DNA of 64,000 nucleotides, taken from Octopus sinensis. Its lineage: Eukaryota. A program made the translations under genes and the position numbers. The DNA is taken from NCBI RefSeq assembly GCF_006345805.1, contig NC_042997.1, positions 85,994,001-86,058,000 on the forward strand, in the 5' to 3' direction. The first letter of the stretch is position 1. The number at the start of each line of letters is the position of its first letter. Below are positions 1-64,000 of the stretch, one piece after another. The notes under the pieces were generated by a model. The model ran no database searches. It was not told the DNA's origin and worked only from the letters and a program-made list of their open reading frames with translations.

Positions 1-264
1 ACATCAGTTTTTCCATGTTGGAAAGGGCTTGGTTGGATTGTCATGCTCCATGTAATATTATTGCTGTTTACATTTTACTCTATCGACTGTGAACTTTAAT
101 CATGCTACCAGTACCAGCAACATTGTTCCATGAAAGAAGACATAAAAAATATCTACCCTGTATCAGTTCTTATTTAGACTGACTTCACTCCTAGAAAAGT
201 AACTGGTGATTCAGCCTTCTCTGTCTTGTCTTGCTCATATATATATTGTGTATATGTGTGTGTG

Positions 265-598
265 TGTAAGGGATAAAGACCCCCTTCAATCATGAATGAC
301 CATGGCATTGCACCTAGAAAGTTCCCCTCCAAGGCTATTTATGGAAGATCAACAGTTGCTCATTCATACCCACCATCCATTTCCATGCCACTGATGTTAA
401 CCAAGGGAAAAGCAAAGGCCTATACAGTTTGTTGGCACTAGTAACATCACAACTCATTACTACAGCTGAGAAAACTGGAGCAACATGAAATAAAGTGTCT
501 TGCTCAAGAAAACACCACACAGCCCAGTCTGGGAATCAGACTCACTACTTCATGATTACGAGCCCAGTGCTCTAACCACTGAACCATGCACTTTCAAG
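265..598 (-). mobile_element. tRNA-derived SINE, 'family G' head
   Basis: Minus strand has a tRNA-like head with A/B-box-like motifs followed by GTGTTTTCTTGAGCAAGACACTTTATTTCA. The same head recurs at 24838, 33572, 42072, 48894 and 59865. Confidence 0.75.
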
Positions 599-645
599 CA
601 CACACACACACATGAAAAAAAATCTCATATCTGCTCAGTGCTGCA

Positions 646-696
646 CCCAGTCAGATTCTCAGATGTATTTCTAGCTCTTTAGCTATTATCAATGGG
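646..696 (-). ncRNA. Degenerate type I hammerhead-ribozyme-like motif (U3-A8 variant), copy 1
   Basis: Minus strand reads CCCA-TTGATAA-TAGCT(AAAG)AGCTA-GAAA-T...GAC-TGGG. Stem I (CCCA/TGGG) and stem II are perfect. The cleavage triplet is GAC instead of GUH, so this copy is probably dead. Confidence 0.45.
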
Positions 697-860
697 AAAT
701 ATTGAAGAGAAGGGCTTACACCTTTTACTATAAGAGAATTATTTTTCTCTCCACTGTAACTACTGTGAATTTATCTTTAAAGTTGAAATATGTCACAAAC
801 ATATTTTAACTAACCTAAAGTTCACTTATGCCTAAACACTGTTTGGTGTTCATACTGCTG
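660..860. repeat. Interspersed repeat 'family K' (hammerhead-associated, possibly PLE terminal repeat)
   Basis: GTGAATTT..AGTTGAAA..TTTTAACTAACCTAAA..TATGCCTAAACACTG is shared with 12850-12990, 56610-56710 (inverted) and 56934-57030. Confidence 0.7.
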
Positions 861-861
861 A

Positions 862-895
<34 letters not shown>

Positions 896-920
896 ATGTG
901 TGTGTGTGTGTGTGTGTGTA
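861..920. repeat. (TA)n(TG)n compound microsatellite
   Basis: Directly visible. Confidence 0.95.
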
Positions 921-921
921 T

Positions 922-1400
922 CTCAGCATCATTTAACATCCACTTTTTCATGCTTATGAGGGTCACACAGAACGTGTTGAAGCAGATTTTCTGTTGCTGC
1001 TGGATACCTTTCTCGTCATCAACCCTCGCCTGTTCTCAAATGAAGTAGTATTTCTCCATGTCCTAGGGTGGTGAGCTGGCAGAATCACTAGTATACCAGA
1101 CAAAATGCTGAGCAACATTTCATTCGTTTTTACATTCTGAGTTCAAACTCTGCTGAGGTCAACTTTGTACTTCCATAAGTACCAGTACTCAACTTGTACT
1201 TCCATAAGTGCAAGTTGAGAACTGGGGTCAATGTAATCAACTTGTGCCCACCCCTGAAATTGCTGGCGTTGTGCCAAAATGTGAAACCAATATTTCTCCA
1301 TGCCCTGATATGCTTTCACAGAAGATTGGAAATATATGATACCTCCTGAATGATGTCAATGTATGAAACTATCACATAATGTCAAGACAAACTATCACAA
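922..1400 (-). mobile_element. SINE 3' part with RTE-like tail, interrupted by the SINE at 1065-1290
   Basis: Reverse complement of the 'C-tail' module seen at 32060-32290 and 40400-40540. It resumes after the nested insertion. Confidence 0.65.
1065..1290 (+). mobile_element. SINE 'family A' nested in an older SINE, with 16-bp TSD
   Basis: GAGCTGGCAGAATC...GAGTTCAAACTC...GTGCCAAAATGTGAAACC. Flanked by TATTTCTCCATG(T/C)CCT at 1049-1064 and 1291-1306. Carries an internal ~29-bp tandem duplication (ACTTTGTACTTCCATAAGT). Confidence 0.85.
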
Positions 1401-1685
1401 ATGCATGCATTCACGCAATTACATATACACGTACTACATGTGTGTGTGTGTGTGTCCATGTATTGCATTAATGCTTAATCACTATAAAAATATACTTGTT
1501 GAATTTAAAATCTCTATTATTTGGCATAGGATTAAATTAAACTCCAATATATTATTTCAATGCAATATCCATAACAACCATGTGTTTGCATAGAGTTTAA
1601 ATTGGCTAAAATAAATGTTCAGGGCAAAATATTTAAAAGAAAATACACACACATGCCTACACACACACATGCATACACACATGTA

Positions 1686-2035
1686 TATACTCTTTTACTT
1701 GTTTCAGTCATTAGACTACAGCTATGCTGGGGCATCACCTTGAGGAATTTTAGTCAAACTAGTTGACCTCAGTATTTATTTTCTTTTTAAGCCTAGTACT
1801 TATTATATTAGTCACTTTTGCCAAACTGCTAAGTTACAGGATTTAAAGACACCAACAAGGTGTTTTCAAGTGGTGGTGGGCAACAAACACTGACACAAAG
1901 ACATGTACACACACACACACACATGATGAGCTTCTGTCTCTTTTTGTCTACCAAATCTACTCACAAAGCCTTGGTCGGCCCAAGGTGCCATGGAGTGGGA
2001 GTAAACCTGGAACCATGTGGTTGGAAAGAAAACTT

Positions 2036-2040
<5 letters not shown>
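1686..2040 (-). mobile_element. SINE 'family B' (near full length)
   Basis: Reverse complement of the element at 61201-61562 (CCAAAGCCTTGTGAGTAGATTTGGTAGAC core; ATGACTGAAACAAGTAAAAGA tail). Confidence 0.8.
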
Positions 2041-2085
<45 letters not shown>

Positions 2086-2313
2086 CATATATATATATAT
2101 ACATGAAACTGGGTTCCATACAGTTTCTGTCAAGCAATTGTTCTCACAAGACATTGGCCACGCCAAGGCTACTCTTGAAGGCACTTGTGCAAGGTACTAT
2201 TTCATGAAATAGAACTCATAGTTGCAGAATCAGCTTTGTACCCACACAACCATAACCTGCACCTATGCACACACGTGTGTATGTCTATGTGCATATGCAT
2301 GTGTGTGCTAACA

Positions 2314-2352
<39 letters not shown>

Positions 2353-2405
2353 TTGTGTATATATATACATATATATATAATGTTTGTGACAATAAATGAG
2401 AAAAG

Positions 2406-2457
<52 letters not shown>

Positions 2458-2460
2458 TGC
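2040..2460. repeat. (TA)n tracts flanking a second family-B SINE fragment (2105-2272, minus)
   Basis: (TA)n at 2040-2100, 2318-2377 and 2408-2440, then (CA)n. Confidence 0.85.
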
Positions 2461-3009
2461 ACATACTTTTATTGCACTCACTTTGTCTCCACCTTTCTCT
2501 TTCTCTCTTCATCTTTCTGATGCCATGTCTAGTGTCTTGTACCCTTGAATTTGTGTTTCTTTTTTTATTGTTGCGTTTGTCTTTCCCTTCTTTGCAAAGA
2601 GACCTTTGGCACATGTTCAAGTGAGAGCCAGTGTTTGTTTCATTGTCATAAAATAGATATCTCAATAACTACAAACTAATGTTACTTGTGAAGCTATTTA
2701 TCTATAAAGAGGAAATACATAGTGTGTGCCTCCATACCATACACTGTTCTGGATGGCCCTTTGCCAAGACACCGCTGCACTATTATGCTTCTTTCTGTAC
2801 TTTTTGTGCTATTTTTTGTTTGTTGTTTTTCATTCATTCATTGATATTTTGTTTTCTTTGTGCTAGATTTACTACTCCTTAAACTATGAGCAAGTGAGAA
2901 GAGTCTCTACATTGTGACTTGATCTGCTACAAATAGCAGCCAGATCTACTTGAGATTACATTGCATCTTCTAGATAAAGGAAGGTCACATTGAATGAATT
3001 TCTTCATCT

Positions 3010-3570
3010 CATGGATGATGATGTTGTTAAGAAGTCACTTCCCAATAACAAAGTTTTGTGTTCAACCCCACTACATAGCATCCTGGGCCAGTGTCTTCTG
3101 CTGTAGCTCCAGGTCAAATATATATACATACATGTGTGTGTGCATGTGTCCATCCTTATTTTATGTTGCAAATATGCATCACTGTCATACAAGTGATATC
3201 TTTCATTTTTCCAATTTTCTATGAAAACATATCCGGCCACAGAGAAGTATTAGTTTCAGATTTTGGCACAAGGCCAGCAGTTTTGAGGGAGGTGGTATGT
3301 CAATTACGTCAACCTCAGTGTTCAACTGGTACTTATTTTATCGACCCCAAAAGGATGAAAGGCAAAGTCAATCTCAGTGGTATTTGAACTTGGAATGTGA
3401 AGATAGACAAAATATCACTAAGAATTTTGCCTTGTAGCTTGCTGCCTTCAGCCACAGAAAACAAACATAAAGGGTATCCAGCCATAGAAAAATCTCCCAA
3501 ACCAAAATTCCATCTGATTCCTGCAAAGATGGAAAAGAGGATGATACAATGATGATGATGATGATGATGA
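3010..3570 (+). mobile_element. Degenerate family-B/C-tail SINE carrying a nested family-A SINE (3251-3448, minus)
   Basis: The C-tail is interrupted at ~3250, resumes at ~3449 (AAGGGTATCCAGCCATAGAAAA...) and ends in (GAT)n. Confidence 0.7.
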
Positions 3571-4590
3571 TTAAAAAGGTAGTTCTAACAGTTGGAATGT
3601 CTTTGTTCAATAAATGTTGACCTGAGACTAAGCAACAACAACTAAATAGTAGTGTTGTCGTTTGGTTTTGGGTCAAACCCATGCTGTAAATCTCTAGCCT
3701 AAAGCAATCCAACTGTAACAACCATTCTGATTTTTGTTTATAGAGTGTATTTAGGACTCACTTTTTTCTATTTTAAACATTGGTTGCTATTTATAACAGG
3801 TCATGCAAATACAAAAATGCTCTTTCATTGTGTAACATTCAACGTTAACATTAATTACATCTGACTGTCTACTTCATTATTTCGTGTGTTTGTGTGTAAG
3901 CATAAATATAATTCATATCTATATAATATGTAAGAGTATGTATTTGTGTGAATACATATGAATTTTATATCTATTCATTTGTGTGAGTTTTTGTCTATGT
4001 ATAAACACATTTGCACGTGTGTGTATGTGTGTATTTCCCATTTCCTTCGGTGTAAACCTAATAATTATACTGTATTCGTTCTTGACTTCCATGTTATTTT
4101 CATCATTAATTTTGCACCTATATGCACACATACAATATATATGCTATCATGTTGATATTTTTGTTTTTATTTTTTCTCGTTTTGAACTTCACAAGTGAAA
4201 CAGAGGTGCAACTGTAGCAATCAAATTTACATTAACTATAATTACTCTGTCTTCTAGGTGTTGAAAACTCTGTTCTTTCTCAAGGTTTGGAGTTATTCTT
4301 GTCATGCTAACCAATATATGTATATGTATGTATGTATTTATATATGTATGTATGTATGTATGTACTTAATCATATAAATATGTATATATGTTAAATTGAC
4401 GTCATTATTTTAAAGCAAGTCTAAGACTAACAATGGAAATTTATTCATTGGGGGACTCAATACTGCAAGTGAAATGTATAATAAAATTCATGTTGATTGG
4501 TTCCTGAGGGCTTAATCAACTCATTAATTAGATGTCAGCTCAGTCAATACACACAAATGCATGCATATATACATGCATGAATACATACAC

Positions 4591-4623
<33 letters not shown>

Positions 4624-4764
4624 ATATACCTCATCATCATCATGGATGTTAAATGATGATGATGTACATGAGTATATGTATACACATGTGTGTGTGTTTA
4701 TGTAAATACATATGTATGTGTATTCATATATGAGGTTTTATGTTCTGATGCATGGGGCCCTGAC

Positions 4765-4850
4765 CACCCTTTCTCTCTCTTTCTTTCTCTCTCTCTCTCT
4801 TTCACTTACTCTCTCTCTCTCTTTCTCTTTCTTTCTCTCTTTCTCTCTCT
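4765..4850. repeat. (TC)n / (TTTC)n polypyrimidine microsatellite
   Basis: Directly visible. Confidence 0.9.
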
Positions 4851-5449
4851 CTGCCCTGTCACCCATCATTGCTCTGTCTATGGCACTAGTTGGCTGTTGT
4901 AATCCCCCTAGAGCAGAATGGGCATATTACAACCACCTACCCACCCACCCACTCCCTTTCCTCTCAGAATCACTTCCATTTCTCATTATCATCCCTGACA
5001 ACACCGTTTTCACCAATCACTTCCTTTTCTGACTTCAGCCATTGCCCTCTTCTGCTATACTCTATTCTTAACACTTCTTATGTCTGCTATACACTCTCAA
5101 TAACCTCTTACATCTGCCACCATATTCCACTTACTATATCTCCCTGAGTCACTCCTATATCTCTCACTATCACTCACTACATGCACCTCTATTCCATCTC
5201 CTTCTCTCTTCTGCTTTCTTTCCAGCTTTCCAATTATTCAGCCTTGTACCTTAATTACAAGCCACCTGGGCTAGTTCTTCCCTCACACTCTAACTTCTCA
5301 ACACCTGGCATAAAACCATTACCCTCCTTCTGTCAAATATCACCTCAACAAAGGGTTTTTTTTCCATTCTTTCTTTCCTCCCTTCCTTTTTTTTTTCTCC
5401 TTCCTGTTCTTTTCTTGCCTTGCAAGTTATTTGGCAACCTCACTCATGC

Positions 5450-5640
5450 TAGTGGCACAATAAAAACACCCAGTACACTTTATAAAGTGGTTGGCATTAG
5501 TGGGTGGGGGTGGGGGCATTCAGTTGTAGAAGCCAAGCCAAAACCGAAATTAAGGCTCAACACAGCTTTATTGCTTGTCTGATCCTGTCAAACCATCAAA
5601 CCCATGCAAGCATGGAAAATGGACATTAAATGATGATGAG
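5450..5640 (+). mobile_element. RTE-LINE 3' end / RTE-tailed SINE fragment ('family E')
   Basis: AGTGGCACAATAAAAACACCC...ACCCATGCAAGCATGGAAAATGGACATTAAATGATGATGA. Confidence 0.7.
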
Positions 5641-5871
5641 TATGTGTTTATGTGTGTGTAATGTGCATAAGTGCAAACATTGAAGTCATTCTATTCTAAT
5701 ACAGAAGCTCCTGACAATAATGTAAATGCAGAAATAATGAACACTAGACTCAACTCTTTTACGATTTGTGCTTTATATACATTTTCTCAGAAAAATTGAT
5801 AATGGACCGTTGATTTCAAAAGTTTAAATTTTCTCATTTGATAGCACTTTACGTACAGAAATACTGATTTC

Positions 5872-6065
5872 AAATCTTCAAATTTTGGTGTAAGGCCAGC
5901 AAGTTCAGGGGAGGGGGCTAGTCAATTACATTGACACCATTATTTGACTGGCACTTATTTTATGGACCCCATAAGGATGGAAGGCCAAGTCAACCTCAGT
6001 GGAATTTGAGCTTAGATGTAAAAGCAAACAAAATGCTGCCAAGCACTTTGCCAGCTTGCTACTTT
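5872..6065 (-). mobile_element. SINE family A
   Basis: Reverse complement of the family-A consensus. Confidence 0.75.
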
Positions 6066-6226
6066 CATGTACAGAAATATTAATTTTAATTGAAGTGACT
6101 TTGAGAAAACTCAGGATGCCACTGCCTAGTATTTTAAATCACAAAAGCGAATAAAGAAACAAAAATGCAAGAAAATGTTATTGTGATGAAGGTGTTTTGT
6201 GAAAGACATACATTTCACTTAGTTAA

Positions 6227-6438
6227 CTATTTTGTTGCCAGATTTCTACTTAGATACAATTCCTTCTTATCAATTTATTTAAAACACAATGAAGAATTTA
6301 GTAAAGCATCTTTTGTCATTATTAAGCTTGTGTTTAGCACATAAATTGGTGGAAGTTTTTAATCCAGACAACTTTTAAACAGCAAGTTTGCATTGTATAT
6401 AACCAGAAGTGGTCTCAGGCAATTTGGTAGGAAAAGTG
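6227..6438. mobile_element. TTAA-flanked MITE family M2 (piggyBac-like, degenerate)
   Basis: TTAA at 6223-6226 and 6439-6442 with degenerate terminal inverted repeats. Related sequence at 59030-59234 (opposite orientation), 27590-27690 and 33925-34050. Confidence 0.55.
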
Positions 6439-6677
6439 TTAATGTAGATCTAAACAGATTATAATGCTAGATTTAGTGAAAAAGCTCACATTGTATTTGA
6501 TGAAAACAAATGGTGAAAGGAGATTAACCAATGTTGAGCTCACAATATTTCATACTTAGTGAACTACTTTTGGGAAATAGAAAAAGACTGTTGAAGAAAC
6601 TGTATATGTGAGTGTATGTAATAAAGCTTATCAGTGACCTTCTACATTTTTGGACATAGAATGTCCAAAATTTAAAT

Positions 6678-6845
6678 GGGTGCAGGCAGGCTGTTGGGGT
6701 TAAGAAGTTTGCTTCATAACTATGTTGTTTTAGGTTCAGTCCCATCACATGGCACCTTGGATAAATGTTTTGTTATAGCCCTGGATCAAACAAAGTCTTG
6801 TGAGTGGATTTGATACATGGAAACTGAAAGAAGCCTATTGTAACA
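6678..6845 (+). mobile_element. SINE family B
   Basis: GCAGGCAGGCTGTTGGGGTTAAGAAGTTTGCTT...GGTTCAGTCCC...GTGAGTGGATTTGATACATGGAAACTGAAAGAAGCC. Confidence 0.8.
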
Positions 6846-7009
6846 TGTTATATGTGCATAGTTATTGTTGTTTTTGTTCTTTTTGTTGCTGTCTTGCTGC
6901 TAATGTTTCTCCTTCTGGTGTTGTTGTTGAGTAGTTCTATAGCAAATTCTGTTTGAATAAACAGATTTAGACTTATTAATATTTCTGACAATCAAGAATT
7001 CTAACCATG

Positions 7010-7227
7010 GGAAGGCAGCAAGCTATCAGAACCATTAGCATGCTAGGAAAAAATCTTAGCAGCATTTCATCCCTTTCCATTCTGAGTTCAAATGTCATCA
7101 AGGTCAGCTTTGCTCTTCATCCTTTTGGGCTTGATAAAATAAGTACCAGTTGAGCACTAGGTTGATGTAAATGACTTAGTCCTCCCGCAAAATTGCTGGC
7201 CTTGTGCCAAAATTTGAAACCAATATT
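7010..7227 (+). mobile_element. SINE family A
   Basis: Full head-to-tail match ending GTGCCAAAATTTGAAACCAATATT. Confidence 0.8.
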
Positions 7228-7715
7228 TCTAACTAAGGTCTTCTTCTTATTCATTGCAAAGCAAGAATGGTTTAGAGACTCTGAGACCAAAAAATCAACA
7301 TGTCAAAGACTAATTTACAATTAGGTCAAAAATACTGAAACCCAGAGCCTACTATAGAAACAAGAGGATATCTGACATTAACATATAGCAAGTACTTCTT
7401 CGGATGTTTTAAATAGATGTACAGAAATATTTAGCAGTAGAGTGGCTCATAAAATGAAAATGATGAACTGCTCAGGAAGAGATACTTTGAAAAACAATTG
7501 GTAATTTATGTTACCTTCGTGATTTAAAACCAACACTAGTCCAGTTTTGTTGTGGTGTGGTGCAGTAGCATATGGTGGTTGTTGTATTGAGTGTGCTGCC
7601 ACACCCAATGCCACCAAATTTCAAGCAAGGGTATGACAACAGTTTTCCATTAAAATTTGTGATTAAATTAATGAGTAAGGTTAATATTCATAATGACTGG
7701 AATATATGCCCCTGG

Positions 7716-7890
7716 TGTAGTGGCTTGTATGTGCCAATGACCCTGTGAGCTATGATAGCAGAACACAAGCATTTGGTATTGCCTCCCATGCTGGACAGGC
7801 CAAAGGAAAGAAGCCTAATATGGACCTCACCTGTTCCCGGAGGTAAAAATGGTTTTGCATAGGGCTAAGATGTCTATCTAGAAAAGATGC
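7716..7890 (+). mobile_element. RTE-clade LINE 5'-UTR relic
   Basis: GGCTTGTATGTGCCAATGACCCTGTGAGCTATG...CCCATGCTGGACAGGCCAAAGG...CATAGGGCTAA resembles the conserved RTE/Expander 5' region (recognised from memory). Confidence 0.5.
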
Positions 7891-8009
7891 AAAGTAATAG
7901 AAACATCAGTGGCAATTTCAATCCAAGACCAGGGAGAGAAAGAAAAAGGCATCCCAGAGTCAAGAACAGTAGAGAAAAGTCATTGATGGCTTACACTCAA
8001 TAAGGAACA

Positions 8010-8200
8010 AAGGGAGCTTAAGTAGGTAAGTAGTCTAAAAGCTGAGTAGGTTTCTGTATGATTACTTAGTCTGCTGGAAATAGTTGCCAAATCTCTCTCA
8101 ATTCACACCTTAGTGTAAGAATGGAGATATTAAACAATGTACTCCTGATATAGAAAAAGGTGGAGTGGTGTTCATGGCTGGAATGCCTTTGATCAACATT
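8010..8200 (+). mobile_element. Interspersed repeat 'family I' (probable SINE tail module)
   Basis: CTGGAAATAGTTGCCAAATCTCTCTCAATTCACACC...CATGGCTGGAATGCCTTTGATCA. Further copies near 2880, 8340 (minus), 46940 (minus), 52560, 52860, 61800 (minus) and 63540 (minus). Confidence 0.65.
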
Positions 8201-9934
8201 GCAAAAAAACAAAAAACAAATGGTACTGGAGTGGGTGTATTGAGTTCAAATAGTTTTCAAGAACAGGTTAGTGTTAAATCTTTACAAAATGTCTTAACAT
8301 AATTGTGTAGGTTCTTAACGACTCCATCTTATTCTATATCAAGAATTTATTGGCTAATGTATCCTTTCTCACACTTAGGTGTGATTTGAAGGAGATTTGG
8401 CTACTAAACTTTGGAGAATGGCTTTGGTAAGGTTTGGAGAAAGATTTTAATGTGAAGGTTTGGGAAATCAACCTCTTGTTTACAGAAATTTTGTCTAGAG
8501 GAAGGGTAAGGGAAACACAAGGTGGTTGTGTGTATGTCTTCAGGAAGTGTAAATTCCTGTTCATTGCTACCAATAAATATGTCTAGCAACAGTCAAGTGA
8601 AACTAGTGAAACAATAAGAGAGCCAATTCTGTCTTTTTCTAGTACACCAAAAATAAACAAACTAGTCATATCAATAAAAAGAAAAAGAAAGGAAAACCAT
8701 AAAAATATATACTTGGAGTCCTCTTTCTATTGATTTGTTGGTAAAATATTAATGGCCCTTTTCTGGAAAAGGAAACAAAAATAAAAGTAAAATGAGGGAG
8801 TAAAGAAGATAGGTGATAGGACATAATGCTAAAAGAAATGGTTTCTCTTTTGTTTTCAGAAGTAAAATATATTCAATATTTTACCATTCTTTTCTCATCT
8901 ACTTTTTTATATCTATTCTTTAACCATCTCCCCTCTTCTTCATATTCTTTAAATATTAATTTTTTGTTCCTTGTTTGTCCAATTTTTTTCTTTTTTTTAT
9001 ATCAAGTGATCTAACTCTTTTATAGTTCAGGGAGACTTTAATGTTCATTAAGTGCTGAAAGAGTGTTATCAATAATGAGTACTAGAATCTCTTTTTCTTT
9101 ATCTATGTATTTATATATTTACAATTATTTTACCTTTTTTTATATTGTTTCCTGTTTTTTTTTCTGCTTCGTTGTTGCTTTTTTTTACCCTGCCAATTCA
9201 ACAATATTTCACTATCTTTGAAAGACTGCCATTTTGTGTGTATGTGTGTGTGTCTGTGTGGTCTGAAGTGGTGTGGTTCAGGTCTTTGTAATATTTTACT
9301 CACAGAATTGGACAATAAAAAAATATTTGCACAGAAAAAGAAAACAACAACAGGCAATATATTTCTAATATTCACCTTCTCCAACCACATTGTTGTTACT
9401 ACCCACCTCCTCCTTCTTCATGTTGTTGTTATTATTATCATCGTCATCATCATGTACTTAGGTCTACAAATTCTTGATAATAGAGAGACATTACAACACA
9501 ACAAACCATCTCAATAATGGATGATGCTAAACTTGGCAGCTTACAACAGGCATTAGCTCATTAATACTTGTAAATAGTAATGGATGTATCTAAATCATTG
9601 AATTGTTTTGTTGTTGCTGCTATTTGTTTTTCTTTTTAATTTTATATATATTTTTTTGGTGGCAGGGATGGTGGGTGGGTGCATATTTCGACACTTGTCT
9701 CTTAATGGTTTCTAACATAGGTTGTGCAATAAAAGAGACAAAAAAACAATTCTTTGAAGTGTTACCAATTGATTTTATCACCCCAAAATCCTGTTTTATA
9801 ATGTGTATATAATGTATATATGATATTATTAGGGGTATCTTTCCTTTGTTACACTCTGACTCTGTGTGTGTGTGTGTAAAGAAAGAGAGAAAGAGACCAC
9901 TGTTGATATGTAGAAGTGTATATATATATATATA

Positions 9935-10817
9935 TAGGGTAATTGAAAAGTAATTCCCTATTTTAAAATACTTATAATCTATTTATTAACTATAATTTTT
10001 AGAAAAATTGAATATGTGAAGAAAACGTATAGCATGGAGTTTTATTTAAAGTTTTGATATAGGCACCAGCATTTGCCACCAGCTTCTCAAGTCACTCAGG
10101 AACTGCAACAACTGATTTCATCAGGAACTTTTGAGTGAGGAAGATGTAACTTCTCGTATTTACCATTCAAGTTCTTCCAAAGTCATTGGTTTGGTAGAGT
10201 AGACTTGCAAAGAAAAAAGTTGCAGGGTGTTAAATCAAGGCTTCTGGCCAACCAATCATGCAGACCTCAATGACCCATCCATCTCCCAGGGAAGTGAGTA
10301 TTCAGCCATTCACAAACAACAATAGCAAAATGGAGGAGCACCATCTTTCATAAAAAATCAAATCTTCAATATTCTCCCAAGTACTGATAACTGGACAAAT
10401 TTCATCTTGCAGTATGCTGAGGTACCTTTCAGTATTCATGGTATTGCAAAGGATGAAAGGACTAACAATCCTGTTCAAAGTCATTCCACACCATACCATT
10501 ACCTTGGACCGATTCTGCATTTTTTCAGAGGTAATACGAGGATCTTCTTCTGCCCAGTAGTGGTAGATGTGACAGTTCACAAACCCACTGATGTGGAATA
10601 TTGCTTCATCACTCGAAAGGATATTTTTAAAGAGATCACACCATGTTTATTGGGCTTCTAAATTTCAATCAAAATAATCGATCTGAAAAAAGAAAACAAC
10701 AATATAGAATCGATTCCCATACATTAAAAAACATACACAACAAATTTGAGAAAAAATTATAGCTAATAAATAAATTATGAGTATTTTAGAATAGGGAGTT
10801 ATTTTTCAATCACCCTG
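9935..10817 (-). mobile_element. Internally deleted Tc1/mariner-superfamily transposon, DD41D (rosa/Visitor-type)
   Basis: 66-bp TIRs at 9935-10000 and 10752-10817 (CAGGGTGATTGAAAAATAACTCCCTATT..., ~8 mismatches) in TA/TG context. The broken transposase reads ..ILSSDEAIFHISGFVNCHIYHYWAEEDP..KVMVWCGM..; DGAPP(H)FA..FPGRWMG..WLARSLDLTPCNFFL, with 41 residues between the 2nd D and the 3rd catalytic position (D>N). Confidence 0.9.
10190..10640 (-). pseudogene. Transposase catalytic-domain pseudogene (frameshifts, stop codon, N-terminal HTH region deleted)
   Basis: ORF 10302-10580 plus adjacent frames. Confidence 0.85.
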
Positions 10818-11449
10818 TGTGTGTGTGTGGGGGGATGCATGCCTGCATGCATATATCCCACTGTTTTAACCAGGATCTCAGAAGGTCACTATGCACTTCT
10901 TTGCATTGTTGTAGTTTTGAATGCTGCCACTCCACTGGCAAGGTAGGCAGGCCAGTATTTCCCCTGACTAGAAAACCAGTCTATGACAGAAGTACCCATT
11001 TACAAATGAAGCATTTTGCTCAATAAAATACACTGTCAGTCTGGAAATGGAAACCACAATCTTGCAATTGCAAGTGCAGCATCCTAAACATAAGGGCTGT
11101 GCACCTTCTCTCTCTCTCTCTCTCTCTCTGTTCAAAATGCAGAGTAGATAAAACAGTGGACAACTGATGAAGAGAATGTTCTTTATGTTGCCTGTCTCGT
11201 TTCTGTATTTGTTTCTTTCATTGTTTGAAAAACAAGTTCGTTTTCCATGTTTTTGTTTTTTATGTTCTCATTTCTCATTTTGTTCACATTTTTTTTGACA
11301 CTCTGTACCTATATATGCATGTATATATATACATATATATGTAGGTATGTACATATATGTACGTATATATGCATATATATATGCATATATATATATATTA
11401 TTTATATTATTATATGATCGAATATCATGCATCCATTTCTAAGTAAGTT

Positions 11450-11543
<94 letters not shown>

Positions 11544-11545
11544 AA
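11450..11545. repeat. (TATC)n(TA)n(TG)n compound microsatellite
   Basis: Directly visible. Confidence 0.95.
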
Positions 11546-11680
11546 TTGGCATTAGGAAGGGCATCCAGCTGTAGAAACTCTGCCATATCAGATTGGAGCC
11601 TGGTGCAGCCTCAGTCAAACTGTCCAACCCATGCCAGCATAGAAAGCGGACATTAAACGATGATGATGAGGTTGATGATG
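11545..11680 (+). mobile_element. RTE 3' end fragment (family E)
   Basis: TTGGCATTAGGAAGGGCATCCAGCTGTAGAAAC...CGGACATTAAACGATGATGATGA. Confidence 0.8.
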
Positions 11681-12849
11681 TGTATGTATGTATGTATATG
11701 TATATAAAACAGTTTTACATTCTCTTCTCCATGTTTACATGGGTTGAATGAGTCTTCTACAGCATAAGGTCTCACAACTTGCTTCAACGTTTTGTCAATT
11801 CCATTCATTTTGCCTTTTGTTAACAGTTTCTGTGAGCTATTTTGTTTTATAATTAAGTGTCCAAAATACTCAACTTTTCTCTCTTTGATGGTGTCTAATA
11901 AAATTTTTTTCAGTTGCTTTTCTTAAAACCTCTTTACTGGTTTTGTTTCAGTCCATTATATACTCAAAATAGAATTACCTATTTACAGCTAGTCAACCAA
12001 AGATATTGTGAACCTAAATGTTCTTTTCCAGGTATATAGGATATACACTTAATCAGTGAGATGGAAGCAGTCAAATACACAGTCACCAATAGCTTTACCT
12101 ACAACAACTCTATTACCAGACTACAATAAATGGTAATACCATGAAAACAGGAAGACTAACAAAATATAAAAAGAAGATTAAACTAAAGAAAAACAAAACG
12201 GCTGCAAAATTACATTAGTCAGGTTATTTATTTGCATGTAGTTTCCACTGTGTTGATATGGTTTGGTGACTAGAGCATTAAGTTACGCTACAGATCTCAG
12301 GAAACATGTTTAATTCAGATTCTTGTATAATTGTCTCCCATACTGATTATTGACAGTTGCTGTGATGTGTGTGTGTGTGTGCAAGGGATGGGATTTGTGT
12401 GTGTGTGCGTGTGTGTAACATATAATATCCACTGCCTCTCAGTGCTGGCCAGACTCCATGCTACCTTCACTCAGACATTCCCATCTCACTTACCATAAAA
12501 ACCCATGTAATTTATGCACTTTGTTTTCATACTAACAAAAATAAACTTGATGGGGTATATAAATTACATGAGTAGATTGTTTCCAGTATTCTTTTAGAAA
12601 TTTTTTTTTTGTTGAAAAATGACATACAAATGTAAACATTCATACCGAAAGTTGACTCATTTAATGTCAGAATAGGTTTTTACAGAAAAAATATAATGAA
12701 ATTGACTTTTATTTATGCTGGACAGTATAATTCTTACTTTTTCTGTAGAAATTTACTAAAACCATTAAATGGTTAACTACTTTTTGAAGTTTGACATTCA
12801 TGCTGGTAATTACGATGAAAAAGTTTGACGACACCTGGTTTGTTCAGTG

Positions 12850-12990
12850 TCAACATTCTTTACCATAAGAGAGATATTTTCTCCATGCTAACTGCAGTGA
12901 ATTTGCTTTTTATCAGTTGAAAAACATTTTTTAACTGACCTAAGTTTTGTGTATGCCTAAACACTGCTTGGTGCTAACATTTCGATACTA
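12850..12990. repeat. Family K repeat, copy 2
   Basis: Matches 725-860 and 56934-57030. Confidence 0.7.
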
Positions 12991-13150
12991 CAAAAAAAAA
13001 CAAAAGACGAAGACAGGTAGTGTACAAAACAAACAGATGTATTAGTATAACGCTCAGGAATAGAAAAGTCTTTTACGTTTCGAGCCTACGCTCTTCTACA
13101 GAAAGGAACACAGAAAAAACAAGGAGAGAAACAAGGAGAAAAAAAAATCA
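12990..13150 (-). mobile_element. Probable Penelope-like element terminal repeat, CpG-rich (young)
   Basis: Minus strand GAAGAGCGTAGGCTCGAAACGTAAAAGAC with a hammerhead-like fold (13070-13105). Several intact CpGs in a CpG-poor background. Confidence 0.5.
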
Positions 13151-13330
13151 TCATTTAATGTTCATTTTCCATACTGGCATGGGTTGGGCAGTTTGACAGG
13201 TGCTGGCCAGCCAGAAAGCTGCCTGAGCTCCAATTGTCTGTTTTGGCATGGTTTCTATGGCTGGATGCTCTTTCCTAATGTTAACCACTTTACAGAGTAT
13301 ACTGGGTGTTTTTTATGTGGCACCAGTATG
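13148..13330 (-). mobile_element. RTE 3' end fragment (family E)
   Basis: ATCATCATTTAATGTTCATTTTCCATACTGGCATGGGTTGGGCAGTTTGAC... Confidence 0.75.
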
Positions 13331-14490
13331 GATGCTTTATACATGGCACTGGTGTGGGTACTTATATGTATATCAATATAGTATATGTATGTTTATTTGT
13401 GTGTGTATATATATATGTATAAACATCATCATTATCAGTATCATCCTTTTAATAGCAATTTTTCCATGCTTGCCTGTGTTAGGTAGATTTTACTATGGCA
13501 GATTTTCTGCAACCAGGTATCACTCCTGTTGCTAACTCTCCCTGATTTGTAATCAAGGTAATATATTTCCCTTTCTGGACATGTTTTTATGGAAGATTGG
13601 AAAAATGCAGGCTATCACTTGTATGATGCTCATTTACAACAATTGTTTGATGTCATGACAAAGAGACACATACCTCGATGCACACACATATGTGCTAGAT
13701 CCTCCTTCAGTTCTCAACCAGGTTTTGACAAGCCTTCATTGCCTCGTATGTCACTCACTCTCTCTCAATCTTTCTCTCTACCAGCAGCTCTTAATGACAG
13801 TATCCCTTTTCTATAACTCCTAAATTAGTGATGCTGATGTGTCAAGAAAGTAATTCTAAGACATCTGTAGATAACACCAGGAGTTCTACAGTCTGCTACG
13901 TTTCTATATTTTTACATCTCAGAAATACAAGTCACCACCGACATCATATACATGTGTCCACACGTACACACACACAAACAAACACACAGGTATGTGTACA
14001 TGTATGTACTGTTATTTCAAATATGGCACAATAGCTGAATCAAATTCAATGAAGTAACATATATATATGTATATATAATCACATACACATACATACATGT
14101 AAGATGTATGTATATGAGTGTGCGTGTTGCAAAAAGACTCATAAAACCTCAATAGAGTACGTCTCAACCCATCTAATATATTGAATACTTTTTATGAACA
14201 TCTAGATTAACATTAGCTCAACACACAAACACACAAAAGAAGCTAAACATTCATTGCATGTATTCCAATGAGACTGAAAATGAAATCTTTCCATTCTTAA
14301 TCTTTAATTGGTAATCATGCCAGACTTTTTGTTTTTTTGTAAATTTTGTCTTTTTGTGGCTTATTGTTTTGTTTTTCTTTGTTCATTTTTTTCATACATA
14401 GATAGTTAAATTTACCTTCCATATTAAGTGTATTAGATTTTGAGACGACATATCATCATGTCATACATAATGTATTATTGTAAGCTAAAG

Positions 14491-14663
14491 CAGGGGGTGG
14501 AGCTAGGGTAAATGACACCGAGGGCATGCATCAAAATTGCACCAACCCACAACCAAAATTTTTTTATGGCTTTTTTAGAAAATTATCTTGGCCAAAATTG
14601 TGCCCCCTTCAAAGTGGCACCCTAGGCATGTGTCCTGCTTGCTCCACCCTAGCTACACATCTA
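14491..14663. mobile_element. 173-bp MITE-like element with GC-rich TIRs
   Basis: CAGGGGGTGGAGCTAGGGT (14491-14509) is the imperfect inverse of ACCCTAGCTACACATCTA (14646-14663). Confidence 0.6.
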
Positions 14664-14829
14664 AGTGAAAGTACACACATACACACACACACACACATAC
14701 ACACACATTTGGCAGGAAAAACTTGTGAGGTAATAGTATGCATAATTTTTTATATTTGATGTTACATGAGAGATTTGCATTTCTTCATTTAAAACTTAGG
14801 TCAGTCATAGCCCTAAGTAATTTACAATT

Positions 14830-15125
14830 TATCATCATTATCACTTAACATCCATTTTTCCATGCTGGCATGAGTTGGGCAGTTTGACCAGAGGTGGTAA
14901 GGCCAGGGGCTGCACTAGGCTCTATTACCGGTTCTGACATGGTTTCTACAGCAGGATACCCTCCCTAACATAAACCACTCCACAGAGTGTACTGGGTGTG
15001 TTTTATGTAGCATCTATACCAGTATCAAATCTGCTGTTATGGACAAGTCTTCTTGAGTACATCTATGCACCAGATATCTTGGTTCTTAGTCATTTCCTTT
15101 GTAAGGCTCAAAGTCTTGAGATTGG
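14830..15125 (-). mobile_element. RTE LINE 3' end including the last ORF2 codons
   Basis: Family-E tail joined to minus-strand ..ANLKTLSLTKEMTKNQDIWCIDVLKKTCP, similar to the ORF2 C-terminus at 47620-47720. Confidence 0.65.
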
Positions 15126-15184
15126 CCATCAGTAAGTGTTTATAATTATTGGTCGAACACTTTTAGTGAGTTATACTTCACTTA

Positions 15185-15498
15185 ATGGAGGCACAATGGC
15201 CCAGTGGCTGGGGCAGCGGACTTGCGATCGGAGGATCGTGGTTTCAATTCCCAGACTAGGCGTTGTGTGTGTTTATTAAGCGAAAACACCTAAAGCTCCA
15301 CGAGGCTCCGGCAGTGGGTGGTGGCGACCCTGTTGTGCTCCTTTGCTCCAACTTTCTCTCACTCTTTCTTCCTGTTTCTTGAGTAACGCTGCAATGGACT
15401 GGCATCCCATCCAGCTGGAGGGAACATACACCACAGAAACCAGGAAACTGGACCCATGAGCCTGGCTAGGCTTGAAAAAGGGCGCATAAATAAATAAA
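15185..15498 (+). mobile_element. Young full-length tRNA-derived SINE ('family D', tRNA-Arg-like head) with perfect 13-bp TSD
   Basis: Head GGAGGCACAATGGCCCAGTGG..GGTTTCAATTCCC; (TAAA)n tail; TATACTTCACTTA at 15172-15184 and 15499-15511; many CpGs retained. Confidence 0.92.
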
Positions 15499-15878
15499 TA
15501 TACTTCACTTAGTTTTTGTTGAGATGTACTCTGTTGAGTTCTTGTAAGATTTAATCACACAAATGCACATATATCATTGTGTGAGTATGTGTTTATGCTT
15601 GAATACAGATATGTATGTTTATGTACATTCATGAACCTGTGGGGAGAATATATCATATATCAGTTCATGCAGATAAATCGTTGTATCTAGTAATATGTTT
15701 TTTAGATGCAAATATATTCATGTATTAGATACATTTAATAATTATTACAACTATCTTTATCATTATTCATTATTATTTTTGTCTGTGTTTACTCAAATGG
15801 AATCAAAAAAGTACCTGAGAAACATTTTTCACAAAGAAAATTTCCATTATTATATATCTCTCTCTCTCTCTCTCTTTC

Positions 15879-15915
<37 letters not shown>

Positions 15916-16439
15916 GTATATGTATGCACACACACACACAGCACATATATGCACACATAATAGACACAGATAGATAACGAAGAAAAATATTTATATATGT
16001 GTATGTATTTACATATATATTTATATATACAGAGAAAGAGAGTTATTAGTTATTAGTGAGGGATTATCAGTCAGGGAAAAATACTTTATAAGCTCTGTTA
16101 GTACACCAGGATTCTGATGAGAGTAGCATTAATTTTCTAGGTCATTCATTTTTTCTCAACTGATCAGTGGACTGATTGAGTAAACCTATCAATAACAAAC
16201 ATATAATGACATCTGGAAAAAGTTGTAAGTCAAATTTACTACTATAAAGAAATATGCAATGACCATTGTATGTGCCTTTCATATATATATATAAATGGAT
16301 GTGTTTATTTTTCCCTTGTTTACAATTAACACGGAAAAATAAAACAGTTACCAGGGCAGCAGAAAATCACACAAGTAATAAGAACATTTGTAAAGGTAGA
16401 AACTCCGGGTTGATGTAAGATATTTGGTATAATATATAT

Positions 16440-17703
16440 ATAGATAAATAAATGGAGTTAAACGACACAGGTGTTATTCAAATTCTTTTACTTCCAACAT
16501 ACGTTTCGAAGACAAAAGGAATAAAATGGTGTAATACAATGTAATCTTCTCATCAGGGAAAGAAAGAAAGAAACCAAACTCATCAATAAGATATTTTAAC
16601 TGAATGTGATGGATGTGTATGATGAACGGAACACTAAAAATTTTTTTGAAAAACCATTAGAAGATATAACGTCAAAGATAGCCTATAGAAAGAGAAGGGG
16701 TAAAGGAAAGAAATAAGCAGAAAACTAATAAAGAGCGATATGTGAATTAAAATTAAAAGCTTAAAGGCTTGGAAATAGGTATATCTAGTGGAAGTGGAAT
16801 GTAAGAAGAAAATCAATGCTCAAATTATATAGAATGGTAGATATCACTTATATGAACTAAAGGTATGCTTCTGTCAATGTTTACATCGATAAGCACACTC
16901 TATAAATGTGTTTACAAGGAGATTCTTAGAAAATAGAATATAAAGTAGTTTACTATTACAGAGTTGGCAGAATTCTTTGCCTTTATCGTATGGGAATGAA
17001 ATGGAGAGAATCAACCAATCTAAATTCTCTCCATTTATTATGATCTTTTTAGATACCAAATTAATTTACTAAGCCCTGTACTGTTGCATTTATTACTATC
17101 CCTAAATTTAGAGTAATGATTAGAAATTCTTTCAGTTAACTAAGAAGAACTACCTATATAAAAAAGACATTGGTTCCGGAAGTAATTTTACACTGGTACA
17201 TAGAGTTTTTACTCTTAAAATTATTAGACATAAACTTAATTCTGTTGGAATTGACTTCAGAGACAATAACCTTGTTGTTAATATTTCTAGGGGGATGGTT
17301 GCTATTAGCTAAATTAATGTTATTATTTTCAGTAATTGGATTTTTATTTAACAGACTGATATTATGTGAAGAGATAATTTGTGAAAGATTTTTTGTGTTA
17401 GAAAAGCTAATCCTAGCTGTGTGTGAGTTTATAATTGAGTAATACCTAGAATTCTTTTGAAAATTCTTAATAATAGCTTCATGGAACTGGAAAGGAAGAT
17501 TTGGTTTAATTTGCCTCCCATAAGGAATAATCAACCAAATAGTTTTGCTTGTGGTTGCCTTATTTTTAGTGTAACTATCTTTAAAAGACATCGATTTACC
17601 TTTAGAATGAAAAAAGGGTCTTAAATAACATACCAAAGTTGTCTTTGAAACATATGTTGAAAGTAAAAGAATTTGAATAACAGCTGCGTCGTTTAACTAC
17701 ATT

Positions 17704-17705
<2 letters not shown>
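16440..17705 (-). mobile_element. 5'-truncated Penelope-like element (RT C-terminal linker + GIY-YIG endonuclease) with inverted terminal segment
   Basis: Minus ORFs ..RYYSIINSHTARISFSNTKNLSQIISSHN..SMYQCKIT..; YIG region by frameshift; ..WLILSISFPYDKGKEFCQLCNSKLLYIL..AYRCKH. 16440-16513 (minus) is repeated in inverted orientation at 17640-17705. Confidence 0.85.
16491..16561 (-). ncRNA. Type I hammerhead ribozyme in the PLE 3' terminal repeat
   Basis: TTTCC-CTGATGA-GAAGAT(~30 nt)GTCTTC-GAAA-C-GTAT-GT-T|GGAAG. Canonical core, 6-bp stem II, minimal stem III, 5-bp stem I, GUU triplet; predicted cleavage between 16496 and 16495. Confidence 0.75.

Positions 17706-17770
<65 letters not shown>
17705..17770. 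repeat. (TA)n microsatellite
   Basis: Directly visible. Confidence 0.95.
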
Positions 17771-17775
<5 letters not shown>

Positions 17776-18007
17776 CATTTCAGCCATGTGGCTGAAATGA
17801 TACTGAAAAAAGTTTGATTTTATTCTGTGCTACTTCAAATTTTTGCAGGCCTCTAATGGGAGGCCAACTCCGACAGGCTTCTGGAATACCAATTCAACAT
17901 TCCAGACAGTTTGACAGGAGCTGGCCAGGCAGAAGCCTGTACCATACTTGTGTGTCTATTTTGGCACTGTTTTTACAGCTAGATTGCCCTTCCTAACACC
18001 TAACACT

Positions 18008-18066
<59 letters not shown>

Positions 18067-18573
18067 ATTTATGTAATACAAAGTAGAGGAAAATGAAAAT
18101 GCAAATCCTAGGCAGTCAACCAAATTCCCGAATGCATAAATGAAGATATTCAATCATTGTAATTGAATCATATATGTTTATACACATCAACATAAATCAT
18201 GCATGTATAGGCATATTCTCCAAGGGTATAAAAAATAAAACCATACATAAAAATATAGGAGAGATATAAAAGCATATAAAAATATGTAAAATGCATATAA
18301 AATCACATATAAATAAGGATTACATGTAAAAAGTTATGCTTGATAAATACAAGAGGCACAAAGCGAATGAGAGTTTGATAAATATAGGAATAAAAATGTC
18401 AATGTTCAAAATGGCAGACTGCCTAAATTGTCTAAAATTTCTAATACATCTAAAATATTTGTTTGACTGCCTAGGTTTTGCGTTTTCATTTTCCTCCACT
18501 TTGTATTATTTTGCATTGGCTCTCTACGAGCAGGCTGTAAATAGCCTATACTTTCTATAACATACTTAATATT

Positions 18574-18730
18574 ATGTATGTATGTATGTATGTATGTATG
18601 TATGTATGTATGTATGTATGTATGTATGTATGTTTGTATGTATGTATGTATGTACATGTATGTATATGTGTGTCTGTGTACGTATATATATATATATATA
18701 CACACACACACATATATACATAACTATATA
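18574..18730. repeat. (TATG)n microsatellite grading into (TA)n/(CA)n
   Basis: Directly visible. Confidence 0.95.
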
Positions 18731-18779
18731 TGTGTGTGCGTATTAAAAATGGGGAAGGCTGGTTTATGGGACTATCCTA

Positions 18780-19310
18780 GGTTTCTTTCCATAGAGGGTT
18801 TAGCTTTATGGCATATCATCAAATTCCAAAACCTGTTGGCCAATGACCTCTTCAAAATATGGAGGGTGAAATGCCTCACTACTCAGAGGTAAACAATTAA
18901 GGATTATCTCCCTTTGCTTTTGGCTATTGACTTCTGGCTGTGCAGCCATCTTGTCAGTTCCAAAAAGCTAACAGGAACCTCCTAAAATGTAAACATGACT
19001 CCAAAATCTCCGTTCATAAGTTAAGGATGTTCCCTCGTTTGAGCGAGTCTTTTAGGATTCTTGCATGTTCAACTATGCATAGCTTGCAATACTTCATCCC
19101 ACTGATATAGGGGCCTGCATTCTTGAGAATTTTCCATGAGATCAAGTATCGGATCCCATCATCTCTTAGCTGCCAGATGTGGCTGACCAGGGACGTTACG
19201 TATCTCCTTTCTGGAACCCTGAAGGAGGACCTGTGGTTGGAGACATGCTGTTTGAAAAAGTTCCCAGAACATCCAATGTATCTCCATAGGTGTGTGTTGT
19301 CAGTCCTGTG
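18780..19310 (-). mobile_element. Penelope-like element 3' fragment (GIY-YIG endonuclease)
   Basis: ORF 19014-19331: WRYIGCSGNFFKQHVSNHRSSFR..SLVSHIWQLRD..ISWKILKNAGPYISGMKYCKLCIVEHARIL..NILNL. Confidence 0.85.
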
Positions 19311-19439
19311 CCCCCCCCCACACACACACATATAACAACATCAACAGTAAAGCCAAAAAATGATAATTATAAATTATAAACTTTTGTTTATAATTTAGTA
19401 TGCAGATGAAGAGCTGTACAACAGGTTTATGCATGCTCT

Positions 19440-19770
19440 TACAGACTGGTTAGCTTGATGCATAAGTGGAAAGGGAATTCCAGAGATTTTCAGTTTGGGG
19501 AAGGAAAATTGAATGAAATGTTTAGTGTGAAGTTTGGAAGATGAGATGCAGTTTGCAGAGGGCATTTCAGCTCAGAAGAGCAGAGATCATTGCTAATGCA
19601 ATGGAAGAGACAAAGAGAATAAACAGCATATTTGTGAGCCAGCAGCTACAACATATTAAGTTAATTGGTCTAATCAGTCAAATGGCATTCTTTTAGAGAC
19701 ATGCTAGGATATGTGTGTGTGTGTGTTTGTGGTGTGTAGTACACAGGCCATATACATACTATGAGAGAGT
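19440..19770 (-). mobile_element. CR1-clade LINE ORF2 C-terminal relic
   Basis: Minus frames give HILACL*KNAI*LIR..LAHKYAVYSLCLFHCISNDLCSSEL..NLWNSLS, matching the CR1 'ILDRIQKRAIRLI..LAHRR.VSSLCLFYRY..LCSSEL..LWNSLP' pattern. Confidence 0.65.
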
Positions 19771-20529
19771 GTAACATGTCACAGTGATACACACATGCAT
19801 GGATGCTGCAAACTTCATTTTGTTGCAGTGTACCACAGATTATTCTCATTGGATGTCTCCTGCTGAAGTGACTACATGATGAAGATTAATGTTTGCAAAT
19901 CTCTTTTAATATAAATTTTGTTTTTAAATCTGACAATGGAAAGGTAGCATCAACTCCATTAGGATTTGAAAGTAGCACAATAGAAAGTCTGGTTTGAGTA
20001 ATACAGTAAATTACACTGTTTTGACCACTAATATTGATTTCTAAATTGACTGCACATCACAGATTTGTTGAAATATGGGAATATACATCTTGAATGAACG
20101 ATCATCTAGAAAAGCTGTTAAGCCTAATTAACACTCTGTGTTCTGTTAGTCTTTTAATGTCAACTATATTACTCTGATATTAATTTCTCTATTTGACCTC
20201 TGATCTCTATCGAACTACACTTCAATATATGCACCATGTTGTTGCATATGATAAAGAAATTCTCATCTTTGGGTATCATATGTGGTGGATTTGCAGCATT
20301 GTTAGAGTACAGAACTAAATGGTTTACTGTATGTTTTTCAGCTCTCCACACTTGAGTTCAAATTTTGCAAAGGTTAGTTTTGCCTTGCAGCCTTTAGGGG
20401 TTGAATAAAGTACTATTCCAAGGGTATTAGTCCAAAGTGGTTGACAAATGGAATAATTAGAGAATCACTCAAGGTGTCATCTAGTATCTGTTGCAACTCT
20501 TTGTCTTGAGTTCTTGGGGGCAGACTTAC

Positions 20530-20668
20530 TATGTCAGTTGGTTTAACCTCACCAGCTGACCCTTGTGTGTTTTTAGTGGAGTTCCCTTTGTTGCAAGCAC
20601 TTGGTTCAGACAGATCTCTGATTTGAAGATAACTCTCTCCCTCCCTCCCACTGTCCATCTGTCTTAAG
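20530..20668 (-). CDS. Candidate internal coding exon (139 nt) of an unidentified gene; alternatively a terminal exon reading to TAG at 20413
   Basis: Acceptor ttttcattattttcttttaccatttAG (plus 20669-20670); donor ATA|GTAAGT (plus 20524-20529); open frame LRQMDSGREGESYLQIRDLSEPSACNKGNSTKNTQGSAGEVKPTDI; purine-rich and not a recognised repeat. Confidence 0.45.
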
Positions 20669-21247
20669 CTAAATGGTAAAAGAAAATAATGAAAATTTTA
20701 AAAAATGAATATAACCGGATTGTTTAAGTGGCACTGTAAAGGGATGAGGTATAGTCAACTCTTGTGATGTTTTAAGTGAGAAAAGTAAAGCAATGAGATG
20801 AGTTAAAGAAAGTGCTTCTATATGGTTTCTTGAAATATCAGCCAAATTTTCCTCTAATCTTATCTTTAAACAAGAAAATTGCATCAAAGCTATGTGTAGT
20901 GATGTCATATATGGCATGCAGACCATCATTTAATTTGTTTAACAAGCACATGTGTTTATTTTTCTCTTCTGTTTTACAAATCCACTGTGCACATGCACAT
21001 TGCATGTTCATACTTCTCTTTCCAGTTCCTACTCAGAGCTATTTACAGATCACAACCATCTCACAAACCTGCATTCCAGGGAGCACTTCATGCTCCAATG
21101 ATTGCGAAAAAAGGAAGGCCATAAAAATGTAGTCTTCGATACATCAGTTGAAGAAAAAAGATGGATTACAGATGGAATGCCTCCAATCATAAGTCATATG
21201 TATCCTTGACTAGGTTCCAAGGGCTAAAAAAATCAAGAAAAATTAAG

Positions 21248-21444
21248 TAAATATTGTAAGGCATTTAGTTCAGTGTTCTAATGTGTGTTGCATTTTATTG
21301 CTGTCCTCTTCTTGATCAATTATATTGACTTCAAATTTAAATAAATATTTAAATAAATATTGTAAGGCATTTAGTTCAGTGTTCGAGTGTATGTTGCATT
21401 TTATTGCTATGCTCTTCTAGATCAAACATATTGACTTTCAAATT
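21248..21444. repeat. Tandem duplication, period ~106 bp (2 copies)
   Basis: TAAATATTGTAAGGCATTTAGTTCAGTGTTC... at 21248 and 21354. Confidence 0.9.
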
Positions 21445-22202
21445 ACATCAACAGCAGTGTTCAACTAGTACTTATTTTATCAAACCAAAAAGGATGAATG
21501 GCAAAGTCAGCTTCGGCAGAATGTGAAAACGAACAAAATGCCACTAAGTATTTTGTCCAGCATGCTAATAGTTCTGTCAGCTCGCCACCTTGCCAGTAAT
21601 AATAATATTAATAGTAAGGGTTTCTGATTAAGGCATAAGGTCAGTAATTTTGAGGATATCGGATTAGTCAAAACCATCAACTCCAGTACTTAAATGATAT
21701 TTATTTTATTGATTCCCTCCTCTCAGTATCGAAACTATTGTTATTATTAGAGAGGTGAACTGGCAGGATCATTAGTACATCTAAGTGCTAAGTGACATTT
21801 CTTCCTTCTTTTTACATTCTGAGTTCAAATGCCACTGAGGTCAACTTTTGTCTTTTATCTTTTTGGGTTCAATAAAATAAGTATTAGTTGAACATGGAGT
21901 GAGGTCAATGTAATCAACTATCCTCCCTCCTTAAAATTGCTGGCCTTGTACTAAAATTAGAAGGAATTATTACTATTATTATTATTATTAAGGCAGCGAG
22001 CTGGCAGAATTGTTTGCACACCAGGCAAAATGCTTAGTGGTATTTCGTCTGCCACTACATTCTCAGGTGAAATTCAACCAAGGTCGACTTTGCCTTTCAT
22101 CCTTTAGGGGTCGATAAAATAAGTACCAGTTGAACACTGGGGGCAAGGTATTTGACTCGTCCCCTCCCCCCAAAATGGCTGCCCTTGTGGCAAAATTTGA
22201 AA

Positions 22203-22233
<31 letters not shown>

Positions 22234-22624
22234 TATAATACAGCTGTTATGAGTAGAACGTTTTCAACCATTAGCTAAGTCTATCATAATTAATGATTGA
22301 AACATGACTGAAATTCTTGGACAGTATATATAATATATATTATGTCCCTATTGTGCAAAAACTTTGATCAGCTGATCTTATTGGAGTTATCTTCCTTGAT
22401 GATCTCATATTTTAGATTTTAAAGACCCTCCCTCACCTCCCAAAGAGGAGTTTTGTATTCTAACTATATAAATAATCTCACAATATTACATACGCAAGTG
22501 TGTCTTCCATATTAATTCAGAGGTTGATTGAATGAACTATATTCCATCCCTACAGTTTTGTGGGCTTTGTGCCAAGATTATATGTCAATAATAATAATAA
22601 TAATAATAATAATTATTATTATTA

Positions 22625-22656
<32 letters not shown>

Positions 22657-23791
22657 GTTATTATTATTTGTTATCATTATTATTATTATTATTATTATTT
22701 GTTATTATTATTATTATTATTATCAAAGGCAATGGAGTGAACAAATTATAGGATTTTGGACTAAATGACCAGTACACATAATAATGTCCTTCTCCACTCG
22801 GAAGTTCGAATACCACCAAGATCAACTATGCCTTTCATTCCATTCTTATATTAAGGTTGATTCAACCAACTACACCCTTCCCCTAGAATCTCTGGTCCTG
22901 TGCCAATGTAACTAGTTCCTATTATCCTTATTAATAATCAGTTTTGGTGGGGGGCATTTGTGGCCTTCAGCCAATCTAATAAATTATTGTTGAAACAATT
23001 ATTACTAGTAGAATTTTTGTTTAGGCAGCAAGCTGGTAGAATTGTTAACGTGCTGGACAAAATGCTTAGTGGGTTTTTTGACTGTCTTTATGTTCTGAAT
23101 ACAAATTTTGTTGAGGTCAACTTTGCCTCTTATCATTTCAGAGTCCTGGGATCAATGTAATTGACTAGCCCCCTCCCATCAAATTTCAGGCCTTGTGTAT
23201 GTAGTAGAATTATTAGTATTTTTGTTGTTGTTGTTGTTGCCTTGTTTTATAGGAGCTGTTCCAAGTCTCACCCAAAGACCTCAAGTAACAGCAAGTTGAG
23301 TGTTTTACTGTTGATGTTACTTATGGAGACCAAATATTACGATGTTATCGTTGTTGTTATTAAGGTGGCAAACTGGCAGAATATCATTGACACACAAGGG
23401 GCAAAATGCTTAGCAGCTTTTCATCCGTCCTTACATACTCAGTTCAAATTCCACCAAGGTCAACTTTGCCTTTCATCTTCTCAGGGTTGGTATAGTTGAG
23501 CACTGGGGTTGATTTAATCGACTTATCTCCTCCCCAAAACTGCTGGCCTTGTGTCAAAATTTGAAACCATTATTATTATATTTAAGGCAGTGAGTTGGCA
23601 GAATTATTAGCATGCTGGGCAAAATGCTTAGTGGTATTTAATGTGTTCTGAGTTCAAATTCCACCAAAGTTGACTTTGCCTTTTATCCTTTCAGAGTCAA
23701 TAAATTAAGTACCAGTTTAATATTGGGATGGATTTAATCAACTAGCACCCCCTCCCCCAAAATTTCAGGCCTTGTGCCTTTAGTAGAAAGG
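21445..23791. mobile_element. Cluster of ~7 family-A SINEs
   Basis: 21445-21592 (-), 21752-21964, 21990-22201, ~22780-22910, 23023-23210, 23362-23568 and 23584-23791 (all +), separated by (TTA)n tracts. Confidence 0.85.
22587..22723. repeat. (AAT)9 followed by (TAT)n: self-complementary trinucleotide tract
   Basis: Orientation flips at AATT 22611-22614. Confidence 0.9.
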
Positions 23792-24035
23792 ATTATTATT
23801 ATTATTATTGATCTATTTCAGTTACTATTTTTTCTCATTTGTTTATTTTATATTTCCTTTGTAAACAATAGCATCACTGGTTACAGGTTTCCAACTAGCC
23901 AGTCACTGGTACTTATGATGGCAAGAGTGAGAAAGGTTTGTCTAGGCAACTTGGACAAAATGAATATCACAAGGTATTTTTGTTCACAAGCACAGTTTAT
24001 TGGTTTTTTATCATCTGTGTTTATATATCTTTCAC

Positions 24036-24630
24036 ACAGGTGTGGCTGTGTCAGTAAGAAGTTAGCTTCCAAACTACATGCTTTGGGGTTCAGTCCACCA
24101 TGTGGTACCTTGGGAAAGTGTCTTCTACTATAGCCTCTGGCCAACCTAGTCCTTCTGAGTGGATTTGGTAGATAGAAACTGAAAGAAGCCCATTGTATAT
24201 ATATGTGTGTGTGTCTGTGTTTGTCCCCTACCATCACTTGACAACCGGTGTTGGTGTGTCTATGATCCAGTACCTTAGCAGTATGGCAAAAGAGACTGAT
24301 AGAATAAGTACCAAGCTTAACCATTTATTCTATCAAAAGTAATACTTTATTTATTCACACTGTTTTGAATTAATCATGCAATATCTCATAGCATTGAGAT
24401 TTCGATTATGTGATTGTTTATTTGTAGAATGACATTGTAGAGTAGGTGTGAGAGATCAGATCTGTCCTATTTGAACATAAAACACAATATTTTGGCCAGA
24501 TATGGCCAGTTTAAATGCTAAAGGGTTAAAAAAAAAAGCACTGGAATCCATTCATTCAACTAATATTCTTCAAGGTGATGCTCCAGCATGGCCACAGTCT
24601 GATGACTAAAACAAAATATAAAAGGTATAA
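24036..24630 (+). mobile_element. Family-B SINE interrupted at TTAA by an M1 MITE
   Basis: SINE body 24036-24320; tail resumes after 24529 (..GCACTGGAATCC..GCTCCAGCATGGCCACAGTC). Confidence 0.8.
24321..24525 (+). mobile_element. piggyBac-like MITE family M1
   Basis: TTAA at 24317-24320 and 24526-24529; right end AAATGCTAAAGGG; left end partly deleted. Confidence 0.75.
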
Positions 24631-24674
24631 GCAATAGATATGCACATTCACATATTGAGAGTTAGGCAGACAAA

Positions 24675-24800
<126 letters not shown>

Positions 24801-24837
24801 CACACCCACACACACACATAACTATATAACTAGCACT

Positions 24838-25155
24838 CTGTCAGTTACAATGATGTGGGTTCCAGTTGATCCAGTCAAAAGAACAGCTGCCCTTGAAATT
24901 AACATGGAAGTGGCTGAGCATTCCACAGATATGCATACCCTCACCATTGTTCTCAAGGAGATTCACTGTCACACAGAGTGTGACATAGCTGGACCTTTGA
25001 AATAGAAAAACAACTCCTTTTTACTTAGTTGAATGGACTGGAGCATCATGAAATAAAGGGTCTTGCTGAAAGACACAGTATACTGCCAGGAATCAAACTC
25101 AGGACCATACGATCATGAAGTAAATACTCTAACCACTAAGCCACATGCCTTCACC
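24838..25155 (-). mobile_element. SINE family G
   Basis: Homologous to 33572-33870 and 42072-42380. Confidence 0.8.

Positions 25156-25157
<2 letters not shown>

Positions 25158-25215
<58 letters not shown>
25158..25215. repeat. Pure (TG)n, ~29 units
   Basis: Directly visible. Confidence 0.95.
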
Positions 25216-25217
<2 letters not shown>

Positions 25218-25657
25218 CAAGCTAGTGTGCTATTTCTTGGACAAATTCCACTCGCAAGAAATTGATTGTCTTGAAGGTATGATATAAGAGATTCGCCAAA
25301 AGTGACCCAATGGGATTGAACTTGGAACTGTATGAGTTGCAAAGCAAACTTTTTCACCTTAGCCACTCAGCCATGCTTATTAAAACCTATCAGTGATGAT
25401 AAAGATGGGGGAATGGGAGGAGGTATAGAGGAACATGAGAGTGATTCAGCTTTTTGCCTAAGTAAAAAACAAAGATATTATTCTATTATAGGCAGAATGA
25501 TCAGAAAGCCAGAAAATATACTTTGTGGTATTTGCTCTGGCTCTTTACAATCTGATTTGAAATCGCACCAAAGTCAACTTTACCTTTCACACCTTTGGGT
25601 GCTATATAATAAAGTATCAATCAAATAGTAAGTTTTTATAATATTGACTAATCTCTT

Positions 25658-25875
25658 AAGGCAGTGATCTGGCAGAATTGTTAGCACACCAGGCAAAATG
25701 TTTAGTGGCATTTCATCCACCTTCATGTACTGAGTTCAAATTCTACTGAGGTTGACTTTGCCTTTCATCCTTTCAGAGTCAGTGAAATAAATACCAGTTG
25801 AGTACTGGAGTTTCTGTAATTGACTTACCCCTCTCCCCAAATTACTGGCCTTGTGCCAAAATTTGAAACCAATAT
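25658..25875 (+). mobile_element. SINE family A
   Basis: Full-length match. Confidence 0.85.
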
Positions 25876-26380
25876 TATTTCATCCCCTCTCCTCAAATAA
25901 GTGACCTTGTGCCTAAGTCAGAAATTATTATAGTGAAGGTATCAGAGTTGGAAAATTTGAATTAAATTCCTTCCATCTGTATGTACTGACTCAATTAAAT
26001 TAGTGAAAGTAACTTTGCTTTAAATATTTTCAGCTTCAGTAGCAATAATGCATACCAGTAATATTCTGATGTCAAATCAATACTTTTCCTATTCCCCCAC
26101 ATAAATTGACCCTGTGGCATTTTGTTTATTTATTTATTTATTTATTACTGCAGTCCTCTCATAGAAATTCTTATTCATATATAGTCTTTATTGGAATTCA
26201 CAAACGTTGGTACAGATGGGATGGAAATAAATTGTAATTGTTTGCAGAACTTATTACTTGAATTAATCTTAGAATATATTATAGAAACATGGCAAAAACA
26301 CCTGAATGGATGCCATTATTTTCATCACTTTTATGACTTTTTTTTACTTCATTTATTATCTCACCCTCTTTTTCTCCCTT

Positions 26381-26384
<4 letters not shown>

Positions 26385-26444
<60 letters not shown>

Positions 26445-26595
26445 CTTTTCTTTCTCGATTCCTCTTGCCCTCCCTTTTGCTTTTGGTATTAAACTGATAC
26501 TAAGTAATATCATTTCTACAGTTGAGTTCATTTTATATGTGTGTGTGTGGGTGCACACACACACACACAAAGAGAGGGAGAGAAAGGAAGATGTC

Positions 26596-26646
<51 letters not shown>

Positions 26647-26660
26647 GTGTGTGTGTGTAG
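26385..26660. repeat. (TC)n at 26385-26440 and (TA)n at 26599-26643
   Basis: Directly visible. Confidence 0.9.
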
Positions 26661-27361
26661 TAATATATATAGTAATATCTATTCATAAAATCCAATAGAC
26701 ATTTACATTAGCTATTAAATTGTCTTAACGATTTTGCTAACTATAGAAATAATAATTTGTTTTTAGAACAAATATCTAAATGTGAAACCAGAAAAAATGT
26801 AAAGAAGAAAAAAAAATCCTTTATGTTCCTTGTACATAGGTAGGTTAGATTAGTAGCACAGATTTAGATATCTATATTTTCTAGAATATATTATTGCTTC
26901 TGCGGTGTAGGTGGTATAATGCACATACAAATATTCTTGTCCATATCCATAAAAAGCAATATGACTGATTGGTAGGCAAGCCTGCTTTAATTCAAGAAAT
27001 ACATACAAGAGCTGTGAGTTGTTGTTTAGACCTATGTATGCTCTGATCAAGTAGACTTATGATCAATTAAATTCCAGCCATGGCCATTTTATTTATTTGT
27101 TAGGTTTTAGTCAAGACAGAAAGTAGTGGCTATAACTGTTTATGGGACCTTGAAGACTGGTGGGAGGAAGGAAGATATCCTGAAATCAGAGGCCTAGCCT
27201 GAATGTCTGCAACAAAGTGGACTGTGCTAATGACACCTAAAGTACCAGGTTAGGGTGTTAAACTGGGTGATTCAAGCAATATATTCTGTGAACAGTGATG
27301 TCATTCATTACAAGTTTCCAGCCAGCTAATCTGGTATCAGGTTCCATATGCCAGAATAAAA

Positions 27362-27578
27362 ATGGTTTCAAATTTTGGCACAAGACCAGCAATTTCATGG
27401 GTGGGAGTGAGTTAATTACATCGGCTCCAAGGCTCAACCAGTACTTATTTTATCAATCCTGAAAGGATGATTGGTATGTCAATCTCAGCAGAATCTGAAC
27501 TTAGAATGTAAAGACAGATGAAATGCAATTAAGCGTTTTGTCCAGAGTGCTAACAATCTTGCCAGCTTGCTGCCTTAA
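27362..27578 (-). mobile_element. SINE family A
   Basis: Reverse-complement match. Confidence 0.8.
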
Positions 27579-28242
27579 TTACCAGATTCATAATGACAGT
27601 TATTTTACTAAATCTTTCATTTCTTTTCAAAATTAATTGAAACAAAGTCAATATATTTCAGCCAAAATAAGGCAATGAAAGGGTCAAAGTAGTTCTGAGA
27701 TATAAAAGATAGTGTTTTCATAACTTTTTTTTGATAATATGCATTAATGGTTTCCCATTGCGTTCTGCTGGTTTATTTACAATTTACTCTGCTAGTCTCC
27801 TGTTCTACCAAGTTTACCCTTGAGGCACCAGACTTATTCAGCCCCTAGGTAGCAGGACTGGTTCATATAACATTAGAGCATGTCCACACATCAGTACTCA
27901 TGTAATGACATATCCAAAAGCCAGTACTTCTCCCAGACCTGTATGCCATGGCAATAGGACCATCTTTTGCCGTTCAATCCATAACTACCATCCCAGGCCA
28001 GAACAGACTTAAGAGAAATTTTTGCACACTCACCCAAAACTTCTGAATTTCTGGTCTGGCCTGGTGTTTCACCATCAGATGCAGTTTAATGTCTGGTCCA
28101 AAATACAATTTAAATATAACTTATTTAAAAATTTTACTTATCACTAAACAAACATAACCAACACGAACAGATTAATTATTATAACTAAAGCAAAAGGAAA
28201 ATACATGTGTTCAGCATTTTATAATGTAATATATGTATATGA

Positions 28243-28450
28243 AAGGTGGCAAGCTGACAGAATCATTAGGAACCCAAGCAAAATGTTTTGTGGCATTTTG
28301 ACCATCCTTATGTTCTGAGATTAAATTCTGCTGAGGTCATCTTCGCCTTTCATCCTTTTGGGGTTGATAAGTATCAGTCGAGAACTAGTGTTGATTTAAT
28401 CAACTCAGTCCCTACTCCAAAACTGCTGGCCTTGTGCCAAAATTCGAAAC
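28243..28450 (+). mobile_element. SINE family A
   Basis: Full-length match. Confidence 0.8.
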
Positions 28451-30713
28451 TAATATAATATATACATATAATGAGCTTATTGTTATAATTCATTATTTAC
28501 ATTGTAGTAAATCTGACACTTGGAAGAAACCCCTTTGCGGTGCCCTTTTTCTCATAGTATCTTTAGGATATGTTTATATTGTTTAGTTATTAATCCAAGC
28601 CTGCATTTGGTTTTTATAAAAAAGATGTAAAGGTCAAATGATTGACTCTGTTTATCATTATAATGTGCATCTCATAAATAAATATTTATGTTACATTTGA
28701 AATAAAGTTCTTTTCCTCCTTTTCTTTTTCTTTTCTTTTTTTTTTCAATTTCATACCTTGAGTTATGTAAATGGTTCAAGAATTACTATTCTCTGTTTGC
28801 TCTGTCTTCGTGACATTTTGCATGTTATTCAACGAAATAATGTTGATAGCAACCGTGCCTACTTAAAGAATATTCAGAGGAAATATGTGAAGATGTAAAA
28901 CTGCTTATCTCTCTTAATACTTTCACATTCTCACGTATCTGTGCAATAAACTGGCTTCTGATGAATATACTTGTTATAAATAGCTTTACTCATTGAGACT
29001 GTAGAAGGGGGTTTCCTTGTTGTTGGTATTTTTATTTGCATAGGTGTTATGTGATGTGTGTGTGTGTTTAACTTCTTTCTGTGTCTCTTATGTATTATTT
29101 ATTAACCATCTCATAAATTTCCATATATTCTTAAATGCAAACTTAGACACACACACACACATACACACACACGCACACACTCACACACTCACACACATGC
29201 ATATATGTAAACATACTATGGGTGTATGTATATGTTTATGCATGCATGGATGTATGTACCTACTCACATGTATTAATGCTAGATATCCTATAAGCTTGCC
29301 AGGTTTTCAAATATATGACTTATTTTAATGTTAACTTATGGGACATTGTTTGTGTGTGTGTGTATGCAAGTGTATGTCCTGTATGTATGTATTTACACAC
29401 ACACATACACACACACACACACACATGTATATATATATATATATACACACACACTGAGACACACAGAAAACTTAGATTTTTATGTCAGCATTGTGCTGAA
29501 GATCAAACATGTATGATGTTGCAAACTCTCTACACTCAATTCTCATTTCTTTCATATTCACTTTCTTCACACTTTCTCTCTCTCTACCTCTCTTTCCACT
29601 TGTCTTTACTAAATCAATTGTTCATCTTTGTACATACTTATATGTAAAAATACACATGACTTGTACATCGGTAGACACATGTCAAGTGCTTCTACATACC
29701 ACTTGCAATATCAATGACTCTGTAAGTGGCACCTCTAGAGTTAAAACTACCACATAAACTTCATTTCTATTTTTTCTGCCTCTGTCTCTGCATATTATAC
29801 TGCACTCATAAAGCTCCCACCAAACATTCCTTCTCTGTTCTGCATCCATCCCCATAGCAAATACATATTTACCATTACCATTAAATAATGGGCTCTAAGT
29901 CACATACTATCCTTGCTAAATTCTTAAATCTCTCTCTCTCTCTCTCTCTCTTTCTGCAGAGTTCTCTCCCAATCTCTGTAAGCATACCAGAACAATGTGC
30001 TTCATTTCCAAAGGAAGCAACTTCTCTTTCTCTCTTATCAACTAATTGCCTTCACTTCTAACATCTCAAAGGTTAGAGAAACAACCACATCCTTTATCAT
30101 CATGGGCATGTCTCTTTTTAACCTCTTACTGATCACTAGTATGGTTTCTATAGAACCAGCTCTGCTTGTGGCTTGCTCTCATAGCTTCTTATCCTTGATG
30201 ATATTTGTGAAACCAATGTTTTTACTCTTTATATATGCAGGCCTTTGACCACATCTAGCATAGGTAGCTCATGCCTATGCTATGCTACCCTACTTGTGGG
30301 TTAGATTTTAGTTCTCTTGAATTAGAGATTTCCTGTCAAACCACCGTATTCTATCAAGTGATAATGGGACTGCCTTCAACCAGCATTCTGTAAATTCTAG
30401 TGAATTCCAAGGATTTGTTATGTATCTCTCACAAATCTCACTGTACATTAATGACCTACCAGCTTTCATAGCTTACTTTACACACACAGACTCCTAAGCA
30501 AGTGAGAGAACAGAATTCTTCATTCAACTTTAACTCTGCACACATCATTTACAACACTAAGACATACCACACCCAAACATACAGTGCTTCCATGAACAGA
30601 GACCTTGAAAATATTCTCTCTACTGGAGACGTGATAACCTACTTTCCATCAACTTTATCAGTACACAATCAACTCACTGCTACAACTAACTCTCAGATGT
30701 ACTCTGATTCCTT

Positions 30714-30845
30714 TTCTATGTGGCTGTGTAGTAAGAAGCTTGCTTCCCAATCACATGGTTCTGGTTCAGTCTTCTACTATAGCCTTGGGCTGACCAAAAC
30801 CTTATGAATGGATTTGGTAGACAGAAATTGAAAGAAGCCCATTTA
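30714..30845 (+). mobile_element. SINE family B (internally shortened)
   Basis: TGTGGCTGTGTAGTAAGAAGCTTGCTTCCC...GAAAGAAGCCC. Confidence 0.75.
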
Positions 30846-31902
30846 TATATATATATGGTAAGAAGTGGGACTACACTGTGTTGGCAAAGACTTGCTCAAT
30901 CCATACAAACAACCATAGAAAACAAACAGAAGACGATAACAATGGTGATGATACTTCTTTGATATCTAACTACATGCAGATACAAATATATGATAGATTT
31001 TTGGCCTACAATTATTATGCTTGTAGTTACATGCATAGTCTGAAAATTATCTACAGATAGACACACACACATAAACACATTGTATAAATGTCATATTTTG
31101 CTATCAAAGAATCCAAGAGGAAAACCCCACTTAAATATTATTATAACAGTAATAGAATCTTGTAGTAGCAAATATAGTGAACTGCCAAAAAATGCAGCTT
31201 GTTTACTGTAAACAACTGTACAACTGTTTTGTTGATAAGTTTAGCTCACATAGAAACATTCTTGCTATCTTTTCAACTTTCATTCGTACAGTTCCTTTTT
31301 ATATCATATCTGTTTGTGTATGGGAAGTGGTAGAGGCAATGTGTATGTAAGGAGGTGTAGAGGCATATATTTTTTGTATCTTATTCTTTTGTTGTTTTGT
31401 TTTTGTTTTTTTTTTTTAAATTTTTATTTTATTATCTACTTCTCATGTTAATATTGTCAGTATTCAATGAAAACGTCTTAGAGATAAGCAGCATTGAGAT
31501 AAAATATAGTAAAAGGAATATACATACATCAGTGTATGCATATACATACGTGTATATGTCTATGTATGTGCATGTATATACATATATGTATCTATACACA
31601 CACACACACATACATATTTGTGTGTGTATGTGTATCTTTAAAAGATACAATGCAAACACAGGGGAGAACACAGAGTCCACAATACTGAAAACACAGAGTA
31701 CACAATACTGAGCTGTTTAGTGTATTTATCAGAAACTTCTGGAAGCTTCAAATGTCATTACTCCAGGTTTCTCATTTCTAATATTCAATCAGCTGTGGAA
31801 GCCCTCAGGTAACTGTGGTTGTGGTATCAATAACTGTCCACAGATCAAAATTGAGATACTCAGAGTAACAATTTGTGAAGTTTTCCATTTCCAGTGGCTA
31901 TA

Positions 31903-32290
31903 GGCATAGGCATAGCTGTGTGGTTAAGAGGTTTGCTTCCCAACTACATGGTTCTAGGTTCATTCCTATTGTCTTCTACTAAGGTTCTTTACTGACCAGT
32001 TTTGTGAATGGATTTCATAGATGGAAACTGAAAAAAGCTGATCAACAATACCTGTGTGTGTGAGTTAGCATCTCCTTATCTTGACATCGCATGCTAGTTG
32101 TAAATGAGTGTCACTGTCCTACAAACAGTATTATTTGTTTCAAATCTTTGATGCAAATATATTTAGCCATCAAGAAATATTAGCTTAATTGGAAACAGGT
32201 GAGGTTGACGATGGAAAGGACATCCAGTTGTAGAAAATCTGCCTCAATAAATTCTATCTGATACATGGGCGTAAAAATGATGATGATGAT
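31903..32290 (+). mobile_element. SINE family B head with C-tail (RTE-like 3' end)
   Basis: Ends GGAAAGGACATCCAGTTGTAGAAAATC...AAAATGATGATGATGAT. Confidence 0.8.
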
Positions 32291-33571
32291 ATATATCTGT
32301 ACAGTTACCATCATTGTTTTAATGTTCAGTTTTCTATGCTTGCACGGACAGAATTCATTGGGGTAAATTTTCTACAGCCTGATACCTATCTTCATCTCAT
32401 TCCAGTCCTCGCCTGTTTCCAAATAAGCTTCTATTTCCCTGTAGCCAAACACATTTCCATGGAAGGTTGGAAACAAAAGACACTTTTTAAAGTGAGGGTG
32501 ACACTTATATACAACTATTGCTCTAGTACACAAACACCTGATAGACGAAATTGGTTTCAGAAAATAAGCAACATTACTAAATACTGCGAGATATTTTCTC
32601 CAACTCTCGTTTTTTCCCATCCACTGCCTTTAGTGAGTTTGTAGATATTAAAAAAATATTTTCATCTCTCAGTATGAGTTTGATAGTCAGACAAATTACA
32701 ATCTTATTGACTACAGCTCATTTCAGATATTTAGATATTCGCTACATATATTGAACTTCCAGTATTCACTTGTATTCTATTTTTGTAAATTTATATGTAA
32801 TGTTTTGTTTAGAATCATGTAAAGTAAGAACATTTTTTTTTCTATTCAGGCAGTTCAGATGGTGTTGCTGGGCTATTCAATTTACTTTTGGCTTGCCATT
32901 TACCATATTATTTATATTTTACATGTTTTTTTTTTTTTTTTTTTTGTTTTCTGTTTATTTTGTCTGTGTTGGCTTTGTTATAGAGACGAAATAGCCAAAT
33001 AGATGAAGCATTGTATTATTTCATCTGATTTGTGCTAAATATCTACTGTATGTAAGTTTGTGACACATAAAGAAACATATACATATCTATTCATTAAGTG
33101 TGTCTGTCTGTCTCAATATTTCTCATTATATATGTATGTATCACATGTCTGTATGTATGCATGCATGCGTGTACATCAGTCTCTCTCACTTTTTATACAC
33201 ATGCCTTAGTCCTTTAACCCCTTGATGAAGTCAGAGGGGCATGGTATAGCTTATAGTATGTACTGGAGATTTTTAAGACCTGGATAACCCATCTCCCTCC
33301 AGAACTCACTGCAGTCAATTTTTTCCAGTAGGAGTGATTAGGACTAACAGAAGGAAAGAATGGGTGAGAGAGAGAAGACTTGGTCCCTGTGCAGGACTGG
33401 TGCTTTCTATATTAACCTCAAAATGAAGAACAACTCAGCTGACCTGGCAAGATTTGAATTCAGGATGCAGAGAGCTAGAATGATAACCACAAAGCAACCT
33501 ATTTAATGCCAACTGACTGCAACATGTGTGTGTGTATACATATACACACAAACACATACGTGTGTATGCAT

Positions 33572-33870
33572 ATATGTATGTTTGTATACATTAAGGTGGC
33601 ACTCAATCAGTTTTGATAAGTGTTCCACATGATCAACAGAAAAGCCTGTTCCACAGACTTGTCTACCTTTAATGTGGTTCTCAGGGAGATTCAGCATGAA
33701 ACAGAATATGACAAAATTGGCCCAATGAATTACAGGTACAACTCATTTTTACCAGCTGAGTGGACTGGAGCATTATGGACACAGGGACACAATGTGCCAC
33801 CTGGAATTGAACTCATGACCTTATGATCTTGAGCTGAATACCTAAACACTAAACCACACACCTTCACCAT
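33572..33870 (-). mobile_element. SINE family G
   Basis: Homologous to 24838-25155. Confidence 0.8.
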
Positions 33871-34443
33871 GTGTGTGTGTGTGTGTATGGATTATTGTGC
33901 CATTGATTAATGTCTAGATTAAAACCATTCATAATTTTAAAGAACTTTTATTATGGTTATGTTCCAAACACCAACTTAATAAAGGTAGAGTTAGGTTTGT
34001 TAATAAATTCCACAAAATCTTTTATTTTCAAAATGAATTGAATGCACATTGAAAGTGTATTTCAATAAGAATAAAATATGATCACAATATGGTTGATAGG
34101 GCCGCTTACTCTTTGGAACTTACCTCTGGCCAGCCACTTAACAACATTTATTGCTTTAAGAACTTAAATAAAGGTTACTGGTTCAATTTAAAGAAATAGA
34201 AGAGGGTAAAAGTGGATGAATATGGGTGAATGATCTTTTGGCAGCATACATATTGTGAAGTAACTCAAAACCTATGTTTGATGCCAAAGGCTGGCACCCA
34301 CTACAAAGCTTACAATCAGTTTAAGGTTTGCATTCCTGCTTACAGAGATCCCAAATAAATTTGTTAATTACTTTATTAATATATTTTGGCTGTGTTTCCT
34401 GGCAAATAATATGGCTTCATTCAATTTACTCAATAATGTGGAG

Positions 34444-34552
<109 letters not shown>

Positions 34553-35283
34553 CCTGCCTGCCTCTTTATCTATCTGTCTATCCATGTGTGTGTGTGTGTA
34601 TGCTCATATACATGTGTATATATTTGTACGTGTTTGTGAATGAAAGAGAGAAGAGTAAGTAGCTGTAACTGTTTTTATGAAAGTGTATTTATATACATTT
34701 TCAAGATATGTATTGTGATTGTGGCTTATATTTGAATCTATTTATACATGTATATGTATTAATGTCTGTGCTATGCATATGCACACAAGCAAATAGACAC
34801 GAAGGAACTCACACAGAGTACATGCATGCATGCTTGCTGTATACATGCACACATATACACACACTCATACACACATACACACATGTGCACATAAAGATTG
34901 GCAGTTTTTCAAAATTATTTCAGTGCTGGGGAAGTGTTTTATTGAGAATGATTGTAATCTTAACCTTGCAAAATTGACTTCCACTTAACGTGAACTCTTT
35001 TCATCATGTTCTGTGAGACCTGCTCAACAATTTGAAATTGAGATCATCACACCTGTCCAATGTGGTTAACTATCTTCCATCATTTCAGTAAAGGAGTGTA
35101 AATATTTGAGTTTCTAATATGTGTGACTGACATATAGAGCTCACAGGGTCATATTGTTATTTCTGTTTTTACTGTTGATGGAGGTGTTTTTGAGATTGTC
35201 ACTTTATTTTAAGATCAGTTTAAGTACTTGATGGTGTCTCTCATAAATATTAAACTACTTACTATTTCTAATTATTATAACTT

Positions 35284-36200
35284 TGGACGTTACACATCCA
35301 ACAAAGAATGCTTACTCCAGTTCTTTCTGCCCTTCACAAACTCTCTGCATTCAGAGCCCATGTCTTGCTACTATGCAAAAATGTATTTCATACACAATCC
35401 TCACACAGCCTTCATTTTACTCTGACCAAGAAGTTCTTTGTTACCAGAAATGCTAACCGTGCCCCTTAACCCTTTAGCATTCACATTCTGTCAAATGTAG
35501 TACTTATTTAATCATATTGTTATGAACTCATCATCATCATTATCTAACATCTATTTTCCATGTTGGCATGGCTTGGACAGTTTTCCTGAAAACTGGTAAG
35601 CTGGGGAGCTGCACTAGGTTCCAATCTTATTTGGCATGGTTTCTATGGCTGGATACCCTTCCTATTGCCAACCACGCCAAGAGTGTAGTGGGTGCTTTTT
35701 ACTTGCCACCGGCATGGGTGCCAATTATATAACACTATGCATTATCTCCTAGTTTCAAGATGTCAATGATACACTTGCTTTTTGTGTTTTTAGAATGGCA
35801 TTTAGGGTAGGTATGAGAGGCTGAATCTGGCCAATTTGAAGATAAAACAAAAACCATATTTGCACTGGATATGACCAGTTTGAATGCCAAAGGGTTAAAC
35901 TTCTTCCAAGCCATTCTTATCAAGGCTACTGTGCTTTTAGAGGCCCCATCTCTGCTGCTTATCAAGTAATCAAGTAGCAGAAGTTATCAATTACTTCTAG
36001 AGAACCATCAAAACATTTGAGAGAATTTGTTCTAAGTGTGCTCTTAGTGTCTACTGGTATGAAGAAGATAACATTTACTAAATCTACCTTCTTCAGTAGC
36101 CTTCCTCTGATTCCACTGCACATTTTGTGTGGGCATCCTTTAATCTGAGTACATTGAATGCAATGCAACTTTTTATGTATTCTTTTTCTGTATGCCAACC
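35284..36200 (-). mobile_element. RTE-clade LINE ORF2 relic (post-RT region) split by a MITE
   Basis: 35899-36200: ..HCIQCTQIKGCPHKMCSGIRGRL..LEVIDNFCYL..ISSRDGASKSTVALIRMAWKKF. Continues at 35284-35465: FLVTKNFLVRVK*RLCEDCV..LHSSKTWALNAESL*RAERTGVSILCWMCNV. Confidence 0.85.
35470..35894 (+). mobile_element. piggyBac-like MITE M1 carrying a family-E insertion (~35528-35735, minus)
   Basis: TTAA|CCCTTTAGCATTCA ... TGAATGCCAAAGGG|TTAA; TSDs at 35466-35469 and 35895-35898. Confidence 0.85.
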
Positions 36201-36295
36201 ATCACCATTTCCCTGTTAGTACTAGTGTCTTGTCATTTTACTACATACTAGTGCATTAGTCTTCACAAAGTTCATGTGGGTGTGGGTGTATATAA

Positions 36296-36347
<52 letters not shown>

Positions 36348-36984
36348 ATATGCCCTTGGCCAATAGAGTCTGATGAGTTGTCTATGAAGTTAAGCACTTT
36401 ATGGATGCAAAACTATTGGTCACTCTGTGACAGGACATATTTTAATTCATGTACCATTTGTAGATAATATGACACACACACACTCACACACGTTATTTTT
36501 TACAGAAGTGACTTGAGGGTGGAGAGTTTCATGCATAGTAGGAACTCGCATTTGTAACTTTCTGCTGATTAAAATTAAAAACGTATATATATATTTATAT
36601 GCACACATATGTTTTGAGTTTTATTTCTTCCATTTGTTATACCAAACCTATATATATATAAATACAGTGTACATTTAAACATCAATCATAGGACTCCTTG
36701 CACACTAGAAAGAACAGTTACATTCCAAACCACTATTAGGGATAAAACTTCGAAGGGAATGAAAAATAAAATCATTTACCATCTAACTCCAGGACCATGG
36801 TTTCAGACTTATTTTAGCAAATAAAATAATTTGCTAGGCGAAGTCTTCTTCAGCAGGTACACCCTATATGATGGATACCTCTTAAATGTACACTGTATTT
36901 ATATGAATAATATATAGTCTATTGACTAAATTTTTACACATTAGGCCACTGGTAGTAGAAATTTCTAATATTTCTTATTACCCT

Positions 36985-37048
<64 letters not shown>

Positions 37049-38109
37049 GGTTTGGTACAACAAATGGAAGAAATAAAACTCAAAATGTGAGTGTGTGCAT
37101 ATATAATATATATATATGTTTTTAATTTTAATCAGCAGAAAGTTACAAATGCGAGTTCCTACTATGCATGAAACTCTCCACCCTCAAGTCACTTTTATAA
37201 AAATAACGTGTGTGTGTGTACATGCACACAGTCATATTGTCTAGAAATGGTACATGCAACATAGTCTGATATCCTATCCAGACATAGATGTATCTCACTT
37301 TTGTTTAACAACATAAAACTCAATCTAAGAAACAACCCTGGAAGGACCCTATCACCACTACCTAAAATAGAAATGTAGAGTTTTTGTTAATGCTGAATGG
37401 AACAAAGGATTTCTCTTTCCCAACAAAAGACAATGCATGAAGGAAGTCTCAAGAGTGAGTTACTACATCGTAGACAATGAGACATGGCTATTAAAGACAT
37501 AATTTCTTTATTACATTTGGCATTGTGTTATGATAGAACTTTTGCCAGAGATTATTGCTTAATATAACCAATTCCTTTTGCTAGACAGTGAGAGAGAAAG
37601 AAAGAGAGACAGAGAGAGAGAAAGAAAGAGAGACAGAGAGAGAGAACAAAGAGTGAAAAGAGGGGTGAGAAAAAGAAATCTATTGAAAAGCAATAGAATA
37701 AGAACAATTTGAAGAGACTCGATTTTCATCGATATCTTAACGAGACATGAACCACTTATCTCTGCTAATTCTTGAAATTATTCAGCAATATCAGCACTGA
37801 CTGAAACAATATCCTCCAAAGAAATGCTGCTTCTTTTTTTTATATATTCCATTATTTTTTTCTTTATTGGGCACATACACAATTGCACATGATAACGTAT
37901 AAATATATACACACAAGCAAATAATATCCACACAAACAGGCATACACTCTTACACATAGATATGCATAAGCAATCACTTCCACACATTTTTGGATATACA
38001 CTTGCTCATATTTACTCACAGATGTGCACACAACCCATACACACATGCAGACAATTCTATGCACAGATACATGAATAGTTCTTTGTATCTGTCTATCTAT
38101 TAGTATATC

Positions 38110-38112
38110 TGT

Positions 38113-38176
<64 letters not shown>
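38110..38176. repeat. (TC)n microsatellite
   Basis: Directly visible. Confidence 0.95.
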
Positions 38177-38177
<1 letters not shown>

Positions 38178-38814
38178 AACAGAGAGGACATGTCCAGTCT
38201 ATCCAAGCCTGGAAAATATATAATAATAATGGCAGTGCTGAGGGTGTACATATGCATATGTATATTTAATATGTGTGTGTGTGTGTGTGCCTGCAGGTTT
38301 GATATACACATTTGTGTTGTGTGTACATATCACTATCATCATTGGTTTTTCTTTTCATCCACAATTACCATGCTGAGACAGATTGGATAAGACACTCCAA
38401 ATCACTATTTCACAGCTAGATACTCTTCATGTCGACACCCCTTACTCGTTTTCCAAGTAAGGTATATTTATTCCGCTGGATTTCACACTAACTAACCCAT
38501 TGAACTACAGAATATAGTGCTTACAAGAGATATAAACAGTCTCACTGCTTTTACCCCAATGGAGTATGATGTGATGATATACAGAAGCAGTCACACATAT
38601 ATACACAGATGCTCACACATATGCATCCATATATACTAGCACACATACAGCAGATGTACATAGTTTCCATCTACTCAGTTTTTCTCACACTAGTTGACCT
38701 AAATTAGCCTAATGCTATAGAAGAAGAAACTTGTACAAGGTACCGACTAGTGGTATGGAATCCAAAATTACATGGTTGTGAGGCAAACCTCACAGCCATG
38801 ACTGTACCACTTTA

Positions 38815-39020
38815 TCATCATCATATAGTGTCCGCTTCTCATGTTGGCATAAGTTAAACAGTTTGAGTGGAAATGTTAAGCTGAAGAGCTGCACCAGGTT
38901 CCACCCTGATTTGGCATGGTTTCTACAGATGGATGCCCTTCCTAACACCAACCACTCTAAGAGTGTAATGGTTTCTTTATACGTGCCAGTTACATGACAC
39001 CAGCATTGGCCATGACTATG
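38815..39020 (-). mobile_element. RTE 3' end fragment (family E)
   Basis: ..GATTTGGCATGGTTTCTACAGATGGATGCCCTTCCTAACACCAACCACTC.. Confidence 0.75.
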
Positions 39021-39059
39021 GTGTATGTGTGTGTTCAGGTGTAGGATTCATCATGGTGA

Positions 39060-39690
39060 GTTTAGTTTCTATGGTGATCTTAAGGCCAAGATTGTTGAGG
39101 CTGTGTATGATGTCTTTTCTAAGCCTATCTAAAATATGGCTGTTAACGCCTCTGGAGATGGCTAAGGCATCATCTCTATATAAGCCGAAGTGGACAGAGG
39201 GGAATTAATTACCCAGGTTATCCAGAATGTAAAACCCAATAAGGTCACAGATATCAGCGCTGTCATATGCCCTCATTGTGACATCGAATAAGCCTTTGGG
39301 GTCAGTTTCTTTGACTCAGGTCGAATACTGGTTGAATAGTTTTCCTAGCATTTCTCTATCATTTATGTCAGTAATTCGTCTAGCATATACTAATGCCCTA
39401 TCAAGTAGCATTTTCAATACCAATGGATAAAAGTCTACTGTATCGAATTGTATGAACTTAGCTTTAAAAGTGTTTTGCTTGGTCTCAAACCAATGTAACA
39501 CCTTGATTATGTTAAGCCAGAAATAGAAATTAGATACCTTCCTTATATCTTATTTAACCCTTCTTAGGATGTGTTTACTCACCTGTCCAATTTCGGACTT
39601 GGCAAAGTTAATCAGGCAGCATTTAGGATTGGAAGTGAAGTTTGGTTTATGATCCTTTATAGTTATAAAGGCATGATACTGCATAGACCC
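39060..39690 (-). mobile_element. Penelope-like element reverse transcriptase relic
   Basis: Minus frames: [36 protein letters not shown]..; FIQFDTVDFYP..; FDVTM..; GLYRDDALAI..LGLKITIE. Confidence 0.88.
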
Positions 39691-40257
39691 TAAGTAAGGC
39701 ATGTGTAAAATTTGAATGGAATCCATCTGGTAGTTCTTGAGTTTGCGTGATGCACACACACAGACAGAGACACACACACAGACAGACACATACACACACA
39801 CACACATTCTCAGTTTTATATTTATAGATAAATACACATAGACAGATGCATGTATGTAAAGGTACCCAATCCAATATATACTGTACATCCAACCCAGGGA
39901 TAGTTCCAAGTGAAGATTATGTATAAAAGATGAATACAAGTAAGGTTCAAAATTCACAACAACTGTTTCAGCATTGTTTTATTGATGCATTCTTAGATTA
40001 CATCATGGCGAAAAAAATCTGTCATCATCAGGTAAATTTTAAACAAACAAACAGGTAAAGTAGAAATAGTTGACTTGCTCACCAACTATATGGAACATGT
40101 TTAAAATTTACTTGATGATGTCAGATTTTTTACCATGATGTAATGCATCAATAAAATGTTGTCAAGACAACTGTTGTGCATTTTGAACCTCACTTGTGTT
40201 CTTCTTTTACATATATGTGTGTGTGTGTATGTGTTTGTATTTATACATACATACATA

Positions 40258-40540
40258 TAGGTGCAGGCATGGTTGTGTGGTTAAGAAATTTGCTCCCCAA
40301 CCACATTGATTCAGGTTTAATCTCACTGGGTCTTCTTGTCTTGATATCACACTATAATTGTAAATGTGCTTCAACATCATACATATGGTGTCCTTTGCTT
40401 CCAATCTTCCATGTAAACATGTCCAGTCATGGTGAAATATTACCTTGCTATGAAAAAACAGGTTAGGTGATAGAAGAGCATTTGGCTATAGAAAATCTAC
40501 CTCAACAAATTCTGTCTGAAGTTAAAATGATGATGATGAT
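40258..40540 (+). mobile_element. SINE family B head with C-tail
   Basis: GGTGCAGGCATGGTTGTGTGGTTAAG...ATGATGATGATGAT. Confidence 0.75.
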
Positions 40541-41624
40541 TACATGTATATGTGTATGTAGAGAGTGAGAGAAAGATGTGAGAGAGAACCATTCTCATTG
40601 ATACACATACTCATATATCGGCAACAAGTATCACATCAGTACATCAGTCTATCTGGTTTTCCAATATAAAACATGTTTAAAAGTCGCCATTCAGATGGAA
40701 CAATGCGTAATTAAAATTCTATATACGTACGTATATGCAAATGTATACTCTCTATTCTGGTACATATACACGTGTATGCAAATAGGTGTGTAATATTATA
40801 TGTTGTCTAAACTTTTCTGGTGTTATCATGTTGCTGTTCTAACTGTAGTTGTTTCTGTTATTGTATTGCTCTTGTTATTGTTGTAGTCTGTTAGATGCAT
40901 GCAACATCACTAATACAGCAGATATATAATCTGTCTGTAATCTCATTACCCGCCATACTCCTTTCAGTATCAGGCTTGCTTTCTATGCATTCTGCGGAAA
41001 ACTGCAGATATCAGAATATTAACAAGGCTGGTCTAACAAGCTCTAACTTATGTATAGCATTGAAAAATTGGATGGTTGACGACTGTGCCTTGCTAATGAC
41101 AATTATAGAAAATAGTTTTTGTTGTTGTTGTTTGTAGTAATGGTGGTGATGATTGTGGAGATGTTTCTGGTGGTTGTAGTGGTGGTGAGCTCTGATTGAG
41201 CAGACATATAATCAGAGTTATTCAGGCTTAGTACATACAGAACTTCATTATTCAAAGTGTTCTTCTATTCTTGTTTTTTTCTTGGAGCTGCTATTTTTCT
41301 TTAAGCTGCTCTTTCTAGTAAGTGAGTGACCAATTAGAGCAAGGATTCTCAACCATTTTTCATCTATGGACTTCTTTGATTATCATTTTATTCTGATGGA
41401 ACCCAATAGTATTTCGATGTTTAAAAATTAGTTTTGTAGATATTTCTTTCGAAGTTTATGTGTGAATATGGACAATATTAGAGGAAGAAACCTCACTGTT
41501 TCTTGCAATACATACATCATCACCATCATCATCATCATCATCATCATTGTCCATGGGTTGGACAGTTTGACCAAGGCTAGTAAGCTGAGGGGCTGCACCA
41601 GACTCTAGTCTGATTTGGCATGGC

Positions 41625-42061
41625 TTTTTTTTTTTTAATACCAGCCCAGTTAATCTCTCTACTTACTTTTTAGTGTTCTGCTGCTCTCCTTGTTCATCCA
41701 TTCTATTGTTTTAAATGCAAGTTAACATTACTCAGTCAACAGATCACATTGGATTCATTTCCTGCAGGCTTTAAACATCCATTGCCTATGTTGTTGTTGT
41801 TACCATTACTCAGCACTAGCCAATCAGACATATGGTCAAAAATGCTCTAACAATGACCATCCTGTCATTTGGTATATTCCAATGTGATTTAGGCAGAGCT
41901 GGGAGAATTATTATATCATAGGGTAAAATGCCTTTCAGTGGTAATAAAATGCCTTTCAGTGGTAATAAAATAAGTACCAGTTGAACACATGTAACTGGCC
42001 AACCCCTTGAACACTAAAAAAATAAGTAGAGAGATTAACTGGGCTGGTATTAAAAAAAAAA
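41625..42061. repeat. ~53-bp near-perfect inverted repeat pair enclosing ~330 bp
   Basis: 41625-41678 (T12-AATACCAGCCCAGTTAATCTCTCTACTTACTTTTTAGTGTTC) is the reverse complement of 42009-42061 apart from one substitution and one indel. Confidence 0.9.
41924..41965. repeat. Perfect 21-bp tandem duplication
   Basis: TAAAATGCCTTTCAGTGGTAA x2. Confidence 0.9.
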
Positions 42062-42071
42062 GATTGTCACC

Positions 42072-42380
42072 CTATCAGTTACAATGACAAGAGTTCCAGT
42101 TGATCCAATCAATAGAACAGCCTACTTGTGAAACTAACATGCAAATGACTGAGTACTCCACAGACTCACATACCCTTATTGTAGTTCTCAGCATGACACA
42201 GGATGTGACAAGATTAGCCCTTTGAAGTACAGGTACAATTCGTTTTTGCCAGCTGAATGGACTGGGCAATGGTGAAATAAAGTGTCTTGCTCAAGGACAC
42301 AATGCACCAGCAGGAATTGAAGTGACGACCCACACGATCATGAACCAAGTACTCTAACCATTATGTCACATGCCTTCGCC
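42072..42380 (-). mobile_element. SINE family G
   Basis: Homologous to 24838-25155. Confidence 0.8.
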
Positions 42381-43794
42381 ATAGGTATAATACAAATGGA
42401 CATTAGATGTTGGGTGTAAGTATGAGGGGGTTCCTGTTGTAGTGAAAGACATAAAAAAAGAAAGGACACTGGACTTCATATGCAAGTGATGAAAATGATG
42501 GAGATGATAATGATGATATTAGAGATAACTGGATGATTAATATCACTGGTAACATTCTTTAAAATTCTTTTAAAATTTGTGGTTGAAAGTAAAATAGGAA
42601 TGGGAAAGAAGCTGGAGAGAGATTCAATGCAAGGGAGAAACTTTAGGGAAAAGTGTTCAGTATGAATTACGACTCTGATATGTTTAACAATGTTCCAATA
42701 GTTTCTGGTTCAGCTTCATTAGAAGGGGGAAAAAAAAATGATATGAGAAATTAGCCAATCATCCTATTATCTGTTTTTGGTTTCCATAAATACTATTGAT
42801 TTTAGTTCATTCTCCCCACTCTCTCTCTCTTTTTTTTTTTTTTGATGTTTTTAGGTTGAGATATAATGGAAGTATTTCAGCACTTCAGTCTTTCAGTTAC
42901 ACCCTCACGTCAAAAATAATTAGAATTTCTATCAAAAGATTTTTGTTATTCAGATGCTTTAAATCGGTATCTTTTAAAATCACAAATTTAGGTTTTACTT
43001 TCCATTAGAATTATTCATTTTTCTCCTTCTTTATATTTCCTACTTTAGAAATTATCAGTTTATGTAAATTTTTGCTTTACTAATTAGGGTTTATCAAAAA
43101 TAAGATGCTATTAAATGTATAGAAATTTTTAGCAAATATCTTTGCTGCTTTTTTGGAAATAATTATTGAAAAACTCTATTTATTAATATTGTACACATTA
43201 ACTTTAATTCTGTTTTTACCTCCTACACACATAAATAGAACAAGATCTGAAATTTTTGCTTAATTTTATTAGTCTTCTTTTAACTATATTGCTTCTTTTG
43301 CAAGCAGTAGTAACATGGGTAGTAAAACAGTCTGCAGAATGTTTATAATAAAGTTGTATCATAAAATAGCGCCATATATTTAAATAGCAGTATTATCATA
43401 ATCATTATCAACATCAACATTTTTTTTCTCATTATTGTTGTCATCATCATAATCCTCCTCATTACTATCAACATTTTTTTCATGTCTTATTCTTCTTTCC
43501 TCGTGTGAATTAAATGAGTGTGTATGTAATATGGCCTATGACCATCTTCCTCGTTCATGCCTTATCTCAACTGGAATGTTGTTTATAAACTATAGAGAAA
43601 AATGTTAAATAGATAAAGATAAAAGGTTAACTAGTTTTAAAAAGTGGACAGATTCACTATAAGACTGAAGTAACAGTCCAACATCCTAGTTTGGAGTGAT
43701 CTGTAGTTGTGTTGGATGCCACTAGATCAAATCTCTAATATGTATGTATACATGTGTGTTTCTGCATGCATGTTTAGTGAGGTGTGGGTGGATG

Positions 43795-44115
43795 TGTGCA
43801 GAGATGGCTATGTGGTTATAAAGTGCATTTCCTAACCACATGGATTTGGGTTCCATCCTACATTGTGACACCTTGTGTAACTGGTTTCTGCTGTAGCCTT
43901 GGGCTGGACAATGCCTTGTGAGCAAAATTTTGTTTAGGCCTCCTATAAACATGTGGTTCCAACATGTGAAGACTAATGGAATAAAAATAACTTACTGGAA
44001 AACAAGTAAGGGTTGTTGAAAAGAAAGACATCTAGTCATAAAGTACTACCTCAATGACATTTGTCCACCACATATCAACAAGGAAAAGTGAACCATAAAA
44101 ATGATGATGATGATG
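43795..44115 (+). mobile_element. Degenerate family-B SINE with (GAT)n tail
   Basis: ATGGCTATGTGGTTATAAAG...AAAATGATGATGATGATGAT. Confidence 0.65.
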
Positions 44116-44702
44116 ATGGTGCACATGTGCGCACTCATGCACGCAGACACGCACACACACATGAGCTTGATATCACACTGATCATTTCGATTAAATCTTT
44201 ATATTTCAGCCTTTTTTCCTCCACTTTTGGTTGCAAGGACCCCTCTTTTAAGTTTTGGTCTCATAAGCCATTATTAACCTTCTTCCACTTTGGGCCTTGA
44301 TGATCTTCAGCCCAGTAGTTTAAATGAATTTTTTTTCCTTTTTATTCCTTCATACCTTTCTAATACAGTAATCCTATTTTTAGCCTTCTCACCTTAATTT
44401 TTCCCTCCATCTCACACTTACCAGCTTATCTTCCACATTTCGTTTCTCTTTCCTTTTCTCACTCTCACCTATTTGCTCATTCCGACTATTTCTTGTCTAT
44501 GAATGCACACTCATATTGTCTTGTGTTTCCCATCAGCTGCAACCAGTTGCTCAAACATAGATGATATAAAGCTACTGTTTTTCCTCTTTTTGTTTTCTTC
44601 CTAATGTCCTCTTAAACATGAAAAAGTGTTGGATATTTCACTCTCCACGAAAATTTTACTTGAACTCAGTTTTATTATATATATATGTATCCGCGCGTGT
44701 GT

Positions 44703-44733
<31 letters not shown>

Positions 44734-45533
44734 CACACTTCCTGACTAAATGATAAATTTTGGAACGTTCATGTGGCACTTTCATAACTGATATTCTAAT
44801 ATCTAATTATTAATTTCTTTAGTTTCCGTGCTGGTGGCACGTAAAATGCACCAATCCAACTGTGGCCGATGCCAGCCTCGCCTGGCACCAGTGCAGGTGG
44901 CACATATAAAGCACCCACTACACTCACGGAGTGGTTGGCGTTAGGAAGGGCATCCAGCTGTAGAAACATTGCCAGATAAGACCGGAGCCTGGTGCAGCCT
45001 TCTGGCTTCCCAGATCCCCGGTCGAACCGTCCAACCCATGCTAGCATGGAGAACGGACGTTAAACGATGATGATGATGATGATTTATCATCAAGCCTCTT
45101 AATTACAAGTCAGATTATATGACAAATCTTTCACCATCTTGGTATCATTGGATGTTTAATTCCTTTTAACTTGTAATTTAAGCAACTTAAAATCTAGTTT
45201 CTTTCAACTATGCAAAGCTACAAATCATATAATGGTCGTGTCTAAACAGACCTATTAACCTCTGCTCTTTAATTGGCAAGTTTCCTTCATGTTCTGGTGT
45301 TCTTTTTGAGTAGCTACAATCAGTTCTGCTTGAGCATAACTATGGCACAGAAGTAGCCAGTGAAAAGATTAGTTAGTGACCCACATCTCCAGCACTTCAA
45401 TTAGAAATAAGATGTCCAACATCACTGTTAATGTTGGACTTCATTGTATAAACAGCTGTTTAGTTATGGCAGTCATCATGATCATGATCTCCAGTGGCCT
45501 TTTTATTATAGATATGATAATCTAGTGGCTGGA
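44734..45533. repeat. Copy A of a ~530-bp duplicated segment, interrupted by an insertion at 44822-45082
   Basis: Aligns with 58179-58710; core offset is 13180 bp. Confidence 0.92.
44822..45082 (+). mobile_element. Young RTE 3' end (family E), CpG-rich, (GAT)n tail
   Basis: ..GAGTGGTTGGCGTTAGGAAGGGCATCCAGCTG..GAACGGACGTTAAACGATGATGATG; absent from copy B; possible TSD TTTA. Confidence 0.88.
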
Positions 45534-46028
45534 ATGAGTGGATGTTAAACTAAACACATTACTTCTTGGTGTTGCACTATGAGTTCAAATCCCACTGGAT
45601 TCAACTTTTATCTTGCTATCAGTTGCGACTTGTTCATGTATGCACATGTGTGTGTCTGTGTGCTTGAATGTTTAGATTCCATGTTTTTCTATGACTGTTT
45701 AAGCAAAATGACAATGTTATGTTTACATTCCCTTTAAAACAATATGCTCTGAACTTTCAAATATTCCTCTACTTGGAAAAGAAGTAAGGGTCACCAACAG
45801 CATTAACATCTGCATATATGATACTGCCTCAATAATAAGTCTTTGCCCAACCTATTCTAGAGTGGATATACAGAGATAAAATGAAGGAATAGAAATATAT
45901 GATATGCATAAATATGTGTGGGTGGGTGGATGGATGGATGGATGGATATGTTTTATACATAATTGTACTTTATACATATAAACAGTTTTACATACATAAA
46001 AATGTTTTATAATTACAATTTTAATTAT

Positions 46029-46065
<37 letters not shown>

Positions 46066-47194
46066 TATTATATAGTAAAATGTGTTTTCTGCAGATAAAT
46101 GTGTTTAAAACATAAATACGTAGTAAACATATAAATATGCTTTTGTGTATTGAACTGATTGATTACCTGCTGTTTCCATTCTTACACAATCAATAATATG
46201 CATTGTCTTACAATTTCTCAGTTGTTCAAATGCTGCCTCACAATCTTCACTATCATTTACAATGTCCTTGTTTCATTTGTTTCCATCTGGGAATGACTAA
46301 CAAGCTATATTGTGCATATTTCTTGCAGAACAAACTTCCAAGTGCTTCTGTAGATGTAAGTGGATATATGTTTGCATTCATTTGTTTAAATACGTGCTTG
46401 TGTGTGTGAATGTGTATGTTCATATCTGTGCATGTACATGTAGATCAATATCTGTGTGTGTGTGTGAGAGAGAGAGTGTGCGTGCATGCACATGTGTGCA
46501 TATATTTATTTTGATTTCTTAGAATTTCAGATTAATTGTTTAATCTCTCTGGAGCAAAATCTTTTGCATTATTAACAAAGCCTATTTAATTATTCAAACT
46601 CGTTATTTGCATATTTGAAGTAAATTTCTTCCTTTATTCTCATTGTCGTCATCATTTTGTTATCACTATCATCATCAATATTAGGATTATTATCTCTCTT
46701 GTTCTTGTAACAATATACTTATTTTCATTATTATTATAAACATTATTTTAGATATTTCTATCAATATTATTTTCTTTACATTATTTTTTTTTAAATCAAG
46801 CAAAACATTTTCTTTTGTCAAACACAAATCTCATTGTCTTCAGAGTAGACATAGATCCTGAGTACCAAATGCAATGGTACCAAGAAGAAAGTGATAGCAA
46901 GGACAGTGTTGGTGTTGTTTAATTTAACTGAAGATCACTGTACTTCAGCAGACCTAAAATAAAAGGCATTCCAACTCTGCCCATCTTGACATTTTAGGGA
47001 TATCTAGAACTACATTATATTATGTGGCCTTTCTATTTTTAATGGTAGGGTTGTTTGTTGTTTGAAGGAAAGTTTACTGCTATTTCTAGCAGTTTCACTG
47101 ACTATATAGAAATTTACTCTGATCTGAAGGTGTTTATATTGGAAACTGGTCTTATTGCTAGTGACGGTGGAACACTCCAAAAGAAGGAGAGATA

Positions 47195-47720
47195 ATGTAC
47201 TCTCCATGCTGGCATGGGTTGGACAGTTTGACTGAAGACTGGCAAGCCAGAAGGCTGTGCCAGGCTCCAATCTAATCTGGCAGAGTTTCTACAGCTGGAT
47301 GCCCTTCCTAATGCCAACCACTCTGTGAGTGTAGTGGGTGCTTTTTACATGCCACCAGCAAAGGGCCAGTCAGGCATTACTGACATAGATCACACTTGAA
47401 TGGTGCTTTTTACATGCCACCAGCATGGGAGCCAGTCAAGTGGCTCTAGCATTAACCACACTCGAATGTTGCTTTTTATGTGCCACCAACACAGGTGCCA
47501 GTTAGGCAGTACTGATGACTTGACTCAACAGGTCTTCACAAGCATAGTTTATTGCCCAATGATTGAAGGGTACTCTTAAATGGGCCGGTTATGCTGCACT
47601 GCCATAGGCCATGGTCATAGTCTCACTTGGCTTGCTGTGTCTTCTCAAGCACAGCATATCTCCAAAGGTCTCAGTCACTCGTTATTGCTTCCGTGAGACA
47701 CAATGTCCAACTTTACTCTC
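47195..47720 (-). mobile_element. RTE LINE 3' end: ORF2 C-terminus, stop codon and 3' UTR with three ~55-60-bp tandem units
   Basis: Minus ..DLWRYAVLEKTQQAK* joined to the family-E tail; GTGCTTTTTACATGCCACCAGCA-like unit x3 (47338-47500). Confidence 0.82.
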
Positions 47721-48893
47721 AAGGTGCTTATACTCTGTCACACACGCACACTAACATTACACATCCATCGGAGCATACTAGCTTCATTTCTTGCAAGCTT
47801 ACGCATGTCCTCAGCAGTAAGGATTGGGGAGTATTAAGCCTTTGGAGGTGTTTGGGGGAAAGACATCCAATAGCGGTCAGAGGATAGAGACTTTGGTACC
47901 AGTGGTGGGGATGGGAAGGGTAGGCACACCACAAAACAGCAAAAACTCAGGCTGCCAGTGTGAAGGAATAGTAATAATAATAAGATAGAATTGGGCATTT
48001 GCATTCTTAACTGGGGCTATAACCAACAGTTTTTGGTCAGCCAAACTGTGACAAAATTAGAGAAATGAATGAATAAATGACAATAATAAATGAGTGGGAA
48101 AGAGAGGGAGAAGGGAGAAAGAGGTAGAGTTGAATTGAGCTTAGGCATCTTAAGTTTTTTTTATTATTGAAAATTTTTTTTTTCTCTAAACATATGGCAT
48201 GCAAGACGAAACTGTGTTTACATAGATAATGTAATGAAATATTAAAGTAATTATAATTTGCACTATAAAAGAGGTTTTAGACATGTGCTAGGTTGGAGAA
48301 CAAAGTTGCTTATCTGCACATCTTCTGATTTTTACTTCATGTGGAAAGGTATAAAATAATATGAGGTAGGGGAATCTGAATGAGCTAGTTTATATAGGGT
48401 GGGGTGAGCTGGGGTTTAGTGGAGCTAAAGTGTTGGAAGAAACAGGTGTTTAATGAAACTGAGAGAGAGAAAGAGAGAGAGAGCAGGGTTAGCTGGTCAA
48501 AGATAGAAAACGAGGAGACGGAATTTTGGGGATTTAGGGTAACATAATGGAGTGAATGGGTTTAACATTGCCCCTACTGGTGTGAAAGAATAGTAATAAT
48601 AATAATGAGATAGAATTGAGAACTGCGAAACAGCAAAAGCTCAGGCTACTGGTGTGAAAGAGTAGTAATATATCTATATATAGATATAGATATATATATA
48701 CTTTTTATTTGTGGGTATGTATATACACACAAACACACAAAAATGTGTGTGTGTATGAACACAGGCATGCATAAACACATACCTTAGGCTTCTACTCTAG
48801 CCCTTGGTTGACCAGTACCTTGTGAGTGGATTTGATAGATGAAAGCTGCTATTATATATGTGTGTATTTTTGTGTCTCCTTATCTTGATACTG

Positions 48894-49144
48894 TGGAGGC
48901 GTGTGGCTTAGTGGTTAAGGTGTCAGCATCATGATCATAAGATTGTGGTTTCGATTCCCGGACCGGGCGACGTGTTGTGTTCTTTAGCAAAACACTTCAT
49001 TTCAGTTCACTCAGATGGCAAAAATGAGTAACGCTGCGATGGACTGGCGTCCCGTCCAGCTAGGGAACACATACACCACAGAAACTGGGAAACCGGGCCC
49101 TTGAACCTGGCTTGGCTTTAAAAGGGTGCATTTATTTTTTATTA
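48894..49144 (+). mobile_element. tRNA-derived SINE (G-type head, D-type tail) nested in a family-B/C SINE, with 14-bp TSD
   Basis: TTATCTTGA(T/C)ACTG at 48880-48893 and 49145-49158; host SINE spans ~48780-49330. Confidence 0.88.
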
Positions 49145-49626
49145 TTATCTTGACACTGCATGTTAGTTGTACATGATTGTTATATCATACAAGCATTATT
49201 CCGCAAAGACATGTTTGTTTACGTAAAAATATTACCTTGCTTGGAAATAAGCAGTGGTTGGTGACAGTAAGTACACCCATCCATAGAAATCAGACTCCAT
49301 AAATTCTGTCTAACCCATGAAAATGATGAAACTTGTAAGTAAAACAGATAAAATGTCTTAAGCATTCAACTACTAGGTCATTGATTTTGACTCAGTAACT
49401 GGTGTTTCATTGTATTTTTTCACAGACCCACTTTATTCCATGGGAGTTGTGTTTATTTAGTTGATGGAAATAAATACCATTCTGTTTAACAGATAATTGT
49501 AAGACTGTCAAATCGCTTTGAAACTAAAGAGATGTAGAGATCTTTGTTTTATGCATAACTGCTTACAAATTTATCATGCACACAGTTTTAATTAATTTAT
49601 GCAACCATTTTTTTTTTCTTTTATAG

Positions 49627-49683
49627 GTAAGCAATATATTTACGCTGTCTTCATTCAAGAATATGAATTTCTTTGAGAGAGTG
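49627..49683 (+). CDS. Candidate 57-nt exon whose first bases are themselves a 5' splice site (AG|GTAAG)
   Basis: Acceptor T11-C-TTTTATAG (AG at 49625-49626); donor GTG|GTAAGT (49684-49689). Phase-0 frame is open (VSNIFTLSSFKNMNFFERV); the other two frames contain stops. Confidence 0.55.
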
Positions 49684-50469
49684 GTAAGTAAAGACATATT
49701 TGAGCCAAAGATGACCTATTTCAATGTGAAATCTGATCTTTGTTGGAATCAGTATTCTGACAGGTGCTAATGACAGATCCTCTTCATAGTTTCTTGACTT
49801 TTTACTTATAGCAACCAAATTTCCTTCAAATCATGTTTCAAGCTACAATACCTTTGATCATAGATCTTCGTAGTTAGGGTTGATCTGATGCTAAACAGTA
49901 ATATTGTGGATAAATATCAGATATATTTAGTACTTTATCTAACCTTCATAAACTTGGACAAGTTAGAGTTTTTTACTCAAAAAAATTGACAGTGAAAAAC
50001 TACATGCAACTTACCCACTGAACTCTGTGTGGTGGCTGACAATATATCACACACGCACATACACACACACACACGCACACACATGCATATGCATAATTGA
50101 TTGTGCAAGATTGATTGGCCATGTCTCTATTAAGTCTTCATGAATCTCCTCATCAAGAAAAGAAATATATTTTTGACACCATCATGCTTGAGCAGTTAAA
50201 CAAACATAACTGTGGTCATATGTCTTCCCTCTACATGAAATATATTTGCACAGTTCTCTATGGGCCATCTGTAATTCTAATACCCATTAGATGCTGCATA
50301 TATTGTCAGTCAGTCAGAAGGAGAGCCTTAAAAGCACCAGGTTATCAATTCGTTCTGAGCATAGATCATAACAACACATTGCTATGATATCGTTGGTTCC
50401 AGGACATTGCTAGACTGTTTTAGCAATAATTGGAATGGTTTCAGTTTAATATTTTGCTTTTTTATTTAA

Positions 50470-50679
50470 TTCAGATTATTTTGTCAAATGTAATAATTAT
50501 TTATTCACATTGTTTTGAATTAATAAAGCATTATCTCATAGCTTCCAGATTCTAATGATGAGACTGTTTATTTTTAGAATGACATGGTAGGGGAGGTGTG
50601 AGAAGTAGATCTGGCCAGTTCAAGCATAAAACAGATAGAATATTTTAGATTTGATATGGCCAATTTAAATGCTAAATGG
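50470..50679 (+). mobile_element. piggyBac-like MITE M1 (degenerate ends)
   Basis: Homologous to 24321-24525. Confidence 0.75.
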
Positions 50680-53504
50680 TGAAACCCTACTGCAAGTGGA
50701 GTTGTTAACAGTATTTATGAAAAACATGTAATTTATGTACATGTCAAAAACTAAAGCCAAAATATAAACACAAAGAAGGTGATACTTTTCAATCGCTGTG
50801 ACTTATATGATTCATTAGCAATTTCTTTTTCTTCTTCGGTATTATACTTCCAGCTATTGTTCATGAGCTTTCCTAATTAGTTCTGACTGAGCAGGCCTAT
50901 GAATAATGCGTTGAAATCTTGATCGTCTAATCCTTGTTGAAATAATAATGTATCCTCAACTACATTACTCTGGATATCATGTTCTCATCTCTTTTTGAGA
51001 AGGTAGTGGATGTGATTTGGTTTCTATATCAACCAGGTTTGAGTAGCTGTATAGAGGCTTTTGCTTTGGGTCATTCTGCCTTTAATCTGTAGGAGTAAAG
51101 AAGGTTTTGTGCTTGAACTGTCTGCTGGATATTAGTGTCATTTATTTAATAAACCTAGAGGGATGAGAAGCATTGTCAGCCTCCAAACATGACATAAACT
51201 CAGGAACAGGAGCCCATTATCTAGATTTCATAAGCCATCTAATTCCAGTGCTACATCTGTGAGATTGTTTTATTTAATGTTTATTACATTATGAAAGGGA
51301 TTAGTGTCTTAAGTGAAGTTATGTGAAGTAGCAAGGGCTGGAAATGAAAACTAGTTCTAGTATCTTGTTAGAAGCTCTCTTACAACTTATTTGACAGTAT
51401 TTATTCATGCATTTGATGCTGATTATTTGTTTTCTCTGTAGGGAGAAGGTATATGATTTTTCCAGGAAGAATAACCGGATGCTAAAATGTTTGTCTTTCA
51501 CTAAGAGCATTAGTTATACAAGTAAATTGAAATGGCTTTGAGAAAGAGTAAAATTTGCTAAAATACTGCTAATAATTTGGTTTGACTAGAGTTCTATGAT
51601 TGGATTTATTATTTATCAACCACAACCAAGAGGTGGGGGTCATGAGGAATGTCGGTTTGCAGAATGTGTTTCTTTCTCCCTCCCTCCCTCCCTCCCTCTC
51701 CATACACATTGGTTTTAATTCAGAATAAGATACAAATTTAAATTGATACTCTATAAAGAAGTTAATTTAGTCTTTGTTTAAAGCAATTTGCAAACTTTAA
51801 AACCCCTTAAGGGGGCATATACAGTATGTCAAACAGTGTGTCATATTTTCAACATTGTCTGACTTTCATTGCCAGCTAACCCAAAATATATTTTAGTGCA
51901 AGACTAAATATATTTTCTTATATAGAATTAATATTTTAATATTGCTCTATAGTGTGTTTCATAAAGTCCCTTGTTAATTTCTATCTGAAAGTACATGCAA
52001 CTTGTTCCTGCAAAATTTTACTAAAATGATGCAAACATCCATTTTCCCATGCTAACATGGGTTAGACACGGAGTTGTTTGGGGTAGGATTTTATAGACAG
52101 ATGCTCTCCTTCTCACCAACCCATACCTGTTTTTCAAATATAGGATTTTATTTTTGTTCGACATTGATATTCACTAAGAAAGGTTAAAGGTACCCAGGAC
52201 TGTAGACTACTCAGCCATTTACATGCTAATTCAATGAACAGACCATTTCCATTGATCAATCAATTGGAACACTTATCATTGAAACCAAACAAAGATCCAT
52301 TTACACATGCATGCGCACACGTACGCACACACACACATACACATACACACACACGTGGGTGTAAAGTAAAATCATGAAATCTTTATTGAAAATTCCTTCA
52401 CATTGTTAAGCAATCAGATTCCTTTTTTGAACAAATTTACAACTTGGAAAAAAATCATTTCTGTAGAAACTTTTAGCATTAATTTGATTTCTCTTCCATT
52501 TCCTGATAACGTTTAGAAAGAGATAAAAGTTGAGGTAGTGGGGAATGAATTAAATAAAAAAAGAGATAAAATAGCTATTGCTTAAACTGGATTATGAAAC
52601 TAATGCACTGCTTGCTATGTTACCAGAGTAACAAAAGTAGTGTCTATACAGATGTTCAAATCACTAGAAAGAGCAACCAAATCACACCTCATTATCCCAC
52701 CCTACCCTCTTATAAAAGAAATAACTATTTAGGACAATGTGGTTTGAGATACAGTGTATGAATTGAAAACACGAGATGGTCATGACTGGAATGTTTTTGG
52801 TAATAGATTTGCTCTAATGTGACTGACCAGAGTGTAAACAGCAATGTAGATAATTCAGTGAGGGTGTGTGTGTATGATCTCCAAATTTGCTTATAAATAG
52901 CAACCACCTCTCCCTCTAATCCAAAATTATAAAGAAAGGACTTGTTGAATATTCTGTTTCTAGATTTATTATGTCTAAAATTGTTTTGCCTTTCTTTTAT
53001 AATGTGGAATGGCCACGGCTGGAACATCTTTGATCATAGATCTTTTTTATCAGGGCCTACCTTGGACTAAACAACAATATGCCTTTGATTATCAATTATA
53101 AACTTTCCATTTTAAATGCATATGTGGAATTAGATAAAGCAAGCTTACCCATTGCTTGCTTCCACACACAAACATAAAATACACACACAAAAACAACAAA
53201 AAAACCTGACAATTTCTAAAGAATTTCATTATAAAATGCCGACGGCATATATAATGAATATAAATGGCACCAGTGATAGATCTAAGCAGTGTCGAAATAA
53301 ATAAGTAAATAAGCAGAATAGTAAATATATTTTAAAAACCACAAAAAATTCAGCTGCTTCTCCTCAAAGTGGAATTTCTATCATAATCTATTTAGTTTCA
53401 ATTGCAATGTTTTGTAATTTGTATATGTGAAATATAAATCTGCAGGCTTCAAATATTGACCCAGTGAATCTATTCAGAGCTTGAAAGACAGCATAAGGTT
53501 CTAT

Positions 53505-53518
53505 ATATTTATGCATAC

Positions 53519-53575
<57 letters not shown>

Positions 53576-53705
53576 CATATACATATGTATATATACACTT
53601 ATATATATACATATATACATATACATATATATATATATATATACACTTATATATATATATATATATACATACACATACACATATACATGCATGCACACAC
53701 ACACT
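53505..53705. repeat. Complex (TA)/(CATA)/(CATATA) microsatellite
   Basis: Directly visible. Confidence 0.9.
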
Positions 53706-54605
53706 CACACTGGTTTGGTGATGCCAACAGGAAATATAGAACTTAAAACATGAGTATATTTACTTTTTTTATTAATATTTAGCAGAAGCAACAGAGTGAC
53801 TCAGTGTTAGCACTTATCAAATACATGTACATGTGTATTTCTATATTTCTGTGTGTGTGTGTGTGTGTGTGCTTGTATGCGCATGGACGTATGCATGCAT
53901 GCATGCACATGCATGTAATAACAGCAGTAGAAGAACTGAGTTTTCAACAGTTGTTTACTCTGAGGTTTGCATTGTCACTTTTCAAAGCAATATTCAAGTG
54001 AAACTCAGACACACGACTGTTGTATATCCTGTTTTGTTACTATTGTTATTATATTTACCTCTGTATTGACTAATATCTACTTATATTTGAATTAACAAGA
54101 TAGATGTGTGTGTGTGTATGTAGAAAGAAAGAGATATACAGCTGGGTAGATAGTACTCACTTCTGCTCATCTTGTTTTACATAGGCACTTCATCACCACT
54201 ATTTTTATATCACTTTCTAGTTTCACCTGATCACCTCCACCCTCTCTTTTAAAATCTAAATAGTCATGTAGCTCCTCTGCAGCAAGAAATCTGTGCAGCT
54301 CTGGCCCCTTCTCTCATGCATTAATTCCTCATCACCTTGTATAAAGCTGACACCACAGGGTTCATACGCTTGCAAGCTCCATGGCAACATCATTAGTGCT
54401 GATGGCTCAAAAAATGTACTCAGTACACATTGTAAAGTGGGTGGCATTAGAAAGGGCATGCAGTTGTGGAAACATGCCACAGCACAAGAACCTAACACAT
54501 CTGATCCTGTCAAAGCAATCGATCTATGCCCACTAGTGTAAATTGAGTGCTTGCCCTTCAGTTTGTCACCCTCGGGCATTCATAAAGTGCTGCCTGGGGC
54601 AGACT

Positions 54606-55213
54606 GCCCACTCTACATAACTATCTTTCATTTCTTCAGTTAACTTTGTGATCTTGGTCGAAGTTTTTCTCACTTGAGAAAAACCAAATCAAATCAAATC
54701 TTCTGCTGGATTTTTCAGTTTGTTTAAGAGCCTTTTAGATCTGGTGTAGTGATCTTTTGCATTTTCTGACAAATTGACCCTTCCACATCATATAAGACTT
54801 ATATCTGATGGCTTCATGGACAACATTTCTGACTGTTCCTTCTGACACATGGAGATCTTTTGCAATTGACCTCATAGACTTTCTGGGAATGTAATCAATG
54901 GTCTGTTGAACTTGCTAGTGTTCTGATGATTTCAGAGCATTTAGAGTGCTTTTTATGCTTTGATACTGGTGATACATTTTCATCTTCAGTCTCTAGTTCC
55001 TTACAAACTTTGTAGATGAAAGATCTGGTAACTTTTAAAATTCAGGATATTTCTAAATCACGCCTTTATAACCACAATAACAGCATGCTTCTTCATTTCT
55101 TGAGTAAGCTGAGGGTCTGCCATTATTTTTTTTTCTGAAAGATTATACAGAGTTAGCAAAAAATGCAACAATGACCCCCAAAAGGTATGTCCTCAAATAC
55201 CTTATGCACCCTG
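54606..55213 (-). mobile_element. Tc1/mariner-superfamily (maT/DD37D-like) transposon, 5' half
   Basis: End CAGGGTGCATAAGGTATTTGAGGACATACC; ATG at 55123 gives MADPQLTQEMKKHAVIV..; RSKRLLNKLKNPAE..LIWFFSSEKNFDQDHKVN*RNER*LC. Subfamily inferred from N-terminal motifs only. Confidence 0.8.
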
Positions 55214-56269
55214 GCCAGCCATGATCTTTCTTGGCCTGACTACCAGCCACCAACACCTATTATGTCCATCTCCTATGTTCCTGCCTTTAGGCTTTCACTT
55301 CATACATGCCGGCTCAATTTGATTCATTCCCAGTCGAAAGACACCTGTTGTTATTTCTTGTTGTTTGTAGTCATAATTGTGTACCATGTTCTCTGGGTTT
55401 TTTTGTTTGTTTTTTTTTTTGTCTTTGTTGCCGTACACATTTGCTAGCTTTCTTACAAAGGGGTTTAATACTCTTACCTTAGACATTTTTGGGGGCAACC
55501 AGATTGAACCATCTCAAGTGTAACTGCCCGAAATCGTCACGACTTCTGGAACTTTACTGAGGAAAGAAAGCCATATTTGACCTGTCTTTTTTTGCCTGTC
55601 CTTCTAATGGTTGTTTCTCTTGTCCGCCTTTGTATCGTCTATCTCTCTGAATGCTTTAACGTCCTCTATTGCGTTTTTGTTCCATTTTTATGTGTGCGTG
55701 TGTGTGTGTGTGATAGAGAGTGAGAAAAATTATGAATTAGAGGTTATGCAACTGTCTAAAGGATAAATGTATCTGTAAATACTATTGGTGCATTACCTTG
55801 CTGTAAGGTTAACAATAGCTGGTAATTTAAAGGGTAAACCGTGGTTTAATATATTCAGATAAGATAAGAGAAGAAATGAAGCAACATGTAACAATTAGAA
55901 GTTGATTTATCTATTTGAAGCAACTGTACACATGTGCCATCTTTTAAGGATGCAAAGATGTAAGCCTAAAGACCTAATGAACCTTTTCCTTTTTCTCCTT
56001 TTTCTTTTCCTTTTCCTTTTTTTCTCCTGTCAACATTCTTCTGGTAAAGTTCAAATCATTCTGATGTTTGTTACATGGAACGAGGTAAATGCAAGTTTAC
56101 CTTGAAAATAACAAACTGAAACAGCTGTAAATGTTATCTTAACCATAATTAAACTATGATCATTCAACACTAATAATCAGCTTCTAATTGTTACATGTTA
56201 CTCCATTTCTTCTCTTATCTTATATATATATAGTGGGAGTGAACCAGAAACTAGTTGGTATAGTTTCTG

Positions 56270-56545
56270 GTTCACTCCCACTATATGGAATTACAGGCAA
56301 CTGTCTTCTACTATAGCCCAATATATGTGTTTGTGTCTCCTGATATTGATGTCATACATTAGTTATAAACAGATATCATTGTCATACAAGCAGTATCCTT
56401 CATTTAGTCATTTGTGAAAAACTCTCTGGCCATGGAGCAATATTACCTTGCTAGGAAACTTGTGAGATCCTGCTGTAGAAGATCTGCCTAAATAAATTCC
56501 TCTGACCCATACAAACTTGGGAAAATAGACATTAAAATGATGATA
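56270..56545 (+). mobile_element. Family-B/C-tail SINE fragment followed by (TG)n (56547-56600)
   Basis: ..ATATTACCTTGCTAGGAAAC..GACCCATACAAACTTGGGAAAATAGACATTAAAATGATGAT. Confidence 0.7.
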
Positions 56546-56555
56546 AGTGTGTGTA

Positions 56556-56602
<47 letters not shown>

Positions 56603-56609
56603 ATATTGC

Positions 56610-57030
56610 AAACTTTAGGTTAGTTAAAATATGTTTTTGGCGTATTTCAACTGCTAAAAGACAAATTCACTGTAGTTACCATAGAAAAAATTTTTCTCTT
56701 ATGTTAAACATGTGAAAACACCCTGTGTGTTCAGTGTTCCCATCTATCAGGATTACCAGACAGCGATGTTTCTAGCTAATTAGCTCTTATCAATGGGGAG
56801 TAGCTAAGAGAGGCAACTCTGTACATATCTTATAAAGCAATAGCTTTATGTAAAATACAGTCAACAATATTGACTGAATTTTGCTGGTAGAGCACCAATC
56901 AATGTTCAGACATAAGCAAAGTTTAGGTTAGTTGACCGTTGTGAATTTGCCTTTTAGCAGTTGAAATATATCACAAATATATTTTAACTAACCTAAACTT
57001 TGCTTATGCTTAAACACTGCTTGGCACTAA
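56610..57030. repeat. Fold-back arrangement of family-K repeats
   Basis: 56610-56680 is the imperfect inverse of 56931-57002; 56911-56933 is also the inverse of 56987-57009. Confidence 0.8.
56756..56797 (-). ncRNA. Type I hammerhead-ribozyme-like motif (U3-A8 variant), copy 2
   Basis: CCA-TTGATAA-GAGCT(AATT)AGCTA-GAAAC-ATCGCT-GTC|TGG. GUC triplet and stem III intact; G10.1.A11.1 mismatch; 3-bp stem I. Confidence 0.5.
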
Positions 57031-57204
57031 TAATTTGGTAATTTCCATGATCCGGTGATCTGCCAGTGCAGTTCATGTACCTCCTTTATAGCAAGACACT
57101 TGTTTCTGTTTCTCTGTTACACTGTAACCTTTCATCATCTGACACAAGATCTCCTCTTCCAGTGCTCCTCCCCTCTCAAAATTATTTGTCTTTCAAGTTC
57201 CTTG

Positions 57205-57492
57205 GTGACCCTACCAGTGCTGGTGCTCTGTAAAAAACATCTAGTCCACATGTAAAGTGGTTGGAATTTGAAAGGGCATCTGACTGTAAAATCCATGCTA
57301 CAACTGACCTTGCCTGTGCTGTAGAAAGCACTCAGTCCACTCTGCAGAGTGGTTGATGTTAGGAAGGGCATCCAGCCATAAAAACCTTACCAAAACAGAC
57401 AGTAACCTGGGGCAGTCTTCTACCTGCCCAGCTCCAGTCAAACCATTCAACCCATGCCTGCATGGAAGACAGACATTAAACAATGATGATGA
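57205..57492 (+). mobile_element. RTE 3' end fragment (family E)
   Basis: ..GAGTGGTTGATGTTAGGAAGGGCATCCAGCC..GACATTAAACAATGATGATGA. Confidence 0.75.
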
Positions 57493-58178
57493 ATCATGCT
57501 TTTTTTTTACAGTTATTCACTGTTACACTATCTTATTATTCTTCAATTTTTCTTCTTAGTATTATAACCACATCATCTTTGCAGCCTTATATAATCAATT
57601 ACTCCTTGAGTATTTTGAGTACCTTCTTTTATTTTTAACTAACCACAACTGGCACTACCACAATTCACTGCTTCTTTCCGTTATTTCCTCCTCCGTGATC
57701 AATGCAACTGTCCAGTCCCATCTCCTCCACACACACACACCCTTATTTATAACAAGTACCTTACATAACCTAGACATGTCTAGTCAAGCTTGCATTTCTT
57801 AACCTACTATCTTTTAAATTTCTCTCAACTTTTAACCTTAACCATTCACTCTTATGAACCATCCTCACTGTCTTTCTCCTGTCCTTTTACACTTTACTTT
57901 AATATTATAGAGTTATTTTTATATTCCATTTTGTCCTCAATACATTTTTCAATAACTTTTTTTTCATGCAACATCATTCATATAAATTTATCACCACAAC
58001 TACAGCCTTCACTGTCTCTATTGCTTTCTCATCTTAGTAAACTGAAGTGTTGTGAGTCATAACATATGGTCATATTGTAAGAAGAGGATAAACACCATGT
58101 ATATTTACTTTGTAACATTGAGTTCTTACTTGTCATGGATTACTAAAATACATAATCAATATATATATATATAATACA

Positions 58179-58710
58179 CACACTTTCTGACTAAATGATA
58201 AATCTTGGAAAATTCATGAGGCAAATTCAGAAATGATCTTTTAATATATAATTATTAATTTCTTTATTGTCAAACCTCTTAATTACAAGTCAGATTATAT
58301 GATAAATCTTTCACCACCTTGGTATCATTGGACATTTAATTGTTGTTAACTTGTAATTTAAGCAACTTAAAATCTAGTTTCTTTCAACCAAGCAAAGCTA
58401 CAAATCATATAATGGTCGTGTCTAAACAGACCTATTAACCTCTGCTCTTTAATTGGCAAGTTTCCTTCATGTTCTGGTGTTCTTTTTGAGTAGCTACAAT
58501 CAGTTCTGCTTGAGCAGAACAATGTCACAGAAGCAGCCAATGAAATGTTAGTGACCAACATCTCCAGCACTTCAATTAGAAATAAGATGTCCAACATCAC
58601 TGTTAAGGTTGGACTTCATTGTATAAACAGCTGTGTAGTTGTGGCAATCATCATTGTGATCATAATCCCCAGTAGCCATCTTTATTATGGCTATGATAAT
58701 CTAGTGGCTG
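58179..58710. repeat. Copy B of the duplicated segment (uninterrupted)
   Basis: 58392-58516 is identical to 45212-45336. Confidence 0.92.
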
Positions 58711-59029
58711 AAGTAATTGCTACAAAACACTGCATCTTGTTATATTGCACAGTCAAATTTCATTGAATTCAACTTTTATCTTCCTGGGATCAATAAAATA
58801 AATATGCACCAGTAATATATTTGGATCAATTTAATTGATTATTCCCTTTCTTTACAAATTCCTGTTTTGTATTAAAGTTCCAAATCTTTGCTATTTCTTA
58901 GAATGGCATAAGGAAATAATTTATGCCAATATAGAATATAGAGAAGGAAATTGGCAGGGTCATCAGATCATTAGACAAAATGCTTTGTGTATCTATTTCA
59001 CCTTCTTGAATTATTCAACACTTTTTATA

Positions 59030-59234
59030 CCAGCCTGCCTTCAACTGCCCTATTTTATATAAACTTTCTTATTTAAAGCAATTTAAATTAAAATCTTCCA
59101 TCAAAATTACATTTTGATTTATGTTCCAAACACTAGCTTATTAATAGCTAACTTATTTTATGAAATACTTCATTATTTTCACAATTAATTAAATAAAGGC
59201 AATGTATTTCAAGAGAAATATGATAACAAAAGGG
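59030..59234. mobile_element. MITE family M2
   Basis: Ends TGATAACAAAAGGG|TTAA; inverse homolog of 6227-6438. Confidence 0.6.
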
Positions 59235-59864
59235 TTAAATTCAGACAAGGTCAACTTTGTCTTTCTTCCTTCCAAGGATGGTAATTAAGGAACTATTCTT
59301 GGGCATCATTAAAGTAACAGACTAGATGACCTTTGGTATTTGTCATAGCTCTTTGCATCTTTCTGTAGCCAACTCAGTAAACTTAATCTGTTGCTTATTT
59401 TAACTCTACTACCTGGTTTGTGGGGTACCTTTGGCATAGTCCACTCTAATGCAAACACTTAAACCAGATATCCAATTTGAGGATAGCTTCTTCCTTCCCA
59501 TCAGTCTAGGAAGCCTATTAAGGATCATGGGCACTGCCTATAATTCCTGACTAATTAACTTATGGTAGTCTCTCAAGTTTAAAAAAGATTATTCCATAAT
59601 TTCTTGCTGAACAACCTGCATAGATGATTTGTTTATAGGGACCAAATGTTTGAGCTCTACATAAGCTCATTCTCTCCATCAAAATGACATTGCCTGTATA
59701 GGTGCATGGTGTGCCACATGTCATATGTTTGGGAGGGTTTTAAGCACTTGAAAGCTTGTGGGTACCTAAGGTGGTGTCCATTCTACTATTTTTTCCACAT
59801 GGCAAAAGGTTTTTTTTCTTGTTTATATATCTTTATCAAGAAACATTTCTCATGGCCCCAGCAG

Positions 59865-60042
59865 ACAAAATGAAAAAGGCATTGCCCTGGAGGATGATGA
59901 GAGAGATGTTGAAGTGATTGCAGAGCAATATGAAATTAAGTGTTTTGCTCAAGAACACAACATATCTCCCAGTCTGGGAATTGAAACCATGATCTTGTGA
60001 TTATGAGTATGATGCCCTAACCACTAGGCCACACACCTTCAC
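59865..60042 (-). mobile_element. SINE family G fragment
   Basis: AAATTAAGTGTTTTGCTCAAGAACAC..CCCTAACCACTAGGCCACACACCTTCAC. Confidence 0.7.
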
Positions 60043-61200
60043 TGACTAAGCAATAAAAGCAAAACACAAACTTACTCTATAGGACATGCTCTGACTGTAT
60101 CTTCCTTGCCAAAAATGTCTATAACACATCTTGACCAGACTGAATCATAGCACTCCAGCATGGTTAACTTGCATTTGTAATTCTTTTTAATCAGCTTCTA
60201 CCAAAAGGGAGGCCTGCAGACTTGGTCTGATCACTACAACAATCACAGCTAAAATGAACAAATATTAAAAAAAAAGAAAGAATTTAAAGAAAGAAACATT
60301 AAATATTAAGCACAAATAAAGGCAGCAGTGTTTAAAAGTGTTTCTGGCAAAACTCCTGCGAATGAAACTAAAAACTAAGTTGGGAAAAAATAATTTATGA
60401 TGTCTTGCACTTTGAGATTTTTCCAAATGTTATTGTCATCATCATCATCATTATCTGCTTCTTCTTCGTGTATATGTGTGTACGTTGTGTGTTTGTGTAT
60501 TTATAGACTCATTCTTATTTGTGTATGTGTGTGTGTATGTGTGTGCTTATCCACACACACACACACACAACACTCACATGGGTGTACAAGCAAACGAAAT
60601 TAGCAGTAAACTCATGTTGTGGAGGTTAAATGTTTGTATTAATATTTGACTTGGGTATGCATTACTGAAATTTTCATAGACACAAGAAACCTTTCAGATT
60701 ATTTGAATGCAAGCGTACTGAGTGGTGAGGCAGCAAAGGCATCTAAGTAATACTGTCATTGCATGATAAATGACACTTAGTGCTTACTGACCATTCTAAG
60801 TCAGTAATGTCAGTAAATTAATGATGGGTAAGTGTTATGCCAACTGGTAGGGTGGCTACTGGATGGGAGGAAACTCTGGTGCAATAGATAGATGTATTCT
60901 CCCTTGTGTTACCCAGATTAATAGAATGTCAATAAAGTCACATAGCTTCTCATTTTCTCCTGAAAATGATGTGCCCTTATGCAAAATTTTAGTCACCTCA
61001 AGGCAAATTTGTAGAGAACAAGTTGAAGCTTTGCAAACATACGGACATGTAGATATATTCTTTTTATAAATTAACAAGATTGCTACTGTGATTCAGCATG
61101 GCCACAGTCAAGTGACTGGAACAAGTGAAAAGAATAAAAGTACCTGCCCTTGCCTGATTTCTTCAAAGTATGAAGATAATTCACATAGATAATTCAAATA

Positions 61201-61562
61201 GATGCAGGCATGGCTGTGTGGTTGAGAAGCTTGCTTCCCAACTATGTGCTCTTGGGTTCAGTCCCACTGCATGGTACCATGTGCAAATGTCTTCTACTAT
61301 AGCCTCAGACTGACCAAAGCCTTGTGAGTGGGGTTTGGTAGATGGAAACTTAAAGAAGTCTGTCACATCTTTGCACTGGGTTTGCCTCCACCTTCTGCCA
61401 CCACTGGTGCTGGTTTGCTTATGCTCTTGTAACTTAGCAGCTTGGCAAAACAGATTGTTAAAATAGGTATAATACTTGAAAAAATAAATACTGAAGTTAA
61501 TTTGCTCAACTAAGCCCTTCATGGCAGTGCTTCAATATCCCCACAGTCCAATGACTGAAACA
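61201..61562 (+). mobile_element. SINE family B, full length
   Basis: GATGCAGGCATGGCTGTGTGGTTGAGAAGC..GGGTTCAGTCCC..AATGACTGAAAC. Confidence 0.85.
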
Positions 61563-62101
61563 AAACAACAAAAAAAAAGAAGTCTTTTATGATCTCTTCC
61601 TTGAAAAGCTATAGCCTTATGTTCAGATAGTTAGATGCAAAACTGTAGCATAAACTTATGTACATACATTTGTTTTTATATATGGGCAATTACGCTAAAC
61701 TCTGAGTCAATACACTGCAGTGTTCAGTAGAGCTTACACAAGCAATGTATCAAAATGTTAAAACATATTACTGATATATTGTACCTTTTACCACCCAGTC
61801 CATCTGCATGTGTTTGGGGGTTATGGAGGGTTGTTTAGCTTTGACTGAGCAGACATTCCAAACTTGACCATCCTGTCTTTCTGTATATCAGCATGCTTGT
61901 TTTAAGATGGCAGAATATATGCTATGGACATTTAGCTATTATTTGTCACAGATGCAGTAACCACACAGATATTCCTCATTGCCTTATAAGCACTGGCATT
62001 GTTTTTGTTGTTGATGTTTTTCCCCAGCTAAGCCTTGATCAAAAGCATGACAATCATCATCAACTTGTCTTTTTAGGAGTATCTAGGACTACATTATTTA
62101 A

Positions 62102-62305
62102 ATCTTTAGCATTTAATCCAGCCATATCCAGCCCAAATGTTCTACCTGTTGAATGCTATGATCCACCAGATACATGTAATGCCATTCTAAAAATATACCA
62201 AATGCACTATTGAAATCTTGAAGCTACAAGATAATGTATGATTAATTCAAATCAGTGTGAAAAAATAAATATTACATTTGACAAAAAAATCTGAATGTTA
62301 AAGGA
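62102..62305 (-). mobile_element. piggyBac-like MITE M1
   Basis: TTAA at 62098-62101 and 62306-62309; inverse of 24321-24525. Confidence 0.8.
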
Positions 62306-63106
62306 TTAATATGTTCTTTTCTTATTTACACCGTAGGGAGAAATTTGATGATGACTTGTCTTTTTTTTTCTAACGGCCCAAACAACAATGAAGAGATTTT
62401 CTTCTGATTCAAAACCTTTGGGGTTTTTAATGACTTTACAAATTGGATTTGATTATAGCACTTGGAGATTAGGATGTCTAGAGGAAGGAGCTTTGCTCAT
62501 TGCCACAGGAGGTGGTTGGTTAGTAACATAGCACAGAGCTTAAACTTAGTTCACATATTGATGTTGCAGTTATTTTGATTTGCTTGTGTGTTTGTGATTT
62601 CCACTGGATCAAGTGGGAGAGACAGCCTGTAATTATAATATGTTCACATAAAGGAAATATAACAGCCTTCTTTGAAGCACATTACTCAACATACTTCAAA
62701 GAATTTGACCTTGCAAGGAATGAAGATTTAAAGAAGAGAAACAACAACAGACAAAATAATAGGTTACACATTTCTTATTTGTATTCCTTATTTGATTTCT
62801 TTTTAAAGTTGTTTTTCATTTTCAAGCAATTTTAAAGTTAATGGCTAATTTTCTCATTTTAATGCATTTTACAGAGTCAGTTTTCTTTGGAATAACTGAA
62901 TGGCTACTAGTTTTACATGGGATGAAGAAAAGAAAAATGTTTTGGAATGAGTGAAAAATTAGAAACTAATTTAAATCTCAAATTGTAAAATTTTTCTTGA
63001 TGCAGTGACATTTTTATGGGACTGTTCAATGCAGATTATCATGCTATAAAGATGACTGTTATATAAAATTTTACTTTTATTTATTCTTTTTATTTGAAAC
63101 CCTTAC

Positions 63107-63239
63107 TGTTTCTCATCAAATTCCAAAACATTTGCATGACTGGCATTGATTTTTTACAAAATTTGTCTTTGGCATATGCCGTTCTGACTGCCGTTCTCAC
63201 TGACTCAATGGAAGATCTTTTCTTGAGATGATGACAGAC
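63107..63239 (-). CDS. Candidate 133-nt coding exon of an unidentified gene
   Basis: Acceptor gttcatttcatAG (plus 63240-63241); donor ACA|GTAAGG (plus 63101-63106); open frame VCHHLKKRSSIESVRTAVRTAYAKDKFCKKSMPVMQMFWNLMRN; non-repetitive, with CpGs. Confidence 0.33.
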
Positions 63240-64000
63240 CTATGAAATGAACATTGTTGAATCTAGTATTCTCCTGTTGGGTGAATTCTTTACTGTAGCA
63301 ATCACATGCAATCTATAAATAGAACAAGCAGATGTATTCAATGAGAAAACTGATCTAAGATGTGTGGTAACCCTTGTCTAAAGCTGAGTTCTACAACCAT
63401 TGCTTGTTACTTTCTTTTGACCCAATAAGTATGTCCAAATCAAATTAACATACACTTGTTAATTATACAATACAGGCATTGATCATAGCATTCTAAAGTA
63501 TCAATTTACACATCAGTTTTATTCTTGATCCAGCAGGTATTTCAACCATGCCCATTCCAATTTTTCCTTCTTTTTTGTTACCAGATATTATATCTAGCTC
63601 TACATTATCCAGTGTGCCTTTCCTAGGATGGTAAGGTGTGATTTGTGGGAGATTTGGCTGCTACTTCTTACAAACACATAGAAGTTGTCTTTAAATATTT
63701 AGTGAAATAAATCTAGAGTCCTTTCCAAGCAACCTGGTTCCGAAGTAAGGCTATAGAAGAAGTTAACCTTTTGTGAGGTAAGCTTTAGCTGCATAAATAT
63801 TTGAACCCAGTACTGTAAACTAATGAAACATCAATGTTTATTGTGCTACCACTTCTGACATCCTTTGCTACCTTTTTACAATTGTTTTATGCAGAAGTCT
63901 CTTGACTGACATTAATGTAGTGTTAGTCAGTGAGATAACATGAACCAGAACCCTTATGTAGTCTGCCACCTCTATTGATTCAGCTTGTGGCACTGTGACA

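What the first reader, a model, noticed from the sequence alone, without database searches (positions are those of the whole stretch)
49590..49689. Recursive-splicing-like site: strong 3' splice site fused to GTAAG, plus a downstream donor
Seen: T-rich tract + TAG immediately followed by GTAAGC, then a consensus GTG|GTAAGT 57 nt later, in unique sequence inside tens of kb without other clear plus-strand exons. Known: AG|GT ratchet points and RS-exons subdivide very long introns in Drosophila and vertebrates, and competition between the two donors decides skipping versus inclusion. I am not aware of a described cephalopod case. Inclusion is either in-frame (19 aa) or a poison exon, depending on upstream phase.
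Basis: partly seen in the sequence, partly recalled or inferred. Interest (0 to 1): 0.7.

Follow-up and report, generated by a model that had tools for sequence, protein, structure and literature searches.

The report
Recursive-splice-site look-alike, use unproven
The sequence does contain a textbook-looking "recursive splicing" signal (a strong intron end fused to an intron start, with a second intron start 57 bases on), but nothing available here shows that this DNA is transcribed or spliced, so it is an untested candidate and could be a coincidence.

Summary
Observation confirmed. A 15/15 pyrimidine run plus TAG ends at 49626 and is fused to GTAAGC (49627). GTG|GTAAGT follows, with its GT at 49684. 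The 57-nt interval is open in one frame only.

It is the best of 398 AGGT sites in the window on both strands (10.7 vs 6.9 bits). It has TT at -6/-5, three branch-point-like motifs and a 41-nt AG-free zone. The sequence is unique within the window.

Chance expectation per 64-kb window:
- fused motif: about 0.05-0.08
- fused motif plus a downstream donor: about 0.0007-0.005

In a genome of a few Gb (size assumed) that still means tens to hundreds of accidental copies.

What is missing is everything that defines recursive splicing beyond the motif. I found no host gene, no plus-strand exon in 64 kb, and no protein containing the 19-aa peptide. Transcription and conservation data were out of reach. 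The strand-composition signal is ambiguous.

The regenerated donor (xxx|GTAAGC) would at best tie with the downstream donor for U1 pairing. Known silent ratchet points usually have the stronger regenerated donor.

Verdict: cannot tell. My estimates are about 0.5-0.55 inert coincidence, 0.25 real recursive-splicing exon, and 0.15 ordinary or cryptic exon. I could not verify that the source is a cephalopod. Interest is modest.

The parts
49591..49599 (+). Three overlapping branch-point-like YTNAY motifs (TTAAT, TTAAT, TTTAT), with candidate branch A at 35, 31 and 27 nt upstream of the AG
   Evidence: The nearest upstream AG lies 41 nt before the junction, so all three sit inside the AG-free zone. 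The match is motif-level only, and AT-rich DNA gives such motifs often.
49608..49623 (+). Polypyrimidine tract T10CT4 followed by AT; TT at positions -6/-5
   Evidence: Only 0.93% of 19-mers in the window (1.28% on the + strand) score as high. TT at -5/-6 is present in 196 of 197 Drosophila ratchet points (bioRxiv 10.1101/006163).
49625..49632 (+). Fused acceptor|donor core AG|GTAAGC, the putative ratchet point; junction between 49626 and 49627
   Evidence: The acceptor ranks 8th of 3446 AG on the + strand. The combined score is the best of 398 AGGT on both strands.
49627..49683 (+). 57-nt putative RS-exon, open in frame 0 (VSNIFTLSSFKNMNFFERV) with stops in the other two frames
   Evidence: No protein among 5.8 billion shares three 5-residue words with it. 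Amino-acid composition log-odds is -3.4, resembling random AT-rich translation rather than protein.
49681..49693 (+). Downstream donor GTG|GTAAGT (GT at 49684), overlapped by a second GTAAAG 4 nt later
   Evidence: The donor ranks 12th of 3812 GT on the + strand. Predicted U1 duplex is -10.7 kcal/mol.

Best explanation
The most likely single reading is a splice-signal look-alike. A pyrimidine run, an AG|GTAAG junction and a consensus donor lie 57 nt apart by coincidence, in AT-rich, repeat-rich, non-coding DNA. On this reading the site is not used by the spliceosome, or is at most an occasional cryptic pseudo-exon.

What is shown:
- the motifs are real and are the best of their kind in the window
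- no coding exon, host gene, RNA family or structure is associated with them

What is inferred: non-use. That inference rests on base rates, since large genomes hold many more good-looking pseudo-exons than real exons. It also rests on the lack of any supporting context, not on a direct test.
For: - Genome-scale expectation. Per-window rates are 0.046-0.08 for the fused motif and 0.0007-0.005 for the full architecture. These scale to tens to thousands of accidental copies in a Gb-size genome.
- A strong acceptor/donor pair alone is common. There are 14 acceptors and 22 donors of this strength in the window, giving about 0.2 such pairs per window.
- No plus-strand exon or gene appears in 64 kb. 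Splice-site and ORF scans found nothing convincing. Pfam was empty for all unique ORFs >=40 aa on both strands. The Protein Data Bank (PDB) search was empty for the plus strand.
- The 19-aa peptide and its read-through ORF have no relative in 5.8 billion proteins.
- The minus-strand ORF across the site has none in 1.84 billion representatives.
- Peptide composition is unlike protein.
- The regenerated donor only ties (-11.0 kcal/mol with an upstream CAG) or loses (-9.5, -8.0, about -4.4) against the downstream donor at -10.7. In known silent ratchet points the regenerated donor is generally the stronger one (PMC8605326).
Against: - The full architecture is rare at window scale (about 0.001).
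- The site beats the next AGGT by 3.8 bits.
- It carries extra hallmarks that were not used to pick it: TT at -6/-5, three branch-point-like motifs and a 41-nt AG-free zone.
- Exon length (57 nt) matches the roughly 50-nt cryptic RS-exons and the 51-nt Ubx microexons.
- The sequence is unique, not a repeat copy.
- The plus strand is T>A in 13-15 of 16 bins. In mammals that bias marks the sense strand of transcribed DNA.
- The Pfam and PDB scans on concatenated ORFs lose about 6 bits of sensitivity and cannot see short or non-coding exons.
Confidence: 0.52

Rival explanations
1. It is a real recursive-splicing exon inside a very long (>64 kb) intron of a plus-strand gene.

Proposed mechanism:
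1. The 57-nt unit is first defined as an exon by its acceptor and the 49684 donor.
2. The upstream exon is spliced to 49627, which regenerates a donor xxx|GTAAGC.
3. That donor competes with GTG|GTAAGT.
4. Use of the regenerated donor removes the unit without trace. Use of the downstream donor includes it, adding 19 aa in phase 0 or a premature stop in the other two phases.

The two donors are nearly balanced, so the outcome would probably be alternative inclusion of the Ubx mI/mII type rather than a silent zero-nucleotide ratchet.
For: - All motif-level features are met: fused SA|SD, strong pyrimidine tract, TT at -6/-5, branch-point-like motifs, an AG-free zone, and a second donor 57 nt downstream.
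- The combination is rare at window scale.
- No other plus-strand exon lies in 49 kb upstream or 14 kb downstream, as expected deep in a long intron.
- There is T>A strand bias on the plus strand.
- Recursive splicing exists in both insects and vertebrates (PMC8605326), so it may be ancestral to bilaterians.
Against: - There is no evidence of transcription, of a host gene or of conservation.
- The GC skew goes the opposite way to the mammalian transcription signature, and poly(A)-signal hexamers show no consistent sense-strand depletion.
- The regenerated donor is not stronger than the RS-exon donor.
- In vertebrate-sized genomes most motif matches are not used. Only nine fully suppressed intronic ratchet points were noted definitively in mammals.
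- If the exon were often included in phase 0, its peptide might be expected in predicted proteins, and it is absent. It is not known whether this species' proteome is in that database.
Confidence: 0.25
2. It is an ordinary or cryptic exon that happens to begin with GTAAG. It could be a cassette, poison or decoy exon, or an exon of an unannotated non-coding or UTR transcript. It would be spliced conventionally through its acceptor and the 49684 donor, and the internal GTAAGC would never be used as a donor.
For: - The acceptor and donor are both in the top 0.3% of their kind on the strand, at typical microexon spacing, and one frame is open.
- The downstream donor pairs with U1 as well as or better than the regenerated one, which favours plain inclusion.
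- By composition about 1 exon in 500-1000 would start with GTAAG (my estimate).
Against: - No protein contains the peptide.
- The composition is not protein-like.
- No neighbouring exons, Pfam or PDB similarity occur on the plus strand.
- There is no transcript evidence.
- Two of three phases give a stop.
Confidence: 0.15
3. The T-run is the poly(A) tail of a minus-strand retroposon, and the 'exon' is that element's 3' end. The signals would then be a by-product of an insertion.
For: - Read on the minus strand, the tract is AAAAGAAAAAAAAAA, directly downstream of the 49627+ sequence.
- T-runs >=8 outnumber A-runs 28 to 9 on the plus strand.
Against: - There is no second copy of 49201-50039 in the window.
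- There is no target-site duplication. The only flanking direct repeat, 10 nt at 49539 and 49735, is at chance level and wrongly placed.
- There is no AATAAA upstream of the A-run on the minus strand (read).
- This origin would not by itself prevent the site from being spliced.
Confidence: 0.05

Closest known systems
Drosophila Ultrabithorax microexons mI and mII (recursive-splicing exons; Hatton et al. 1998, as summarised in PMC8605326)
   Same: Both are short exons whose length is a multiple of three (51 nt there, 57 nt here). Both begin with a functional-looking donor directly after a strong acceptor and have a second donor at their 3' end. Competition between the donors would decide skipping or inclusion. 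The nearly balanced donor strengths here resemble this alternatively included type.
   Different: The Ubx exons lie in a known 73-kb intron of a known gene, are seen in mRNA isoforms, and resplicing was demonstrated experimentally. Here there is no gene, transcript or peptide evidence.
Drosophila intronic ratchet points with cryptic RS-exons (kuz, Bx, luna and others; Burnette 2005, Duff 2015, Joseph 2018/2021, Pai 2018)
   Same: The shared features are a fused (Y)n-AG|GTAAG motif, TT at -5/-6, a prominent pyrimidine tract, a cryptic exon of about 50 nt with its own donor, and no nearby annotated exon.
   Different: Those sites are ultraconserved, show sawtooth RNA-seq profiles and junction reads, and generally have a regenerated donor stronger than the RS-exon donor. 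Their exons are generally out of frame. Here conservation and RNA are untested, the regenerated donor has C at +6 and is not the stronger one, and the length is 3n.
Vertebrate RS-exons in long neuronal genes (Sibley et al. 2015; Blazquez et al. 2018, PMC6224609)
   Same: Both fit the exon-definition model: an acceptor plus a downstream donor defines an RS-exon, a regenerated 5' splice site forms after the first step, and inclusion gives a poison-exon outcome in the wrong context.
   Different: The vertebrate cases were found from RNA data in genes >150 kb (from my own knowledge). Here only the motif exists.
Intronic pseudo-exons and decoy exons
   Same: Both are pairs of good splice sites at exon-like spacing in non-coding DNA, with no coding content and no evidence of inclusion.
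   Different: Typical pseudo-exons do not begin with a consensus donor. The added GTAAG lowers the chance expectation about 100-fold or more (about 0.2 strong pairs per window versus 0.0007-0.005).

Membership tests
Recursive splice site (ratchet point) with RS-exon | [quoted passage not shown] | tested here: met
   T10CT4-AT-AG|GTAAGC at 49608-49632. It is the best of 398 AGGT sites and the only AGGTAAG with a Y-tract.
Recursive splice site (ratchet point) with RS-exon | TT at positions -5 and -6 of the acceptor (196 of 197 Drosophila ratchet points) | tested here: met
   (T, T). The criterion comes from bioRxiv 10.1101/006163. Whether it applies outside Drosophila is unknown.
Recursive splice site (ratchet point) with RS-exon | Usable branch point upstream with no intervening AG | tested here: inconclusive
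   YTNAY motifs lie at -35, -31 and -27, and the nearest upstream AG is at -41. This is compatible with use, but such motifs are frequent in AT-rich DNA and no lariat data exist.
Recursive splice site (ratchet point) with RS-exon | Short (about 50 nt) cryptic exon closed by a downstream donor, allowing exon definition | tested here: met
   A 57-nt unit is closed by GTG|GTAAGT at 49684, the 12th of 3812 GT on the strand. The criterion comes from PMC8605326.
Recursive splice site (ratchet point) with RS-exon | Regenerated ratchet-point donor generally stronger than the RS-exon donor (for silent, zero-nucleotide use) | tested here: inconclusive
   The intronic half GTAAGC is weaker than GTAAGT. 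U1 duplex energies are -11.0 (upstream CAG), -9.5 (AAG), -8.0 (GUG) and about -4.4 (no G), against -10.7 for the downstream donor. The result depends on an unknown upstream exon, is at best a tie, and leans towards not met.
Recursive splice site (ratchet point) with RS-exon | Lies on the sense strand inside a long (>10-20 kb) intron of an expressed gene | tested here: inconclusive
   No plus-strand exon was detectable in the window, which fits a >64-kb intron or intergenic DNA. Strand composition is T>A but C>G, and poly(A)-signal hexamers are not informative. No host protein was found.
Recursive splice site (ratchet point) with RS-exon | Strong evolutionary conservation of the AG|GT core relative to flanks | not testable with these tools
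   No DNA collection of related eukaryotic genomes can be searched here. A metagenome scan for the core found nothing.
Recursive splice site (ratchet point) with RS-exon | RNA evidence: sawtooth intron coverage, exon-to-ratchet-point junction reads, lariats starting at the ratchet point | not testable with these tools
   No transcriptome data were available. Exact look-ups of five window ORFs in the assembly collection returned nothing.
Ordinary protein-coding cassette microexon | Encoded peptide present in, or homologous to, known or predicted proteins, with flanking coding exons nearby | tested here: not met
   No protein shares three 5-mers with the ORF. There is no Pfam hit apart from one at E=0.057, below cut-off, to a phage family. 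Composition log-odds is -3.4. No neighbouring coding exons were found.
Retroposon 3' end (minus strand) supplying the T-run | Other copies of the element, target-site duplication, and a poly(A) signal before the A-run | tested here: not met
   The sequence is unique in the window. There is no convincing target-site duplication and no AATAAA. Genome-wide copy number was not testable.

The most novel reading that the evidence does not exclude
The site is a working recursive-splicing exon in a >64-kb intron of a cephalopod gene. Its two donors are nearly balanced, so it acts as a switch between traceless removal and inclusion, adding 19 aa or a premature stop depending on phase. This would be the first recursive-splicing case described in a mollusc or lophotrochozoan, and would suggest the mechanism is ancestral to bilaterians with long introns.
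Probability: 0.25. Interest if true: 0.55.

Novelty: not a real feature. Interest (0 to 1): 0.25.

Why it matters
If real, it would extend recursive splicing from insects and vertebrates to a third major animal lineage with very long neuronal genes. It would also give a concrete, testable site where two balanced donors decide between silent removal and a poison or in-frame microexon.

That would be a new member of a known kind, expected by many specialists rather than surprising.

As it stands, it is one motif match without RNA, gene or conservation support. Its main value is as a coordinate to check once total RNA-seq and sister-genome alignments are at hand. I chose the novelty label 'not a real feature' because my leading reading is a non-functional coincidence. 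The motifs themselves are real.

Tried and rejected
1. Coding-exon reading. The 47-aa read-through ORF had no relative in 5.8 billion proteins, so a conserved coding microexon is rejected.

2. Host-gene hunt.
   - Stop-to-stop ORFs, splice-site PWM pairing and amino-acid composition scoring on both strands found nothing convincing.
   - Pfam on the 10 longest ORFs was empty.
   - Pfam on all unique ORFs >=40 aa, concatenated, both strands, was empty.
   - PDB on all plus-strand ones was empty.
   - Caveat: concatenation costs about 6 bits. A weak HTH match seen on a single ORF was not seen in the concatenated run.

3. Retrieving the locus from other assemblies. Exact look-up of five window ORFs found none on record.

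4. Taxon check through transposon ORFs. The 180-aa ORF gave no hits. A concatenated query gave three mariner-like transposases. The best is from NCBI assembly GCA_040777565.1, whose organism I could not resolve. 'Cephalopod' therefore remains unverified.

5. Minus-strand reading. The ORF across the site had 0 hits in 1.84 billion representatives.

6. Structured RNA. Rfam gathering found nothing. The local E-value scan gave only CA-repeat noise. Folding z-scores were -0.04 and +0.15. Rejected.

7. Retroposon-tail origin. No repeat copy and no target-site duplication. Rejected at window scale.

8. Strand of transcription from composition. T>A but C>G, with poly(A) hexamers ambiguous. Inconclusive.

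9. A second double-donor match at 44416-44470 (-) has a purine-rich upstream region, so it is not a ratchet-point candidate.

10. A metagenome scan for the core sequence found nothing.

Full report
**1. What is in the sequence**

Reading the plus strand:
- 49608-49622 is T10CT4, 15 of 15 pyrimidines.
- A-T-AG follows, ending at 49626.
- GTAAGC begins at 49627.
- GTG|GTAAGT has its donor GT at 49684, exactly 57 nt later.
- An overlapping GTAAAG sits 4 nt further on.

The 57 nt are open only in frame 0 (VSNIFTLSSFKNMNFFERV). Phase 2 meets TAA at once, and phase 1 meets TGA near the end.

- TT at -6/-5.
- Three YTNAY branch-point-like motifs at -35, -31 and -27.
- No AG between -41 and the junction.

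**2. Is it more than chance?**

Within the window, yes, moderately.
- Only five AGGTAAG occur on the two strands, and this is the only one preceded by a pyrimidine tract.
- On a simple acceptor-plus-donor weight matrix it is the best of 398 AGGT sites, 10.7 bits against 6.9 for the runner-up. About 6% of order-3 Markov windows reach that score.
- The search tool's own dinucleotide shuffles expect 0.08 matches to Y15-N-Y-AGGTAAG, even allowing two mismatches.
- Using the real frequency of equally good tracts in this window (0.93% of positions), the expectation is 0.046 per window.
- An equally strong donor 30-120 nt downstream has probability 0.015, and any decent donor 0.11. The full architecture is therefore expected 0.0007-0.005 times per window.

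A strong acceptor/donor pair without the GTAAG is not rare, at about 0.2 per window.

At genome scale the picture changes. If the source is a 2-3 Gb genome (my assumption, not verified), these rates give roughly 2,000 fused motifs and 30-200 complete look-alikes by accident. One instance, chosen because it looks good, cannot be called significant.

**3. Surroundings**

- The site lies in an 840-bp stretch (49201-50039) with no other copy in the window. It is flanked by a tRNA-like SINE copy (48893-49131) and another repeat (50469-50685).
- 27% of the window is repeated within itself, and there are 71 tandem-repeat arrays.
- No Rfam family passes threshold. A permissive local scan gives only CA-repeat noise.
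- The region has no unusual RNA folding on either strand (z = -0.04 and +0.15).
- A retroposon-tail origin for the T-run has no support. I found no second copy, no target-site duplication and no poly(A) signal.

**4. Gene context**

I looked for any exon or gene on either strand.
- Stop-to-stop ORFs, pairing of scored acceptors and donors with open frames, and an amino-acid composition log-odds found nothing protein-like. The candidate peptide itself scores -3.4.
- Pfam found nothing in the ten longest ORFs.
- Pfam found nothing in any unique ORF >=40 aa on either strand.
- PDB sequences matched none of the plus-strand ORFs.
- These concatenated scans lose about 6 bits and cannot see short or non-coding exons, so this is absence of strong evidence only.
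- The read-through ORF from 49627 has no relative among 5.8 billion proteins.
- The minus-strand ORF over the site has none among 1.84 billion representatives.
- Exact look-ups of five window ORFs in the assembly collection found nothing.

The only homology in the window is to transposons. A mariner-like transposase remnant at 10109-10818 (-) is 74% identical to a 332-aa protein of assembly GCA_040777565.1. I could not establish the organism of that assembly or of the window, so 'cephalopod' is unverified.

Strand composition:
- The plus strand is T>A in 15 of 16 4-kb bins, or 13 of 16 after removing repeats and homopolymers.
- It is also slightly C>G, which is not the mammalian sense-strand signature.
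- Poly(A)-signal hexamers are uninformative.

Whether the plus strand is transcribed remains open. The lack of exons fits a >64-kb intron and intergenic DNA equally.

**5. How it would work if used**

This follows the model summarised in PMC8605326.
1. The 57-nt unit would first be recognised as an exon.
2. The upstream exon would be joined to 49627, regenerating xxx|GTAAGC.
3. That donor would then compete with GTG|GTAAGT.

Predicted U1 pairing:

| Donor | Upstream exon ends in | kcal/mol |
|---|---|---|
| Downstream GTG\|GTAAGT | n/a | -10.7 |
| Regenerated xxx\|GTAAGC | CAG | -11.0 |
| Regenerated xxx\|GTAAGC | AAG | -9.5 |
| Regenerated xxx\|GTAAGC | GUG | -8.0 |
| Regenerated xxx\|GTAAGC | no terminal G | about -4.4 |

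In known silent ratchet points the regenerated donor is generally the stronger. Here it at best ties. If the site works at all, it would more likely behave like the alternatively included Ubx microexons, which are 51 nt and also a multiple of three. It could also act as a poison exon in two of three phases.

**6. Comparison with known systems**

- Motif-level membership criteria are met: the fused SA|SD, TT at -5/-6 (196 of 197 Drosophila ratchet points) and a roughly 50-nt RS-exon with its own donor.
- The donor-strength criterion is inconclusive and leans towards not met.
- The long-intron, sense-strand criterion is inconclusive.
- Conservation and RNA evidence (sawtooth, junction and lariat reads), which are what actually define recursive sites in the literature, cannot be tested with these tools.
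- In the held literature no paper describes recursive splicing in a cephalopod or mollusc. The one co-occurrence of the terms is in a reference list.

**7. Verdict**

Observation confirmed; interpretation cannot be decided here. My estimates:

| Reading | Probability |
|---|---|
| Inert coincidence or, at most, an occasional pseudo-exon | about 0.5-0.55 |
| Real recursive-splicing exon | about 0.25 |
| Ordinary or cryptic exon that merely starts with GTAAG | about 0.15 |
| Retroposon by-product | about 0.05 |

If real, it would be a new member of a known kind in a new lineage: useful but not startling. Interest is 0.25.

Noticed in passing
window 10109-10818 (-): A mariner/Tc1-like transposase remnant. 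ORF 10305-10646 is 74% identical to a 332-aa protein (P0001) from NCBI assembly GCA_040777565.1. It has 84% nucleotide identity over 554 bp to that contig. The family has no Pfam model hit.
   Followed up: partly
window 48893-49131 (+); also 15380-15487, 59931-60042 (-), 25049-25154, 33741-33867: Several copies of a tRNA-like SINE (69-85% identical to each other). One lies 500 bp upstream of the finding. Neither ARAGORN nor Rfam calls them tRNA.
   Followed up: partly
whole window: Persistent strand asymmetry. The plus strand is T>A in 15 of 16 4-kb bins (13 of 16 after removing repeats and homopolymers) and slightly C>G. T-runs >=8 number 28 against 9 A-runs, and pyrimidine runs >=15 number 27 against 13 purine runs. 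This could reflect transcription, the orientation of retroposon tails, or replication; I did not resolve which.
   Followed up: partly
window 44390-44470 (-): A purine-rich stretch with three consensus-like donors (AG|GTGAGA, CTG|GTAAGT, AAG|GTGAGA) within 80 nt on the minus strand. There is no pyrimidine tract, so it is not a ratchet-point candidate.
   Followed up: yes
window 54738-54914 (-): A short ORF with sub-threshold matches to helix-turn-helix domains of transposases (HTH_Tnp_ISL3 E=5e-4, HTH_Tnp_Tc3_2 E=0.03, all below curated cut-offs). It is probably another decayed DNA-transposon fragment.
   Followed up: partly
window 17157-20697 (-), 35738-36201 (-), 39319-39549 (-): Longer ORFs that look transposon-derived by eye. 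An example is a LINE-like C-terminal motif at 35738-36201. All are on the minus strand. They have no Pfam hit, and the 180-aa ORF 17157-17696 has no database relative.
   Followed up: partly
window 34444-34551; 21243-21444; 47337-47513: A perfect (ATCT)27 microsatellite; a 106-bp unit repeated 1.9 times (89% identical); and a 66-bp unit repeated 2.7 times. Overall there are 71 tandem-repeat arrays, and 27% of the window is repeated within itself.
   Followed up: no
window 49539-49548 and 49735-49744 (+): An exact 10-nt direct repeat, GATCTTTGTT, brackets the candidate exon (186 bp between the copies). Its frequency is at chance level for this composition, and it is not placed like a target-site duplication of a poly(A) element.
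   Followed up: yes
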